A stretch of 63,762 nucleotides of DNA, the filler included, from Dicyema japonicum (lineage: Eukaryota > Animalia > Dicyemida): assembly GCA_011109175.1 (NCBI GenBank). It is 4 parts of 4 records of this genome, joined end to end, with 100 filler letters (N's around TTAATTAATTAA, not from the genome) between each part and the next. Parts side by side here need not be neighbours in the genome. Positions count along the whole stretch, not along the records: positions 1 to 29,426 come from RDEW01000020.1; 3 more parts are not named here. One strand, 5' to 3'. Below the pieces are notes generated by a model. The model worked only from the letters and a program-made list of their open reading frames with translations. It ran no database searches and was not told the origin of the DNA. This document shows positions 1 through 63,762 of the stretch, one piece after another (positions within the stretch are counted from its first letter, which is position 1; every line of letters starts with the position of its first letter). Made by a program: the position numbers and the translations under genes.

Positions 1-436
1 ATCCAGTTGCAGAAATAATTAATATTTTATCGAATAATCGCGTGGAGGTAGTTTTAAATAGTTTAATTTGATAGATAAAAAATTCGAAAGGAGAAATATC
101 GACTGTATTAATGAGTAGACTAAAAAAAGTTACTTAAATTTAATTTTTTGTGGTTAATAAATCATTTATAAAATTAATTGAAGTTAATCTTGGTTCAAGG
201 TTAATGTAACAGGCTGCCCATAGGTAACGCTTGGCCCATGTGACATATTACAAGACGAAGGAACCTATTGCACTGCAAGGGAATTTTTTCAAAGCAAAGA
301 AACATACTACTAGATGGAGAATCATACTAGGGGCCGAATGGACATATTCTACAAAAACGATGTAACCTTTTGGGGGACGCAGTAGCCAAAGGGTCAAAGT
401 CTCCGGATATATTCCAAGTAGGATTTAGTGCCCACA

Positions 437-605
437 CCAATTGATCCCTACATTCGCATCCGGGTCTACACGGGACTTTTTTATCCAGGCCATTGATTCC
501 TACAGAACCTGGGACTACTGTGGAAGTACTACTGTAGTTGGGACCTACAGAATGTACCAACGCCAATTGTTCCCTACATTCGAATTGGGATCTACACGGG
601 ACTTT
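437..605. repeat. Imperfect direct repeat, two ~43-nt copies 126 nt apart
   Basis: CCAATTGATCCCTACATTCGCATCCGGGTCTACACGGGACTTT at 437 versus CCAATTGTTCCCTACATTCGAATTGGGATCTACACGGGACTTT at 563. Confidence 0.6.
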
Positions 606-879
606 GTTAACCACATCATTGGTCCCTACATGACGGTTTAAACCACCGTGGAATAACATACTGGGAAAAGGACCTACAAAGGGAGAACTAACTGAAGATG
701 GGCGACTTTGTACGTGCAACGTTCTGGAGATAAATTAGGATGCTTAACTAACTAGACAAGTAATTGGATGGATATCAAGGATAAGGGGTACCCGGATGAA
801 CAGTCCAGGCCAACCGGCTGACTGGTAGTTACCTATTCCATAACATTGTTTTAATTCATTTTCATCCGCAAAAAATGCT

Positions 880-1345
880 GCCTTAGTAGATATTAAAGCA
901 TCATTCACAAAACCACCTAAAAAGTGATTTTTTCGAAAAGTACCTTTAGACTCTATTGCCTACATTCATTCAAGCTTTGGAAACTTTGGTTTATGTGCAG
1001 GTTAAAAGTCGGTTGATAATTTTTTGAATCTTTCAAAATAGTGTCCTTCTTCAGGAAAAAGATTATTTACTGTTTTTCTAGATTTTGTCTTTCGGAACAT
1101 GCCCGAAAATCTGTCAGCTAATCGCTGGCACGAAATATCATCATTTTCTTCTTTATAATTAACAATTTGAGTTTTTTCATTAAAAGTAAGCCGAGTATAG
1201 AGTCCACGAAAGGAATTGGAAGACATGTGTTAATTAAATTTTTATTTTTTTAAATTGTAAAAATTGTGGCCAATTAATAAGGAGAATAGGATTTTTCTAA
1301 TAAAATTTTTCAAAATGTGGCCAATTTGCGAGGGGCGAGTGTATT
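880..1345 (-). mobile_element. Degenerate pogo/Tigger-like DNA transposon 5' part (HTH region)
   Basis: ORF 1226-1002 (RLTFNEKTQIVNYKEENDDISCQRLADRFSGMFRKTKSRKTVNN) resembles the psq/CENP-B HTH N-terminus of pogo transposases; a TIR-like sequence TACACTCGCCCCTCGCAAATTGGCCAC lies on the minus strand near 1345. Confidence 0.55.
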
Positions 1346-1999
1346 TTTAATAGTTGTACAGATATCCTTGCTATGATCAAAAGATGCACTCAATGTTGGA
1401 GCTTGTGTGATTAATAAGAGACACGTCTGAAAATGAAAATATCAAAGATCAAATATTTTCCAACGGGGAGTGTTATTTAGGAGATAAGTTGGTTAGAGAT
1501 AACTGGCGCTGATTGGTCGTGAAGAAGGTTAAAAACAACTTTATTTGGAAAGACTTATGAGATTGGAATCCAACCAGGAAAAAAAATTATTAAAATCTTT
1601 TCAGAGAACTACATATAAATGGATACGGCACGATTGCATGAAGCAATCGCAATCAGCATAAGAGAGGAATCATGTAATCAGGTTTGTTGGCAAACTTTAT
1701 TGACGTAAGTAGAATGATAGAGGGATTCGAGCCTTTGGGGACGCCACTAGGTAGGTGTCTGTAATACGTGTAGGTAGGCATGATACTGTAACGTCCATAT
1801 TGAGGAAACGGAAAAGGACTGTGACAATTGGGTTTACTCCCATAGTTGCTAGCAGAGGAAACGAATTGGATAGGTAATATTTTAATTAGAATTAACCTTT
1901 TAAGATAAAAAGGGAATAATTGTTAAAAGATTAATTATATCTAATAAGTTTTATAATGACGTATAAATCATGTTTTTTCAATTAATTTTTTTAAAAAGC

Positions 2000-4155
2000 T
2001 TTGAATAATGAAATAAAAAGGTGGAGATCAAAGCACAAAAATCGATATGGAGAGCACTTTCATCTTTAAATGGAAATAGATCCACTGAAGAAGTTCGGAA
2101 TATTATTCGAGACGTCTTAAGAGAGGATAAAATATCATCTGGGGAGGATCACAGCCAAAAGGATTTGAATAATCTCATAAAATATTACGTAAAAATATCC
2201 CACAAGCACAATAAGTAATCAAATGTACCCCTTTAAATGGAAGATATGGACAAGTCTAAGCCACTATATAAAGTCAAAACCGCGATTTCTGTCGAATGGA
2301 GTTAGCCAAGGATCCCCATTATTATCAGTGCTTTTCAATTTGTACATAAATATACTCCTCACAGTGGATGGATTAATAAAAACCCTAAAAGGTTGAAGAC
2401 TCCATGCTAATATGTCGCCTGTCAATGCTGAACTTGCAAACTCAGCATTAATAATGATTGCGGGAGACCTAAACGCAATGTTGGGAACTCGGGTTACGCA
2501 AAAGTGGTAGTGAAAGGCATAACAGAAACCTGCAGGAGACCCTACTGGCGAACCTCTGTCGTGTAAACAACCTATTCCTCTGCAACATTGCGTTCACGCA
2601 TCTTGACAGACACAAAACAACGTGGTCAGGGTACATGGGAAAGCAGGACGGACAAATCATGAACATCTATAATCAGATTCATTACATAATCTGCAGGTAA
2701 AAAAACCGTGGATTTATGGAGGATCGATCATCGACAGTGACAAAACTCTCATTGAAGAAATACGGGTAATTGCTGAGAATGATTACTCAAAAAATTACAA
2801 TCTGCTGCGCCACCTGGCTAATATTAGAACAAAAATAAGAAAAGCCATACGTTTGAGAACAAAGAACAAAATAATCGATCAAGATGATTAAAAACCTCAA
2901 AAATAATTGAAAGCTCTAGGAGACCTTAGACAAATATAAGACTGAGTCCTGAAATAACCAGTAACTTTGCGGGATGACCAAGGGAGACAGATCATGGATC
3001 AACTGGAAATGGCAGAGTTTATTGCTGTTGTTCAAATTAAATGATTATTGGACTCCTCCAGAACTGGGTGAACTTGAAGAAGAAATAACCCCTCAAGAAG
3101 TACAAGTAGCAAGCTCAAAATTGAATAATGACAAGAGCCAAGGTTATCACAATGGCGAATTCTTCAAATATGGAACTAAAAATTGTATGAAAGCACCGCT
3201 CGTATCTTAAACAGAATGTACAGAACCGACAATTTGTCACAATTTATGGACATCCTAACGGATACGAACCAAGGAAACCTCCTCAAGACGATTAGATACG
3301 ACGGGAGGAAAAGTGACTCTTCAAAATTCGAGACAACGCGAAGAGATCCATTATTCCTTATTCTGTTTGTTATCTACTTTGAGACAGCCCCTCTGGATCT
3401 GGAGCCTCTCCTTGAAGGGAAACAAGAACAATAGCATACGCAGATGATGTGTACTTTGTTTAAATGATAAAGAGCACTTACTGCTTTATTGGAGCAAACT
3501 CCGGGGAAGTTGGTTAAATGGTTCCTAAAAGTAAAATCAGACAAAATTGAAGTCACGTAACTCGAAAGAGAGAAAGCGAAAAGATGATTGGCGTAAACCA
3601 AAAAGTTTGGCTCTTTTTTCGGAGACAGCAAAGACAAAAAATAAAAACAGTGGCAAATGCCGCACTATACACAATCAAGAAAATTTGGTTTTCCCGTAAA
3701 GGGCTCGATGTGGATACAAGAGTCCATTTGTACAACGCATAAATAAAATCTACAATCTTGTATAACGCGGGCACTTTGGATTACACAAAATAGAAACTTG
3801 AAAAGCTGAATTCCTTCCACAAAGACCAGCTTTGGCATACTCTTTTTTCGTGGAACGACTCAAGACTGCCATCGAGGAGCAAATCGATTTCGTGCGAGAT
3901 CCTGGGGAAAATATGGAGGTTGTATGAACATATAATTCGTCTGGACTAAGGGACCTCATCAAACATGGCTATGAAGGACTACCTTGTTCTAGAATCTCCG
4001 TGTTTCCTTGGTCGAACAAGAGCGGTCATACCGATAGTCCTTGATGAAGACCTTAAGGAAATCGGAGGACGCCTCAAGGACTTGAAGACCTCAACAGGTT
4101 GGAGTACATGGCAAAAAGTCGTCAGAGATGAAAGAAGTTTGTTTTTTCGTGTTTA
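2000..4155 (+). mobile_element. Decayed RTE-type LINE (APE + RT), many stops and frameshifts
   Basis: Fragments IMIAGDLNAMLG (APE), EITPQEVQVASSKLNNDKSQG, PLFLILFVIYFETA, IAYADDV, LYNA.IKSTILYNAGT and FLGRTRAVIPIVLDEDL; colinear with the better-preserved copy at 32617-33685. Confidence 0.75.
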
Positions 4156-4499
4156 AAATGTTTTCAGGTCACATGAGATAATGCGTATAATAATAAAAAT
4201 TTTGTTATGCCGCAGAGTCACTTTTATTTCTGATACTTATCAGTTTAAACAAAAAATACCACCAACAGTATTTAATTTTTCGTCCATCACCTTCCAATAC
4301 AGTGGCCATATGTGGAGGATGATCATTTCAAGTCGCTTTCAAAACGATTGTTGCTGTTAAGGATTTCAAAACTACAGATTTCCCGATTTCTTCGAAATTG
4401 AATTTACTGATTGTTCAAACCGAGGATTATAAGATAATCAAAGCTGAAACAATCTCATAACCTGAATATTTATTCCGATCTCTCATAATTTGCAAAAGC

Positions 4500-6950
4500 T
4501 TACAAAATCAAAGGGGAGGCAGAGAATGAGTCGATCCACACTTCCAATATTAGAGATCTGTTTGAAAACAGAAAGATCATTATTCTGCCTTGCCTCTTCT
4601 CGTCTCCATGGTGCAAGTAAGTGGATTTAACAACTGCATAAAACCCGTAGTGTTAGGACTCCGTTTGATTATGTAGTTGAGGGCGACGTCATTAAGATAT
4701 AGGATGAATCTCTTGGCGGGAGATAGTTTTCCACAATGGCAAGCAAATGGGGAGGTTTTGATTAAGGTTCGTCTTTAATTTAAAACTTTCATGTTAGTTG
4801 AGGGCGACGTCATTAAGATATAGGATGAATCTTTTGGCGGGAGATAGTTTTCCACAATGGCAAGCAAATGGGGAGGTTTTGATTAAGGTTCGTCTTTAAT
4901 TTAAAACTTTAATGTCTCATGATTTTTGTAACTGTTCATCAAAACCATCCTTCTCGAATGGCACTACAAAAGGTATGCAGTTATTGCAACCTCGAAAATT
5001 GAATATAGAACCTTCCAAGGCCGTTTTGTTAGGAGGATGAGGCAGAAATCGTTAACACGTTTTCAAAAAGACCACCGATATTGGAATCGGCAAAATACCA
5101 CACATTGAAAGGAGAGTTAATATTGTGCACTAATTGAGACAAATACTCCCAAACGGTTTCCTCGCTGGATACCATTCTAAAAGTGAGTGCACCGATATTG
5201 GAATCGGCAAAATACCACATATTGAAAGGAGAGTTTATATTGCGCACTAATCGAGACAAATACCCCCAAACGGTTTCCTCGCTGGATACCATTCTAAAAG
5301 TGAGTGGGATCTTCGCCAAACTCGAAAGCACTTTCCACTCGTAATCAGCGTGCATGCTTTAAAAAGCAGTCGCGTCTAACAATTTTGAAAACATTGGAAA
5401 TATCCATAGGAAACTAAGACTATGGTGGCATCTACAGTTGGTTCACATTTGTTTACGCCGAATAACTTGGACGAGAGACGACTCCAGTGTCAGACTTTCT
5501 TAGACGCATTTGCTAGGAATGTTCAAAGATAAGCTGCAAAAGTAACTTCCGACGATAATAGGACGGGTATCCAAAATCATTTTTGAAGAGGAGGTCTCCT
5601 GCGAAAAGAAAAATATCTTTCTTTATAGATGAGCATATTAAGTTTGGTTGAGATCAATTAACAAAGGTTGACCTTATTGGGAGGAGGTCTCCTGCGAAAA
5701 GAAAAATATCTTTCTTTATAGATGAACATATTAAGTTTGGTTGAGATCAATTAACAAAGGTTGACCTTATTGGAGGTGACCAAAGAGCCCGAATTATCAG
5801 TGGCCACCTCCACTCAAAAATTACAGGGACACAAAAGGTGAAGATGATTTCCTGGAGGTAATTTCTCCTCGCCTTTTATCTGCAGTTTGTTTTTATTTCT
5901 TTTGACTAAGAAATTGGAGCAAACACTGACCGTTGCTGACTCAGCTTCACAAGCCTGTTTAGAAAATTGAAGCATCATCTCCCTGGAATTAAGGTATTTT
6001 TATATTTACATAATAAAACATCCATAAGACAGCTTTTTTGGAGTTTGTGGAGAAATATATAAAATCTGGTTTAACCAGAAAGAAGCCATATCTGAAAAAA
6101 TTAATCGAAGTTTTTTTGAATCGAAACTTCTAAGAATTGTTACTGCACTTATACGGAGAGTCATATTAGCCCTGTTCACATAATGTATCTAAAAGTATAA
6201 GGTACCAAACACAGTCAAAAGCTTTGGATATTGAGTTTGAATCATCTTCCTCAGCTCTATAAAGCAACCTCAGGTGTCTCAGTTTGTACAGAATCCTCGT
6301 GATTATCAGAAAGAAAATTGCTTTTCTCAATAACATCAGATAATCGATTGGCTTTCCCATAATTTTTGATATAAAACAGATAAGGCTAATTGACACCATA
6401 ATTTTTGATCTTGATTTTCTCCCTTTTAGCAATCATACGAACAATTGTCAGTTTCAATTTTGCAGGAGCTGACTAAAACTGGCGAATAGTAACAACATTA
6501 ACTTCTTAAATATTCAATAGGGACTCACACCTATATGCTTTTATTACGTGAAAATATTTTTTTACTAAAATGATTGGCACAGACTAGCGATTTTGACTAC
6601 ATTTTCCTTTATTTAAACAAAATTAAAGATGCAGGGTCTTTTACCCAACTCCTCACTTTTTGGAATTAAGGTATTGTATGGGGATTAGAAGTGTTCTATA
6701 ACCTCTCTTTGGGATTTGTTCTTTTTGAGAAAATTTTCCAAAAATTTGGATTCTTCCAACAATGTGTGGAATATTTTTTTCCATTCGAATAATCGATCGT
6801 CTTTGAAATTCCCAACATTTGCATGTTTTATCTGACAATAATCATCTAAACGCCAACAACGGTTTAACTTATTTTATAAAATTTTTTTCCTGAGCAAGTG
6901 GGGTTGGTCTACATTTATCAAAACATTTCCAGGAACTCTTCGTTCAAAAA
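4500..6950 (-). mobile_element. Highly decayed LINE RT fragments (CR1/L2-like)
   Basis: Minus-strand remnants TLIPKK, SISKAFDCVWYLILLDTL, DISNVFKIVRR, NGIQRGNRLG (GVPQGS-like) and WYFADSNI (LFADDTNI-like); boundaries approximate. Confidence 0.45.
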
Positions 6951-7838
6951 TTATTTGAGGTCAAAATTCTATGTTGTCAAAATTATCTACGATTTTGAAA
7001 GGCCTTCAAGTTTAATTACAATTAAAATGTTTACTATTTTGTTAATGTATCCAACAAATAGTTAAAGGTCCTGTATATAGGAGATGATCACTCTAAACGT
7101 CACGCTCCACTCAAGTATATAAAAATCAATATTTTTAAATTAACATAAGATATTTTTGGGAACACGAGGAATCAGTCCCGAGTTTGATGTAAAATTGGTA
7201 GCCTTAAAAAATAAATACTATTCGCTTTATAAAGAACGTTGCCGTGTCCTTATCAATGTGATAATTATTAAATTTTAAGCCGGAAGTGTAATAACAGAGA
7301 ACAATTATCAGTGACGTCAGCAAAGATAATAATAGATTTATACAATTTGGAGATACAATCAATTTAATTCTACTATCCAATCATTCAAATGCTTAATAAT
7401 TCAAATTTAACTGATGATTCAAATTTGATTTGAGATATACCTTCAGGGTTTCACCATTTCCCGTATTGACGACGGTGAAAGAAAACCTACCCGAGAGACA
7501 ATATTTGACCTTTATATGGTAAAACCCAGTACTACAAAACTATTTAATCTTCCCCCATCAGTCCGATTCCTACCCAAAATGGGTACCCCAACCTGTAAGT
7601 CCGGGTTATACTTTCAGTTCAGAGTCCTCTTGATTTTTTTGAGAAATACAAACCAAAATGAATAGTTAGCAGAAAAATAAATCAAACGATAAATAGCGAA
7701 TATTTATATATTTAATATATTATTAAAAAAATAATAAAATTTAAATAATAAAAATAAAAGTTAAGTCCCACTACAATAATTTGAGGTTCTTTTGATAGAA
7801 TAGTTTCTATTTTAAAACTATCAATAAACTATCAATAG

Positions 7839-9312
7839 ATGTTCTGGACGCTCTCTCAAGTAAACGAGCTCAGAGACGAGAACACCATGGATGGAGACCA
7901 CATCACCTCATTGGAATACAGTCAAGACGGGAAAATGCTCGCTGTGGGCAACAAGAGAGGCCACATAGTTGTCTTCCACGAAACCAAGGGGGAGCAGGTT
8001 CAGTACTCCCTCTACAGTGGATTCCAAAGTCATGATAACGAGTTCGACTGTCTTAAAAGTGTCGTCATTGAGGCCAAGATTAATTCAATCTCATGGCTTC
8101 CCCAACCCAACAACTCCCGTTTTCTGCTTTCCACAAACGGTTTTCGGCTTGCTTATTTTCAGATAAATGCGTCAAGTTGTGGAAGATGAGCGAAAAAAAT
8201 GTGAAATCAATCGACGTTGACGAAATCCGTGAGGAAGGTTCCCTCAAGGTCCCCAGAATAAAGGTTGGGGAGAGAGTGATCGAGAACACTCCTAAACGGA
8301 CTTTCAGTGGTGCTCACGTGTTCCAAATTAACTCTCTGAGTGTAAACAGTGATATGGAGACGTTTCTGTCGGGTGATGATTTGAGAATAAACATATGGAA
8401 CATCGAATCATCAACACGTGCCTTTAGTACCCTTTATAATAATTCAAGATGTGGTAGACAGGAAGCCATATTTCGCAGAAAACGTCTCAGAGGTGATTAC
8501 GTGTTCAATGTTTCATCCAATTTTGTCGTATGCCTTCATTTATGGGAGTACAAAGGGACTACTACGATTGTGTGACATGAGACAGAATGCCCTGTGCGAT
8601 CAGCACTCAAAAAGTAGTGGGGTGAGTGAGTTTAGTGTACATGGACAACTCCCAACAGTACAAAGGGACTACTACGATTGTGTGACATGAGACAGAATGC
8701 CCTGTGCGATCAGCACTCAAAAAGTAGTGGGGTGAGTGAGTTTAGTGTACATGGACAACTCCCAACATAGACCGACGTCAATATATGACGAGATCACAGC
8801 AAGTGTGTCAGATATTAAGTTCAGTCGTTGTGGAAAGTATGTTATGTGTCGAGACTACTTGTCTCTGAAGGTGTGGGACTTGGCTATGGAGAGTAGACCT
8901 TTGGAAGTTTTCAAAATAAGCGACTCAATTCGTAACAAATTACACTTTCTGTACCAGAATGACTCAATTTATGACAAGTTTCAGATGGCTGTTAGTCATA
9001 ATGACAGGTACTCGACTCTGCTATTTTAGATGCCTTCTTACTGGGAGTTACAATAACTTTTTCAGGATTTATGATCGGAGGAATCAGAAGGACTATGTTT
9101 TGCAGGCTAAAATGAGTGGGCTTAAGGGGAAGAACTCTATGAAACCTAAATCTGGTAGTATGAGCTTCCGGAAGAAGAAGGAAGACTCGATGACCTTTGA
9201 TGGACCCATAAATGTGGATTGTAAGATATTACACTGTGCCTGGAATCCCACAGAAGAGTCGTTTGCGGTGACTTCTGGCCCGACCCTCTTTTTTTATCAA
9301 AATGTTAAATGA
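7839..9312 (+). CDS. PPP2R2: PP2A regulatory subunit B55 (WD40), divergent; four 22-23 nt introns; 110-nt tandem duplication at 8548-8767
   Basis: Spliced product WTLSQV...FQSHDNEFDCLKSVVIEAKIN...LLSTNDKCVKLWK...SGDDLRINIW...CRDYLSLKVWD...LYQNDSIYDKF...TGSYNNFFRIYD...KILHCAWNP matches B55/Cdc55 motifs. Confidence 0.92.
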
Positions 9313-10741
9313 TTTTCATTTTTTCCAATATTTATATGTTTGACTTGGGATTACAAGTTTAATATATGGTCCCACTATATGGTAGTTTGTCTTGTTCTTT
9401 GGTGGTTCCATTTTGTGTCACGTGGTCATTTTTAAGTTTTTGTTAGTTACACAATTGTGACACGCGTATATTGCTTGTTGGTTTTAAAGTGTTTGTGTGT
9501 AGTAGCCACTGAATGATAGATAATTGCAGGGTCGACAGTTATTAATAGGGACTTACCGAGGATTTATAGTAGGATTATTTTATATTATGGTTTTGTGAAA
9601 ATGCCAATAAACTCGACATTCCGCATCAAATTTGTCTTCAATTTGTTTTAACAGTAAAGTGATCTGATTATATCACTTAAAATAGTTATCGACGATCTAA
9701 GTAACCAAGTCTATCATTTGAGTACTAGTTATTCCGGCTACTGCATATTATGTACAGGAAAGCAACAAGAACCACGAAGGACTCTCAAAATACTCTAGAG
9801 TCTATTCGAATGTCTAATCTCTGTTTGGTCCGGTGCTTTTGGAGAACCCCTGTGGCTGTTTAAGGGTTTCCCACTCTCTGTCCTTAATCATACATCAGGA
9901 CCGTATAGCTCTCCTCAATTAGTCTGTTAAAATTTTTATTATTAAAGTAATGCAAAACATATATTAATCAGTAAAGAGTACTATATTGATAATAACTGAT
10001 GACACTCCTTCCAACGTAACATCTGAGCTTTTATGGCAAAAAGAAGGTGGGATAGATTTCTTTCAATGTCGCCGAACTAAGCAACTTTGAGTCCACTGAG
10101 AATATAAGGTAAACTGGATCTGTATTAACTGAAGAACCCTAAAAGTATTTCATTGGCTATTTAATGATGTCCTGTCAGGAATCATTTATAGACATCAACA
10201 GAGATATCAAAACATGGCCAATCGAAGAGGATGGGAGAAAACTATGTTAACATAATGTTACTCCTACTTTATAGTAATGTCCTTGGGTTTATTAAATGAA
10301 AATCCCTAAGGTAATTGAAGCCTCTCAAATCATAATATTCATTATTGTAATGTAATTAATGTCTTTTATTAAATTCATCACTCTTTCTCTTTTTATACTT
10401 CAAAGTCCTCAAGTAATCATTTCCAATAAAATAAACAGTAAACGTAATATATAATATACATCGAATATTCCTACATTATAAAGCACACTACCTTCTGTTT
10501 TATTAAATTCATCACTCTTTCTCTTTTTATACTTCAAAGTCCTCAAGTAATCATTTCCAATAAAATAAACAGTAAACGTAATATATAATATACATCGAAT
10601 ATTCCTACATTATAAAGCACACTACCTTCGCAAGAGGGAAACCATTTGTTTTAAATTATTATTAAAAATTAATTTTATATTTGATAATATAAATAAATAC
10701 AAAGTAGTTTCTTCGATATTTTTCTATAACCAGAGATTATA

Positions 10742-10806
10742 TGCTGTCGCTCGTGTCATGATCAGCCGTGGGTTCGAATCCCACACTGTTACTTACTTGG
10801 TCTAAG
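10742..10806 (+). mobile_element. tRNA-derived SINE head (B box)
   Basis: TGCTGTCGCTCGTGTC...GTGGG-TTCGAAT-CCCAC (perfect T-arm/B box) followed by ACTGTTACTTACTTGGTCTAAGAT; homologous copy on the minus strand at 35190-35265; no complete cloverleaf. Confidence 0.6.
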
Positions 10807-11539
10807 ATTTTCGTTTTGCTCTTTGCTTTCTTCAGTAACTTGGAGGCGACATAGGATCCCTTTAATTCAGGAAACGCTCAGTTCCTTGGCTACATCTGAA
10901 AATAATCCTTTCGTCCCTACTCCATTGGAGGAAATCCCACAATAGCAGATATGGATGGAAGTTATAATTGAAAAGGATACGTCTCACTCGACCATAGTAA
11001 CTAGATAAAACAGATATCCGAAATTATTTAAAAATAACCGGAAACAGCCTCGTAAACTCAATTCGGATGCAAGAAACTAAATAAACTTGTTTGGAGGACA
11101 TCTTCAATTGACTTGATGATCTCATCCCCGAAAACCAGAGAAGAATTTGTTCCGTATGAAAGATTGACAATAGGAAAGAGCCCAGGTGCTCGCTTGCTGC
11201 AAAATTCAATGATGCGATCTCTGGTTTTGTTTTATCAAAGATTTTATGAAATGTTAGAAGCACGTGTTTGGATTACAATATGGTATTTTGTTGTGATATA
11301 ATTCTGTTTAATGTTTATTTAATAACTCCTGATATATCGGAAGGTGATTGAGTTTAAATTAAAGTCTAGGTAGACACATCATTTCCGAGTATCAANTTTG
11401 GATTACAATATGGTATTTTGTTGTGATATAATTCTGTTTAATGTTTATTTAATAACCCCTGATATATCGGAAGGTGATTGAGTGTAAATTAAAATCTAGG
11501 TAGACACATCATTTCCGAGTATCACGTCCATCCATATTC

Positions 11540-13700
11540 GCCATTGTGAAGACTTCTCATTGAAGTAGAGAAAAGGGGAATCCTATACGGCCAGGTACTG
11601 GATATTTCTTGACTCAGGTGAATTTACTTTATATTTATTTGAAAGGGGTTGTTAATAGAGATGAGTTAACATAAGTCCTACCATATGACTTGAACTCTTC
11701 ATCAGTATCCGTACTGAAGTTTTATATACAAGTCTCTAATGCGACTCTTCTTTAAAAAATTAGTCATTTGTCCTGTACCACCATTTTCATTGCCTCAGGA
11801 CGGTTTCTTCGTGCTAAGCTCTTTATTTATATTTATCTTTAGCAAATCGTGATAGCTCCTCTTATCTTTTTACTTTCTAGCAGCTACGTCTTCCATAAAA
11901 TCCCCTTTCCTTCCAATTAACACTCAAAGATAGTGTAAGTTACCCAATTCTTTTATGTTACTCAAAGCACAGTTTCTCAGTTAAGAAGTCAAACCCATTG
12001 AAACACGCCATTTACTGATTTCTTTGATGCAATTCTCAAGTCTCTTGTATGATAATTTTTTTGATTTGAATACATCCGAGATTAAGACGTCATCCGCATA
12101 AAGAACAACTACCATACTCTGTGTAGTGGAATATCATCCATGAAAATGTTGATTAGCAAACACCGAACCACGAGGGACTCTTCTCTTCATCTTCACCGGT
12201 TACGATATAAATCCGCCATATTTAATAAATGAATTCCACCCCTAAAGAAGTCCTTAATCCACCTTATTATATCCACAGTGTTTTTGTCTCATGACCTATG
12301 TGACACTCCATTTGGCAGGTATCGCTGTTTTGATATTTGGTTGTTTGTCGCCACCTGGCCCATGCGACAGTTGATTAAGTCAACCAATCATAACTTGACT
12401 TTGAAGCGAATCGGCGTCGTAAAGATCTTTGCGGTATCTTCTGGGATACTGAATAGAAAAGCTTTTTCTATATATACTGAGACCATTAAGGTTCTCTTGT
12501 GTGGATTGGGAGTATTATGAGTTATGTAGTACTTCATAAGGTCATTGAGATTTGGACATGACTCTCGATGTGCAATTAAGCGTGGAGAGCACTTCTTGAG
12601 TTTACTTATCGATTTCTATAATACAGTGGACGAAGTATTAGCTTGTTTTCAGCACGACTTTCCAACGTTCTTTGTTATGTTTTGTGACGTTCAGCTGATT
12701 TATTTTGTTTTGATATACTTTCACTTATTTCCACTGATTGTCTTTGTGCCTTCCTTAGATTATTTCTCGGTTGGATCAGAGCTCGTGTTTCAGAATCAAT
12801 AGGATGCGAGCGACGTTGAGGACAACCCATCGGAATGAATTTTTGCGAGCACGGAATATAATCTCATTGATTTATTACGGCGGCGTCGACTGAGTTGAAA
12901 TCCTCTATCCGGAAACCAAGAAGATTTTTTTTAATAAAATATGTGAATTTAGGCCACAATACCGTGAGAAGTTGACAATAATTTTTGGAGTATGCATCAA
13001 CTTTTATTTTTGTTGAATTCTCATGATGATTTGGTTATGGTAGGTGCGACTACAAGCTGCAAAAAATGTCGGATAAAGTGAGGGAGTCGCCCAGACGGGG
13101 TCCTTGTGTGTTTACTTGAATTGTTGAAACTTATCATGTGTCATAACTGTCGGATATGAGAGCTCCTCGTTGATTCATTTATGGTTAGTATACCAAAAAA
13201 AACTTTGCGTTTAGGTCATTTAGGTCAGAGTGTTTTCCATCCTGGTGAATCGTTTTAGTTTGAGACGGTAGTTGCAGGGACATGATGATGGAGGGGAATG
13301 TACATATTAACTGTGTCAATCGGAGAGAGGGTAGGTGGATTTTCAGAGTTAGTTTTCACAGTGTATTGTTCTGAGGAAAAGGGTCTGAAATACTATTTGA
13401 AATATTGCTAGTCGGGGTATGATTCCTGATCAGTGTAATAAGGCCTCCATCCCTTCCATGACCCTATCTCGTCTGAATACTGAGTATCCGGAAACGTTGA
13501 GTTTGTTCGTCGTAAAATTAGTTGTGGAAAAAAAGCTATATTCACTGAATCTCTGAAGAAAGAGTTGTAGATATGTATTTTCCCTATGATTAGGTGATAG
13601 GGAGTTTACGACTCTTTTCCAGCACATGCGACGTTTAATGTTGCAATATTTTAGTTGCAATTAGCCATACAAATTTTGCTTGAATATTGTAAAAAAGTGG
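11540..13700 (-). mobile_element. Decayed LINE with APE and RT remnants
   Basis: Minus strand: VSGYSVFRRDR (APE, ~13480), GVPRGSV (~12175), VVVLYADDVLI (~12095); numerous stops. Confidence 0.65.
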
Positions 13701-14033
13701 ATAAAAGTAATAAACCTAAGTGGTTGTAAATAATTAAGTCAGCTGTCTGTTAAAATTGATTAGTTTTGTGTAAAAACATTCCATATGCTGTATAGAGTCT
13801 CTTATAATAGTACTTGAACACTAGCTAGATATGGATAATACAAATCCATCATTCTATTCAGAAGAAATAACTCTCTACGAATATATACGTAATTATTTAA
13901 CAATTTCCATGCTGTCGCTCGGGCAACTCAACTGGTTGTTTCATGACAGTCCGCATTGTCATGAATGGTGTATGAGATTAGCATTGATTATATACTTAAC
14001 TATATATTCACTACATATCGAATTACCGTGCTT

Positions 14034-14238
14034 ATGAATAATAAAGCTTCTAAAAAAGAGACTGTGGAATCTAATGTGCCACAAGTGATATCTCCACCCT
14101 CACGATTCGGTCGTCGAGACTGCATTCTGCCTTCTGAAATGAAACCATGCGTCCAAGTCCATAAAAAATTAAAAATGGCAAACAGGTTTGACTAATTAGT
14201 ACAAAAGGCATAACAAATTAGCGATTATTCAATATTAA
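14034..14238 (+). CDS. Putative ~60-aa micro-protein with a PKI-like pseudosubstrate motif (one 22-nt intron, 14186-14207)
   Basis: ATG 14034: MNNKASKKETVESNVPQVISPPSRFGRRDCILPSEMKPCVQVHKKLKMANR|HNKLAIIQY*; GT-AG mini-intron of typical size; no homology confirmed. Confidence 0.35.
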
Positions 14239-14360
14239 TTATAATTTGGCTAATTGGGACCGTTAAATCAATTTGGCTTTATATTTCCCTCTTTACTCTT
14301 AGAAACAAAAGGATTTCCCTAAAGAGTCAGTTTATTAGAGCTGTTTCCAAAACGAGTTTA

Positions 14361-17300
14361 ATGTATCAAAACAAAAATGAACAATTGAAAATTATACACA
14401 CCGCAAAACTACCACAAAGGAAGTACAAGTCTCTCTACATCTTCAGTGAAGACAACGTGTTCAGGAAATACACAAAAATGATCATAGACTGGGGATATCC
14501 TTTTTAAACATTATTAATCATTTTATAACATTTTCCTTAATTTTTACTCCATTCGAATACATGATCCTCCTCTCCATCATTGCAAACTGCGTTGTCCTTG
14601 CCCTTGATGAACATCTACCGGAGGGGGACACTACTTCTTTGTCTCTCAAGCTTGTTTTTACTTCATTTATATTTTAGGAACAAACTGAAAAGTTTTTCTT
14701 GGGTATTTTCTGTGCCGAAGCATTCCTCAAAATTATTACATTCGGATTTGTACTCCACCCGGGGGCTTATTTGAGGAATATTTGGAATATTATGGACTTT
14801 ATTGTCGTTGTGAGTGGGTACTCTACTGTTTAAGGATTACAGATTGATATCTCTGTTCGCATCCCCCGTGACTTTCGATTTACGAACATTGAGGGCAATA
14901 CGAGTGCTCCGTCCTCTAAAGTTAATATCAGGAATTCCAAGTCAGTTTACTAAAAACTCTTTAGGTCTTCAAGTGGTTCTGCAGTCCATAGTGAGAGCCA
15001 TGGCCCCTCTTCTTCAGATTGCTCTCCTTGTCTTGTTTGCCATCGTTATTTTTGCCATAATTGGACTCGAATTCTACAACGGAATATTCCACAGAACATG
15101 CTTCAAACAAAGTACCTACTATGCCTAACAAAGATGAAATATTTATCCCCCAGGGAGAAATGAATCCTGTCACGTGTCTTTCAGAGGGATTGAGTGGGGG
15201 TTATACCTGTCCAGTCAACACCACGTGTCGTGAATATTATATTGGACCGAATTATGGAATTACCAGCTTCGACAATATAGGATTCGCAATGTTGACTGTT
15301 TTTCAGTGTATAACTATGGAAGGATGGACCACTCTGATGTACCATGTTTGAAGGGAGATCTCACTTTTAGACCAACGATGCTCTAGGAAGTCTATTCAAT
15401 TGGCTCTATTTTATTCCTTTAATAATTATCGGATCCTTTTTCATGCTGAATCTTGTTCTTGGTGTACTAAGCGGGTAAATTACGTTAACATGGAGTAAAG
15501 TGAGTTCGCCAAGGAAAGAATTCGTGTAGAAAATAGAAGATCTTTTTTTAATTTACGAAAAAACCAGCAGATGGAACAAGAATCGGCTGCCTATATCGAG
15601 TGGTTGTTTAAAGCAGGTTTTCGTCATCTCTGATTGTTAGAGGAAGTCGAATTGGAACAGATAAGATCATTTCCAAACGGTGGTAATAATTGTAATATTT
15701 GTTCAGTGAGGGTGGACTGGAATGAAATCTTTAATATCGCCAAAAAACGAGGACTAATTGGAATTAAAGGTTTACTTTGTAGGTAATTGTAGCAAAGAGT
15801 AAGTTCTGGGAATTAGAGAAAACCCTAAGGTGAATATAAAATTTATTAAAGGATAAATATTCGTAAAATTGTGAAAAGTCAATTTGCTTATTGGACTGTC
15901 ATTGTGTTGGTCTTTCTCAACACAATTTGTATATCCTTAGAGCATTATAACCAGCCTGACTGGCTCACTGAATTTCTTGGTTGTTTTGTTGTAATGTTTG
16001 AGTATTTTCTGAACTTACCTTCTTGGGTTTGTTTATTCTGGAAATGGTCCTCAAAATGTATGGATTGGGGTTCAAATTATACTTTGCCAGTTCATTTAAT
16101 ATATTCGACTGTGTGGTACTTTGTGTATACAACCGAGGTTATATTCTGTGGAATATTTGAAATTATATATTCGTCTTTTTACCCAGAGACCTCACTGGGA
16201 GTCTCGGTTCTGCGGGCTCTTCGACTTCTTAGGATATTTAAAGTTACCAGGTATGATTGATCAAATTACTTTAAGGTATTGGGCGTCTCTAAGAAATCTG
16301 GTGGTTTCTCTCTTAAGCAGTATGCACTCTATTCTCAGTCTTCTATTTCTCATATTCCTATTTATCGTGATCTTCTCTCTTCTAGGAATGCAAATATTTG
16401 GAGGAAGGCATAGTTGTTACTTTATTGTAGTTGGAACTTTGATGATGAGAAACCTTATTCCAATTTTGATTCATTTTTCATGGCTGTTCTCACTGTTTTC
16501 CAAGTTGTGTTTTTTAATCATAAAGATAATAACGGGGGAGGACTGGAATGAGGTTATGTACAACGGAATCAGATCTCAGGGAGGATCAGGAGGTTCTGGC
16601 ATGCTATATTCCCTCTATTTTATAATCCTCGTGGTTATTGGCAACTGTACAGATTATTGTTCACCACAGATGCACTACTCAATGTCTTTTTGGCTATAGC
16701 AGTGGACAATTTGGCCAATGCACAAGAGTTGACTGCCGCCCAAGAAGAGGAGGAGGTAAAAAAAGATGAGGTGTCAGTTATATACAAATTTAAAGGCGAG
16801 AAATGACATCAAATATATGTTTTCCGAAAAAATAGACCAAGAGGTAGTCGGAGATATTTTTAGTATCAGAATAAGACTGAGGAGCAAAGAGCCTTTGATA
16901 ACATAGGCCAAGAGGAGGAAGTCACAGGGACAGGATTTCAACCAAAGCCAATGTTGCCATATAGCTCATTTTTCATATTCAGTTCTACAAATCCGTATTT
17001 TTGATAAATATGTAAGAATTCGTTTGTTTTGTCACAATGTGGTGAATCTGAAATACTTTGATCTGTTCATAATGATAACGATTATTGTAAGCAGCATTTC
17101 ATTGGCCACTGAGGATCCAGTAAATCCGAATTCAATGCAAAATCAGATCCTAAACTATTTTGATTTCATTTTCACTGGTATTTTCGCTGTAGAAATGGTT
17201 TTTAAGGTTTTTTGTACAATCATGTTAGATTATTGACCTTGGAGTAATCCTTCACCCTGAATCGTATTTCAGAGATCTCTGGAATATCCTTGACTCGATA

Positions 17301-20129
17301 GTCGTGGTTTGTGCCCTCATCTCATATCCTTTAAAGTTTGTGAGTGACTCTACTTTAGAAATTTAGACAAAGGCGCTAAGAATCTCAACACGATTAAAGC
17401 ATTGAGAGTATTCCGTGTCCTCAGACCACTCAAGACTATCAACAGAATTCCAAAACTGAAAGTAAAGACTTTTATGAATTTAAGGCTGTTTTTGATTGTG
17501 TTGTTAATTCACTTAAAAATGTATTAAATATTCTGCTTGTTTATACGCTCTTCCAATTCATTTTCTCTGTGATTGCTGTTCAACTTTTTAAAGGCAAGTT
17601 TTTCCACTGTACTGACCCTTTGATGAGGACGCCTGACTTGTGCAAGTTTGAGAGTGTGCTTGATGGTTTAGGGGACAGTTTGTCGTCTATGATGATATTG
17701 GTAATCCTGTTTCAGTGGAAAACAGAGAATGGAAGAATCACCAGTTCAACTATGACAATGCTATTGACGCGTTCCTAACATTATTCACAGTTACAACGGG
17801 GGATGGATGGCCTCAGTAATATTGAACTTATTTTTGAGGATTCTCCAAATGTCAATGGACTCAACCTTCGAGAATCTTGGCCCTTCTATGTTGTACCGCA
17901 AGGAAATGGCCATTTTCTATATTGTCTTTTTTATAATATTTCCATTCTTTTTTGTGAACATTTTCGTGGCCCTAATCATAATTACATTCCAAGAACAGGG
18001 GGACAGTGAATTAGCTGATACAGAAATAGATAAGAATCAGGTATCCCTTAATATTAAAACATGTAGAAACAATGCATGGAATTTGTGATATCTGCTAAGC
18101 CTTTAAGTCGATTCCGTCCCCCAGTGACCTCCTTTCGGTACAAAATATGGAGAATAGTGGTTTCCCCAATATTCGAATATTTCATTATGGTGATGATAGC
18201 CATAAACACAGTAACCCTCATGATGAGAGTTTAAATTGCCATTACATTAAGATTTATGTAACCAATCCAACAGCAAAGACCACCCTATATGAGAACATTT
18301 TAATATACTTTAATACAGTCATATCAGTCATGTTCACTGTTGAGTCTCTACTCAAAATGATTGCTTTTGGCTTTAGAGTTTGGTGGGTTTATAGTTTAGA
18401 ATTACTTTCGTGATAAATGGAATCTATTCGATTTTATAACCGTTCTAGGCAGCATCACTGATGTGGTGGTGTCTGAAATAAATAATGTGGATTATATGCT
18501 TATTGATAGACTGAGTTTATCAATTTAGGTTTTCTCCGTCTCTTTCGTGCTGCCAGACTAATAAAACTTCTTCGTCAAGGTTATACCATCCGTATTCTCA
18601 TTTGGACGTTTGTTCAATCATTTAAGGTTGGTCTTACAATCACATTTACAGGCTCTCCCATATGTCTGTCTTTTGATTGCAATGCTCTTCTTTATTTACG
18701 CTATTATTGGAATGCAGGCATATTTCGTGCTTATTTAGCTTTTTGGCAACATTGAACTCAACTCGATGACTGAAATTAACAGACACAACAATTTTAGAAC
18801 CTTTTCTCAGTCATTGATTCTCCTGTTTAGGTGATGTAGTATTTAATACAAGATGTGCCACAGGAGAAAGCTGGCAGCTAGTAATGGTTTCCTGTTTGGC
18901 TGGAAGTAATTGTGATCCCAATGCTGGGGGTAAAGGAGAGTGTGGAGGTACTGTCGCATATTTTTACTTCACTTCTTTCATGTTCCTCTGTTCGTTTCTT
19001 GTCACATTATAAATTTATTCATAGATGCTTAATTTATTCGTGGCTGTCATTATGGATAATTTCGATTATTTGACACGTGACTCGTCCATACTTGGTCCTC
19101 ATCATCTCGATGAGTACATCCGGGTGTGGGGAGACTTTGACCCTGACGCCACGTGTATAATATATTTACGTTTAGAGGAAAACTCCACCACTCCAAACTA
19201 TACGAACTGTTAAGGAATATGGAACCCCCACTCGGATTCGGGAAAAAATGTCCCAATAGAGTGGGCTATTTGGTTGAATTTCATAATTATCCGTAGAAAC
19301 TGATTCGAATGAATATGCCCGTGGCTGAAGACGGAACTGTGGCTTTCACAACTACTTTATTTGCACTAATAAGGGAGTCTTTGGAAATAAAAGTGGATAA
19401 AGGTTTGATTAATCGCTTTCTCAGAAAATCTAATGGAAAACAAAGACGAGGAATTGAGAGCAGTTCTGAAGAAAATGAGGGGAGTTCAGTCAAAAAAATT
19501 ACTAAATTTACTGGTTCCCCCACATAGTGGTATTTAAGTTACAAATATTTTAGAGATCTGTGCGGGTAAAATGACTGTAGGAAAGATATTTGCCTTATTT
19601 TTGATGGCAGAGAATCGAGTCATACGGAAAATGAAAGAGAGGGATATTATTCAGGTAAATATTATTATAATATTAGAATGTGAGTAACGATAATGTAAAA
19701 TTCATAAATTTACATTAAGATGAATTCTCAGTGGATATTTAGGAAGATATACAACAGAATGAGTAACCAAAAACAAAACTCGATATCCTCGTATTCTAGA
19801 AAAAGCGAGTATTTTTTATTCTAATACAGAAATATATTAGTCAATACTCCCACTGGTAGTTTTCTGTCCACGGTCTCTATTTTTTTGTAAAATAGGAGCC
19901 AATTATGAGTTTTGTGAAAACTGCCTCTCAGAAACTAAGTAACCGTTTGATTGCCTCATAATTTACAGAGAAAGAAAAGGAAGAGATTAAACGTTCTAAA
20001 AGAGCCCTTCCTACAATTAAGGATATAAAGAGAAGACCGAGCAAAAGGAGAAAACTACCACCAATTCCAAACAAAATCATCATAGAAGGAAATGAAACAT
20101 CAACTGATCATCTACAGTGGGAAATATAA
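14361..20129 (+). CDS. Cav2: Voltage-gated calcium channel alpha1 subunit, Cav2 type; at least 38 introns; start codon and distal C-terminal exons uncertain
   Basis: Continuous spliced frame: [142 protein letters not shown]; Cav2-diagnostic wording throughout. Confidence 0.95.
14495..14547 (+). other. U12-type (minor spliceosome) AT-AC intron, 53 nt
   Basis: 5' ATATCCTTTT, branch site TTTTCCTTAAT (14531-14541), 3' TTTTTAC; removal restores IIDW-G(GG|T)-PFEY; no GT-AG solution is apparent. Confidence 0.9.
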
Positions 20130-20589
20130 TTAATTCAATTTATCAATAATTATTAACATCTCTCATTTGATACGCATTTGTGACTGTGTTTTACATTACT
20201 AGTTAGTTACTTCAAACTCACTAACGTATATGAGGCCGACTACCATAAAGAGTCCAACCGAGATGTTGACTGCTCCCAAAAGTCCCTTAGAGTCATTGAT
20301 GGTCATGTTTTTATTGATAATATCATCAAACTGGTTAGGTACAGAAAACAAAAACTCAGATCCATTACGGAGGTGGAAATGATTGTCATGGAATCTCAAT
20401 CATGGTTGTTAAAATAACATCAAAGTTAGCTTACTATTCAAGAATTTAAGCGAATCTCGTTCGCCATCCTGAAAGGAAATAACCACGCAGTTAGGGCAGC
20501 CGCTATATCACCGCTTACTCTTATTTAATTAATTCTAATTTTAAAGAGTAGAAAATAAAGTATTAATGTTTTAATGTTAAATTGTTATT

Positions 20590-21152
20590 TTAAGTTGATT
20601 CCTTGTTGTTTTTGTTGAATATGAACCAGATAGTCATGTAAACAAGAAATATGAATATCATAAGCATTTGATAGAAGGAGAATAAAAATGCATGCGTGTA
20701 GTAATATCTGTCGCAATAAAGTTGGTTCACAATGAATCCATTGAATGTAACATAGAGTTCATTACTCGAGTGAATTGGGGAATTGCGAATAATCACAGCA
20801 TCTAATGATTATTATATTGTCCAACTTGCTATACTGAGGGATAAAGTCAGTAAACCAAATATCACTAATAAAATATCAGAAATTAAGGTCGACTTTCTGG
20901 TGGATGAAGGGAAAAAAGAAGAGAAGAAAATAACTAGGACAAACAGAAAGCCAGACACTCCATTTGAAATTGTAAGCTTTGGTGAATTTGGGTTGAGAGG
21001 ACATCTATAAAGTGAGTGCGTTCCTCAAATAAAGTAATTCCAAACCTGAGGCATAAAAGAAAATCGATTGTAAAAAGATAGAGATAAGTCCAGCTGTGAA
21101 TATAAAATATCCTAAAATAATTCTAAAATATAGAATGAAATTACATTTTCAT
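20590..21152 (-). CDS. Four-TM protein resembling the TMEM272 family, ~164 aa, three 22-24 nt introns
   Basis: Spliced: MKIIILGYFIFTAGLISIFLQSIFFYASGTHSLYRCPLNPNSPKLTISNGVSGFLFVLVIFF...LISDILLVIFGLLTLSLSIANAVIIR...NQLYCDRYYYTHAFLFSFYQMLMIFIFLVYMTIWFIF; the CP..P..P and YCD..Y motifs recall TMEM272. Confidence 0.6.
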
Positions 21153-21699
21153 TACAATTATGTGCGATTCACATCATTTATACTATTAGAATTAAGTAGG
21201 AATAAATAGGAATTAATTCAGGAAATATTTTTGAGGATTTATTATTTTATTTGATTGCCCAGATTACAATAAAAACTCAATTCCTCAGTATTCCATCATT
21301 CTGTAAGACTGATAAAATATTTATAATAGATTGAAGGTTAATCAATGTAATTATTCGGAGGATCGATTTTCTAACAAATAGACAGTATCCTCCCTTGGTT
21401 ATAGGCAAGGAGAAAAGATTGGTGGTTAATAGTAAGCACTCACTTCGCATTTTGCACAGGGCAGCAAATCCCTCCCCATTCTGCGGATAAGGTCTTCAAG
21501 TGATGAGGGGAGTAGTTTTTCTAGTTTCCCGAGATTACTAGTAGTAGTCAAAGACTGAATGTCGCTGATTTTCTATTTGTTCGTCCAGGACAGATTGATT
21601 CCCCATGACCCACAGGCATAGCTGACAGATGACTCAATGAATTGTTTTTACAATAATTTCAAAACTGGAAAGGGATTTTAATTCCACCAAAAATAAATT

Positions 21700-22900
21700 T
21701 GATTATCCCTAGCTATCTTGAGCAGCTTCCAGAGATGCCTCCACACTATAGGAAAAGGACATCCCCAAGATTTTCAGTTTTTTAGTGAAAGTATTTTTGT
21801 CTGGTTGATAAATATATCCACGGTCATTTGTCCAAGTCGTTTGTCTGAGGTAAATATGGACGAAGATGATTTTTCAGTAGATATATCTTGGCCAAATTTG
21901 AATTTTGTGAAGGTATTCTTGTAGTCTTTCTGATGCCTTTGGGAGATCTTGATCGCGGGATCTGACTAATAGGTCATCAGCATACGATAGGAGGAAATCG
22001 TCTTTATTATCGGGTTATGGTAAATCGGACGAGTTAGATAAGACGGATGACAAAGGGGAACCTTGGGTAGTAATATTGAAACTGATTTGGTCCCATCCAT
22101 GTATATCTGGGCCTTTCTTCCGTTGATAAAGTTAGCAAGCCAGAGTTTTATATTGGAATCGACGGAGAGGCCGAACAATTTCCGGGTTAGGATTTTCCTG
22201 GTTGCATAGTCGAAAGCCTTTTGTAAATCGACAAAGCAAACAACGGTTTTGAGGTGACGATGATTTGTGTTTGAGCCTTCAAGGATAAATTGGTTGATGG
22301 CAGTGAGGTGGGTAGAGGTTTAATAACCCATCCATGTCATGAAGATGTAAAAGGGAGGGACGGGGTTATAAGATTAAGTATTAGTTTTTCCAACAATTTT
22401 GAGTGCATAGTAAAGAGATTTTTCTAAATGATGCAGGATTGTCCTTAGGCTTCCCAGGGTTAAGGATTGGGAGTATATAGGACAGTTTCCAGATAGTTGG
22501 ATTTGTATTCATGTTTATTGAATAGTTGAAAATCACCGTGATTGCATCAATCGTAAAATATCAGGTATAATCAGGTCACGTGGATGAGAAGAATTCATTC
22601 TCTTCAAACCCTCACTGACATCTGAATGTGAGATAAAGCTGATCGGCTGAGTTCTCTCCGGTCTGAAGGAGGATAACAAAGGCCCATCCATTTTCCTGAA
22701 AGTTTTGTGGTTTAAACTGGCGTAATATTTCATAAGTTTGTTAATACTTCTATATCGTCGTTGAGAATTATTATAATCCTGTTCAGCCGAAGTAGATTGA
22801 GAAAGGGAAGTTGTCCGAAGAGTCCTTCTTCGGATGGGTGATAGCTAATGATACTTTTTTGCGTGCATCCTAAGCGCCTCCAGAACATTCACAATTGGTA
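21700..22900 (-). mobile_element. Decayed LINE RT
   Basis: Minus strand FVDLQKAFDYATRKILTRKLFGLSVDSNIKLWLANFINGRKAQIYMDG (RT motifs), disrupted by stops. Confidence 0.6.
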
Positions 22901-22974
22901 GACCACATGGCGCCAAGTTATTAAAAAAATTAAATTAAAATTAATTCCAAAGAACACTGTTAAACAAAAAAACT

Positions 22975-23830
22975 AAACTAAGTGATCCCGACAAATTGGA
23001 TCAAGGCTCTCATCTGTGCTCGGTGTTGATCTTTTGAGCCTACACAAGTTCGTTGCGGGCGAGCACTTTCTTTTTGGCATTGGTGTCCATTTTTGTTTTT
23101 TTGATTAGTGTCTCCATGGGCGTCGGTGCTTTGATGTTTTCCTCTGTATACCATCTCTCAGTTAGTTTGAAGGCCCTTTTCTGGGTTGTGGAGATTTTCT
23201 GGATGTTCGTATAAGAGGCCAGTGGTCCCCATGAAGTACACGGATATGAAATGTATGGTTCGATGTACTGTGAGTAGAGCTTTTTAAGTATAGGGTGATG
23301 TCCAATTTTCCATAGACCTGTTGGGCAATTCAGAGATTTTCTTCTCACATTTGTTCAGCACGTTAGTGACGTGTCTCGTAAAGTTCATGTGCGTATCGAA
23401 AGTCAGACCCAATATTTTTTGCCATTTGCTGAACGGCAATGCTCTTCACTCCCCAGTATCTTCTATTGTCCTGTTCGACAATCTTTTGTCCGAGGTATAG
23501 AGAGTTGTAACAGGTTTTTCGGTATTGACATCCGATTTCATTAAACCACTCGATAGTCGATCCATGTGGTGTTGTATTCTTTTCGTGGCTGTTTGGGTGT
23601 TGTAACAGGTTTTTCGGTATTGACATCCGATTTCATTAAACCACTCGATAGTCGATCCATGTGGTGTTGTATTCTTTTCGTGGCTGTTTGGGTGTTCTGA
23701 TCGCGTGATACTAAGACGATATCGTCTGCATAAGCCAAAAGCAGGTCGTCATCTCCATTCAACGTCGGAATGTCAGCTGTAAATAGGTTAAATAGGAATG
23801 GTGGTAGCGGCGAACCCTGGGGTACTCCAT
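22975..23830 (-). mobile_element. 5'-truncated LINE (RT C-terminus and 3' end), Jockey/I-like
   Basis: GVPQGSPLPPFLFNLFTADIP, LLAYADDIVL, LYSQYIEPYISYPCTSWG; 3' end GGATCACTTAGTTTAG near 22975. Confidence 0.75.
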
Positions 23831-25026
23831 TTGGGAATATACGGGAGACAGAATGAATGTTTTCAATTCACACTCTACCTCTCCGTCCACTAAGGAAGTT
23901 AACTAAAATTCTAAGTTATTGAAAAGCTCATTAGAAAAATAAATTAATTTATCAACAATTTAATTGGTCTAAATAAGTGATCTATGAAGTGTTCATACTA
24001 GTCTTTTCTTGTGTTTATACTACTCTTTTTCCTGTAGCTAGTTTTGGAGTCCTATATTAATCTCCACAACGGGGAAGGTTTCTTCTCGTATCTAGGACAG
24101 ACTTCTAGATATAGTGGATGTTAAGGAGACTTAGCTATTTTGAGAAAGGCCCGTTGGTGTTCCGTAGGGAATTCCATGATTGGGGAGAAGTTTATTATTC
24201 ATTGTAATGCTGATATATGTGTCTTTATCGACTATCTCAATAATATTCTGATACATCATTTTTATAACATTTCCATTTTTCTTTTTGCCGATAGTGATTG
24301 GGGGAAATCCATGCAGCACTAGCTTACTTGATAATCGGTAGACCAAATTGTTTGTATAGAAGCTTAAATGACGGAAGGGAAGATACCGGGAAATGGGTAA
24401 AAGCCTTGAGAATGCAAATTTTCTTTTGGATCCTAGAGGTTACAATCCATCGGCGGCACATGAACGCGAATTCCACAAGGAAAGGATGTCTTCCGCACAT
24501 GTTCGGGAATGAAAAAGTCATATTGTGAATTAGCATTGATCAGTATAGGTGACCAACTAATCAATACGTAATGATTGATATATTTGCGGTTTTAGCAAAT
24601 AATCAATACATAATGAGTGATATATTTGTTAACGAGTTTCACTGAATTTATTAGTAGGTGTACTACACCGTCCTCATCTTCGAGATTTGTTTTGTTCCGT
24701 TTCATAATCTTCGATATCATATATGACCTTAGCGTGGCGTTATGTGGTTCTCCTAATTTGACTGTGCCCAGTGATAGTGGGCATGAATAAGAACCATTCT
24801 CTCCTCCTTATTCCGACATCGTTGCATGCGGTGGTTCTAATTTTCTCCTGGGCTGTTGGCGATCTTATTTTATTTATTATTAAATATTTCATCATTTTAA
24901 AACAACAATTTCTAATTTAAAATTCAAATAAAATTAGCGGATTTAAATTTTATAAGTATGTGGTATCTTATTATTTTGCTTTCAACTAAATATTATTCTT
25001 AGAATGAAAAAAATATACTGACTGGA

Positions 25027-26958
25027 ATGTCCTATATAGAACCTTCTATTCAACTAAACAACGACTCCTCGTCCTCAACGGAAGACAACAAGACCCCCAT
25101 GTAATTATTTAGTCATAACCTTATAGCTATAAAAACACTACCAATGACGAAAATCTTATCGATATTAAGTTGTCTAGTCCAATGGAGTTTGGTGGGTTTC
25201 TTTACTCTGGAGTATCCTCAGACAAATTGGAACAACGGGGGAATGCCAGTATCCCCCTAGGCTATTTGGGATCTATTGAACTTGATGTAAACCTTTCCCT
25301 TTCCATGAAGGCCATTCTGTTTACATTCAGTCGAAAGAAAATACAAGAAAATATTACTTTGGTGCTATACAACAACGGGTTGGCAATCCAGTCTTCAGCT
25401 GGATCCACTCTGGCAGTCTATCCAGCCAGTTCATTGATTCTTTTCGCCTACTTTGGAATACAGGTCCGTCATCTGGTTCTAGTAGTCATTCACAGAGAAA
25501 ACAACACCAAAAAGTGTATGAGTCACCTCCTCTTTGACGAATACGACCCACAGAACCCTATTCCTGTTGTCAACTCCCCTATATTTTACACAATTTCCGA
25601 TCTTTTTTCCTTACCTAACGAAGAGACATCCAAAATGAACAAGTTTTTCAAGAAAATGGGGTTCATTTTGGGTAGTCCCCGTCATTGTACTTTTTATGAC
25701 TCCTGTACCCCTTCAATTACATCAACATCCTGTTTATCAGAGTCATCTCCTATATCCGAGTTCTATAAACGAATGACAACCTCATTGTTACAACCAATTA
25801 GGACGGGGGTAAGGTTTCCAATAATTCGTAATCACGTGGCTGAGAGAGGGATACAACTACTGGATAATGGACTAAAGACTAATGCATCATCATGCTACTC
25901 AGGATCAATGGTTAGTCACTTATTATGTCTACATTATTATAATATTACATAATCACTTGGTTACACTTTGGTTAGTTATATTACTATATTCTCTAAATTG
26001 AGTTGATTTATAAATATACTGGTTATGTGCCTGTTATTGCTCCTACTCACCCAAATTATTATATTAAAAGTGAAACATTCATTATATTCTTGCTTTTTAT
26101 TGAGTAAAATATTATATTGATGTGCACAAATATCCCTGCTTGAATGTAATAAAAATGTCTGTTATAAATGGGAGTGACATGAATGATATATTACTGTTGG
26201 ATTGTATTCCTTATGCATTGTAACTACTGACAATCATTGTTGTTTATCGCTTTACTGTGCCGTATATAAACTGCTGTAATATGCATCGTAGATGGGTATT
26301 AGGCTTATTAATCAAATATTTTACTCTGTTAAGGTTGGATGTGTTCTTTTTTTACTACAATATGGCTTAATGCTGTAGGACTATAATCAGGACACTCATG
26401 TGGAGGTTACTTTCCCGGATTTGATGACTGTACTTCAGGATTCGGCCATGTATAAACTGTTTGAGGAGTTTTGTGTCGGGGAGTTTAGTCAAGAGAACGT
26501 TAAGTTTTGGAAGAGGGTTGAGAAATACCGTAAAATAAACAATCCGGACAAAGTTTGGACTATTCTAACATTCAGAGACACTTTGAGGCGCTGACTATAT
26601 ACAAAAAATTTATACAATCAGATTGCCGATATGATCTTAACTTGCTGCCCTCAACAACCAAGGAAATTTGTGAGGGACTGTGTACTTGTACTCCCACTCT
26701 ATTTGACAAGGCTCAAAGAGAGGTATTACTTGAGGGAAACTCAGATTTACACGTTGATGAACGACGACACTTTCGAACGGTTTAGAGTGTCCAACTACGC
26801 GGAGACTGTATTCTCTATAGAAAAGAGACGGAAGAAAGTGCAGACTATGTCATCTGTAGTTGATGTAATGAGTTGTAGAAGCAAGGAATTAAGACAAAGT
26901 GGAAGCTTCTGTATTCTCCTGCTAAGCTCTCTAATTCACTCCCACGATCATTTAAATG
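25027..26958 (+). CDS. RGS12: RGS12/loco-like protein: PTB domain + RGS domain; 3' end uncertain
   Basis: GYLGSIEL...VYPASSLILFA (RGS12-type PTB); LQDSAMYKLFEEFCVGEFSQENVKFW...IYKKFI...FDKAQREIYTLMNDDTFERF (RGS); introns of 22-29 nt plus one of 468 nt (25911-26378); no RBD or GoLoco seen. Confidence 0.78.
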
Positions 26959-26980
26959 ATATATTTATTATAATAAATTG

Positions 26981-27173
26981 TTATCTCTCTGTTATTTTCT
27001 TTAATAAGGCCGGGTCCTTTATTCCCCGTAGTGTTTCCTTTTCACGTCTTTTCTTGGCTGCTTCTATCAATTTTTGTCGTTTTTCTTCCTTTGGTTTAGT
27101 TACATTGTACTTTTGATTCTGTTATGATTGGTTCGTGAGAGTTGTTCATTGGACAACACATTAAAGACCCCAT
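26981..27173 (-). CDS. SVIP: Small VCP/p97-interacting protein, 56 aa, one 22-nt intron (27089-27110)
   Basis: MGSLMCCP...ESK|EEKRQKLIEAAKKRREKETLRGIKDP: MG + Cys acylation signal and the SVIP VIM-like EEKR.KL.EAA..R...RGI.D motif; absent from the ORF track. Confidence 0.8.
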
Positions 27174-28499
27174 AAAACACTAAAATTCATTTAAAATATT
27201 TATTAATTAATATTATTGCATATACTATTATTAAACTATTACACCGTAAAAGCTTGGGTTATTGTATATTTTCAAACTCTATCCTCCATTTGTTGTCTCT
27301 TAATTTACGCCGCTGTTCTTCTACCAGTTAGTGAGGCCAACTTAACTAACTAATGCTATCCCCATGTCTTACGACCTCAGTTTTAGTGAGACATATAAGA
27401 CTCTAAGAGACAATACAAATTATACAAAAGACATTTAATCTTGTGAGTCTTTGGCTTAGAAAAAAACCTAATCGGAAAAATCAGATCTAAAGTTGTTCAC
27501 TTTTCACGAATGCTAGACGAGGATGATGCTAGAAGACATCTTCATTGACACTCCAATCCAAACCATATAGGCCACCAACATTTTCAGCAGACCTAATTTT
27601 AATTTATCCTCCTGAAACACTTATGCTCTAACGGAGATAAAAACTTCTAAGGACTGTCGACCTACCTAGCATATAATACCATTAATCGTGTCTACTACTC
27701 CTAAGGACTGTCGACCTACCTAGCATATTACCTTCTTGGAAATATAATTCTCAACCTCGGCCAATTATACAAGTAAACATACAAAATGGCAATGGAATCT
27801 AGTAGACACAAATAATGGGTTGAGGCGCTACATGACATTATTAATTCTTTAATCGTGCCTTTGATTATATTGAATTCCCTTTCATTTGGATTAAGATTGA
27901 TAACATAAATAGGAAGACTGAATTTCTGAGTGGTTCACTGAGAAGATGGTTTGATTGGTCACATGTCAGTTGGATAATCTGGTAACATTAATTTGAATTT
28001 TTTAACATTTTAAACAGAAACAAATGCATTAACAACAAATCATGTAAAGAGACAGTGGACATTCCCAGGCTCTTTGAAAACCATATCCACAGTCGCGTTT
28101 CCAATTTTGTAGACCCGTTCTTTTAACCGGAGGTTTCAATGGTGATTGAGACCAATCAGAGAGTATTTCTTAGTTTCATTTGTAATTAGACTCAACTTCA
28201 AATTTAGTCATATTATTCATTTTGTATATTAGCAATAATTGTGGATCAAAAGCAAAATAAGAGATTCCACCAAATACCCGTTCCTCCTTGAGTCTTGGAT
28301 GTCTCACAGAAACTATGAGATCGTAAGATTGTGAGATAATCATATATTTTTCTGTAAAGCTGTAAAAATTCCTATTTGTATGTAGATTGGCAAAATATAA
28401 GCGAATTTAAGGTTCATTGATTGTTACTAATTTAAGCCGCACTGTAACATTTATTTTATCAGAAACCGCATTTTTTTATATTTGATAAATATTGTCTGA

Positions 28500-29089
<590 letters not shown>

Positions 29090-29426
29090 TATGTCCTTTA
29101 ATCCCCAATTAACTTATTCGCTATAAATTTAATTCTTTATTACTTTATAATGAGGAATATCGCAAAATGAGGGTTATTCGTCAAGTTCTGGTGGGACATA
29201 TGAGTGCTGCTTATTGATATTAGTTGAAATGACCGAGAACATGATTTTACATAACATAAGACCTTAATAGGTCTTACTAATTTAAAGACCAAGGATCACA
29301 TTTAAATTAAGAAAAAACAAGGTAATTATGTGAGGTGAACGACTATCAAACTTATGGAAAGCAAATGGGTTCCCGAGAAAAACAACTAGCAAAGAAGGGA
29401 TGGTTGTTGAGAGAATCAGGAATCAT

Positions 29427-29526
29427 NNNNNNNNNNNNNNNNNNNNNNNNNNNNNNNNNNNNNNNNNNNNTTAATTAATTAANNNNNNNNNNNNNNNNNN
29501 NNNNNNNNNNNNNNNNNNNNNNNNNN
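29427..29526. other. Artificial contig spacer N44-TTAATTAATTAA-N44
   Basis: Identical 100-nt structure at three places; the core has stops in all six frames. Confidence 0.95.
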
Positions 29527-30250
29527 TTATCATGATTACTAATGAAATACTATACCTATAACCAGCATGGCAATACTATGTGTGTTTGGTATTATGACTA
29601 TTTATTTCAACTTTGAAAAACTAAAATTTTAGTTTTCACAACTAATTGATAGGGTATTTTTCTCTAGCGTTTTTCTCAAAGTTCCTATCGCTTTCCTTTA
29701 CTCGTACAATTCCTTTTTATGATGGTTTGTAAAAATTTGAATTTCTTGTTGTAGTTGAGGAACTCTGAAGCTTCTTCCACTGTGAATTCTGATGAATGGA
29801 TATCTTTCGTTTTTCTTGACACAAGTTAACCATAATGAAAGAACCAGAAAAGGAAGTCATTGAGATAATTTCGAGTCTATGCATCTTGAAGCACCATACC
29901 TCTATGGCAAGAAATATTTTCATTTCCTCAAAATGGATGCGACCTCCCGTTTCTCTTTATGGAGCTTTGGAAGCATTAGATGCACCAAGTTAGTAAATGT
30001 CGGATACAATATGCTCGGAATAAAATTAAAAGAACTTTGGCAACTCTACCTTGAGGAAAACAAGAGAATTCCAAATCCTCAATCCTTTGAAAAGCGCAAA
30101 TCCCCCCTCTCAAAAAAAGATGTAAAATTAAAATCTAAATTTGATATTAAATTTAAAAACTTTAGAAGGAAGAAAAACAGAAAAATCGCTTAGCGGAAAA
30201 AAAATCTCCAATTATAAAAAAAGTGAAAATAACCGGCAGTTGTCATAAAA

Positions 30251-30893
30251 ATGCTTTCTAAAATTATTAAAAAGTAAAGTTCTGTATTTTATATTATAGA
30301 CACAAAAGATCCAAATGTCATTCAATCACTGAGCAATATACAATGGATTTTAAAGCCGCTTTTGAGGATCCCACAAGAAACGAGACCGATTTAGAAAAAA
30401 TCGCATTTATGAAAACCAATGAATACGCTTTCAGGCACCTAAACAGAGTTCTGAGACAGCACATTGAAAATCCTGTAAATTTAACATTTGAAAATTCTAA
30501 TCAATTTAGGCTTTTTCAGATTCTCAGGATAGTGTGGAGGGGGATTGTGAGATTTACAAGAAAATGCATGAAAATCGGATGAAATATCTGAGTGAGCATC
30601 CTGAAAATGAAATTGAAGACTTTGAATGTGATGATGGTGATCAGTCCCCACAACGTAGCAACGAGTAAATAAGCTGCACTTAATATTTTAGTGAGACTCA
30701 GACTATTCAAGCGAGTGGCCTTTCGGAAGGTGACGAGAAACTGTTTGAAAAAGATAAACGAAGAAATCCTGCTAAAATGACGTCTTCATTAAGTAAAAAA
30801 CCAACGAAAAAATGTCAATCAGTTTATGGGAAAAACAGAAGAAACAAGTGGTGCAAAAAATGTCGACAAAAACGGGCATGCATTCGTTTCTAA
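30251..30893 (+). CDS. Small protein with a C-terminal C-clamp (ZNF395/ZNF704/SLC2A4RG- and TCF-type); three introns of 26-35 nt
   Basis: Open spliced frame from MLSKIIKK to ...SKKPTKKCQSVYGKNRRNKWCKKCRQKRACIRF*, matching the HDBP C-clamp pattern KKCRKVYG......WC..CR.K.AC.RF at the extreme C-terminus. Confidence 0.75.
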
Positions 30894-31189
30894 AAATATT
30901 ACCTTTGTTTGAGTTAATTTTGATTAAAATTTAATAAAATTTTGATATTTCGGGTAAAATTAGTAATCTTTATTGGGGAATAGAAACAGAGACAAGTCAT
31001 GCTCTAGGTGACAATAAAAAGTAATTATTGACAAAAATGATGTCCATACCCAGGCGATGTGCAAACCATCTCCGTCCGCGATAGTCTCTAAATTGCCCCG
31101 CAATATGATTNAGCCTCCTCAGACAGGTTCGATTCTGGTTGCTGAAACAACTCCGAGAGCGCCTTGTCCAATTGAACCCTCTGCGCATA

Positions 31190-31700
31190 TGGTATCTCCG
31201 GGCTCTGCCTCCTATACTTCAGTGTCAGGCTTTCTAGGGTCAGCTATAATACAGTAGACTGTAAATAGGCCTGGAGCTTCCTATCTACCCCTAACTGCTT
31301 CAGATATCCCTTGTGGTACTTTGTTGCAATTTCCCACGTCATTACTATTGGAACAACAAGAACCTTGCAACCAAGCATCTGCCCCATCTCTTTTGCAGGC
31401 AAGTCATAATTCCTTTTTTTTCTCCACCTCCACAGTCTCAAACGGTCTTGAGATGTAGTATCAACCTCTATGATAGGGACTTGATCAGACTCCTTATCGT
31501 GTACCACAATGTACGGTTTTTGTGCTTGACTAGCACCGAAGAACGGATAACACTGTTTACCTTAATTTGGACCCTGGTGTTCTTTACTACAGATTGCACC
31601 TTATGAGTCTGCAAAGGCGGCTCAATGGCTCCAAACAGAGAACAAAAAGCAGTGGAGACATGCTATCTCTATGTAGAATTCCCCTCTTGAGTTTTATTTT
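31190..31700 (-). mobile_element. Internally deleted non-LTR retrotransposon with a restriction-like (REL) endonuclease (R2/R4 group)
   Basis: GILHRDSMSPLLFVLCLEPLSRL (RT) followed by VVHDKE..IIEVDTTSQDRL...GCKVLVVPIVMTW..TKYHKGYLKQLG...AYLQSTVL..TLESL. Confidence 0.6.
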
Positions 31701-32616
31701 GCCTATCCGATCATTTATTTAAAATACTTTTATTTTTTCTTAATAATTAAATATTTAATTTTTTATTAATTTTTNACACTGTTTACCTTAATTTGGACCC
31801 TGGTGTTCTTTACTACAGATTGCACCTTATGAGTCTGCAAAGGCGGCTCAATGGCTCCAAACAGAGAACAAAAAGCAGTGGAGACATGCTATCTCCCTGT
31901 AGAATTCCCCTCTTGAGTTTTATTTTGCCTATCCGATCATTTATTTAAAATACTTTTATTTTTTCTTAATAATTAAATATTTAATTTTTTAGTAATTTTT
32001 TAATAAATTCTTAATATAAATATGAATCATTTAATATGTCAGGGCATATTTAATTTCTTTTTAGTTCTTTTCATCAGCTTCATCGTCTTAGATATCAAAG
32101 TGATAACTTGGAACTTCAAAGAAAATAATAGTACTATAGCAGTGATGATGGGTTCAATATCAATTAAATATTATGTACATCGAGGAGTTAGCAAAATTTT
32201 ATTTTTAGCAAATAATTTGTAAATTCGGCAAAAGTGCTTTGTTTGAACTTTTGAGAGTCTATTATTCAAATGAAACAATGAATTATGATATTTATGCTTA
32301 TTTGACCATGTAGGAGTATCAAATTTTATTTAAAGTTTCGACTACACGTTATTCATACGCAATACATGAAATCGTAGTTACAAACGGTTCTGGTAAGTAT
32401 TTTATGTTTAATTTAGATGTGTTCCTTGTTGGAAATTTTCAAATGACTCGGAGTATCAAATTTTATTTAAAGTTTCGACTACACGTTATTCATACACAAT
32501 ACATGAAATCGTAGTTACAATAGGTTCTGGTAAGTATTTTATGTTTAATTTAGATGTATTCCTTGTTAGAAATTTTCAAATGACTCAGTGGTTTGACAAA
32601 TATTGTGAATGTGATA

Positions 32617-33685
32617 TATTATTATTATTATTATTACAGCACTTATCGCCTTGCCATAATAGTTATAGCAAAGCATGTGCAATACAAGAAACAATGTTAT
32701 TAGTTAGCCTCTTCCATCCTCCACGGTTACACGCAGTCGATCTCAGCATGTCCAGATCGTCTCCCGTCTTTAGGCATTTCTTCATCCTTTGGAGGTCTTT
32801 GTGCAGCATGATAGGTAGGGTCATCCTTGGTCTGCCACGGAAGCATTTGCCCTCGAACATGAAATGGTCCTCCATCGCCACATTAGCCGGGGCAGCAAGA
32901 TCCATGCGTAGTACGTGACCAAACAGTCTCCACCGGGCGTCAGTGATATCCTGGCTTAGAGGCCTACTCTTGCATTTTTTGTAAATACCGGTATTCGAGA
33001 TTCTGGCTGGCCACTGCATGCCAAATAATACTCTAAGCTGTTTTCTGTGGAACCCATCGAGAGCCATTAATTCCGCACCTGTACAGGCCCAAGTACCAGC
33101 ATTGTATGTCAGTATCGGTTTCACAAATGCATTGTACATGCGTATCCGCAGATTGACATCTAGTCCTTTCAGCCATTCCTTTTTGAGTTTTCGCATTGCT
33201 ACTCCTGCAAGTGTTTTCCTTTTGATGATGTCTTCTGTGTCCCCCAGTAGGGATTCAAGCTTATTAACATGTCGCCAACGTTCATTAAGGATGTTGTCCA
33301 TTCTTTTGATTTCCGTTTTGGCCCGGTTAACGATGAGGAACCATTCCCCCAGTTTGTCCGGTGCATTTTCCAGCAGATGTGTGAGAGCTTCTGTATCCTC
33401 GGATATAAAATCCACATCATCCGCGTATACGACTTCGTTTATTTTTCCTTCATAGCAAGTTCTTAGATCCTTTAGTGCAGCTTCGAGATATATCACAAAG
33501 TGCATTTTCCAGCAGATGTGTGAGAGCTTCTGTATCCTCGGATATAAAATCCACATCATCCGCGTATACGACTTCGTTTATTTTTCCTTCATAGCAAGTT
33601 CTTAGATCCTTTAGTGCAGCTTCGAGATATATCACAAATAGTAAGGGGAGAGGGAGTCTCCCTCAGGTATAGGCACAAACTTATC
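32617..33685 (-). mobile_element. 5'-truncated, well-preserved RTE-type LINE with a (TAA)n tail
   Basis: EGDSLSPLLFVIYLEAAL, YADDVDF, MYNAFVKPILTYNAGTW, FHRKQLR, RWRLFGHVLR, RGRPRMTL; open to the stop at 32663; (TAA)n tail at ~32617-32636; 139-nt duplication at 33361-33638. Confidence 0.9.
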
Positions 33686-33794
33686 AAAAATAATATTTTT
33701 ACCATTTAGCTATTATTTTATAAAAAAATAAATATTATTTAAAATAATATATTTTAAATTTTCTAATATAAATTTCTCGAATTTTCTATAAGGC

Positions 33795-34893
33795 ATGGCT
33801 GAGCAAGTTTGTTATTATCTGTATATAATAGGAGAAACTCATTGGAAACCAAGAATATAAGAAAAGAAACTTCACTGTAGCCTTGGAACACTACAACAAG
33901 GCCAGAGAACTAGAACCAAACGAGATGGTCTACCACCTCAATGCAGCAGCCGCCTTGCTGGAACTGAATGAATATGATCAATGTGTTGAGATGTGTCTCG
34001 AAGCCATAAAGGTGGGGGGAGCCAACAGTGCCCCATTTAAAACCGTGGCGAAGTAACTGATAGTATAACCAAACAGGGCCTATGTTCGTGCTGGAAATGC
34101 CCTTTACAAAAAGGGAGATCTTAGAAAGGCCAAAGAGTACTACGATAGGTCATTAATTGAGGACAGAAACTCAGAAATTGTGTCCAAATTGTACCAAATA
34201 GATCGAGAAATAAGAAAGAAGGAGGAAATGGAATACAGGAACACAGAGATTGCAAAACAAGAAAAAGAGAAAGGGAATGCTTTCTTCAAAGCAGGTTACC
34301 CCACAAAATAACCCTCAGGAGAGTATCCAGAGGCAATCAAATGCTATAATGAAGCCATAAAACGTGATCCCGATGATTCTCGTTTGTACAGTAACAGAGC
34401 AGCATGTTTCTCATTGTTGCTTGAATATCCAAGTGCTCTTAAGGACTGTGATATGGCCATCAATTTGGACCCCAGCTTCAGTATTTAATTTACTAATTTT
34501 TAGTAAAACCATATCTGAGACAAGGAGCCATTCATTTTAACATGAAGGAGGTCTATAAGGCCAAGAAGTCGTACGAGGCTGCATTGGAGTTGGACCCAAA
34601 GTGTTCGGTAGGACTGTATCAGCATCGTAGGAAGCAATTGAAGGAGTGAGGAAGTGTTCAAATCATCCCTCCGTAAATATGGACGAAATGCGACAGGAGG
34701 CGATGAAGGACCCTGAGATTCAGGAGATTATAAGCGACCCAGGAATGCGAGCAATATTGGAGCAGGCACAGAGTAACCCCTCTGCATTGATGGAGTATAT
34801 ATTTATTTGTATTATATTAGGCATTTAAAGGATCCTAATATTGCCGCCAAGTTTGAAAAACTCGTTAAATCCGGGATTGTCGGTGTTAAGTAG
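33795..34893 (+). CDS. STIP1: Hsp70/Hsp90 organizing protein (HOP/STI1), TPR2A-TPR2B-DP2 only; six 23-25 nt introns
   Basis: MAEQ|[14 protein letters not shown]...[29 protein letters not shown]...YSNRAAC...[22 protein letters not shown]...[20 protein letters not shown]. Confidence 0.93.
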
Positions 34894-35189
34894 TCGTTAA
34901 TTCACTTTTCAATATTTGGTGTCCTAATTATATTTTTATGTCATTTCATGTTCTCTGTGGATGAATAGTTTTTTACTAACCATGGATATACCTCAGAAGT
35001 TTCATCCAGTTACTCAGTCAGAGGTGGATTGATACTTTACAAGTATTATGCCATCCGATCTGCCATTGTGTGAGGATTACAAGTGGAGTAGAAAAAAGAA
35101 AGATCCTTTTTGGTTGCCGGCCAAGGACTAGGCTTCTAATGAGTTTGGTGGATCATATGATTATCTTAATAATCGAAGGGCAGGAAGTT

Positions 35190-35265
35190 ATCTTTAGACA
35201 AAGTAGGTAGCGGTGTGGTAATCGTTCCCAACGACACGAGCGACAGCACTAACCAGCGTGCCACC
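35190..35265 (-). mobile_element. tRNA-derived SINE head (A box, degenerate B box)
   Basis: Reverse complement GGTGGCACGCTGGTTAGTGCTGTCGCTCGTGTC...CCACACCGCTACCTACTTTGTCTAAAGAT aligns with 10742-10806. Confidence 0.55.
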
Positions 35266-36204
35266 TAATATTGCTGAATAGTTAATTGATCAGTAATCGA
35301 AAAGTTGATCAGGAGGATGGGAAGTTCCCATAAATCAACATTGTACTTTAAAATTGAGAACACGGGGTTTTGACCTTAAAAATGCGACTCAAGTTTATTC
35401 GGTTAACAAGAATTTTCTTTTGACACCAAAAATGTTGTAGTCCTTTTGAAAGGGAAATAGTGCTTGAGAAACAAACTACTGAGATGTCCAGATCCGCGTG
35501 ACCGTAGGCTCACACAGTTGAAAATAATGACGACCACACAAGAAATACGCAGATTAGAAAAAGTTAATAATAATTTTTGGATAGCTCAGTGAATATAGAA
35601 AAAAATCCAAACTTTTGGAAAGTCTATAACAAAGTGACCGGACGTAAACCCAAAAAATTTCATTGTTGCATAAACATGATTGGGTCTCCTGTATCCTTTG
35701 AAGAAATTCCTAACCTATTATGAACTTTCAAAAATACAGCAGGTAAACCCCAACGAGCGCCTGTCTCGTTTGGTTCTATGTTCTCTAAAAGAAGAACTGG
35801 AAAAGTCATTAGTTCTTTACCACTACGTCACAGCCCTATAAATGCTGGAGAAGTTGAAAATGAGGTAAAATGCACTAAGATACAAGATTTTCAAAAAAAG
35901 GACAAGATTTTCAAGGAAGCACTCTATGAATATATGGGATGTCTCTTTCCTTCTGAACACATAGAACGTAATGATTTATAAAAGAAAACCAGTAGGGTTT
36001 CGCAAAAATCGCTCTTGTAGAGATTGTTTGTACAGTCTTAACGCGTCAATTGTGAAGGCTTTGGAAAATGTTTGACAGAATATATCCAAATCTTTCGACA
36101 GTGTGTGGTATCTTGGACTTTTTTTCGTCTTGCAAAATGTGGTATTGAAAAGGAACTTTATTTTTGGATGCCATATTTTTCTAATCTATGCGTCTCGTGA
36201 AATT

Positions 36205-36660
36205 TCGCTAAGAGGTGTCCCTCAGGGTTCAGTGCTCAGTTTTCTATTATTCAACATTGTAATGAGTGAATTACTTTGTCCAGGAAACCCACGTACAGAA
36301 ACGTCATAATTTATGATGTCTCTATAAACCCCATGGTATCTGAGAAACGGTTGAAGACGTACATGGACCAGATGGAAGAGTAGTGTAATGAAAACTTTCA
36401 GTTGCACGTGAGAAGTCTAATCTGGTGAGGATAACTGGAAGCAGGAGGCTGGCTTACCTAAAAAACTCGTTACAAGACATACCTCGGAAGAATACTATGT
36501 AATACCTTAGCGTCCTAATTGACGAGGGAGGTAATTTCATGGAACATTCTAAAAAACGAGAGAAAAAAGCTACGAACACTCATTCTGCGTTAGAAAATTA
36601 AAGCTCGAGTCGGAGACCTTTGTTTATGTCTTCAACTACACAATACTTCCTGCTATACGG
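36205..36660 (+). mobile_element. LINE RT fragment
   Basis: RGVPQGSVLSFLLFNIVMSEL, followed by a degenerate (K)YLGVLID motif. Confidence 0.5.
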
Positions 36661-36758
36661 TTTAGAACAGTGGTATCAAACTCATTTCGCTTCAAAGGCC
36701 GCATTTAAAATAATTTATCATCAAGGGAAGATTAGTTATAATATATTTTTTAAGAACA

Positions 36759-37470
36759 TACAGTAAACTCTCTCAAATATGCCACTTTTAAATTTGCCAT
36801 TTTTATCTATTTTTTCTATTTTTATGATATTTGCCAATTTTGAAATTTGATGTCAGACGATGTGCAACATATTTTCTTTTATTTTTAAAGAGAATCTCAA
36901 GGACAGTCAATGCAATATAATGAATGCAGAATCGATTTTATTTCAGTTCAAGAACAGAAATCCTAAACTAAAAACTTGTAAAATAAAATACCCGGAGCTT
37001 GATGAAAATGATTGGATGGATTCAATGGAATCAGAAGGTACACTATTTACTCTAACATTTAAGGTGCTTTATTGAACGATTCTCAATATTACATAAGGCA
37101 GAATTTTTAGATAAAGAACTTTCGTTAACTAGTTTTAAAAATTCTTACGGGTTTTTGGAGAAATTTAAAAAAAGACAGGGATTTCGAATGCGTGAAATAT
37201 CTGGAAAATATTAAAATTATGTTTATTCCAAAGTACAGTACAGGAGTTATTCAACCTATGGATCTGGAATCATCAAATCTTTCAAAGTTCATTTTACAAG
37301 GCATAAATTACTATATTTAACGGAAATGTTGGAATGCGGAGAAACAACTCAGTAGATGAGTCATATAAGAAATTAAATCTTAGGGATACTGTATTGTTTG
37401 TAAAAATGGCATGGGAAGATGTGAAATCTCAAATAATTTCAAACATTACTTCAATAAGAAAATATTAAAA
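36759..37470 (+). mobile_element. Internally deleted pogo/Tigger transposon
   Basis: TA|CAGTAAACTCTCTC TIR-like start; KIKYPELDE..W (CENP-B HTH), FKNSYGFLEKFKKRQGFRMREISG, FIPKYSTGVIQPMD..IIKSFK and AWEDV (DDE_1 motifs); right TIR not found. Confidence 0.7.
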
Positions 37471-38351
37471 ATTCTAATGAGGCAATTGGAAATTGAGCAT
37501 TACTTTAATTTCCTTGGTTAAAAATATTGTTTTCCTTAAAAATAAAATTTATTAATTTAAATATTTTAATTATCGTTCAAACGCCGTTTCTTAGTTCCAG
37601 AAGAAGCACGTGACATTGACAATCATGATTTACAAATACTATTAAAAAATTTAATTTTTTTTAGTAAAATAATTTTTTAACAAAGAAACAAATGTCAGTT
37701 GGAGAAGCCGACTGCGTGGATTGCGAACAAGTTCCCTCGGATCTTTACACTAATATAAAAAATTTTAATTCAATGTAAAAAATAGCAAAATGATTTTTTG
37801 TGTTTTATAGCCATTAAATCTGTTCGCACTTATGCCTGACGACACCTCTGGTTTAGAAGGATGTTGTGACTCAAAAAAGAGAGACTCAGTTATCAAGAAA
37901 TTTGAGAATTCGCGTAATTTTGCTCTAAAGCTTGCCTACGGGATAAATCCTCATATGTCAATTCCCTTATGGTTGGAAGGAAAAATGTTCACGGAACCAT
38001 GAAATCTCATTCGAGGTTTCAATAAACCCACTAAAGTTTCTGAGACTTATCTTTAATGATGACCCTGTGTTTGTTGATTTCTTGGGGAGACAGCAGTGTT
38101 TACTTTATAATAACTTACTTTGACCTCAAATGTTAAACTTGTGGTATTCTAATTATAAATCATAGCCTAATAATAAATGTCTTAAATTAGGTTATTAAGC
38201 CTTATAAATATTGCCTAATTGAGTTTATCAAATTGAGTTTATCAAACCACAAATATTGTATTTTAAAATTTTATTTAAAATATATTTAATACTATAATAA
38301 AAACATTTAAATAAAATAAGTTTATTTAAATCAATGCTGATTTATCCCTAA

Positions 38352-38764
38352 ATGAAAGTAAACAAGAAATGTCTGCTAGAATTCGCCAAAAGTGATAGCA
38401 GTGTCACAAAGTATGGGTGGCTTACAAAAATATACATAAATAAAAAAAGGAAAGTGTACTTTTGCGTCATAAAGGATAATCTCCTCTACTACTATAAAAG
38501 GAGAAGCGACGATCCTGTAGTATTAATGCCAAGTTAATAGGTTGGGGTCATAATTTTGGAGAGAATCGTCGTTAGCATGACGGATCACTCGAAATCATCA
38601 TTTATGGTCGAATTTATCGGTTTGGATATTCAAATATTGCAGATTTCCCAAAGAAAATTAGTTTTGAGGCTGAAAACGAAAGTGAGATGGTAGATTGGAT
38701 GAAGTCCCTAATAAAGAGCAGTTACGACTATAAAAGATTACACTTGGAGGAACTCGCCAAATAA
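38352..38764 (+). CDS. PHETA1: Sesquipedalian/IPIP27 (PHETA/FAM109) PH-domain protein, ~121 aa, introns of 24 and 23 nt
   Basis: MKVNKKCLLEFAKSDSSVTKYGWL...NLLYYY...DPVGVIILE...EAENESEMVDWMKSLIKSSYDY.RL..EEL matches the FAM109 N-terminus. Confidence 0.85.
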
Positions 38765-40299
38765 TTATTTTTACACTAATATATTTTCTTATTAAATTAT
38801 TTCCTATATTAGGTAACCCCAGGAAGTTATTGATCATTAGGAACCCCATCAAGTCGCTCACAGAGATCCTTCACTCTCACGTCGAGTCCTGATAGTCTGG
38901 GAGAAGCAAACAAATATCTGACTTCTCTTCCACCCAAAGGTTGGCTATGTCCACTTCGTAGCATGCGAGTCTCACTTTGGCAAGTTTTGGGAGACAAACG
39001 ATTGGTCTCAGAAGGTCTACGCTTATATTTTTAGTCCTCAAGGGCCCATATGGTACTGATGGACTTGAGTCGTAAATTCAGTAAGTTTTGTAAGGAATCT
39101 ATAATAAGGGTTTTTATAAGGAGTATATTAATAGCCTTCACAAATGCAAGACCTAATCATGCAGATCTTGGTACTGAACGATAAGAAAATGTAAAATCAT
39201 GAGGATTGATTTCAGGGAGTTATGATTAACAAGGATTTCTCAATCATATGTTGCTTTTTCGTATGTCTTGATTTCGTGGAGTTTTAGTAAAAAATACTAT
39301 CAATAAAATTAGAATATGTAAATTCATGCATTCTAGACGACCACTAGACATCTTCCTTGGTACCAATTCCCCACGACAGATACATCTGACTGAGCTTCCG
39401 CTTTTGGTTGTTACTTTTTGTTATCTACCGAATTCCTTCATTTGAAAGGACAAGGTAAATAAATAAACACAAATTAGTGCACTCCCACGTGTGTTACTGC
39501 ATTTAAGCCCATTTCCGATGAAACGTATGTGAGAAATGTCGAAATTGTTGAATGACTTGTATACTCAGCCAATATGTCTTGAACACAGAAAGGTCACAAA
39601 AGTCTTCGAATAAAACTAAATAAGAGCGAACATTCCTGGGGGGAAAGGACTCGTTGTTGCGTCCTTCCTGTCTCATTGACTAATACAAGCCAACCCCCAA
39701 TTTTCTAACCACATCACCTTGGTTGATCTCTAATAGGTTACAGTGACTTTCTTGCTAGCCACCGATTTCCTCAACTTGAAAGGTCAGGACTCATCAGAAA
39801 CCAGAAGTTCTGAACAAAAAGTGTCAGTTGTACAAATCAGGTTCTAATTCTCCCGCCAAAAATTAAAAAAGTTGGTAAGATCATCTGCAAAAAACGAGCT
39901 CGTTGATTGTCTTTGTGGCTCACCTGTGTGCGTCAGAATATCTGAACTTAAGTGACGAAATAATAACCCAAATTGAACGAACGAGTATTATCGGTCACGT
40001 TGCTGCTTCAACAAGTCAGCTATCAAAGACTAAATGTTTTAATAATATAGAACTTCAAAGGACCGTGACTACACCAATTTTGGAAGGCATACACCCTAAA
40101 CTCTGTTGTGTTTAAAATAATAGAAGAAACAGTATCCTGAAGAACTTGAACCACGTTTCTGCTTGTCTTCAGGCAAAATTGGAGGCAAATATCCTCGTCT
40201 TTTTTTGATAAAAGTTATATCCAAATGGTAATAAACCTGAGTACACTAGAAGGAAGTTAAAAAATAAATATATTCAACATAAAAAGTAAAATTGTGTTG

Positions 40300-40900
40300 G
40301 ATTTTGTGTTCTGATCCAATTAAATATATTGCGACCTCCTGCACTGCGGATAGTTTCAATGATGAGGATCGTGAAATTTGCATTGCCACGAAGGGCTTGC
40401 ATACGTCATCGTGGGTCGGATAAATTGTTCATACACTGTGACAAGGCTCCTAATTTGGTCTTTAGTGTTTTTGAGAGCACTTTTAAAATTCTCATTTTCT
40501 TCAGAGCAGAAGTTACCTTGTTCTCAACATGTCAAATAAAAGAGAGTCCCTGATCAAAGGTGACCCCAAGAATCTTCCGTGTTTTGATAATAGGAATAGC
40601 CTAGTTCTTCATAATATTTTTTGGTTCGACACTGTCTTTTGTAAGTGGCGACAAAGGACTTTGATGCTGATGCGTAGAACCTCCGTTACGAGACCCACAG
40701 TTCCCGCCTGTCAAGCATTTGTTGGGCGGACTGAATAGCCGATTGAATGATCTTGTACTTGGAGGCAAGAATAATGTCGTCGGCATAAGAGAGGACTAGA
40801 GAGTTCTCATAGCGAGATATTGATTTGATGTTGGTGCAGAGTATTTGTACTCGTCTTCCATTTAGGAAGTTCCCAGGCCAATTCGGGTGGATGTTTGTTT
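40300..40900 (-). mobile_element. Decayed LINE RT, same group as 22975-23830
   Basis: LVLSYADDIIL, KILGVTFDQGLSF, VYEQFIRPTMTYASPSW. Confidence 0.65.
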
Positions 40901-41349
40901 CAAATATCTTCTCTGTGTGTTATAACAACTGTTTTTTACTTAAATAAAGTGTGTGTCATGCCTGTGCGTAGTTAACTAATATGGCTCTGTTTATAGGCCC
41001 ATGATCACTGGGTCAAAGAGAAAGAAATAAAAGTTCTCAACTAACTAAGTGATCCCAGACCGACAAGGGAGGGACAAGTCCGGCGGGGTCGAGAATCCTG
41101 TACAGCTCTTCTCATTGGACATGGCATTGGCTCAAATTTTATTACATGTTTGTAGATTTTTCGATAGTATATGAAACATGGGGCAGCTCGGTAGACTGGC
41201 CGCCTTTAAAAAATTTTCGTTATAATTCAACTAAAAGAGCTTAAATCGAATATAAGTAAAAATATTAAATAATGAGTAAATATTAATTTAAATAAATAAT
41301 TAAGTACAAAAAATAGCAAAACTATTATATTCTGTGGACCTGAATAAAA

Positions 41350-42352
41350 ATGATAGAATCAATAAAAACAAGATTAGATTGCGTGAATCTCGCCATAAAC
41401 ACAGCTTTTTCTAAAGTAAAGTCTAATTCACGTGTTCCAACACTTGTCTGCGTCACCAAATTTAAACCAATTGAGAGCATAGTGGTTGCCTACAAATGCG
41501 GACAAACTCATTTCGGGGAAAACTACGTATTACTGATTATCAAGACTAGATTTCCGAACTCGTGGAAAAGTCACAAAACAAACAAAGTCTAATTCACGTG
41601 TTCCAACACTTGTCTGCGTCACCAAATTTAAACCAATTGAGAGCATAGTGGTTGCCTACAAATGCGGACAAACTCATTTCGGGGAAAACTACGTATTACT
41701 GATTATCAAGACTAGATTTCCGAACTCGTGGAAAAGTCACAAAACAAACAGGTAATTCTCTATTGTTAACTAAAGCTCACGGCGGAATGCTCCCAAATCA
41801 AGTGGCATGTGCTCGGTCACGTGCAATCCAATAAAATTAAAAAATTATCTGGTCATTAGGTAACTAAAATTTAGAAGTTAAAAATTTGTTTATGGTGGAG
41901 ACCCTGGATTCAATAGATTTTGCCGCCAAATTAAATCGAGTTTGGTGTCAGTTGGATTTGCCTCCTTTGAATGTTAAGATTCAGGTCAATACTAGTCAAG
42001 AATGCCGTTTTCAATGGTTAGTCATTTTCAGAGAAAAGCGGATGTAATTTGGATCAGGTCTCTGAGATTGTGGGATTCGTCCGACAATCTTGTCCAAAAC
42101 TGATTTTCACGGGACTGATGACAATTGGGAGACCCGGTGATTCTAAGATTGACTATGAAGTAATCCAATGAGAGTTCCAATTAGACTTTACTGGAATGCA
42201 GAAATGTGGTTTCGAATGCACTGCAGATTCCAGTTAGCGAGATTGAATTGAGCATGGGGATGTCAGATGACTTTGAAATTGCTGTTGAGATGGGAAGTAC
42301 TCATGTGAGGGTGGGGACGAAGATATTTGGTCCTCGACCTCTAAAGGGGTAG
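41350..42352 (+). CDS. PLPBP: PLP homeostasis protein (YggS/PROSC); mini-introns; 166-nt tandem duplication at 41418-41749
   Basis: LVCVTKFKP...FGENY|ISEL...[12 protein letters not shown]...MVETLDS...[11 protein letters not shown]...GLMTIG...[31 protein letters not shown]. Confidence 0.92.
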
Positions 42353-43216
42353 AATAATTTTATTTTTGATTAATTTTTTTGAATTATTGGACTGAGATAT
42401 TATGATGTCTGTCCATAAGAGGATTCATTCTCTCCTTTTATTGGCTAATGTCTGTTAGGATTACAAAAATAGTGGTAGACTTGAATTAGTGTGGAAATTG
42501 GGGGAAGTAGTCGATGAATTATTTAAAAGAGATGCAATTTAAGTTATTAATGACTTAATTAATAGAACTTTCTAGAATAACTGATTCTAGAATAACCTGT
42601 TCCTCATTTAGAAGATAATTCTTATCCAAGCTCCCCCAACAGTGAACAGACGGGATTCGAATCCTGGGATTGGGTCTTCTAATTGTTTTTTGGTTCACAG
42701 CTAAGGGTTTCAGACGTCTCCCAAATCCATTAAGAAGGGGAGTGAGAGGTTATAGATGAAGGCATTAAGATGTCGTAGTGTGCCAGAGCTACTTACCACC
42801 TCAGACCGGTTAGAATGTGTTTAATACTTAAAATTGTGATTTGTAATGTTGGTAACCAAGTAACGAATGTAGATGATTGATTGAGTTCATACAATTATCA
42901 AAACAAATTGTTGACGACAGCAGAAATATTCCAAGCATTTTCAGTTCATACCCAAACTTTTATGCAGAACATAATCTTAGTCAATTTGAATTGGCACATT
43001 AACATTGATTGGAAGGTTTATACTAGTGAATTACTGATAAAGCGCCAAAAATAGTCAAACTTTGATTAAATTTTCCCGCTTAGTTGCATTAAATTAAGTA
43101 AGCAAAATATTTATCATTCAGTCAAATAATTGGTGAATAAACGATAGGATTACAGTTAATGAATAAATAAATTAATGTTTATAATAATTAATAGAAAAGT
43201 AATAAATTAGTGCAAC

Positions 43217-45144
<1,928 letters not shown>

Positions 45145-45973
45145 TGAGCTGATAGGGACTAACCACTAATATAACATTAATAATTGGCATTCGTTTTTAA
45201 ACTTAATTTGTGCTTTCATATATTGGATACTATTAGGAAGGATGGTAAATTGACAGAAGAGACGGATGCAAAGTTAGCTAAAGTGGTCTCGGATTTCCTT
45301 GCCGCATATTTATCCTAATGAGCTGATAGGGACTAACCACTAATATAACATTAATAATTGGCATTCGTTTTTAAACTTAATTTGTGATTTCATATTGCAC
45401 CCTTGTGTGCTCAGGTGATATTTCAAATTCTTTCAATTTTGTGTTGGACACCTGTTTTTTAATTACTTTTAGTCAAATTAATTACTCGGCTTTTAGTCAT
45501 TCTTTAAATTTGAGGTGTCTTTGAATAATAAAAATTATTAAAAATATCCTAATAGTCTTGATGTTCAATAAAACAACAGGACATAAAAAGGAATTGTGAC
45601 CCCTGTTAACATAGAGCTTCACACTTTTCTTTCATACTCAACAAACGACTCTTCTTAGTACACTCCGGGGAATCTCTAATCATTGTAATGTGCCTTGAGA
45701 TATATTACAACCCTTCATTTTCGAGAGGAGTTAGACATTGATTATATCGTATATCTCTCATAATAATCAAAACCATAAATTGATTTAAAACACAAAATCA
45801 ATCAAACTGTGGAATAATTAAATGTAACATAACCCTCACAAATAGATGTAACAATTCAATTTCTTAAATAATTAGTTTTACTAAATTCAACTCAATTTCT
45901 TCTACAAAACAAGGAATTACAAACAAAACAACCTACAAGTCCTACGAGTATTGATTAAAAGTACTATATTTCC

Positions 45974-47587
45974 ATGACATTCTGGGATTACTCACTTTGG
46001 GTATAAATTTGTGACATTTAAGAACAATTTTGATGATTTACTAGACTTTGACAAAAGGGGGACCAGTTTTTACTCGCAAATGAACGATTTCTGCAAAGAG
46101 TTTGTCAATGCCACTAAAAGTTACGGGACAGGACTAAAGTATATTTACTTAATCATCAGAAAAATGAGCGACAAGTACTATCGAATCAGAATTACAGATT
46201 ACTACAAGTAAGTCAGCATCGGTGATATCAAGTGATGACAGACTAGTCTTCGGGTCAATTCTCGAATGGGTGAGGGACCTTGGCATTCTGTTGGAAGGAA
46301 TATGCGAGAACTATAATCAACATGACGAAATATTTAACCTGAACTTCAATTCATTCAAATCCAACAATAAAAAAGCTCAACAGACCCACGACCAGATATT
46401 CTCGAAGATTTCCAAGGAAGAACTCTACATGAGAACAGTTCCAACTCCTAATGACTAATAGCGAATGAAAGAGCAAAGAGACGCTTATGTGAGTTACTCC
46501 AAGGCACACAGGAAATTAAAAGACGCAGAAAAGGCCAAGTCGGGTGAAGACTTTGAGAAAATGGAAAGTGATTTTAAACTCAAGAATGAGATTTACTCAC
46601 GTGTGACCGAAACATGCAGAAATGACGCCAAAAAGTTCAATAACCTAAGAAAGAACTGTCTCTCAGTCGAAATGGACGCCCTGATTAAGGTATCATCGTA
46701 GTCACGTGTAGGACATGAATTTCCAGACGAAGAGAAGGGTTGAGAGTGAGAGAGACCTCCTCGATCACTTCCACAATGTCCTAAGGATTCAATTTGGGAC
46801 TATTTACGACAGGATTAAGGATTTGTCAACCACGGGGGATCGAATTGACAAAAATAAGGGACAGATAATTTTGTGACACTATTAGGTGGTGGAGGAAATG
46901 TCCACGAGTTGTATAAAACGAGAACTTCCAGATCCAATTGTCACCGAAGACTTTGAGGCACAGCAAGGAAGCCACGATCAGATCAACCTCACAATTCATC
47001 GAAAAAGGGACAAAATAACTAACCATATTTATGACTTAGCCAACAAAAGGTAGTAACCACGTGCACTTCAGGGCCAAACTGATATCACTTCGGAATATTT
47101 ACAATTCAAACCAGAAACTTGGCTCAATCTCTAAGAGCGAGTCAATGATTGTAAAGATAGACAAAAATTTATCCTCAGCCTTTAAAAAATTGGCCATTTT
47201 GGATGAATCAGTAGTCTTTTAAATAATTAAAGTCATCAACCAAATTATTAGAGAAGATATCAAAGGCAGGGAATATATCAGAGAGGTTCAATTATTTATG
47301 AGTTTAGACACTCATACGACTACCGGTTTGGGGGCAATAATTAAATAGAAATGAATTTTCGTCTGAATATGACCCCATATTTGCGGTGGTGACGACGGAT
47401 TATATTTGTAATTTGAGATTTAATTCGAGCCACGTGTGATAAGACAATATCTGTGAAAGGGGGGGAGAGATTGGAAATTTTGTGTGAAGGGACCAGAATT
47501 GGGTGGCATTATGTCTGCAGATGCGAGGGAGATGAGGAACAAGGATATGTCCCCACTGACTGCTTACAGATTGAAGGCGAAATTTAA
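45974..47587 (+). CDS. F-BAR-HR1-SH3 protein of the CIP4/FBP17/TOCA-1 family
   Basis: MTFWDYSLW|NNFDDL...SYGTGLKKMSDKY (F-BAR start), LISLRNIYNSNQKLG (HR1), TDYI..ISVKGGERLEIL...GW...EQGYVPTDCLQI (SH3); needs one GG-AG intron (46859-46885). Confidence 0.85.
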
Positions 47588-48238
47588 TTTAATTTTTAAA
47601 AAGTTAAGTTGTCTTTTTATTCGTGTCATGTGGCTTTTCATACTCAACAGATGATCCCCCAACCTTTTTATACACGGGATTCGTACCCAGTCACTTCATT
47701 AATCTGATACTCCTTTTGATCAGAACTTGAGGTTTACGATGTTTCCAGAGTTCGTCATTTCATCCATGATCACAGGACTTTAATCTACCATGAAGCTTAT
47801 TGGATTCCTCAGAGGAGTCTTTCCCCAAATGACTCAATCAATAAATATGGTTGGAGGCAACAGCCATTTTTGCGGAAAGGCAAAACCCTCTCCTTCACAG
47901 TCTCTCTAATTGTTTTCCATAGAGTTCCTTGCTCCATATTCACTTGTGTAGAAGGTCTTATATGCTAAGAGTTTGTCTCAACATTACTTATTTCTCTTAC
48001 AAAGCAGCTATCATCCAGTTTGCCTGATAGTCACTACAGGACGAGAGGCTAGTCACCGTTCCCAGATTTCTTTAATCTGGACATCTTGCAAATCTCTTTG
48101 AGCTTCCACTTTAATCGCTACCTTTATGGTAGTCACCGATTCCTTCCACTTAAAGTACTAGGGGTAAATATATAAGAGAAGGGGTAAAAATTTAAGATTT
48201 ATAAAAATAAGATAAAAAAAGCCAAAGATAAATGAAAT

Positions 48239-50607
48239 TTAGCAAAGTGGAATAATGTTTTTGTATTTAAATGAAATAAATTCAATGAATGAATAAATCA
48301 TATCAACTCCTAAAGAATTAACAATAATAACCATTCTTATATTCAATTCTTTCCTCGTCAGATTCAGTCCCCTCTCCAATTGAGTATAATATATGCCACG
48401 ACCGCACAAAGAAACCATGACAATCCAACAATAATCTGTTATTGTCCTGTACAGATGACTGTGATTTAGCATAGCATTTGCATCCATCAATAATCTGGGA
48501 CTAATAACCACAGATTACATGTATAGCAGCAAAGTGGTACATCAAATCCTGAGCTATTTGTTCATCTCCTTCTGGAAGGGATTCATTAAATATGTAAGGA
48601 CTAGATCTACTAGTGATACTCTCAGCGATTCTCACCGCCGTCTGTATTGCTGTAAAAGTAAATCCAAGTGAGATACCCCGTTTCCACACTACACAAATGT
48701 TGGAGCTGTCATGTTCAGCAGTCTTAATGGACAGAAAGAATCGTCTGAGGATGGTCTCAGTCCGTATAACCAAACAGGATATGTTGTATCGGAAAAATTT
48801 CATTTCCTCGTCATCTTCACGTGGAATATCTTCCATTATGTAGTCCATAGCCAATCTGTGAGACTCGAGGACAATGAGGTAGTGCATGAGTCTGTTAAAG
48901 CTGTTCCGTTCCTTGTCCTTAAATGTTATCAAAAGTGAGAACGGACATAATGAGGACACAAGAAATACTGAGTCCGCAAACTTCGGAGGCCAAATCACGA
49001 TAAATCAAGTATCGGAATGAATACTTCAAAAAATCCTCGTCTGATTCCTGAAAAGCCAGTTCAGGGACCTCGGAACTCCTGTTAGAATCCGACAATTGGA
49101 AAGAGGAAGCACGTCGAAATGTGGGAGATTGAATCTGTTGCAGACCGTGAGGCGGAGTGATAATTTCAATGCCTTGGAAGGACCTAGACTTTTCGTATTT
49201 GATCGTCCGAGTTGTCTGAGACACATTATAGACGTCCACAAATTCAGAAAAGGGAGGAAAATTGAAAAGTCGGTTAACAATTGGTGGAAAGATGGGGTTT
49301 CTTTTATCCACCTTTGGACTACCAGCCGAATCAAGAGAAGCCTGGTCGACGATGGGAGTCTTGCATGGAGAGGCGTGGTAACCCGTTTCGATATGAGTAT
49401 ATCCATCTTTGGAATACTCAAAGACACCCTCCCCAATAAACTCAAGCTTGTAATTTCCACCGGGAGAATTAGCCATCAACGAAGCTAACAATTATAAGAT
49501 ACATACGTCTTGACACCTTCTGAGAGACTTTGGGGGCGTCAAAAGTGGCCGCAAGGAAGGGATGACTGAACCACTCATCTAACATATTAGAGGACAAAAC
49601 CAACTGAAGCTGATACGATTATCCGGAGACAATTGTAACATTCGAGTGATGAGGTCCCTTAGCAATTCATTAGTATCACTGGGAAATCTTTATAGGTGAT
49701 TTAATAAAAGCACGTGGGTTGAGAATTAGTAGAGTAGAGAGACTTGAGTTGGATTTCATTCGAAGCACGGAAAGGAAGCGAGTAAAATCGGCAAAAGTAA
49801 AGAATAACCCCAACACTGAAGATGTCGGAAATGGAAGAATGGGGAAGTCGCAGAAATATCTCAGGGGCCTTCAATCAGTATTGTAATAACCATATAACTG
49901 GGAGATCCTAAATATGACATTGTCATTTGATCCTCAGTCAGAAAACGGGAAAACCCAAAGTCAGCTAAAGTAAAGATCACACAAAAACTAATTTTGAGAA
50001 CAATCTCCAAAGGAGGCATAGAAACTCCACCTCCAATATGGTGGAGGAGAATATTCTGTGGTTTCAAGTCCCTATGGACAATATTAAGGGAGTGAAGGAC
50101 TTTCATCCCTTCAGCTAAGAGTAAGACCAAAAGAAACTTATTTGTCTAGCAAAATGAGCCACAATAGAATCATCAAGTTTTCCCGCTTCTAGACATAAGT
50201 ACAAGTCAACTTTTAGTGTATGCATCCAAATCACCACCATTGCAGTACTAAACTAATTAAACAGTAATACCTCCATGAACAGATAGATTGAGTCGTCCTT
50301 GAACTGAAAATAAAAAAAATAACAACCGAATAGTCAAATAACTGCACTAAATTTTTTTGACTAATCGAAGATATTTCCTACTAATAATAAGTAGTTATTA
50401 CTTGGAGCACAGTTATCTCCCTTTCCCACGTTTCCATGTTACGTCCAATAATAATCTTTTTAACCGCAATGGGAACATTACCATGCATGGTCTACCACTA
50501 ACGGAGATCACAACCTTACGGATTCCTCTATAAACACTGCCAAATTGTCCCGAACCAATGGAGGAGTTGATTGGATTAAACTCAAATTGACCAAAACTCT
50601 CAGCCAT
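48239..50607 (-). CDS. ULK1: ULK/Atg1 serine/threonine kinase; 3' end approximate
   Basis: GQFEF...IGSGQFGSVYRG, IAVKK, FMEYCNGGDL, HRDLKPQNILL, ADFGFSRFL, GSPSYMAPE; C-terminal region RRFFL...AQDLMYHFA resembles the EAT/MIT domain. Confidence 0.85.
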
Positions 50608-50798
50608 ATAACTCACAAATGCGCATAATCTTTTATTTATTATAGGGAGGAGTTGATTGGATTAAACTCAAATTGACCAAAACTCTCAGCCATATAACTC
50701 ACAAATGCGCATAATCTTTTATTTATTATAGGATTTTTCGTAAATCAACAATGCAATAATTATTTAACCAAACATCAATAATCCGTCAAAAATATTAA

Positions 50799-53700
50799 CT
50801 ATTTAAATTTAATAGTCCAATTATCAGAGACAACAATCCCAGGCATTCGGATCATGAAAGACCCTTCCCCGTCCAGTGGTACCAAATTCTTAGTAATAAC
50901 AGTTCCGTCTCCTACTGTAAGACCATAATTATTATGCCTAATGTGATTTCAGCTGTTGTCGGTCGATAATTCATTCCGTACATATAAATCCGATCAATCC
51001 ACAAATTAGACTTATAATTCGATTTATTTTGTCTATAATAATAATTACAACATACTTTATATTACTTAACACTCCATTCTGATAGTAAAACTTACGAAGA
51101 TCAAATTGTCCGTTGACACTGTAATTATAAGTAGTAAAGTCATCGATATACAAGTCCCCTTGAGCTTCCCCCTGATAAACTATACAAGAGATCTCACAAA
51201 CCTTCGAATCAAGAGTAACTGTGAGGGAAATTGGATCATTCACTGAGAGAGAAGCACTTCGACGGACGTAATGTCTTCTAGGAATAATACTGCCTCCCCG
51301 ATAGAATGTAGGGACAGAATTCAAATCAACATTGACTTTTAGTGTAGTAGGACCTGCAATCGGCTTGGTTGTTAAATCCTCAGAGTTATACCAAATCTAA
51401 GAATAAATCATAAAATACCTCATTTCCAGGAAAATAAATGGTAACAGAGTCTGTAGAGGGATACAACACGGGTGCAACTAGAACTGATGGACCTACGATT
51501 AAATCAGAATAAAACCAATCATAAATGATTCTTCCATAGTAAAGGTATTATGATCACGTGGAAAATGCACCCACAGAGGAGCCATTATAGGGAATCCTTC
51601 CTCCGTAGCATTCGCAAACAGAGTGTACCAATAAGGGAGATACATGTAACGAATTTTGATAGCACTTCTAATCCCCTCAGTATATTGGTCAGAAAACAGC
51701 CAAGGTTCCCTTCTACGACTATCAATGTGAGCGTGGGCACGATAGAATGGCTGCCAAGCACCCAACTGTAATAATTATAAGTCAGTCCTCACCTGGTGCC
51801 ATCGAACAAGCAATTCTCCATCAGGATTTCCAAAGAATCCCCCAACATCGGCTCCAGAGAATACAATTCCGGAGATACTCATGGAAATGATCATTGGAAT
51901 ACTCTTTCTCAGATGCTCCCAACTAGCATCATTATCTCCCGTCCAGTAAGCTCCATATCTTTGAGATCCGGCAAAGAATGACCTTCCGAGCAAGAATGGC
52001 CTCAAAGTATAGTTAGATCTTGCCTTCATTCCTTCCCAGGAGGCTTTGGCCTAAAAGTGATGATAAATAACCGACCATCAAAAACCCATATTCATTATGC
52101 ACTTCCATATGCAACCTATCATTAAAGTGCTTGGAATTCCTGGGCAGGGTCATCTCAGGGTGGTTAAACACTGAGGGCTCATTCATATCCACCCACAAAT
52201 GTACATCATTATTAGACATGGTAAACTTATCAAATCCAAAGAGGGAAGACCACCAAGCACTACCATCGGGGTTAGTGAAGTCTGGCCACACAGAATTCCC
52301 TACAATTATAGAACAAATCTCACCAGGCCAACACCATCCATGGAAGACATTTCCGTCATCACTTCTTACCAAATATCCTTTTTCGTTTGCTTCAACAAAC
52401 ACGTGGTAATCATCACCCATTTTCAAGTGAGGATCCACTATTACCACCAGTTTTCTGCCATTAGAAGCCAACGTCGACATCATTGCCATGGGGTCGTCGA
52501 ATTTACTAGAATCCCACACAAAATATCTGAAATGGTGGTAAAATAAAACTTTCTATGGTCAGTATGCTCAATATCCAACCAGATAAAGTCAAGAGGAATC
52601 CCAAGTCGTTCAAAGTTAGCACTGACTCTGTAAAATCAGTTAAATGTCAACAAACTCCTCAACATCCTCACGATCGTCATAATTCCATCTTGACTGGTGA
52701 AATCCCAATGCGAATAACTACATAAATGAAATCAAAAACAGGTGGGAGAGTAACAGTCCCAGTTAATTCGGCATACTGCTTGAATAATTGACGAGGAGTG
52801 GGCCCAACAAGCACAAAAAAGTCAATGATCCCTATTTCAGAGAACCAATGGAGATTTACTGACTTCTACAACTGAGAATAGCAAATACGGATGACTCATA
52901 GTCCAAGTCAACCCACGTTTCCGCAGTATTAAGCCAAAACAGACCAACGGTGTCGTGGTTTCTAAATACGACAAGATTAATACCCGTGAAGGACTGCCAA
53001 AGGGACTGATCCATACAAAGCCATGGAGTAATCGTCAATATCATACTGGAACACATCTGAGTTGAACATTCTATATGGATCTCCATTTCTTCAATTAGTC
53101 AAAATCATCACTTTGAAGAACCGAGAACAAGTGGGGATCCCCGTTCTGGCAGACCATAGACGTAACCATATCCATGGAATTTGAAGTCAACTCCAACAGA
53201 TGTCATCGATTCTACAATAAAAACCATCAATGTACCCTGATTTGTTTCACCTTCTGGCTCCTTGGGGTTATCCTCTGTCGATTCCGCAGCCTCGTCCTTG
53301 GCTTTACGAAATATCAAACCTCCGTGTTTTGAGCGTCATCAGTCTCCAATCTCTGAGATCTGAACCAATTAAAAGAGATGTATGATCGAATAAAAGAATA
53401 CAACCGAAATATCCTGCTTTCTGGTGCTGAGGGGGATCTAAGTTTAAATTACGGACAAACTTTTCCTTGTTTTCGAACATAAGAAGACGATCCCCATTAA
53501 CAGTGGCGATTTTCCTATCCCTGCTGAATATTTCTAAATAGAATGGGGCGTAGAAGACCCTGACGACCTCAAAGTCAACAATTATGCTCGCATATGTCAG
53601 CAAAGTGACATATTTAAGTCTACACATATTGGATTATAAATATGCTCTTCTATTTGTAGATCATCCAACAGGATGTTCTGTGATTCGTATCTTGGTCGCA

Positions 53701-54014
53701 CATTAGGTGAGACTTCACGAATTGAGAATCTCAGTTTTCCACCTCGAATTGAAGATATGATGACCTAAATACGAGTAAAGTTATACTGTGAGAGGATTAG
53801 ACGAGTCTTCGTGGGAAATGACGAATTCCACATTTCCTTGGTTAGTCTTTTTGAATGTGGAGGAATTGACGACGTAGCTATTCCTGTCGGTGTTGCGATT
53901 CCGTCTATGGCTGAGATAGACAGACTACTGGCAGAATGGAGTCTGAGCACATGTGTTGAACTTAGTCCTATCGACCGCATTTATTAAGTGAATAAGAATG
54001 ACGACAACCAACAT
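50799..54014 (-). CDS. GANAB: Glucosidase II alpha subunit (GH31); many 22-30 nt introns, two of them GC-AG
   Basis: Signal peptide + [87 protein letters not shown]. Confidence 0.95.
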
Positions 54015-54189
54015 AAACACGAGTATAGTCTTCGCTGTACACTATTTTCTATTATAAATGTTCAATTTATAAAATTTTATTTAATTCATAAATGATTATT
54101 ACCACTTTTGTTGTATATTTTTTGGTTTAAATAAAAATAAAATTCATATCTCCATTACTATTGTATCCATTGAAGGCGGATCTCCCCAC

Positions 54190-54800
54190 ACTGGAAGTCG
54201 AAAATGATGTTCTTATGACTTATGTCGACGAAATTGTCATTTTGTACGTGATCGAGACATCCAGATTCCTACTACGAGATTGCAACACAATCTGGACCTT
54301 CACAACGAATGGTTATTGAAGAATTGCCTGTCCACCAGAACTGAGAAGTCCGTCACAACTCTACATTAGACAAGAGACTGGGAAGACGCACGGTCGATTT
54401 GAAAACTAACTATGATATTTTCTGGTTCAGAAAATCCCAAAAGATCCTTGGGGTGACTTTTGAAATGCACATGTCATGTAATTACAAAATGTGGAAAAAA
54501 CTAATGTTTGGAAATGTCTATCTGGATTATGGATGATAGTAAATGTTGTCATAAAACTCCACCACTTGGGTCTGATCAGAGGCCGACTCAAAAAAGTTGG
54601 ACTTTTCACCCAACACAATTAAAGCAGACGATGTCGTTCCGATGGCGCTCCAGAATATAGAACAGAACTATGTACGAGAAGACAAGTTGTCCCCTAATCT
54701 AGATCGAAATCACAGAAGCTAGATGGTGACTATTTGGACATGTTCTGGGAATGGACCTAAGGGAAGAAATCCTTACCGGTACACGTTCAACACAATTTTC
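54190..54800 (+). mobile_element. Decayed LINE RT fragments
   Basis: ENDVLMTYVDEIVIL, KILGVTFE, LFGHVLG. Confidence 0.5.
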
Positions 54801-55511
54801 GTTGAGACAATTGCACGTATAAGCAGGGAGTTACTGTTTTTTCCCAAGAGACTGGGCCATCTCGCTTCCCTCGGGAACCATGACGCCCTTTAAATATAGT
54901 ATCTCCCTTAGTTGATTCTGGTTGCTATCAGAAAAAACAACGGGGTATTATTCTGTCGGTAATCAATAGTTTAAATTGTTAACAATTGGGTCAAAACTTG
55001 ATTGTTTTACACCTTCATAATAGACCAGAACTTGAAAAAACACGGACAAGATTATTTGCATTTACAATCTGTTTCCTTCCTTTAAGCTCACACAAACCCG
55101 GTATTGGTGAGATGCACGATCTACCAGTATTTCCGTTTGGACAGATTGGGGCTTCCAGGGGAGTTAGTGGGAGGTTGATCCTGTGATGCGATAGATGAAC
55201 CCCAAGAAGGGTGTGCGTAAAAAGTAAATTGTTTGATGCACTGCTTGTGGAGTGTTTCTATGATAAGACGGTATTGAACTTCCATTATTAAGCACTATTC
55301 GAGGCATTATTCTTGTGACGTCCTGTCGCGGATATGATTGGCCAATCTTTCCCACGCTCTTCTGTTGCGTCATTTCTTATGGAGAGTTTCCAGATTTTCC
55401 AAGGTTAAATGGGTAATCGATGAGGATAATCAGTAGGGTAATTCTTGGTATATCGATATTTTCTGGTAATTGCTAACGTGAATTTTCCATCGTGTATTTT
55501 GTCATGATTGC

Positions 55512-55611
55512 NNNNNNNNNNNNNNNNNNNNNNNNNNNNNNNNNNNNNNNNNNNNTTAATTAATTAANNNNNNNNNNNNNNNNNNNNNNNNNNNNNNNNN
55601 NNNNNNNNNNN
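55512..55611. other. Artificial contig spacer
   Basis: N44-TTAATTAATTAA-N44. Confidence 0.95.
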
Positions 55612-56982
55612 AGTTGTGAGGAAATGCGCTCAATAAGTTGAGTCACATCTGGTTACCCATATTCCTTTACACAATTAGCTATCCAATATGGTTATCGTTG
55701 TTAGTGATTAGGGATCCAATATGATTAATCGTGGTTTTTAGGAGGTCTCTCCCTTTCTGAAACTGATCCTGGGTGAATTGCCGTCAGTGAAAGGTCTGGG
55801 GAGAACCCATCCACACAAGTGGCGTTCCTGGCAGAAGTATCTACCGCTTCCCCACGGGAAGATAGTTGGTCCCGTATGGTCTTTTGTTGGTTGAGGTCTT
55901 CCCGAGAGGTTTCAACTGAACTGGGAAATCCCGCCGTTTTCTAATAAAACATGAATTTTTGATATTAATTAATTGGTGGATTTTCATAACTGTATTAGTA
56001 GAGTTAATTACGTGACAACCACGATATAATAATGCGGAACCAAATATAATAAAAACACCAGAGACCACGGTTACACAAAATAACTAATCACATGATCCAA
56101 GCACACTCTAGCAGGGACCTCATATAGGCCCGATGCACTCCACAAGATAAAAAATGTGATCATTGTATGTTTAGTGAATTAGTGAAGGAATTGAAATACA
56201 TTTTTATTTATTTAAAAACTTCAAGACCACCAAGAAAGAAAGAATTAACTTGCTAAATTAAGTGATCCAAGCCTCCAACATCTCTCGAATTCACTTCGAA
56301 TCTCCCGCCAGTTAAACAACAGCGTTTCTGAAGTGTCTTCTTTTATTTCTGCAGAGAAAATCTATCGGAGTGCAGTTTTTTAATGCCGATCTGAATTCCT
56401 CCGCATGAACCACCCTATCTCTGAATAGTGTTTCTAGCTCATTGCACATACGTAGTAAGTCCAGGCCATTTCTCACCGTAGCCTCCTCTGAAAGCAGACT
56501 GTGGACGGATGTGGAGTCTGATTGTATATGTCTCATAATCTTCCTTCTGAGAGAATTCATACGCTTCACCCTCGTAAAAAAATAGCGAATCTCCAGGCAG
56601 AACAGGCATATTCAATCGTCGGTGCATTAACTTGAAGATATACTTTGCTGATCCAAGCAGTAGGAAGGAAGGGGCTCTTCTTTACGATGGCTTTTAGGAT
56701 GTTCCACTTTCGAAGACCATTGGTTAACACCTCCTCCGTGTGACTGGCGAACATCATCAAAGAGTCGAAAGTTACTCCAAGGATTTTCTAGATTTGTGTA
56801 TAAGGGATGGGAATGTTTCCGAGGAATATATCAAGTCCACCTTTAAATCTTCTGTCCGTAGTAAATAGGGTGACCTGGATGCAGACACAGACAGCAAATT
56901 CATAGAAAGCCAGTCACACACCTGGATTAGGTGTGACTGAACCAATGCCACAGCCCTGGAAGGAGATTTGTCCCTTGCAGCG
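55612..56982. repeat. Copy 1 of a 1.36-kb direct repeat (copy 2 at 60885-62247)
   Basis: Colinear from AGTTGTGAGGAAATGCGC to CCCTTGCAGCG; offset 5273 nt; scattered substitutions and small indels. Confidence 0.9.
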
Positions 56983-57100
56983 ATAATCAGGTAGTCTGCA
57001 TAAGATAAAAACATAGTGTCCTGATTATTGATAGTGTGTAGAAATAAGTTAAATAAGAGAGGAGACAAAGGGGAGCATTAGGGACCCTATTAGGGAGTAG
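56260..57100 (-). mobile_element. 5'-truncated LINE (RT C-terminus and 3' end)
   Basis: SPLLFNLFLHTI, FLSYADYLII, KILGVTFDS, VYLQVNAPTIEYACSAW; 3' end GGATCACTTAATTTAG. Confidence 0.75.
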
Positions 57101-57580
57101 TCTTCAATTTGAACTTCAGTAACAACATGGGAACCCATAAGGTGATTCCTTATCCCAAATTCTATACTTCAAAAAATGTACATCTGGATAAGAAAGAGGA
57201 ATGTATCACTGAATCTCGTGTCAGACTATACGACACGTTTATCAAGCAAATACTTATATACAATTCCGGATCACTGGGAACCTCAAAACCGATTTAGAGA
57301 AGCTAGATACTTTCCACAGAAGCCAACTGCTCATACTGACTGGTATCTTATGGCCTAGAAAAATCTCAAACGAAAAACTATATGCTCTATGTAAATCTGC
57401 ACTAATTAGCATGAATGTTATTCTATTGAGATGGCAACTATTTGGACATCTTCTTAGCCTGGACCCGACTACGCCGTGTAACAGAATAATGGAAGAATAC
57501 TTCTACTGCACAGGTAGTCACGGATTCGAGGCTGACCAAGAAATTCTAAGAGAATTCTGAGACAAGTGAGGGTTACAGTA
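57080..57580 (+). mobile_element. Decayed RTE-type LINE fragment
   Basis: SRVRLYDTFIKQILIYNSG and a W.LFGH-like motif, as in 32617-33685. Confidence 0.55.
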
Positions 57581-57976
57581 AAGGAGAAAATAGAGGCTTT
57601 TTAGATGTAGGTTTGCGTTCTACCTAAGTAACTTCCATTATTTTTTGAGTATTTGTTACCCCCAAACAAGGATCAAACAGTATTATAATCTCCAAATTAT
57701 CAAATATATTGCATTCGAGAGTATCGACTCTCTAAGTGACACATTCCATAGCTTGTAACCCCTACTAATTTGAATTTTAACCCTCTAAGTGACATCTTCC
57801 ATTGTTTGGCAACCTTACCCATGTGAATCCTTGAGCTACAAATATTATCGTAATCACAGTTAATCCCGTTTTAAAAACCCAGACAGTAATAGAATATAAC
57901 AAATATGAAATATAATCAAAAATGGAGAAAAACCAATATTCTAAAACTAAGTAAAATCATAGAGTTAGCCGTGTTA

Positions 57977-59924
57977 TCATCTCCCTTCAGGAGTGATCGA
58001 GTTATTTCTTCGTGAACACTTTTTAATAATAAATATCAGCGAAAATATTATAGTAGAAATCACACTAATAAAGGGATAAAGAAATAAGATATTGAAGAGT
58101 TTTAATTCTTGAAAAAGTGCAAGTCCTATTTATTTAATAATAGTACCTATCACGCACAGACCAACAAAGGTAGAGATTCCATTACTTGCCATTATTGTCG
58201 AATACATTAACGTTATATATTCCATTTCGGTGTAATCCAAAACGATCAGTCGGAGTGTATTTTCAATCACACCTAAAATTGTATGGACGAAAAATAACCC
58301 AAAGATATTCCGAAAATAACGCATAAAACAGATGTTAAAATATGAATATAAAGGGAAATCATAGCAAAATACGCCAAAAAGGACACAACCATCGATGTGA
58401 ACATTATTGGATAAGGTTCCAAATTAAACTTAATCAACAAAAGAGCGGAAAAAACTGCCCGGCCATACACCCAACTCCTATATATTAATACCAAAAATTC
58501 CAACCGATGAATGACGGTAAATAATTTTCAACTTCTATTAATAAATCAATGTATACTAAAGGAATACTGCTCACTAAATGAAATATAAAAGAAGATAAAA
58601 CGAGTAAGAAAATATTTATCTTATTCGATTTATCGGTTGTTTTTGTTACTAATTTTTTATGGACAATTTTTTTCTTTTTGTATGATTTTGGAATTTTTGG
58701 TATTTTAAGAAAGCTAGAGCATTGATCAAGATTTGCTGATGCTCTCTTGGCAATAATATCAGGGGTACTCTCCAAAAAAATATCCATTCGATTAACGGGA
58801 TTCAATAATACACATTCTAGCCATTTAGTCATTACTTTTTCTATGGTTTGGTCAGATTTATTCTTTTTGTGTAATTTTACAAACAAATTCGTCCACATTT
58901 CATTGACATCCATATTTTCATGAACATCACCTTCAAGCGGTTCCATCAGGTGGAAGTGAATTTTTGTGTTATTCTTTAATACATTTCTGATAAAAAGCCA
59001 ACAAATATTTTTAGACTTGGCATTTTCTTGTTCTCTCTGTTCCTCATTTTGGTAGTTTTGGCAGTATTCTCTGGCTATTTTAGAGACGTATTCTTTGACA
59101 GCAGATCTGTCTTTGTGTGCTAGTCTGCGGGGACTAAACAAAAATCCCAGTAATGAGATGATAAAAGTGAAAGATCCGAAGATTGTGATACTCACATTGA
59201 ATGTAAAATGGTTGAATAGCTCATTGATTATGACTGGGATTACAAATGCACCGATTCCTCGTGCAACAGAAATAACAGCGATGGCAATATGTCGTTTCTC
59301 AATAAAATAAACACTGAGTTGAGCACTGGAAGAGACGAAGGCCACCCCAAAGCCAATTCCTAATGTGAATTAATCAAATACCAGGAAATATCGATAGTGT
59401 CAGAAAATACAGTTCAAATATTCCGACGAAATATGTTGAAATAAGCGAAATAGACAAAACCAACCCCGAACTTATCAGCAAGACCTTTGGTGTGGTAACT
59501 CTAAGAAGAATCGTTGAAGGTAAAGCTAAAGTAAACCAAATTGGTCTACCAATTATGTTCACAGCGAGGAATAATACAGTTGGAATAAGCGCTACTATGT
59601 TGGATGGAAAATCTTTTTTGAGTTTGATAATTATTATTCCAATCGANAAGCTAAAGTAAACCAAATTGGTCTACCAATTATGTTCACAGCGAGGAATAAT
59701 ACAGTTGGAATAAGCTCTGCTATGTTGGATGGAAAATCTTCTTTGAGTTTGATAATTATTATTCCAATCGAACAAGTTAATCCTGTGTAGAAAAACGAAA
59801 TAAGAGAGCATACAACCACGATCAACCACCCGTGGCCTCCTTCTGGCGCCTGTACTGGGGACAATATTTTAATTAAAGTCTCCTCGTCAAATGCATCTTC
59901 ATCTCTGTCAATAGACTCCGACAT
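57977..59924 (-). CDS. SLC16/MCT-family MFS transporter; few introns; ~125-nt duplication at 59523-59771
   Basis: PEGGHGWLIVVV (SLC16 TM1 signature), YFIEKRHIAIAVISVARGIG, a long central loop and a second hydrophobic half ending ...ITPEGR*. Confidence 0.82.
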
Positions 59925-60884
59925 AATAAAGTAAATACGCTGTCTTGTTTAATTTATATTTCCAAAGGTCGCATATTTTAAGATTTTTGCATATTTTAAT
60001 TTAATTTACTTTTTTGATTGTTAATTGATCTTCATGATGATATGTCTGTTAGTTTACCACTTCCATAAATATTGATCTTCATGATGATATAGCTGTTAGT
60101 TTACCACTTGCATTCTTTTCTCGTTAGGGTCAATCGTTTTGTATTCAGTAAACTGGGTCAGTTCTTACGAATGTAAAATTATTTCACAGTTCGCCGAGAG
60201 GTTAATTGATCGGATTTTCAAGTGAAAAGACTTCCGAAACCCAGGTAACCTGTAAATTCATCGCTGGTAAATTCAATGGACCACGTAAGTGGGTTTCTTC
60301 CTTCATAGAAGAGGTCGAAATTTTATTTTTTTTATTTTATATGTAAAATGTGATTTTTAAATTGAATCGGCTATATGAATCACGTGGGCAGGTCCCAAAA
60401 ATAGTTAATTACCACTTGGCTTAAACTCTGTCTTTCTTGTCTTCTCAACAAATGTCAATTCTTGTCAAACACATCCCACCCGTGAGGCGACGAGTCATTT
60501 TAAACCACAAAGTTGTTTTCCTACTCCACNCTGTCTTTCTTGTCTTCTCAACAAATGTCAACTCTTGTCAAACACATCCCACCCGTGAGGCGACGAGTCA
60601 TTTTAAACCACAAAGTTGTTTTCCTACTCCACTGATGAAGATTTCTATTATTAGAACTCTTCCGCATTTGAATAAAGTGATAACTTTAACCAATAGACCA
60701 ACCCACGTGGTCCATATCGTTAATTAGAATTTATAAATCTCATTTTAACACTTTCTTAGACAATCAAACATTTTGATCTCTTCTGGGAGATGATTCTTGG
60801 AAAGGATGGGTCCCATTGGCGGAAGTGGGTAAATTATTGAGGAAAGCTACAAAGCAGTCTACAAAAATATGTCTGACAGCTCTG

Positions 60885-62247
60885 AGTTGTGAGGAAATGC
60901 GCTCAATAAGTTGAGTCACATCTGGTTACCCATATTCCTTTACACAATTAGCTATCCAATATGGTTATCGTGGTTAGTGATTAGGGATCCAATATGGTTA
61001 ATCGTGGTTTTTAGGAGGTCTCTCCCTTTCTGAAACTGATCCTGGGTGAATTGCCGTCAGTGAAAGGTCTGGGGAGAACCCATCCACACAAGTGGCGTTC
61101 CTGGCAGAAGTATCTACCGCTTTCCCACGGGAAGATAGTTGGTCCCGTATGGTCTTTTGTTGGTTGAGGTCTTCCCGAGAGGTTTCAACTAAACTGGGAA
61201 ATCCCGCCGTTTTCTAATAAAACATGAATTTTTGATATTAATTAATTGGTGGATTTTCATAACTGTATTAGTAGAGTTAATCACGTGACAACCACGATAT
61301 AATAATGCGGAACCAAATATAATAAAAACACCAGAGACCACGGTTACACAAACTAACTAATCACATGATCCAAGCACACTCTAGCAGGGACCTCATATAG
61401 GCCCGATGCACCCCACAAGATAAAAAATGTGATCATTGTATCTTTAGTGAATTGGTGAAGGAATTGAAATACATTTTTATTTATTTAAAAACTTCAAGAC
61501 CACCAAGAAAGAAAGAATTAACTTGCTAAATTAATTGATCCAAGCCTCCAACATCTCTCGAATTCACTTCGAATGATCCGTCAGTGAAACAAAAGCGTTT
61601 CTGAAGTGTCTTCTTTTATTTCTGCAAAGGAATTCTATCGGAGTGCACTTTTTTAATGCCGATCTGAATTCCTCCGCATGAACCACCCTCTCTCTGAATG
61701 GGTTTCCTAGCTCATTGCACATACGTAGGAAGCCCAAGCTATTTCTCACCGTCGCCTCGTCTGAAAGCAGACTGAGGACGGATGTGGAGTCTGATTGTAT
61801 ATGCCTCATGATCTTCCGTCTGAGATAGTTCATACGCTCCACCCTTGTAGAAGGAATAGCTAATCTCCAGGCATATTCAATCGTCGGCGCATTACCTTAA
61901 AGATATACTTTGCTGATCTAAGCAGTAGGAGGGAAGGGGCTCTTCTTTACGATGGCTTTTAGGACGTTCCATTTTCGAAGACCCTTGGTTAAAACCTCCT
62001 CCGTGTGACTGGCGAACGTCATCAGAAAGTCGAAAGTTACTCCAAGGATCTTCTAGATTTGTGTATAAGGGATGGGAATGTTTCCGAGGAATATATCAAG
62101 TCCACCTTTAAATCTTCTGTCTGTAGTAAATAGGGTGAACTGGATGCAGACACAGACAGCAAATTCATAGAAAGCCAGTCACACACCTGGTTTAGGTGTG
62201 TCTGAACCAATGCCACAGCCCTGGAGGGAGATTTGTCCCTTGCAGCG
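60885..62247. repeat. Copy 2 of the 1.36-kb direct repeat, including the LINE 3' part; truncated at the contig end
   Basis: Aligns to 55612-56982. Confidence 0.9.
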
Positions 62248-62347
62248 NNNNNNNNNNNNNNNNNNNNNNNNNNNNNNNNNNNNNNNNNNNNTTAATTAAT
62301 TAANNNNNNNNNNNNNNNNNNNNNNNNNNNNNNNNNNNNNNNNNNNN
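62248..62347. other. Artificial contig spacer
   Basis: N44-TTAATTAATTAA-N44. Confidence 0.95.
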
Positions 62348-63762
62348 ATCGATCCGATTAGCTAGATTCTAACCCTGTTACTTAGTTGATCAAAGGATTC
62401 CTTTCTGCTTTGCTTTCTTCAATTCCTATGACCATTAACTGGATCTACTTAATTCAAAAAACGCTCAGAACCTTGTTGGCTACAAAAGTATCTCTTTTTC
62501 CCTTAGAGGGGTTTACAAAATGGAGACATGGAGGGAGGTAATTTTCAGAAAGCACGTATTAAGTAAAAAGAAAAGTAGAACTGGGTATACTTTAATTAGC
62601 CGTTAATTAATCCTTAACCTTTTTCCTGGCATTTTCAGTGTTACTAAATGACGCATGTCATCGCGTCTGGCCGTGCCAATATGTCCTGGCAAATTCTTTA
62701 GTTTGAACAATGTTTAGTCACTAAGTAAAAAATCGATTTTTAGATTTTTGAATAATATTCGAATAAAAATGATTAATTTTTAACTGGAATAATTTATTTA
62801 AACATTAGTTTTGAACATTAGTTTAGAGACTTTGGCTGGACTTGATGGCATGAGACATTAAATAATTTGTGTGTTTTTGTTTCAAAGGTTCCCATAATGA
62901 AACATTTTAAGATTTCCAAAATAACGATTACGCATTAGAAACAAGGTGTTCTTGTGACTATTTTATTGTTTGCCTTTGGCTAAATATACTTTGAAATGAA
63001 CCCCACCTAAAATTATAAAGATCTTTGATGCCAATTCTTAATGAGATCTTTATACTAGAATTGGAGACCACAGTTATAAGAATTGTAATTTTTGGAATAG
63101 TGGTTGCCGTCTACATTGAAGGAGGCAAGAGTAAGTTCCTAAACTTTGTGAGACGATAGAGCAGTTTGTTCCATAGACCATCTTCACGTTTTAGGAAATC
63201 TATTTTAACAAGATTGAAAAGTTCAGTTTTATCTTGAATTGCAGTTTCAATATGAAATAGTTACGATGGGATATTTGTTTATTTAACATGTTCACAAATA
63301 TTCACCATTATTTTCATAACCTCGACTAATCCCAAGATTGCAGGGATAAGTTTTGTCCAATTCTGGTAATAGTTTACATACGATCCGCTTGAAAGATAGT
63401 TAAGTCCCTGATTAAAAAATTTTTTAAGATTTCCGTGAAATCCCGATGGACCAAAGAAAGTAAGCGACCATGAACTGATTGCCCTACGGGGATGCCCCCA
63501 CAAAAACGCTCAGGATATCTCTTACTTAAACCTTTCGAAATCACAATATGACTTTCGTTACCTTCACTCGACAACCTCCCATCTCTCCACATTGTCGCAG
63601 TTTATTGTCGACGTTTTTAACAATTTAAAACCTCCCAAAAAAACTTTCTGGCTTCAATCGCCTTGACAAAAAACCTGTGACAGCATTTCTTGTGTGGTCC
63701 TCTCGAATAAGATCAGTTCATCATTATCCATCAAGTTTGGGCAGTCCTGGCTTACAAATTTC

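Follow-up and report, generated by a model that had tools for sequence, protein, structure and literature searches.

The intron located between the N-terminus and segment S1 of domain I (called here the D1S1 intron) is a rare U12-type AT-AC site, found in nearly every Cav/Nav gene (PMC6259924, PMC3634016). In rat Cacna1c introns 2 and 13 are minor introns (PMC8767276). Such introns are bound by a preformed U11/U12 di-snRNP, which contacts the 5' splice site as well as the branch site cooperatively. The 3' splice site is selected through its proximity to the branch site, a polypyrimidine tract and U2AF not being required, and the optimum for this distance in vertebrate U12 introns is 11-13 nt (PMC3584512). 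AT-AA are the commonest non-canonical termini of minor introns (PMC10639083). AT-AC introns of the U2 type, with G at +5 and without the U12 branch motif, are known from sodium-channel genes (PMC2831892).

Minor splicing has been lost several times, in nematodes, myxozoans, Oikopleura and tardigrades, all animals with fast-evolving and compact genomes, according to a survey in which dicyemids were not discussed and introns below 30 bp were excluded (PMC10639083). Animal introns shorter than 30 nt have been reported only in myxobolid myxozoans and in Dicyema japonicum (PMC13644364), whose genome has a G+C content of 36.7 % and consists of repeats in one half (PMC6736024). In the text of the Larue and Roy supplement neither Intoshia nor Dicyema has an entry, and a search of the literature library turned up no study of dicyemid U12 introns or minor snRNAs. 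To our knowledge, dicyemids have the shortest introns among bilaterians.

Here we describe a 53-nt AT-AC intron at the D1S1 position of a Cav2-type gene of D. japonicum. Its U12-type signals, its exact placement on a conserved exon junction and its positional homology with introns of other animals are observed directly. The intron is very probably a genuine U12-type intron, descended from the ancient Cav/Nav minor intron, and would be removed by a minor spliceosome retained in this spiralian host.

The Cav2-type gene

The gene lies in a stretch of DNA that is 63,762 nt long (filler included; assembly GCA_011109175.1). The analysis covered positions 1 to 29,426, taken from record RDEW01000020.1, which contain the gene and are referred to below as the 29 kb window; the G+C content of this part is about 36 %, in agreement with the 36.7 % given for D. 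japonicum (PMC6736024). The 5' part of the gene is organized as follows:

14361..19687, + strand: Cav2-type voltage-gated calcium channel alpha-1 gene, with four domains and about 30 or more tiny introns, its 3' end and linker regions being only roughly modelled
14361..14494, + strand: exon 1, an open reading frame that begins at the first ATG in frame and extends to the 5' splice site
14495..14547, + strand: AT-AC intron with U12-type signals, 53 nt
14548..14653, + strand: exon 2 (segment S1 of domain I), the first base of which is the last base of a Gly codon
14654..14677, + strand: the next intron, of the GT-AG class and 24 nt long, as is usual in this gene

The host gene was assigned to Cav2 by a PDB match, a homolog search and trees, and all four domains of such a channel were found in it. 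Exon 2 (14549-14653) matched residues 96-129 of human Cav2.2 in the PDB with an E value of 1.8e-11, a 22-residue peptide of exon 1 aligned with the N-terminal motif in nine homologous Cav2 proteins, and a HMMER search of the whole library, in which the pore exon of domain I served as the query, returned full-length Cav2 proteins. The Cav2 set comprised proteins of Drosophila, Crassostrea, Octopus, Schistosoma, Fasciola, Branchiostoma, Saccoglossus, Antedon, Trichinella, vertebrates, Hydra and Intoshia. A protein search with the open reading frame across exon 2 returned no product of the same species and only one exon of another animal. Apart from this intron the gene encodes an intact and conserved Cav2 with four domains, so exon 1 must join exon 2.

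The introns of the gene were taken from two gene models, which agreed over the bulk of its length. The 27 confidently placed introns, with conserved blocks on either side, measured 19-26 nt (median 23, mean 23.4). Two introns (16408-16430 and 18718-18738, + strand; 23 and 21 nt) could be modelled only as GC-AG and both start with GCATA, which is unusual for this class. The III-IV linker contains a GT-AG intron of 26 nt (18041-18066, + strand, after ...EIDKNQ) with the sequence GTATCCCTTAATATTAAAACATGTAG, in which a U12-like GTATCC start leads directly into CCTTAAT. Because these two motifs overlap it would be unable to function as a U12 intron, and it may be a chance match or a collapsed relic. 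The intron of Saccostrea that is homologous to it in position (18216-18421 of the sequence L004) starts with GTATACCTAATT and lacks a U12-type branch site, so the ancestral intron at this place was probably of the U2 type. The sole Rfam match in the window lies near the 3' part of the gene, at 19710-19788 (+ strand). It is a sub-threshold match to the C/D-box snoRNA family snoMe28S-U3344 (E = 0.31; 28.9 bits, the gathering score being 50) and is probably due to chance.

Two other coding regions were noted in the window. A gene for the PP2A regulatory subunit B55 lies at 7839-9312 (+ strand; match to human PPP2R2A, E 1.8e-23) and has a 23-nt GT-AG intron at 8140-8162. Motif scans of its strand revealed no U12-type signal of a second minor intron in this gene, and the one junction read there, 8139/8163, is GT-AG. 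Part of the B55 coding sequence is repeated in a direct tandem duplication (about 110 nt, around 8560-8780), which may be genuine or may have arisen in assembly. The open reading frame at 28500-28910 (+ strand) ends in a C2H2 zinc-finger motif with a weak Pfam match (E = 0.004) and probably represents exon 1 of a zinc-finger gene.

Splice signals of the 53-nt intron

The intron reads ATATCCTTTT...TTTTCCTTAATTTTTAC and is 85 % A+T. Its terminal dinucleotides are AT (14495-14496) and AC, and three signals were located in it:

14495..14503, + strand: U12-type 5' splice site ATATCCTTT, identical to the consensus /RTATCCTT(T), as printed in PMC6259924, at nine positions of nine
14532..14540, + strand: U12-type branch-site sequence TTCCTTAAT, consensus TTCCTTRAY
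14546..14547, + strand: 3' terminal AC in the context TAC/T

The 5' and branch motifs are 28 nt apart. The branch A is either 14539 or 14540, which leaves 7-8 nt to the last base of the intron and falls short of the 11-13 nt optimal in vertebrate U12 introns (PMC3584512). The sequence features of the U12-type class, namely the 5' splice site, a branch site near the 3' end and the termini, were thus all present. The features of U2-type AT-AC introns were not found, as position +5 is C (ATATCC) instead of G and the branch motif TTCCTTAAT is in place.

The preliminary description of this DNA had reported perfect minor-class signals, a branch site placed only 7-8 nt before the 3' end, and a length about twice that of the neighbouring major introns, and each of these observations was borne out. 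At 53 nt, against a median of 23 nt, the intron exceeds its neighbours in length by a factor of about 2.3. It may not be the longest in the gene, as weakly conserved linkers may contain introns of 57-120 nt inseparable from over-splicing in the model.

Choice of the exon junction

Exon 1 ends with TGG GG, a Trp codon and two bases of a Gly codon, and the intron is therefore in phase 2. If the intron is retained, the frame of exon 1 meets a TAA stop at 14505-14507. No GT occurs from 14460 to 14590 and no AG from 14487 to 14621, so that a GT-AG intron cannot remove this stop without the loss of conserved coding sequence. Removal of the 53 nt completes the Gly codon (GG/T), joins ...KMIIDWG to PFEYMILL... 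and gives the peptide D-W-G-P-F-E-Y; at the aligned junction E-W-G-P-F-E-Y is read in oyster, fluke and amphioxus.

Three models of the junction between the two exons were scored against nine Cav2 homologs, and the best score, in each case with oyster, was as follows:

14495-14547, + strand: 53-nt AT-AC model, 156 bits and 68 % identity to oyster, gap-free in eight of the nine homologs
14459-14487, + strand: best GT-AG alternative, 130 bits, with 11 residues deleted and an 8-residue gap needed
3' end at 14529, + strand: 35-nt in-frame AT-AC alternative, 149 bits, with six extra residues and no branch site

The Cav2 channels aligned without a gap under the 53-nt model included those of oyster, fluke, fly and amphioxus, and the homolog that required a gap (one) was that of Trichinella. 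The earlier claim that excision of the 53 nt restores W-G-P-F-E-Y is thus upheld, and the gap-free protein alignment suggests that the junction 14494/14548 is the one used in the mRNA.

The frame of exon 2 meets no stop across the AT-AC intron and further upstream to 14450 (open span 14450-14674, + strand). For this reason the automatic gene model followed a false GT-AG path, with a 23-nt "intron" at 14429-14451, which was rejected by smoothed homology support and by direct scoring. Gene prediction based on open reading frames or confined to GT-AG introns would produce a wrong model for the 5' end.

Motif matches in the window

The motif scan of the 29 kb window revealed seven occurrences of RTATCCTT, with about three expected, and eight of TCCTTAAY, with about four expected. 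A relaxed combination of a 5' site, a branch site and AC/AG was present in 8 % of simulated windows, and the motifs alone are therefore not decisive. The sole complete U12 combination in the window is that of 14495-14547, and strong evidence for it is provided by the location of the motifs exactly on a conserved exon junction together with the restored frame.

The other matches to ATATCCTT in the Cav2 gene (15931, 17284 and 17324) were rejected as splice sites, being coding (codons N-I-L, S-Y-P-L and I-S-L), and so was GTATCCTT in the Saccostrea gene (L004 16926), which is also coding. A weak minus-strand candidate at 4821-4755 was discarded since it lies inside a tandem repeat. The repeat occupies approximately 4690-4950 (- strand) with a unit of about 120 nt, and each copy contains ATATCTTAAT and AACCTTAATC, mimics of weak U12 signals.

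The same intron position in other animals

The D1S1 intron of Cav/Nav genes, represented by intron 2 of rat Cacna1c and intron 3 of Scn5a, shares with the D. japonicum intron the gene family, the site, the AT-AC class and the consensus (PMC6259924, PMC3634016, PMC8767276), in agreement with the preliminary description, which had rightly stated that vertebrate Cav/Nav alpha genes carry an AT-AC minor intron in this region. The exact codon and phase were compared in the following three sequences:

Intoshia linei, LWCA01000814.1 (L003 10111-10413): 5' ...GAA TGG AA/ATATCCTTTT, 3' TCCTTAATGATTCAA/T CCC TTC GAA; 303 nt, AT-AA, phase 2, branch site TCCTTAAT + 8 nt
Saccostrea echinata, Cav2-like gene: 5' ...AGT AA/ATATCCTTG, 3' CCTTAACACACCTTAG/A TTT TTT GAA; about 950 nt, AT-AG, phase 2, branch CCTTAAC + 10 nt
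Logan contig of an unidentified animal, 3' end only: CCTTGAC + 15 nt ...CAG/G CCG TTC GAA TAC

The position just before P-F-E-Y, in phase 2 after W and two bases, is common to the introns of D. japonicum, Intoshia and Saccostrea. The resemblance to the orthonectid Intoshia extends to the ATATCCTTTT start and the TCCTTAAT branch site. There the branch A lies 8-9 nt from the end of the intron, a distance similarly short to the 7-8 nt found here. Like the intron described here, that of Intoshia is also longer than the typical intron of its own genome, several times in its case (median 57 bp, PMC6543705). The two differ in length and in the last dinucleotide, AA in Intoshia and AC in D. japonicum. 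Both full-length comparators, at 303 and about 950 nt, are much longer than 53 nt, and the D. japonicum intron differs from the known D1S1 introns also in the short distance of its branch site from the 3' end (7-8 nt, the optimum being 11-13 nt) and in a host gene whose other introns are of about 23 nt. On the basis of shared position, phase and signals the sequence comparison identifies 14495-14547 as the orthologue of the known ancient D1S1 minor intron.

The Intoshia linei protein OAF66841.1, annotated as 'Mitochondrial folate transporter/carrier, partial', was found to be a fused gene model (L003 6600-16294, LWCA01000814.1), the C-terminal half of which corresponds to the first two domains of a Cav2 channel.

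Phylogenetic placement of the Cav2 protein

In IQ-TREE analysis (LG+C20) the Cav2 protein model was placed within a spiralian group containing Schistosoma, Fasciola, Octopus and Crassostrea (SH-aLRT 98), and this group was nested inside the protostomes. A clade of the Cav2 protein model with Hydra Cav2 was rejected by the AU test (p = 0.0056). A myxozoan affinity, considered because myxobolid introns also measure about 22 nt, is thus unlikely, and a dicyemid fits best. The distinction is of importance since myxozoans are among the animals listed as having lost the minor spliceosome (PMC10639083).

Alternative explanations

A competing view is that the minor spliceosome has been lost, that a streamlined major spliceosome removes a U2-dependent AT-AC intron and that the U12-like motifs are a relic. 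The major machinery may indeed be permissive, since in short introns of the D. japonicum type the 5' splice-site requirement is reported to be reduced to 'GTa' (PMC13644364). Sodium-channel genes, which encode four-domain channels as well, do contain U2-type AT-AC introns (PMC2831892), and no genes for U11, U12, U4atac or U6atac were seen in an Rfam scan of the 29 kb window. The known U2-type AT-AC introns, however, have G at +5 and no U12 branch motif, whereas here ATATCC and TTCCTTAAT are found. Moreover, the persistence of two perfect 9-nt motifs in a fast-evolving lineage would be unexpected if they were not under selection, the intron is still twice the normal length with a U12-like spacing of the motifs, and the same signals occur in the spiralian relatives Intoshia and Saccostrea. 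We regard U2-dependent removal as improbable. The suggestion that A+T-rich spacer DNA contains the motifs by accident, or that the locus is an assembly artefact, draws on the repeated chance occurrence of RTATCCTT and TCCTTAAY in the window and on the proportion of simulations with the relaxed combination, but leaves unexplained why the motifs sit exactly on a conserved junction, why their removal restores the frame and why this intron type is known at the same place in other animals. It is hardly credible.

Equally improbable as U2-dependent removal is that the 53 nt are not spliced as proposed, either because translation starts at Met 14561 with exon 1 as a decaying relic or because a 35-nt intron is removed, ending with AC at 14528-14529. 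The open frame of exon 2 upstream through the intron to 14450, and the score of 149 bits of the in-frame 35-nt version, are compatible with these models. The conserved Cav2 N-terminal motif of exon 1 is, however, in frame up to the 5' splice site, and identity to oyster continues across 14494/14548 at 68 % with no gaps. Segment S1 would be cut short if translation began at Met 14561. The 35-nt version would have no upstream branch site, would turn the branch motif into coding sequence and would add six residues absent from all homologs.

Intron length and the minor spliceosome

The motifs are intact both here and in Intoshia, and the rest of the intron is wholly different in length and sequence. 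Intact motifs amid divergent spacers in two fast-evolving lineages point to continuing selection on the motifs and hence to a working minor spliceosome; the sequence comparison thus suggests that this genome of tiny introns still has one. The short distance from the branch site to the 3' end in both animals hints at a lineage-specific tolerance.

The greater length of the intron may be explained by the way in which it would be recognised. If a single particle, the di-snRNP, grips two 9-nt motifs at once, shrinkage could have stopped at 53 nt, and the intron would not be able to shrink to the approximately 23 nt of the neighbouring U2-type introns. Put more generally, and tentatively, as we are inclined to doubt it, the two spliceosomes may have different length floors, of about 23 nt for U2-type introns and about 50 nt for U12-type introns, the latter set by the grip of the di-snRNP on its two 9-nt sites. 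Were this true, the minor introns of this lineage would cluster tightly around 50 nt as a length class of their own, their branch sites lying unusually close to the 3' end. They would be the shortest minor introns of animals and would offer a natural gauge of the footprint of the minor pre-spliceosome.

The proposal in the preliminary description that 53 nt may approximate the minimum substrate size is not supported in that form, as it refers to a single intron, and further introns above 50 nt may lie in the poorly conserved linkers of the gene. Furthermore, the minor introns of Blastocystis have a median length of 39 bp (PMC10639083), so 53 nt is no general lower limit for U12-dependent splicing. 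The Blastocystis introns are mostly AT-AC and are compacted together with the other introns of the genome, as is the case here, but they belong to a protist, number in the hundreds and are shorter than 53 nt.

The intron at 14495-14547 belongs to a known kind of conserved minor intron, and what is new is the lineage and the extreme genomic setting in which it occurs. Its preservation suggests that the second spliceosome survived extreme intron shrinkage in this genome, and it provides a concrete locus at which to ask how short minor introns can become and whether the two spliceosomes differ in the minimum length of intron that they accept.

What the first reader, a model, noticed from the sequence alone, without database searches (positions are those of the whole stretch)
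17790..17815. Cav2 channel with an EEDE selectivity filter
Seen: pore loops TMEGW (I), TGEDW (II), TTGDGW (III; GAT at 17802-17804) and TGESW (IV). Established: Cav1/Cav2 use EEEE and Cav3 uses EEDD; the domain III carboxylate strongly affects Ca2+ affinity and block. All other sequence is Cav2-like. Inference: a natural intermediate filter with altered Ca2+/Ba2+/Na+ selectivity, of extra interest if the host lacks neurons and muscle as dicyemids do.
Basis: partly seen in the sequence, partly recalled or inferred. Interest (0 to 1): 0.72.

Follow-up and report, generated by a model that had tools for sequence, protein, structure and literature searches.

The report
Dicyemid Cav2 channel with EEDE filter
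A parasite that has no nerves or muscles (a dicyemid, almost certainly Dicyema japonicum) carries an intact, selection-constrained Cav2-type calcium channel gene in which one of the four pore glutamates, identical in every other Cav2 channel examined, is an aspartate, a change that weakened calcium binding about 50-fold when engineered into a mammalian channel.

Summary
Codon GAT at 17802-17804 encodes Asp in the domain III pore loop ([10 protein letters not shown]). The other three loops read TMEGW, TGEDW and TGESW, so the filter is EEDE.

- **Gene:** + strand, about 14361-19654 or later. My model has 37 exons and 36 introns of 20-53 nt, and is open for at least 1474 aa.
- **Codon support:** Logan contigs of four DNA runs (one sample) differ from the window at 40 listed sites but not at this codon.
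- **Selection:** of those differences, 28 are synonymous and 2 non-synonymous (pN/pS about 0.02), so the gene is under strong purifying selection.
- **Orthology:** a tree places it inside spiralian Cav2. Two Cav1-like paralogues in the same genome keep Glu at this site.
- **Rarity:** all 225 long Cav2 proteins fetched have Glu in domain III, as do all 250 domain III loop contexts including fragments. Published reviews state that EEEE is universal in Cav1/Cav2.
- **Function (inferred only):** the same E-to-D change in Cav1.2 slowed Ca2+ entry 55-fold and raised the Cd2+ K'd from 0.4 to 50 uM.
- **Caveats:** the dicyemid also departs at 12 other otherwise invariant columns, so near-neutral drift is a live rival. 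No RNA data were found.

Verdict: a new variant of a known kind, of moderate interest.

The parts
14361..19654 (+). Cav2-type alpha1 subunit gene as modelled: 37 exons, 36 introns, at least 1474 aa without a stop. Both ends are uncertain. ATG 14361 is the first in-frame Met. The 3' end lies beyond 19654, perhaps after a 22-nt intron with a stop at about 19716.
   Evidence: tblastn of fetched Cav2 proteins against the window, plus a splice dynamic programme with manual fixes. 28 of 30 coding differences from the read contigs are synonymous in this frame.
17802..17804 (+). GAT = Asp958 of the model, the domain III selectivity-filter position (Glu in other Cav1/Cav2).
17672..17815 (+). Exon 24: domain III S5-P loop and pore helix (GQFVVYDD...[13 protein letters not shown]).
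   Evidence: Flanked by introns of 26 and 23 nt, which leave no room for an alternative exon.
17839..18040 (+). Exon 25: rest of the domain III P loop and IIIS6 ([12 protein letters not shown]...[22 protein letters not shown]), the Cav2-type S6.
   Evidence: Cav2.1/2.2/2.3 score 84/81/76 bits, every Cav1 59 or less; the full-length hits identified among the best 150 are Cav2.
15319..15321 (+). Domain I filter Glu (GAA) in CITMEGW.
16538..16540 (+). Domain II filter Glu (GAG) in IITGEDW.
18866..18868 (+). Domain IV filter Glu (GAA) in CATGESW.
15502..15615 (+). Exon 8 with the alpha-interaction domain for Cav-beta ([19 protein letters not shown]). Tyr and Trp are kept. Gly to Ala, Ile to Leu and Leu to Ser depart from the consensus.
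   Evidence: column counts in 214 Cav2; GY-WI motif per PMC7939481
19556..19654 (+). Exon 37 with a diverged IQ-like segment ([21 protein letters not shown]).
   Evidence: aligned to the IQ region of the reference Cav2 proteins
14495..14547 (+). U12-type AT-AC intron (53 nt; 5' ATATCCTT, TTCCTTAAT 9 nt before the 3' AC). It is the only intron in the model that does not start with GT or GC.
   Evidence: There is no AG in the interval. Removing it restores [13 protein letters not shown] as in the reference IIEWGPFEYMVLL. U12 and U6atac snRNA genes are in the genome.

Best explanation
Shown: the window carries the single Cav2 orthologue found in a dicyemid genome (statistics match Dicyema japonicum). 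The modelled ORF is open across four 6-TM domains with S4 Arg/Lys ladders, an AID, an EF-hand/pre-IQ/IQ region and very short linkers, and it is under strong purifying selection. Its domain III filter residue is Asp in both the assembly and the diverged sequence in the read contigs. Every other Cav2 examined, and the two Cav1-like paralogues of the same genome, have Glu. Inferred: the protein assembles with the Cav-beta that the genome also encodes and works as a high-voltage-activated cation channel in non-neuronal cells. The obvious candidates are the ciliated peripheral cells or cells of the infusoriform larva. The shorter Asp side chain at the position that matters most in the EEEE ring should lower divalent binding affinity by one to two orders of magnitude. 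That predicts weaker Ca2+ and Cd2+ block of monovalent current, lower unitary Ba2+/Ca2+ conductance and faster gating. The channel would still conduct Ca2+ but pass relatively more Na+ than an EEEE channel.
For: Sequence and alignment to solved Cav2 structures. Codon unchanged in contigs of four DNA runs that differ at 40 listed sites. 28 synonymous against 2 non-synonymous differences, both non-synonymous ones in the II-III linker, pN/pS 0.02. Open model of at least 1474 aa with 36 introns of 20-53 nt. 58-60% identity over about 1450 aa to Cav2 of many phyla. Tree: inside the spiralian Cav2 clade (SH-aLRT 99), far from the two Cav1-like paralogues. Paralogues read TTFEGWPG in domain III. Survey: 225 of 225 long Cav2 proteins have Glu in domain III, and 250 of 250 loop contexts including fragments. 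Literature: EEEE 'present in all Cav1/Cav2 channels' (PMC4436565); 'complete conservation' in Cav2 (PMC7939481). EIIID in Cav1.2: Ca2+ on-rate 55-fold slower, Cd2+ K'd against Li+ current 0.4 to 50 uM, gBa 33 to 18 pS, gLi 33 to 45 pS, the strongest of the four E-to-D mutants (PMC2230626). Cav-beta gene in the genome.
Against: No RNA evidence: no RNA run holding the stretch was found, so expression, splicing and the gene's ends are unverified. No electrophysiology exists for this protein. The functional prediction is carried over from a mammalian Cav1.2 background, and in Cav3 the same locus does not by itself set selectivity. The dicyemid branch is about three times the median length and departs at 13 of 382 invariant Cav2 columns, so this may be one tolerated conservative change among several. 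The read runs may come from the sample used for the assembly. Only the best 120 hits of each of two region searches, each with about 4100 hits, could be inspected.
Confidence: 0.65

Rival explanations
1. The substitution is real but functionally almost neutral. It would be a conservative Glu-to-Asp change fixed by drift in a fast-evolving parasite with a small population, with permeation essentially unchanged because the rest of the pore and the high external Ca2+ compensate.
For: The dicyemid departs at 13 of 382 columns invariant in 214 Cav2 proteins, most of them conservative changes (I/V, I/L, S/A, F/Y). Its end branch is 0.73 against a median of 0.23. In Cav3 the filter locus is not the sole determinant of selectivity (PMC4436565).
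Against: In Cav1.2 the same single change has the largest effect of the four E-to-D mutants. The site is Glu in 225 of 225 Cav2 proteins across phyla, including other long-branch parasites such as flatworms, nematodes and a nematomorph. The gene as a whole is tightly constrained (pN/pS 0.02).
Confidence: 0.3
2. Sequencing or assembly error, or a rare allele captured by the assembly.
For: Published heterozygosity of the assembly is 1.24% (PMC6736024). Contigs drop rare variants.
Against: Four runs at word depth 22-370 give contigs that differ from the window at 40 listed sites but not at this codon. Two neighbouring synonymous sites (17777, 17792) do differ, so both diverged sequences carry GAT.
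Confidence: 0.02
3. A decaying or non-functional gene copy in an animal that no longer needs a presynaptic channel.
For: Dicyemids lack neurons and muscles. N-terminus, linkers and C-terminus are much shortened. The AID and IQ are partly diverged.
Against: No stop or frameshift across the 37 modelled exons. 28 synonymous against 2 non-synonymous differences. 58-60% identity to distant Cav2 proteins. A Cav-beta gene is retained.
Confidence: 0.02
4. Not a Cav2 orthologue: a host (octopus) contaminant, or a divergent Cav1- or Cav3-like paralogue.
For: Some exons score about equally against vertebrate Cav1 and Cav2 structures.
Against: Introns of 20-28 nt are typical of the dicyemid genome and not of a cephalopod. 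Octopus Cav2 (P0294) has Glu and sits with molluscs. The IIIS6, IV-pore and proximal C-terminal exons favour Cav2. The tree places the gene in Cav2. Domain IV is Glu and an AID is present, unlike Cav3.
Confidence: 0.01

Closest known systems
Invertebrate Cav2 channels (cacophony, UNC-2, Lymnaea LCav2, Trichoplax TCav2)
   Same: Four-domain architecture, Cav2-type IIIS6 and IVS6/proximal C-terminus, AID, EF-hand/pre-IQ/IQ, G before the domain III filter residue (TGxGWP). 58-60% identity; nested among spiralian Cav2 in the tree.
   Different: Asp instead of Glu in domain III. Very short N-terminus, I-II and II-III linkers and C-terminus (about 1480 aa against 1900-2700). AID motif reads AY-WL instead of GY-WI. 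The host animal has no neurons.
Engineered EIIID mutant of Cav1.2 (Ellinor 1995 as cited; Cibulsky and Sather 2000, PMC2230626)
   Same: Exactly the same filter configuration (EEDE) in a high-voltage-activated channel.
   Different: Artificial, in a mammalian L-type background. The dicyemid channel is a natural Cav2 whose other pore residues evolved together with the change.
Cav3 (T-type) channels, EEDD, and the Cav3.1 domain IV D-to-E mutant, also written EEDE (Talavera 2001/2003, PMC2217349)
   Same: Asp in domain III. The mutant has the same four-letter filter.
   Different: Cav3 has a gating brake instead of an AID, is low-voltage activated, and matches this gene's domain III exon at only 31-35 bits against 52-58 for Cav2. 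No orthology.
Oyster (Ostreidae) Cav2 proteins with TGADW in domain II (EAEE), seen here
   Same: Another natural departure from EEEE in a Cav2 orthologue of a spiralian.
   Different: A different domain and a loss of charge rather than a shortened side chain. Found in eight database proteins, at least six of them from named oyster species. Not examined further.

Membership tests
Cav2 (CACNA1A/B/E, cacophony, UNC-2 orthology group) | Groups with Cav2 rather than Cav1 or Cav3 by sequence and tree | tested here: met
   Full-length hits identified among the best 150 of 1.84 billion representatives are Cav2. IIIS6 exon scores 76-84 bits to Cav2 structures against 59 or less to Cav1. In the tree it lies inside spiralian Cav2, SH-aLRT 99. 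Caveat: the only Cav1 sequences in the tree were the two rough models from the same genome.
Cav2 (CACNA1A/B/E, cacophony, UNC-2 orthology group) | Four homologous 6-TM domains with S4 Arg/Lys ladders | tested here: met
   Model; S4 motifs located at residues 140, 513, 838 and 1163.
Cav2 (CACNA1A/B/E, cacophony, UNC-2 orthology group) | EEEE selectivity filter | tested here: not met
   E271, E600, D958, E1251. This is the finding. Membership rests on orthology, so I file it as a Cav2 orthologue with a variant filter.
Cav2 (CACNA1A/B/E, cacophony, UNC-2 orthology group) | AID in the I-II linker with the GY-WI motif for Cav-beta | tested here: inconclusive
   Tyr345 and Trp348 are kept. Gly344 is Ala (Gly in 203 of 210) and Ile349 is Leu (Ile in 205 of 209). 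A Cav-beta gene exists on C223. Binding was not tested.
Cav2 (CACNA1A/B/E, cacophony, UNC-2 orthology group) | C-terminal EF-hand, pre-IQ and IQ region | tested here: inconclusive
   The proximal C-terminus is strongly conserved (69-73 bits to Cav2 structures). The IQ-like segment is present but diverged, and the end of the gene is not defined.
Cav2 (CACNA1A/B/E, cacophony, UNC-2 orthology group) | High-voltage-activated, Ca2+-selective current | not testable with these tools
   Needs expression and electrophysiology.
Cav3 (T-type) | EEDD filter, a gating brake instead of an AID, closest similarity to Cav3 | tested here: not met
   Domain IV is Glu and an AID is present. The domain III exon scores 31-35 bits to Cav3 structures against 52-58 to Cav2.
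Cav1 (L-type) | Domain III TFEGWP, IIIS6 FFM(M/V)NIF(V/I)GFVIVTFQ, post-IVS6 [10 protein letters not shown](D/E)EF | tested here: not met
   The window gene has [24 protein letters not shown] and [13 protein letters not shown]. The paralogues on C350 and C201 carry the Cav1 forms.

The most novel reading that the evidence does not exclude
Dicyemids have re-tuned their only Cav2 channel into a low-affinity, mixed Na+/Ca2+ high-voltage-activated channel for non-neuronal excitability, for example control of ciliary beating or larval behaviour. It would be the first natural HVA calcium channel with a weakened EEEE locus, and a natural experiment on what the domain III glutamate is for.
Probability: 0.25. 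Interest if true: 0.65.

Novelty: new variant of a known kind. Interest (0 to 1): 0.45.

Why it matters
The EEEE ring is the textbook basis of calcium selectivity, and reviews describe it as invariant in all animal Cav1 and Cav2 channels. A natural, selection-maintained exception, at the one position where mutagenesis shows the largest effect, offers a ready-made test of how much of selectivity resides in that ring and how much in the surrounding pore. It occurs in an animal with about 30 cells and no synapses, so it also bears on what 'presynaptic' channels do outside nervous systems. The same survey turned up a second apparent exception (oyster EAEE), which suggests the rule deserves a systematic re-check.

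Tried and rejected
- **RNA evidence:** the one run search found only DNA-like runs of one sample. Laid contigs showed no splice joints, so splicing and expression could not be checked.
- **Other dicyemids:** the IIIS6 exon searched among fragment-sized proteins gave nothing above 79% identity. The idea was to read the codon from out-of-frame ORF fragments of relatives, and no such fragments were found. A 67-aa query sees only proteins of 37-117 aa, so this is no evidence of absence.
- **Exon-row profile:** aligning all exons as separate rows to a full-length Cav2, to build a dicyemid-weighted profile, failed because MAFFT misplaced most fragments. It was not used.
- **Cav-beta N-terminal Pfam family (PF12052):** no match, but it matched no control genome either, so this is uninformative. 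Cav-beta was found instead through the guanylate-kinase family and a PDB search.
- **alpha2delta:** only sub-threshold VWA_N matches of 29 and 26 bits. Left open.
- **First tree run:** the mixture-model run did not finish. The tree reported is LG+G4 'quick' with SH-aLRT only.
- **Automatic splice model:** it needed manual correction at five places.
- **Alternative exon:** an alternative domain III exon encoding Glu is excluded, because the flanking introns are 26 and 23 nt and no second copy matched.
- **RNA editing:** considered and rejected on general knowledge. A-to-I editing of GAT cannot give a Glu codon.

Full report
**What is at the coordinates**

The + strand at 17790-17816 reads GTT ACA ACG GGG GAT GGA TGG CCT CAG, that is V T T G D G W P Q. 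The last codon is split by a 23-nt intron (17816-17838). The reading frame then continues as [16 protein letters not shown]...[22 protein letters not shown]. phmmer of the exon against all PDB chains aligns the stretch to the domain III pore loop of human Cav2.3, Cav2.1 and Cav2.2 (57.9, 52.7 and 52.0 bits). The Asp lies opposite the Glu of TGEGWP(Q). Cav1 chains follow at 42-49 bits and Cav3 at 31-35 bits.

**The gene**

I built a splice model from tblastn of fetched full-length Cav2 proteins against the window, followed by a splice-aware dynamic programme and manual correction at five places.

- The model runs from ATG 14361 to at least 19654, with 37 exons and at least 1474 codons without a stop.
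- Of its 36 introns, 35 are 20-28 nt long. Two of them have GC-AG ends.
- The remaining intron is a 53-nt U12-type AT-AC intron (14495-14547). It starts ATATCCTT and has TTCCTTAAT 9 nt before the terminal AC. The genome encodes U12 and U6atac snRNAs (85 and 37 bits, both above Rfam's gathering scores), which supports that reading.
- The four filter codons are GAA 15319-15321 (TMEGW), GAG 16538-16540 (TGEDW), GAT 17802-17804 (TGDGW) and GAA 18866-18868 (TGESW). The filter is therefore EEDE.
- The introns flanking the domain III pore exon are 26 and 23 nt, so there is no room for an alternative exon encoding Glu.
- The 5' and 3' ends of the gene are not fixed, because no RNA evidence was available.

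The joined translation was used only inside local scripts, for alignment to fetched proteins, the tree and the classification of differences.

**Is the codon real, and is the gene alive?**

The single run search found four runs of one sample and one study, kept as Logan contigs, and no RNA run. Laid on 14000-19900, these contigs are collinear with the genome, introns included. They differ from the window at 40 listed sites and one 2-nt deletion, which lies inside an intron.

- Positions 17777 and 17792 differ. Positions 17802-17804 do not.
- In my frame, 28 of the differences are synonymous and 2 are non-synonymous. Both non-synonymous ones fall in the poorly conserved II-III linker. Seven are intronic and 3 lie upstream.
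- pS is 0.029, pN is 0.0006 and pN/pS is about 0.02.
- This validates the frame of nearly every exon. It also shows strong purifying selection and shows that both diverged sequences carry Asp.
- The runs may come from the sample that gave the assembly, whose published heterozygosity is 1.24%. They exclude an assembly slip, but they are not a fully independent replicate.

**Whose genome it is**

The window is C101:976027-1005508 of an assembly of 67,542,437 bases in 377 contigs. The Dicyema japonicum paper reports 67.5 Mb in 377 scaffolds and extremely short introns (PMC6736024). That paper never mentions channels. A second paper notes that voltage-gated calcium channels exist in Dicyema sp. 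but does not describe their pores (PMC6543705).

**Orthology**

- The joined model is 58-60% identical over about 1450 residues to Cav2 of bees, a nematomorph, flatworms, chelicerates and hemichordates.
- The IIIS6 exon scores 76-84 bits against Cav2.1/2.2/2.3 structures and 59 or less against every Cav1. The domain IV pore and proximal C-terminal exons also rank Cav2 first. Two other exons do not discriminate between Cav1 and Cav2.
- The same genome holds two further HVA genes, on C350 and C201. They carry Cav1 hallmarks: domain III TTFEGWPG, IIIS6 [29 protein letters not shown] and an L-type IQ. They keep Glu in domain III.
- In a maximum-likelihood tree (38 rows, 1404 columns, LG+G4, SH-aLRT) the window protein lies inside Cav2. 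It sits in the clade of flatworms, molluscs, annelids, nemerteans and a bryozoan (support 99). The two paralogues sit across a branch of about 2 changes per column.
- Its end branch (0.73) is about three times the median (0.23).
- The tree lacks Cav1 and Cav3 sequences from other animals and used the simpler model, because the mixture-model run did not finish.

**How unusual the Asp is**

Two region-restricted searches, with a hemichordate and a flatworm Cav2 as queries, each matched about 4100 proteins and listed the best 120. Together with earlier hits this gave 225 proteins over 1000 aa. They come from vertebrates, cephalochordates, echinoderms, hemichordates, acoels, arthropods, tardigrades, nematodes, a nematomorph, many flatworms, molluscs including octopus, annelids, nemerteans and a bryozoan.

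- All 225 have Glu in domain III.
- Counting fragments as well, 250 of 250 domain III loop contexts have Glu.
- The only other filter variant seen is TGADW (EAEE) in eight proteins, at least six of them from oysters.
- Published reviews say the same about EEEE. [quoted passage not shown] Cav2 pore loops show 'complete conservation' of EEEE (PMC7939481).
- EEDE is mentioned only for non-animal four-domain channels (PMC6259924) and for an engineered Cav3.1 mutant (PMC2217349).

There is a caution. In an alignment with 214 Cav2 proteins, the dicyemid departs at 13 of 382 columns that are at least 99.5% invariant, mostly conservatively. A change at one of four ordinary invariant sites would not be very improbable (about 13%).

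**How it most likely works**

What follows is inference. The protein has all the parts of an HVA channel.

- The AID keeps the Tyr and Trp that contact Cav-beta, although Gly to Ala and Ile to Leu depart from the GY-WI motif.
- The genome encodes a clear Cav-beta on C223 (86-96 bits to beta1-4 structures).
- Only sub-threshold alpha2delta-like matches were seen.

The exact EEDE configuration has been made in Cav1.2 (PMC2230626). EIIID slowed the on-rate of Ca2+ block of Li+ current 55-fold (8.8e6 against 4.8e8 per M per s) with an unchanged off-rate. The rate constants imply an apparent Kd of about 0.5 mM instead of about 7 uM. The Cd2+ K'd rose from 0.4 to 50 uM against Li+ current and from 73 to 375 uM against Ba2+ current. 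Unitary Ba2+ conductance fell from 33 to 18 pS, and Li+ conductance rose from 33 to 45 pS. EIIID was the strongest of the four E-to-D mutants.

If that transfers to this protein, the dicyemid channel still conducts Ca2+ in sea-water-like fluid. It would bind Ca2+ far less tightly and let relatively more Na+ through. Whether it transfers is open. In Cav3 channels the filter locus alone does not set selectivity. The pore of this channel has also had time to adapt around the change.

**Rivals**

- Near-neutral drift is the serious rival (about 0.3).
- Error, pseudogene, contaminant and mis-assigned family are each at or below 0.02, for the reasons given in the Rival explanations section.

**Verdict**

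The identity is confirmed: a Cav2 orthologue of a dicyemid. The rarity of the variant is supported as far as the visible sample goes. The functional consequence is plausible, is backed by direct mutagenesis in a related channel, and is untested here. It is a new variant of a known kind and of moderate interest.

Noticed in passing
window 14495-14547: A 53-nt U12-type AT-AC intron (ATATCCTT...TTCCTTAAT...AC) in a genome whose other introns in this gene are 20-28 nt. U12 snRNA (G000:C79:163471-163599, 85 bits) and U6atac (G000:C35:237761-237858, 37 bits) are present. The Cav1-like paralogues have no intron at this place.
   Followed up: partly
window 16408-16430 and 18718-18738: Two GC-AG introns (23 and 21 nt) are needed to keep the conserved frame (IFGG|SWNFDD and IIGMQ|LFGNIE). 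No GT donor fits.
   Followed up: partly
window 14361-19654 (introns against synonymous sites): Between the window and the read contigs, the tiny introns differ at 7 of 872 bases (0.8%) while synonymous sites differ at 28 of about 950 (2.9%). This hints that ultra-short introns are more constrained than silent codon positions. The numbers are small.
   Followed up: no
proteins P0095, P0171, P0172, P0177, P0190, P0191, P0193, P0230: Cav2 proteins read TGADW instead of TGEDW in domain II (filter EAEE). The other bivalves fetched have EEEE. No paper in the library mentions this. Not checked against genomic exons or alternative splicing.
   Followed up: partly
L013 (G000:C350:71000-80500) and L014 (G000:C201:804500-814000, minus strand): Two Cav1-like (L-type) alpha1 genes with EEEE-type loops, so the dicyemid keeps both Cav1 and Cav2 lineages. 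My models of them are rough.
   Followed up: partly
L015 (G000:C376:31000-40500, minus strand): A partial near-copy of the C201 Cav1-like gene (domains I-II only in the stretch fetched) with an internal repeat of the IIS3-S4 segment. It could be a haplotig, a duplication or an assembly artefact.
   Followed up: no
L016 (G000:C355:123000-132500), e.g. 3488-3865: A Nav-family four-domain channel gene: 118 bits to Nav1.6 against 40 or less to Cav structures. It reads LTLDYWE in domain I, FRIMCGEWVEPLWDCM in domain II and SSASGW in domain IV. An earlier paper found no Nav signature in Dicyema sp. The domain III loop was not located.
   Followed up: partly
L023 (G000:C223:81209-84445), 1218-1776: A Cav-beta subunit gene (guanylate-kinase domain, 86-96 bits to beta1-beta4 structures).
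   Followed up: partly
G000:C242:976-1134 and G000:C318:376647-376781: Weak, sub-threshold VWA_N matches (29 and 26 bits; cut-off 34.7) that might belong to an alpha2delta subunit.
   Followed up: no
window about 7800-9310 (+), 26380-27110 (+), 28780-29090 (+), and 21700-24000 (-): By eye only, untested: open frames that look like a WD-repeat PP2A B-type subunit, an RGS-domain protein and a KLF-like C2H2 zinc-finger protein, plus reverse-transcriptase-like frames (YADD motifs) of retroelements downstream of the channel gene.
   Followed up: no
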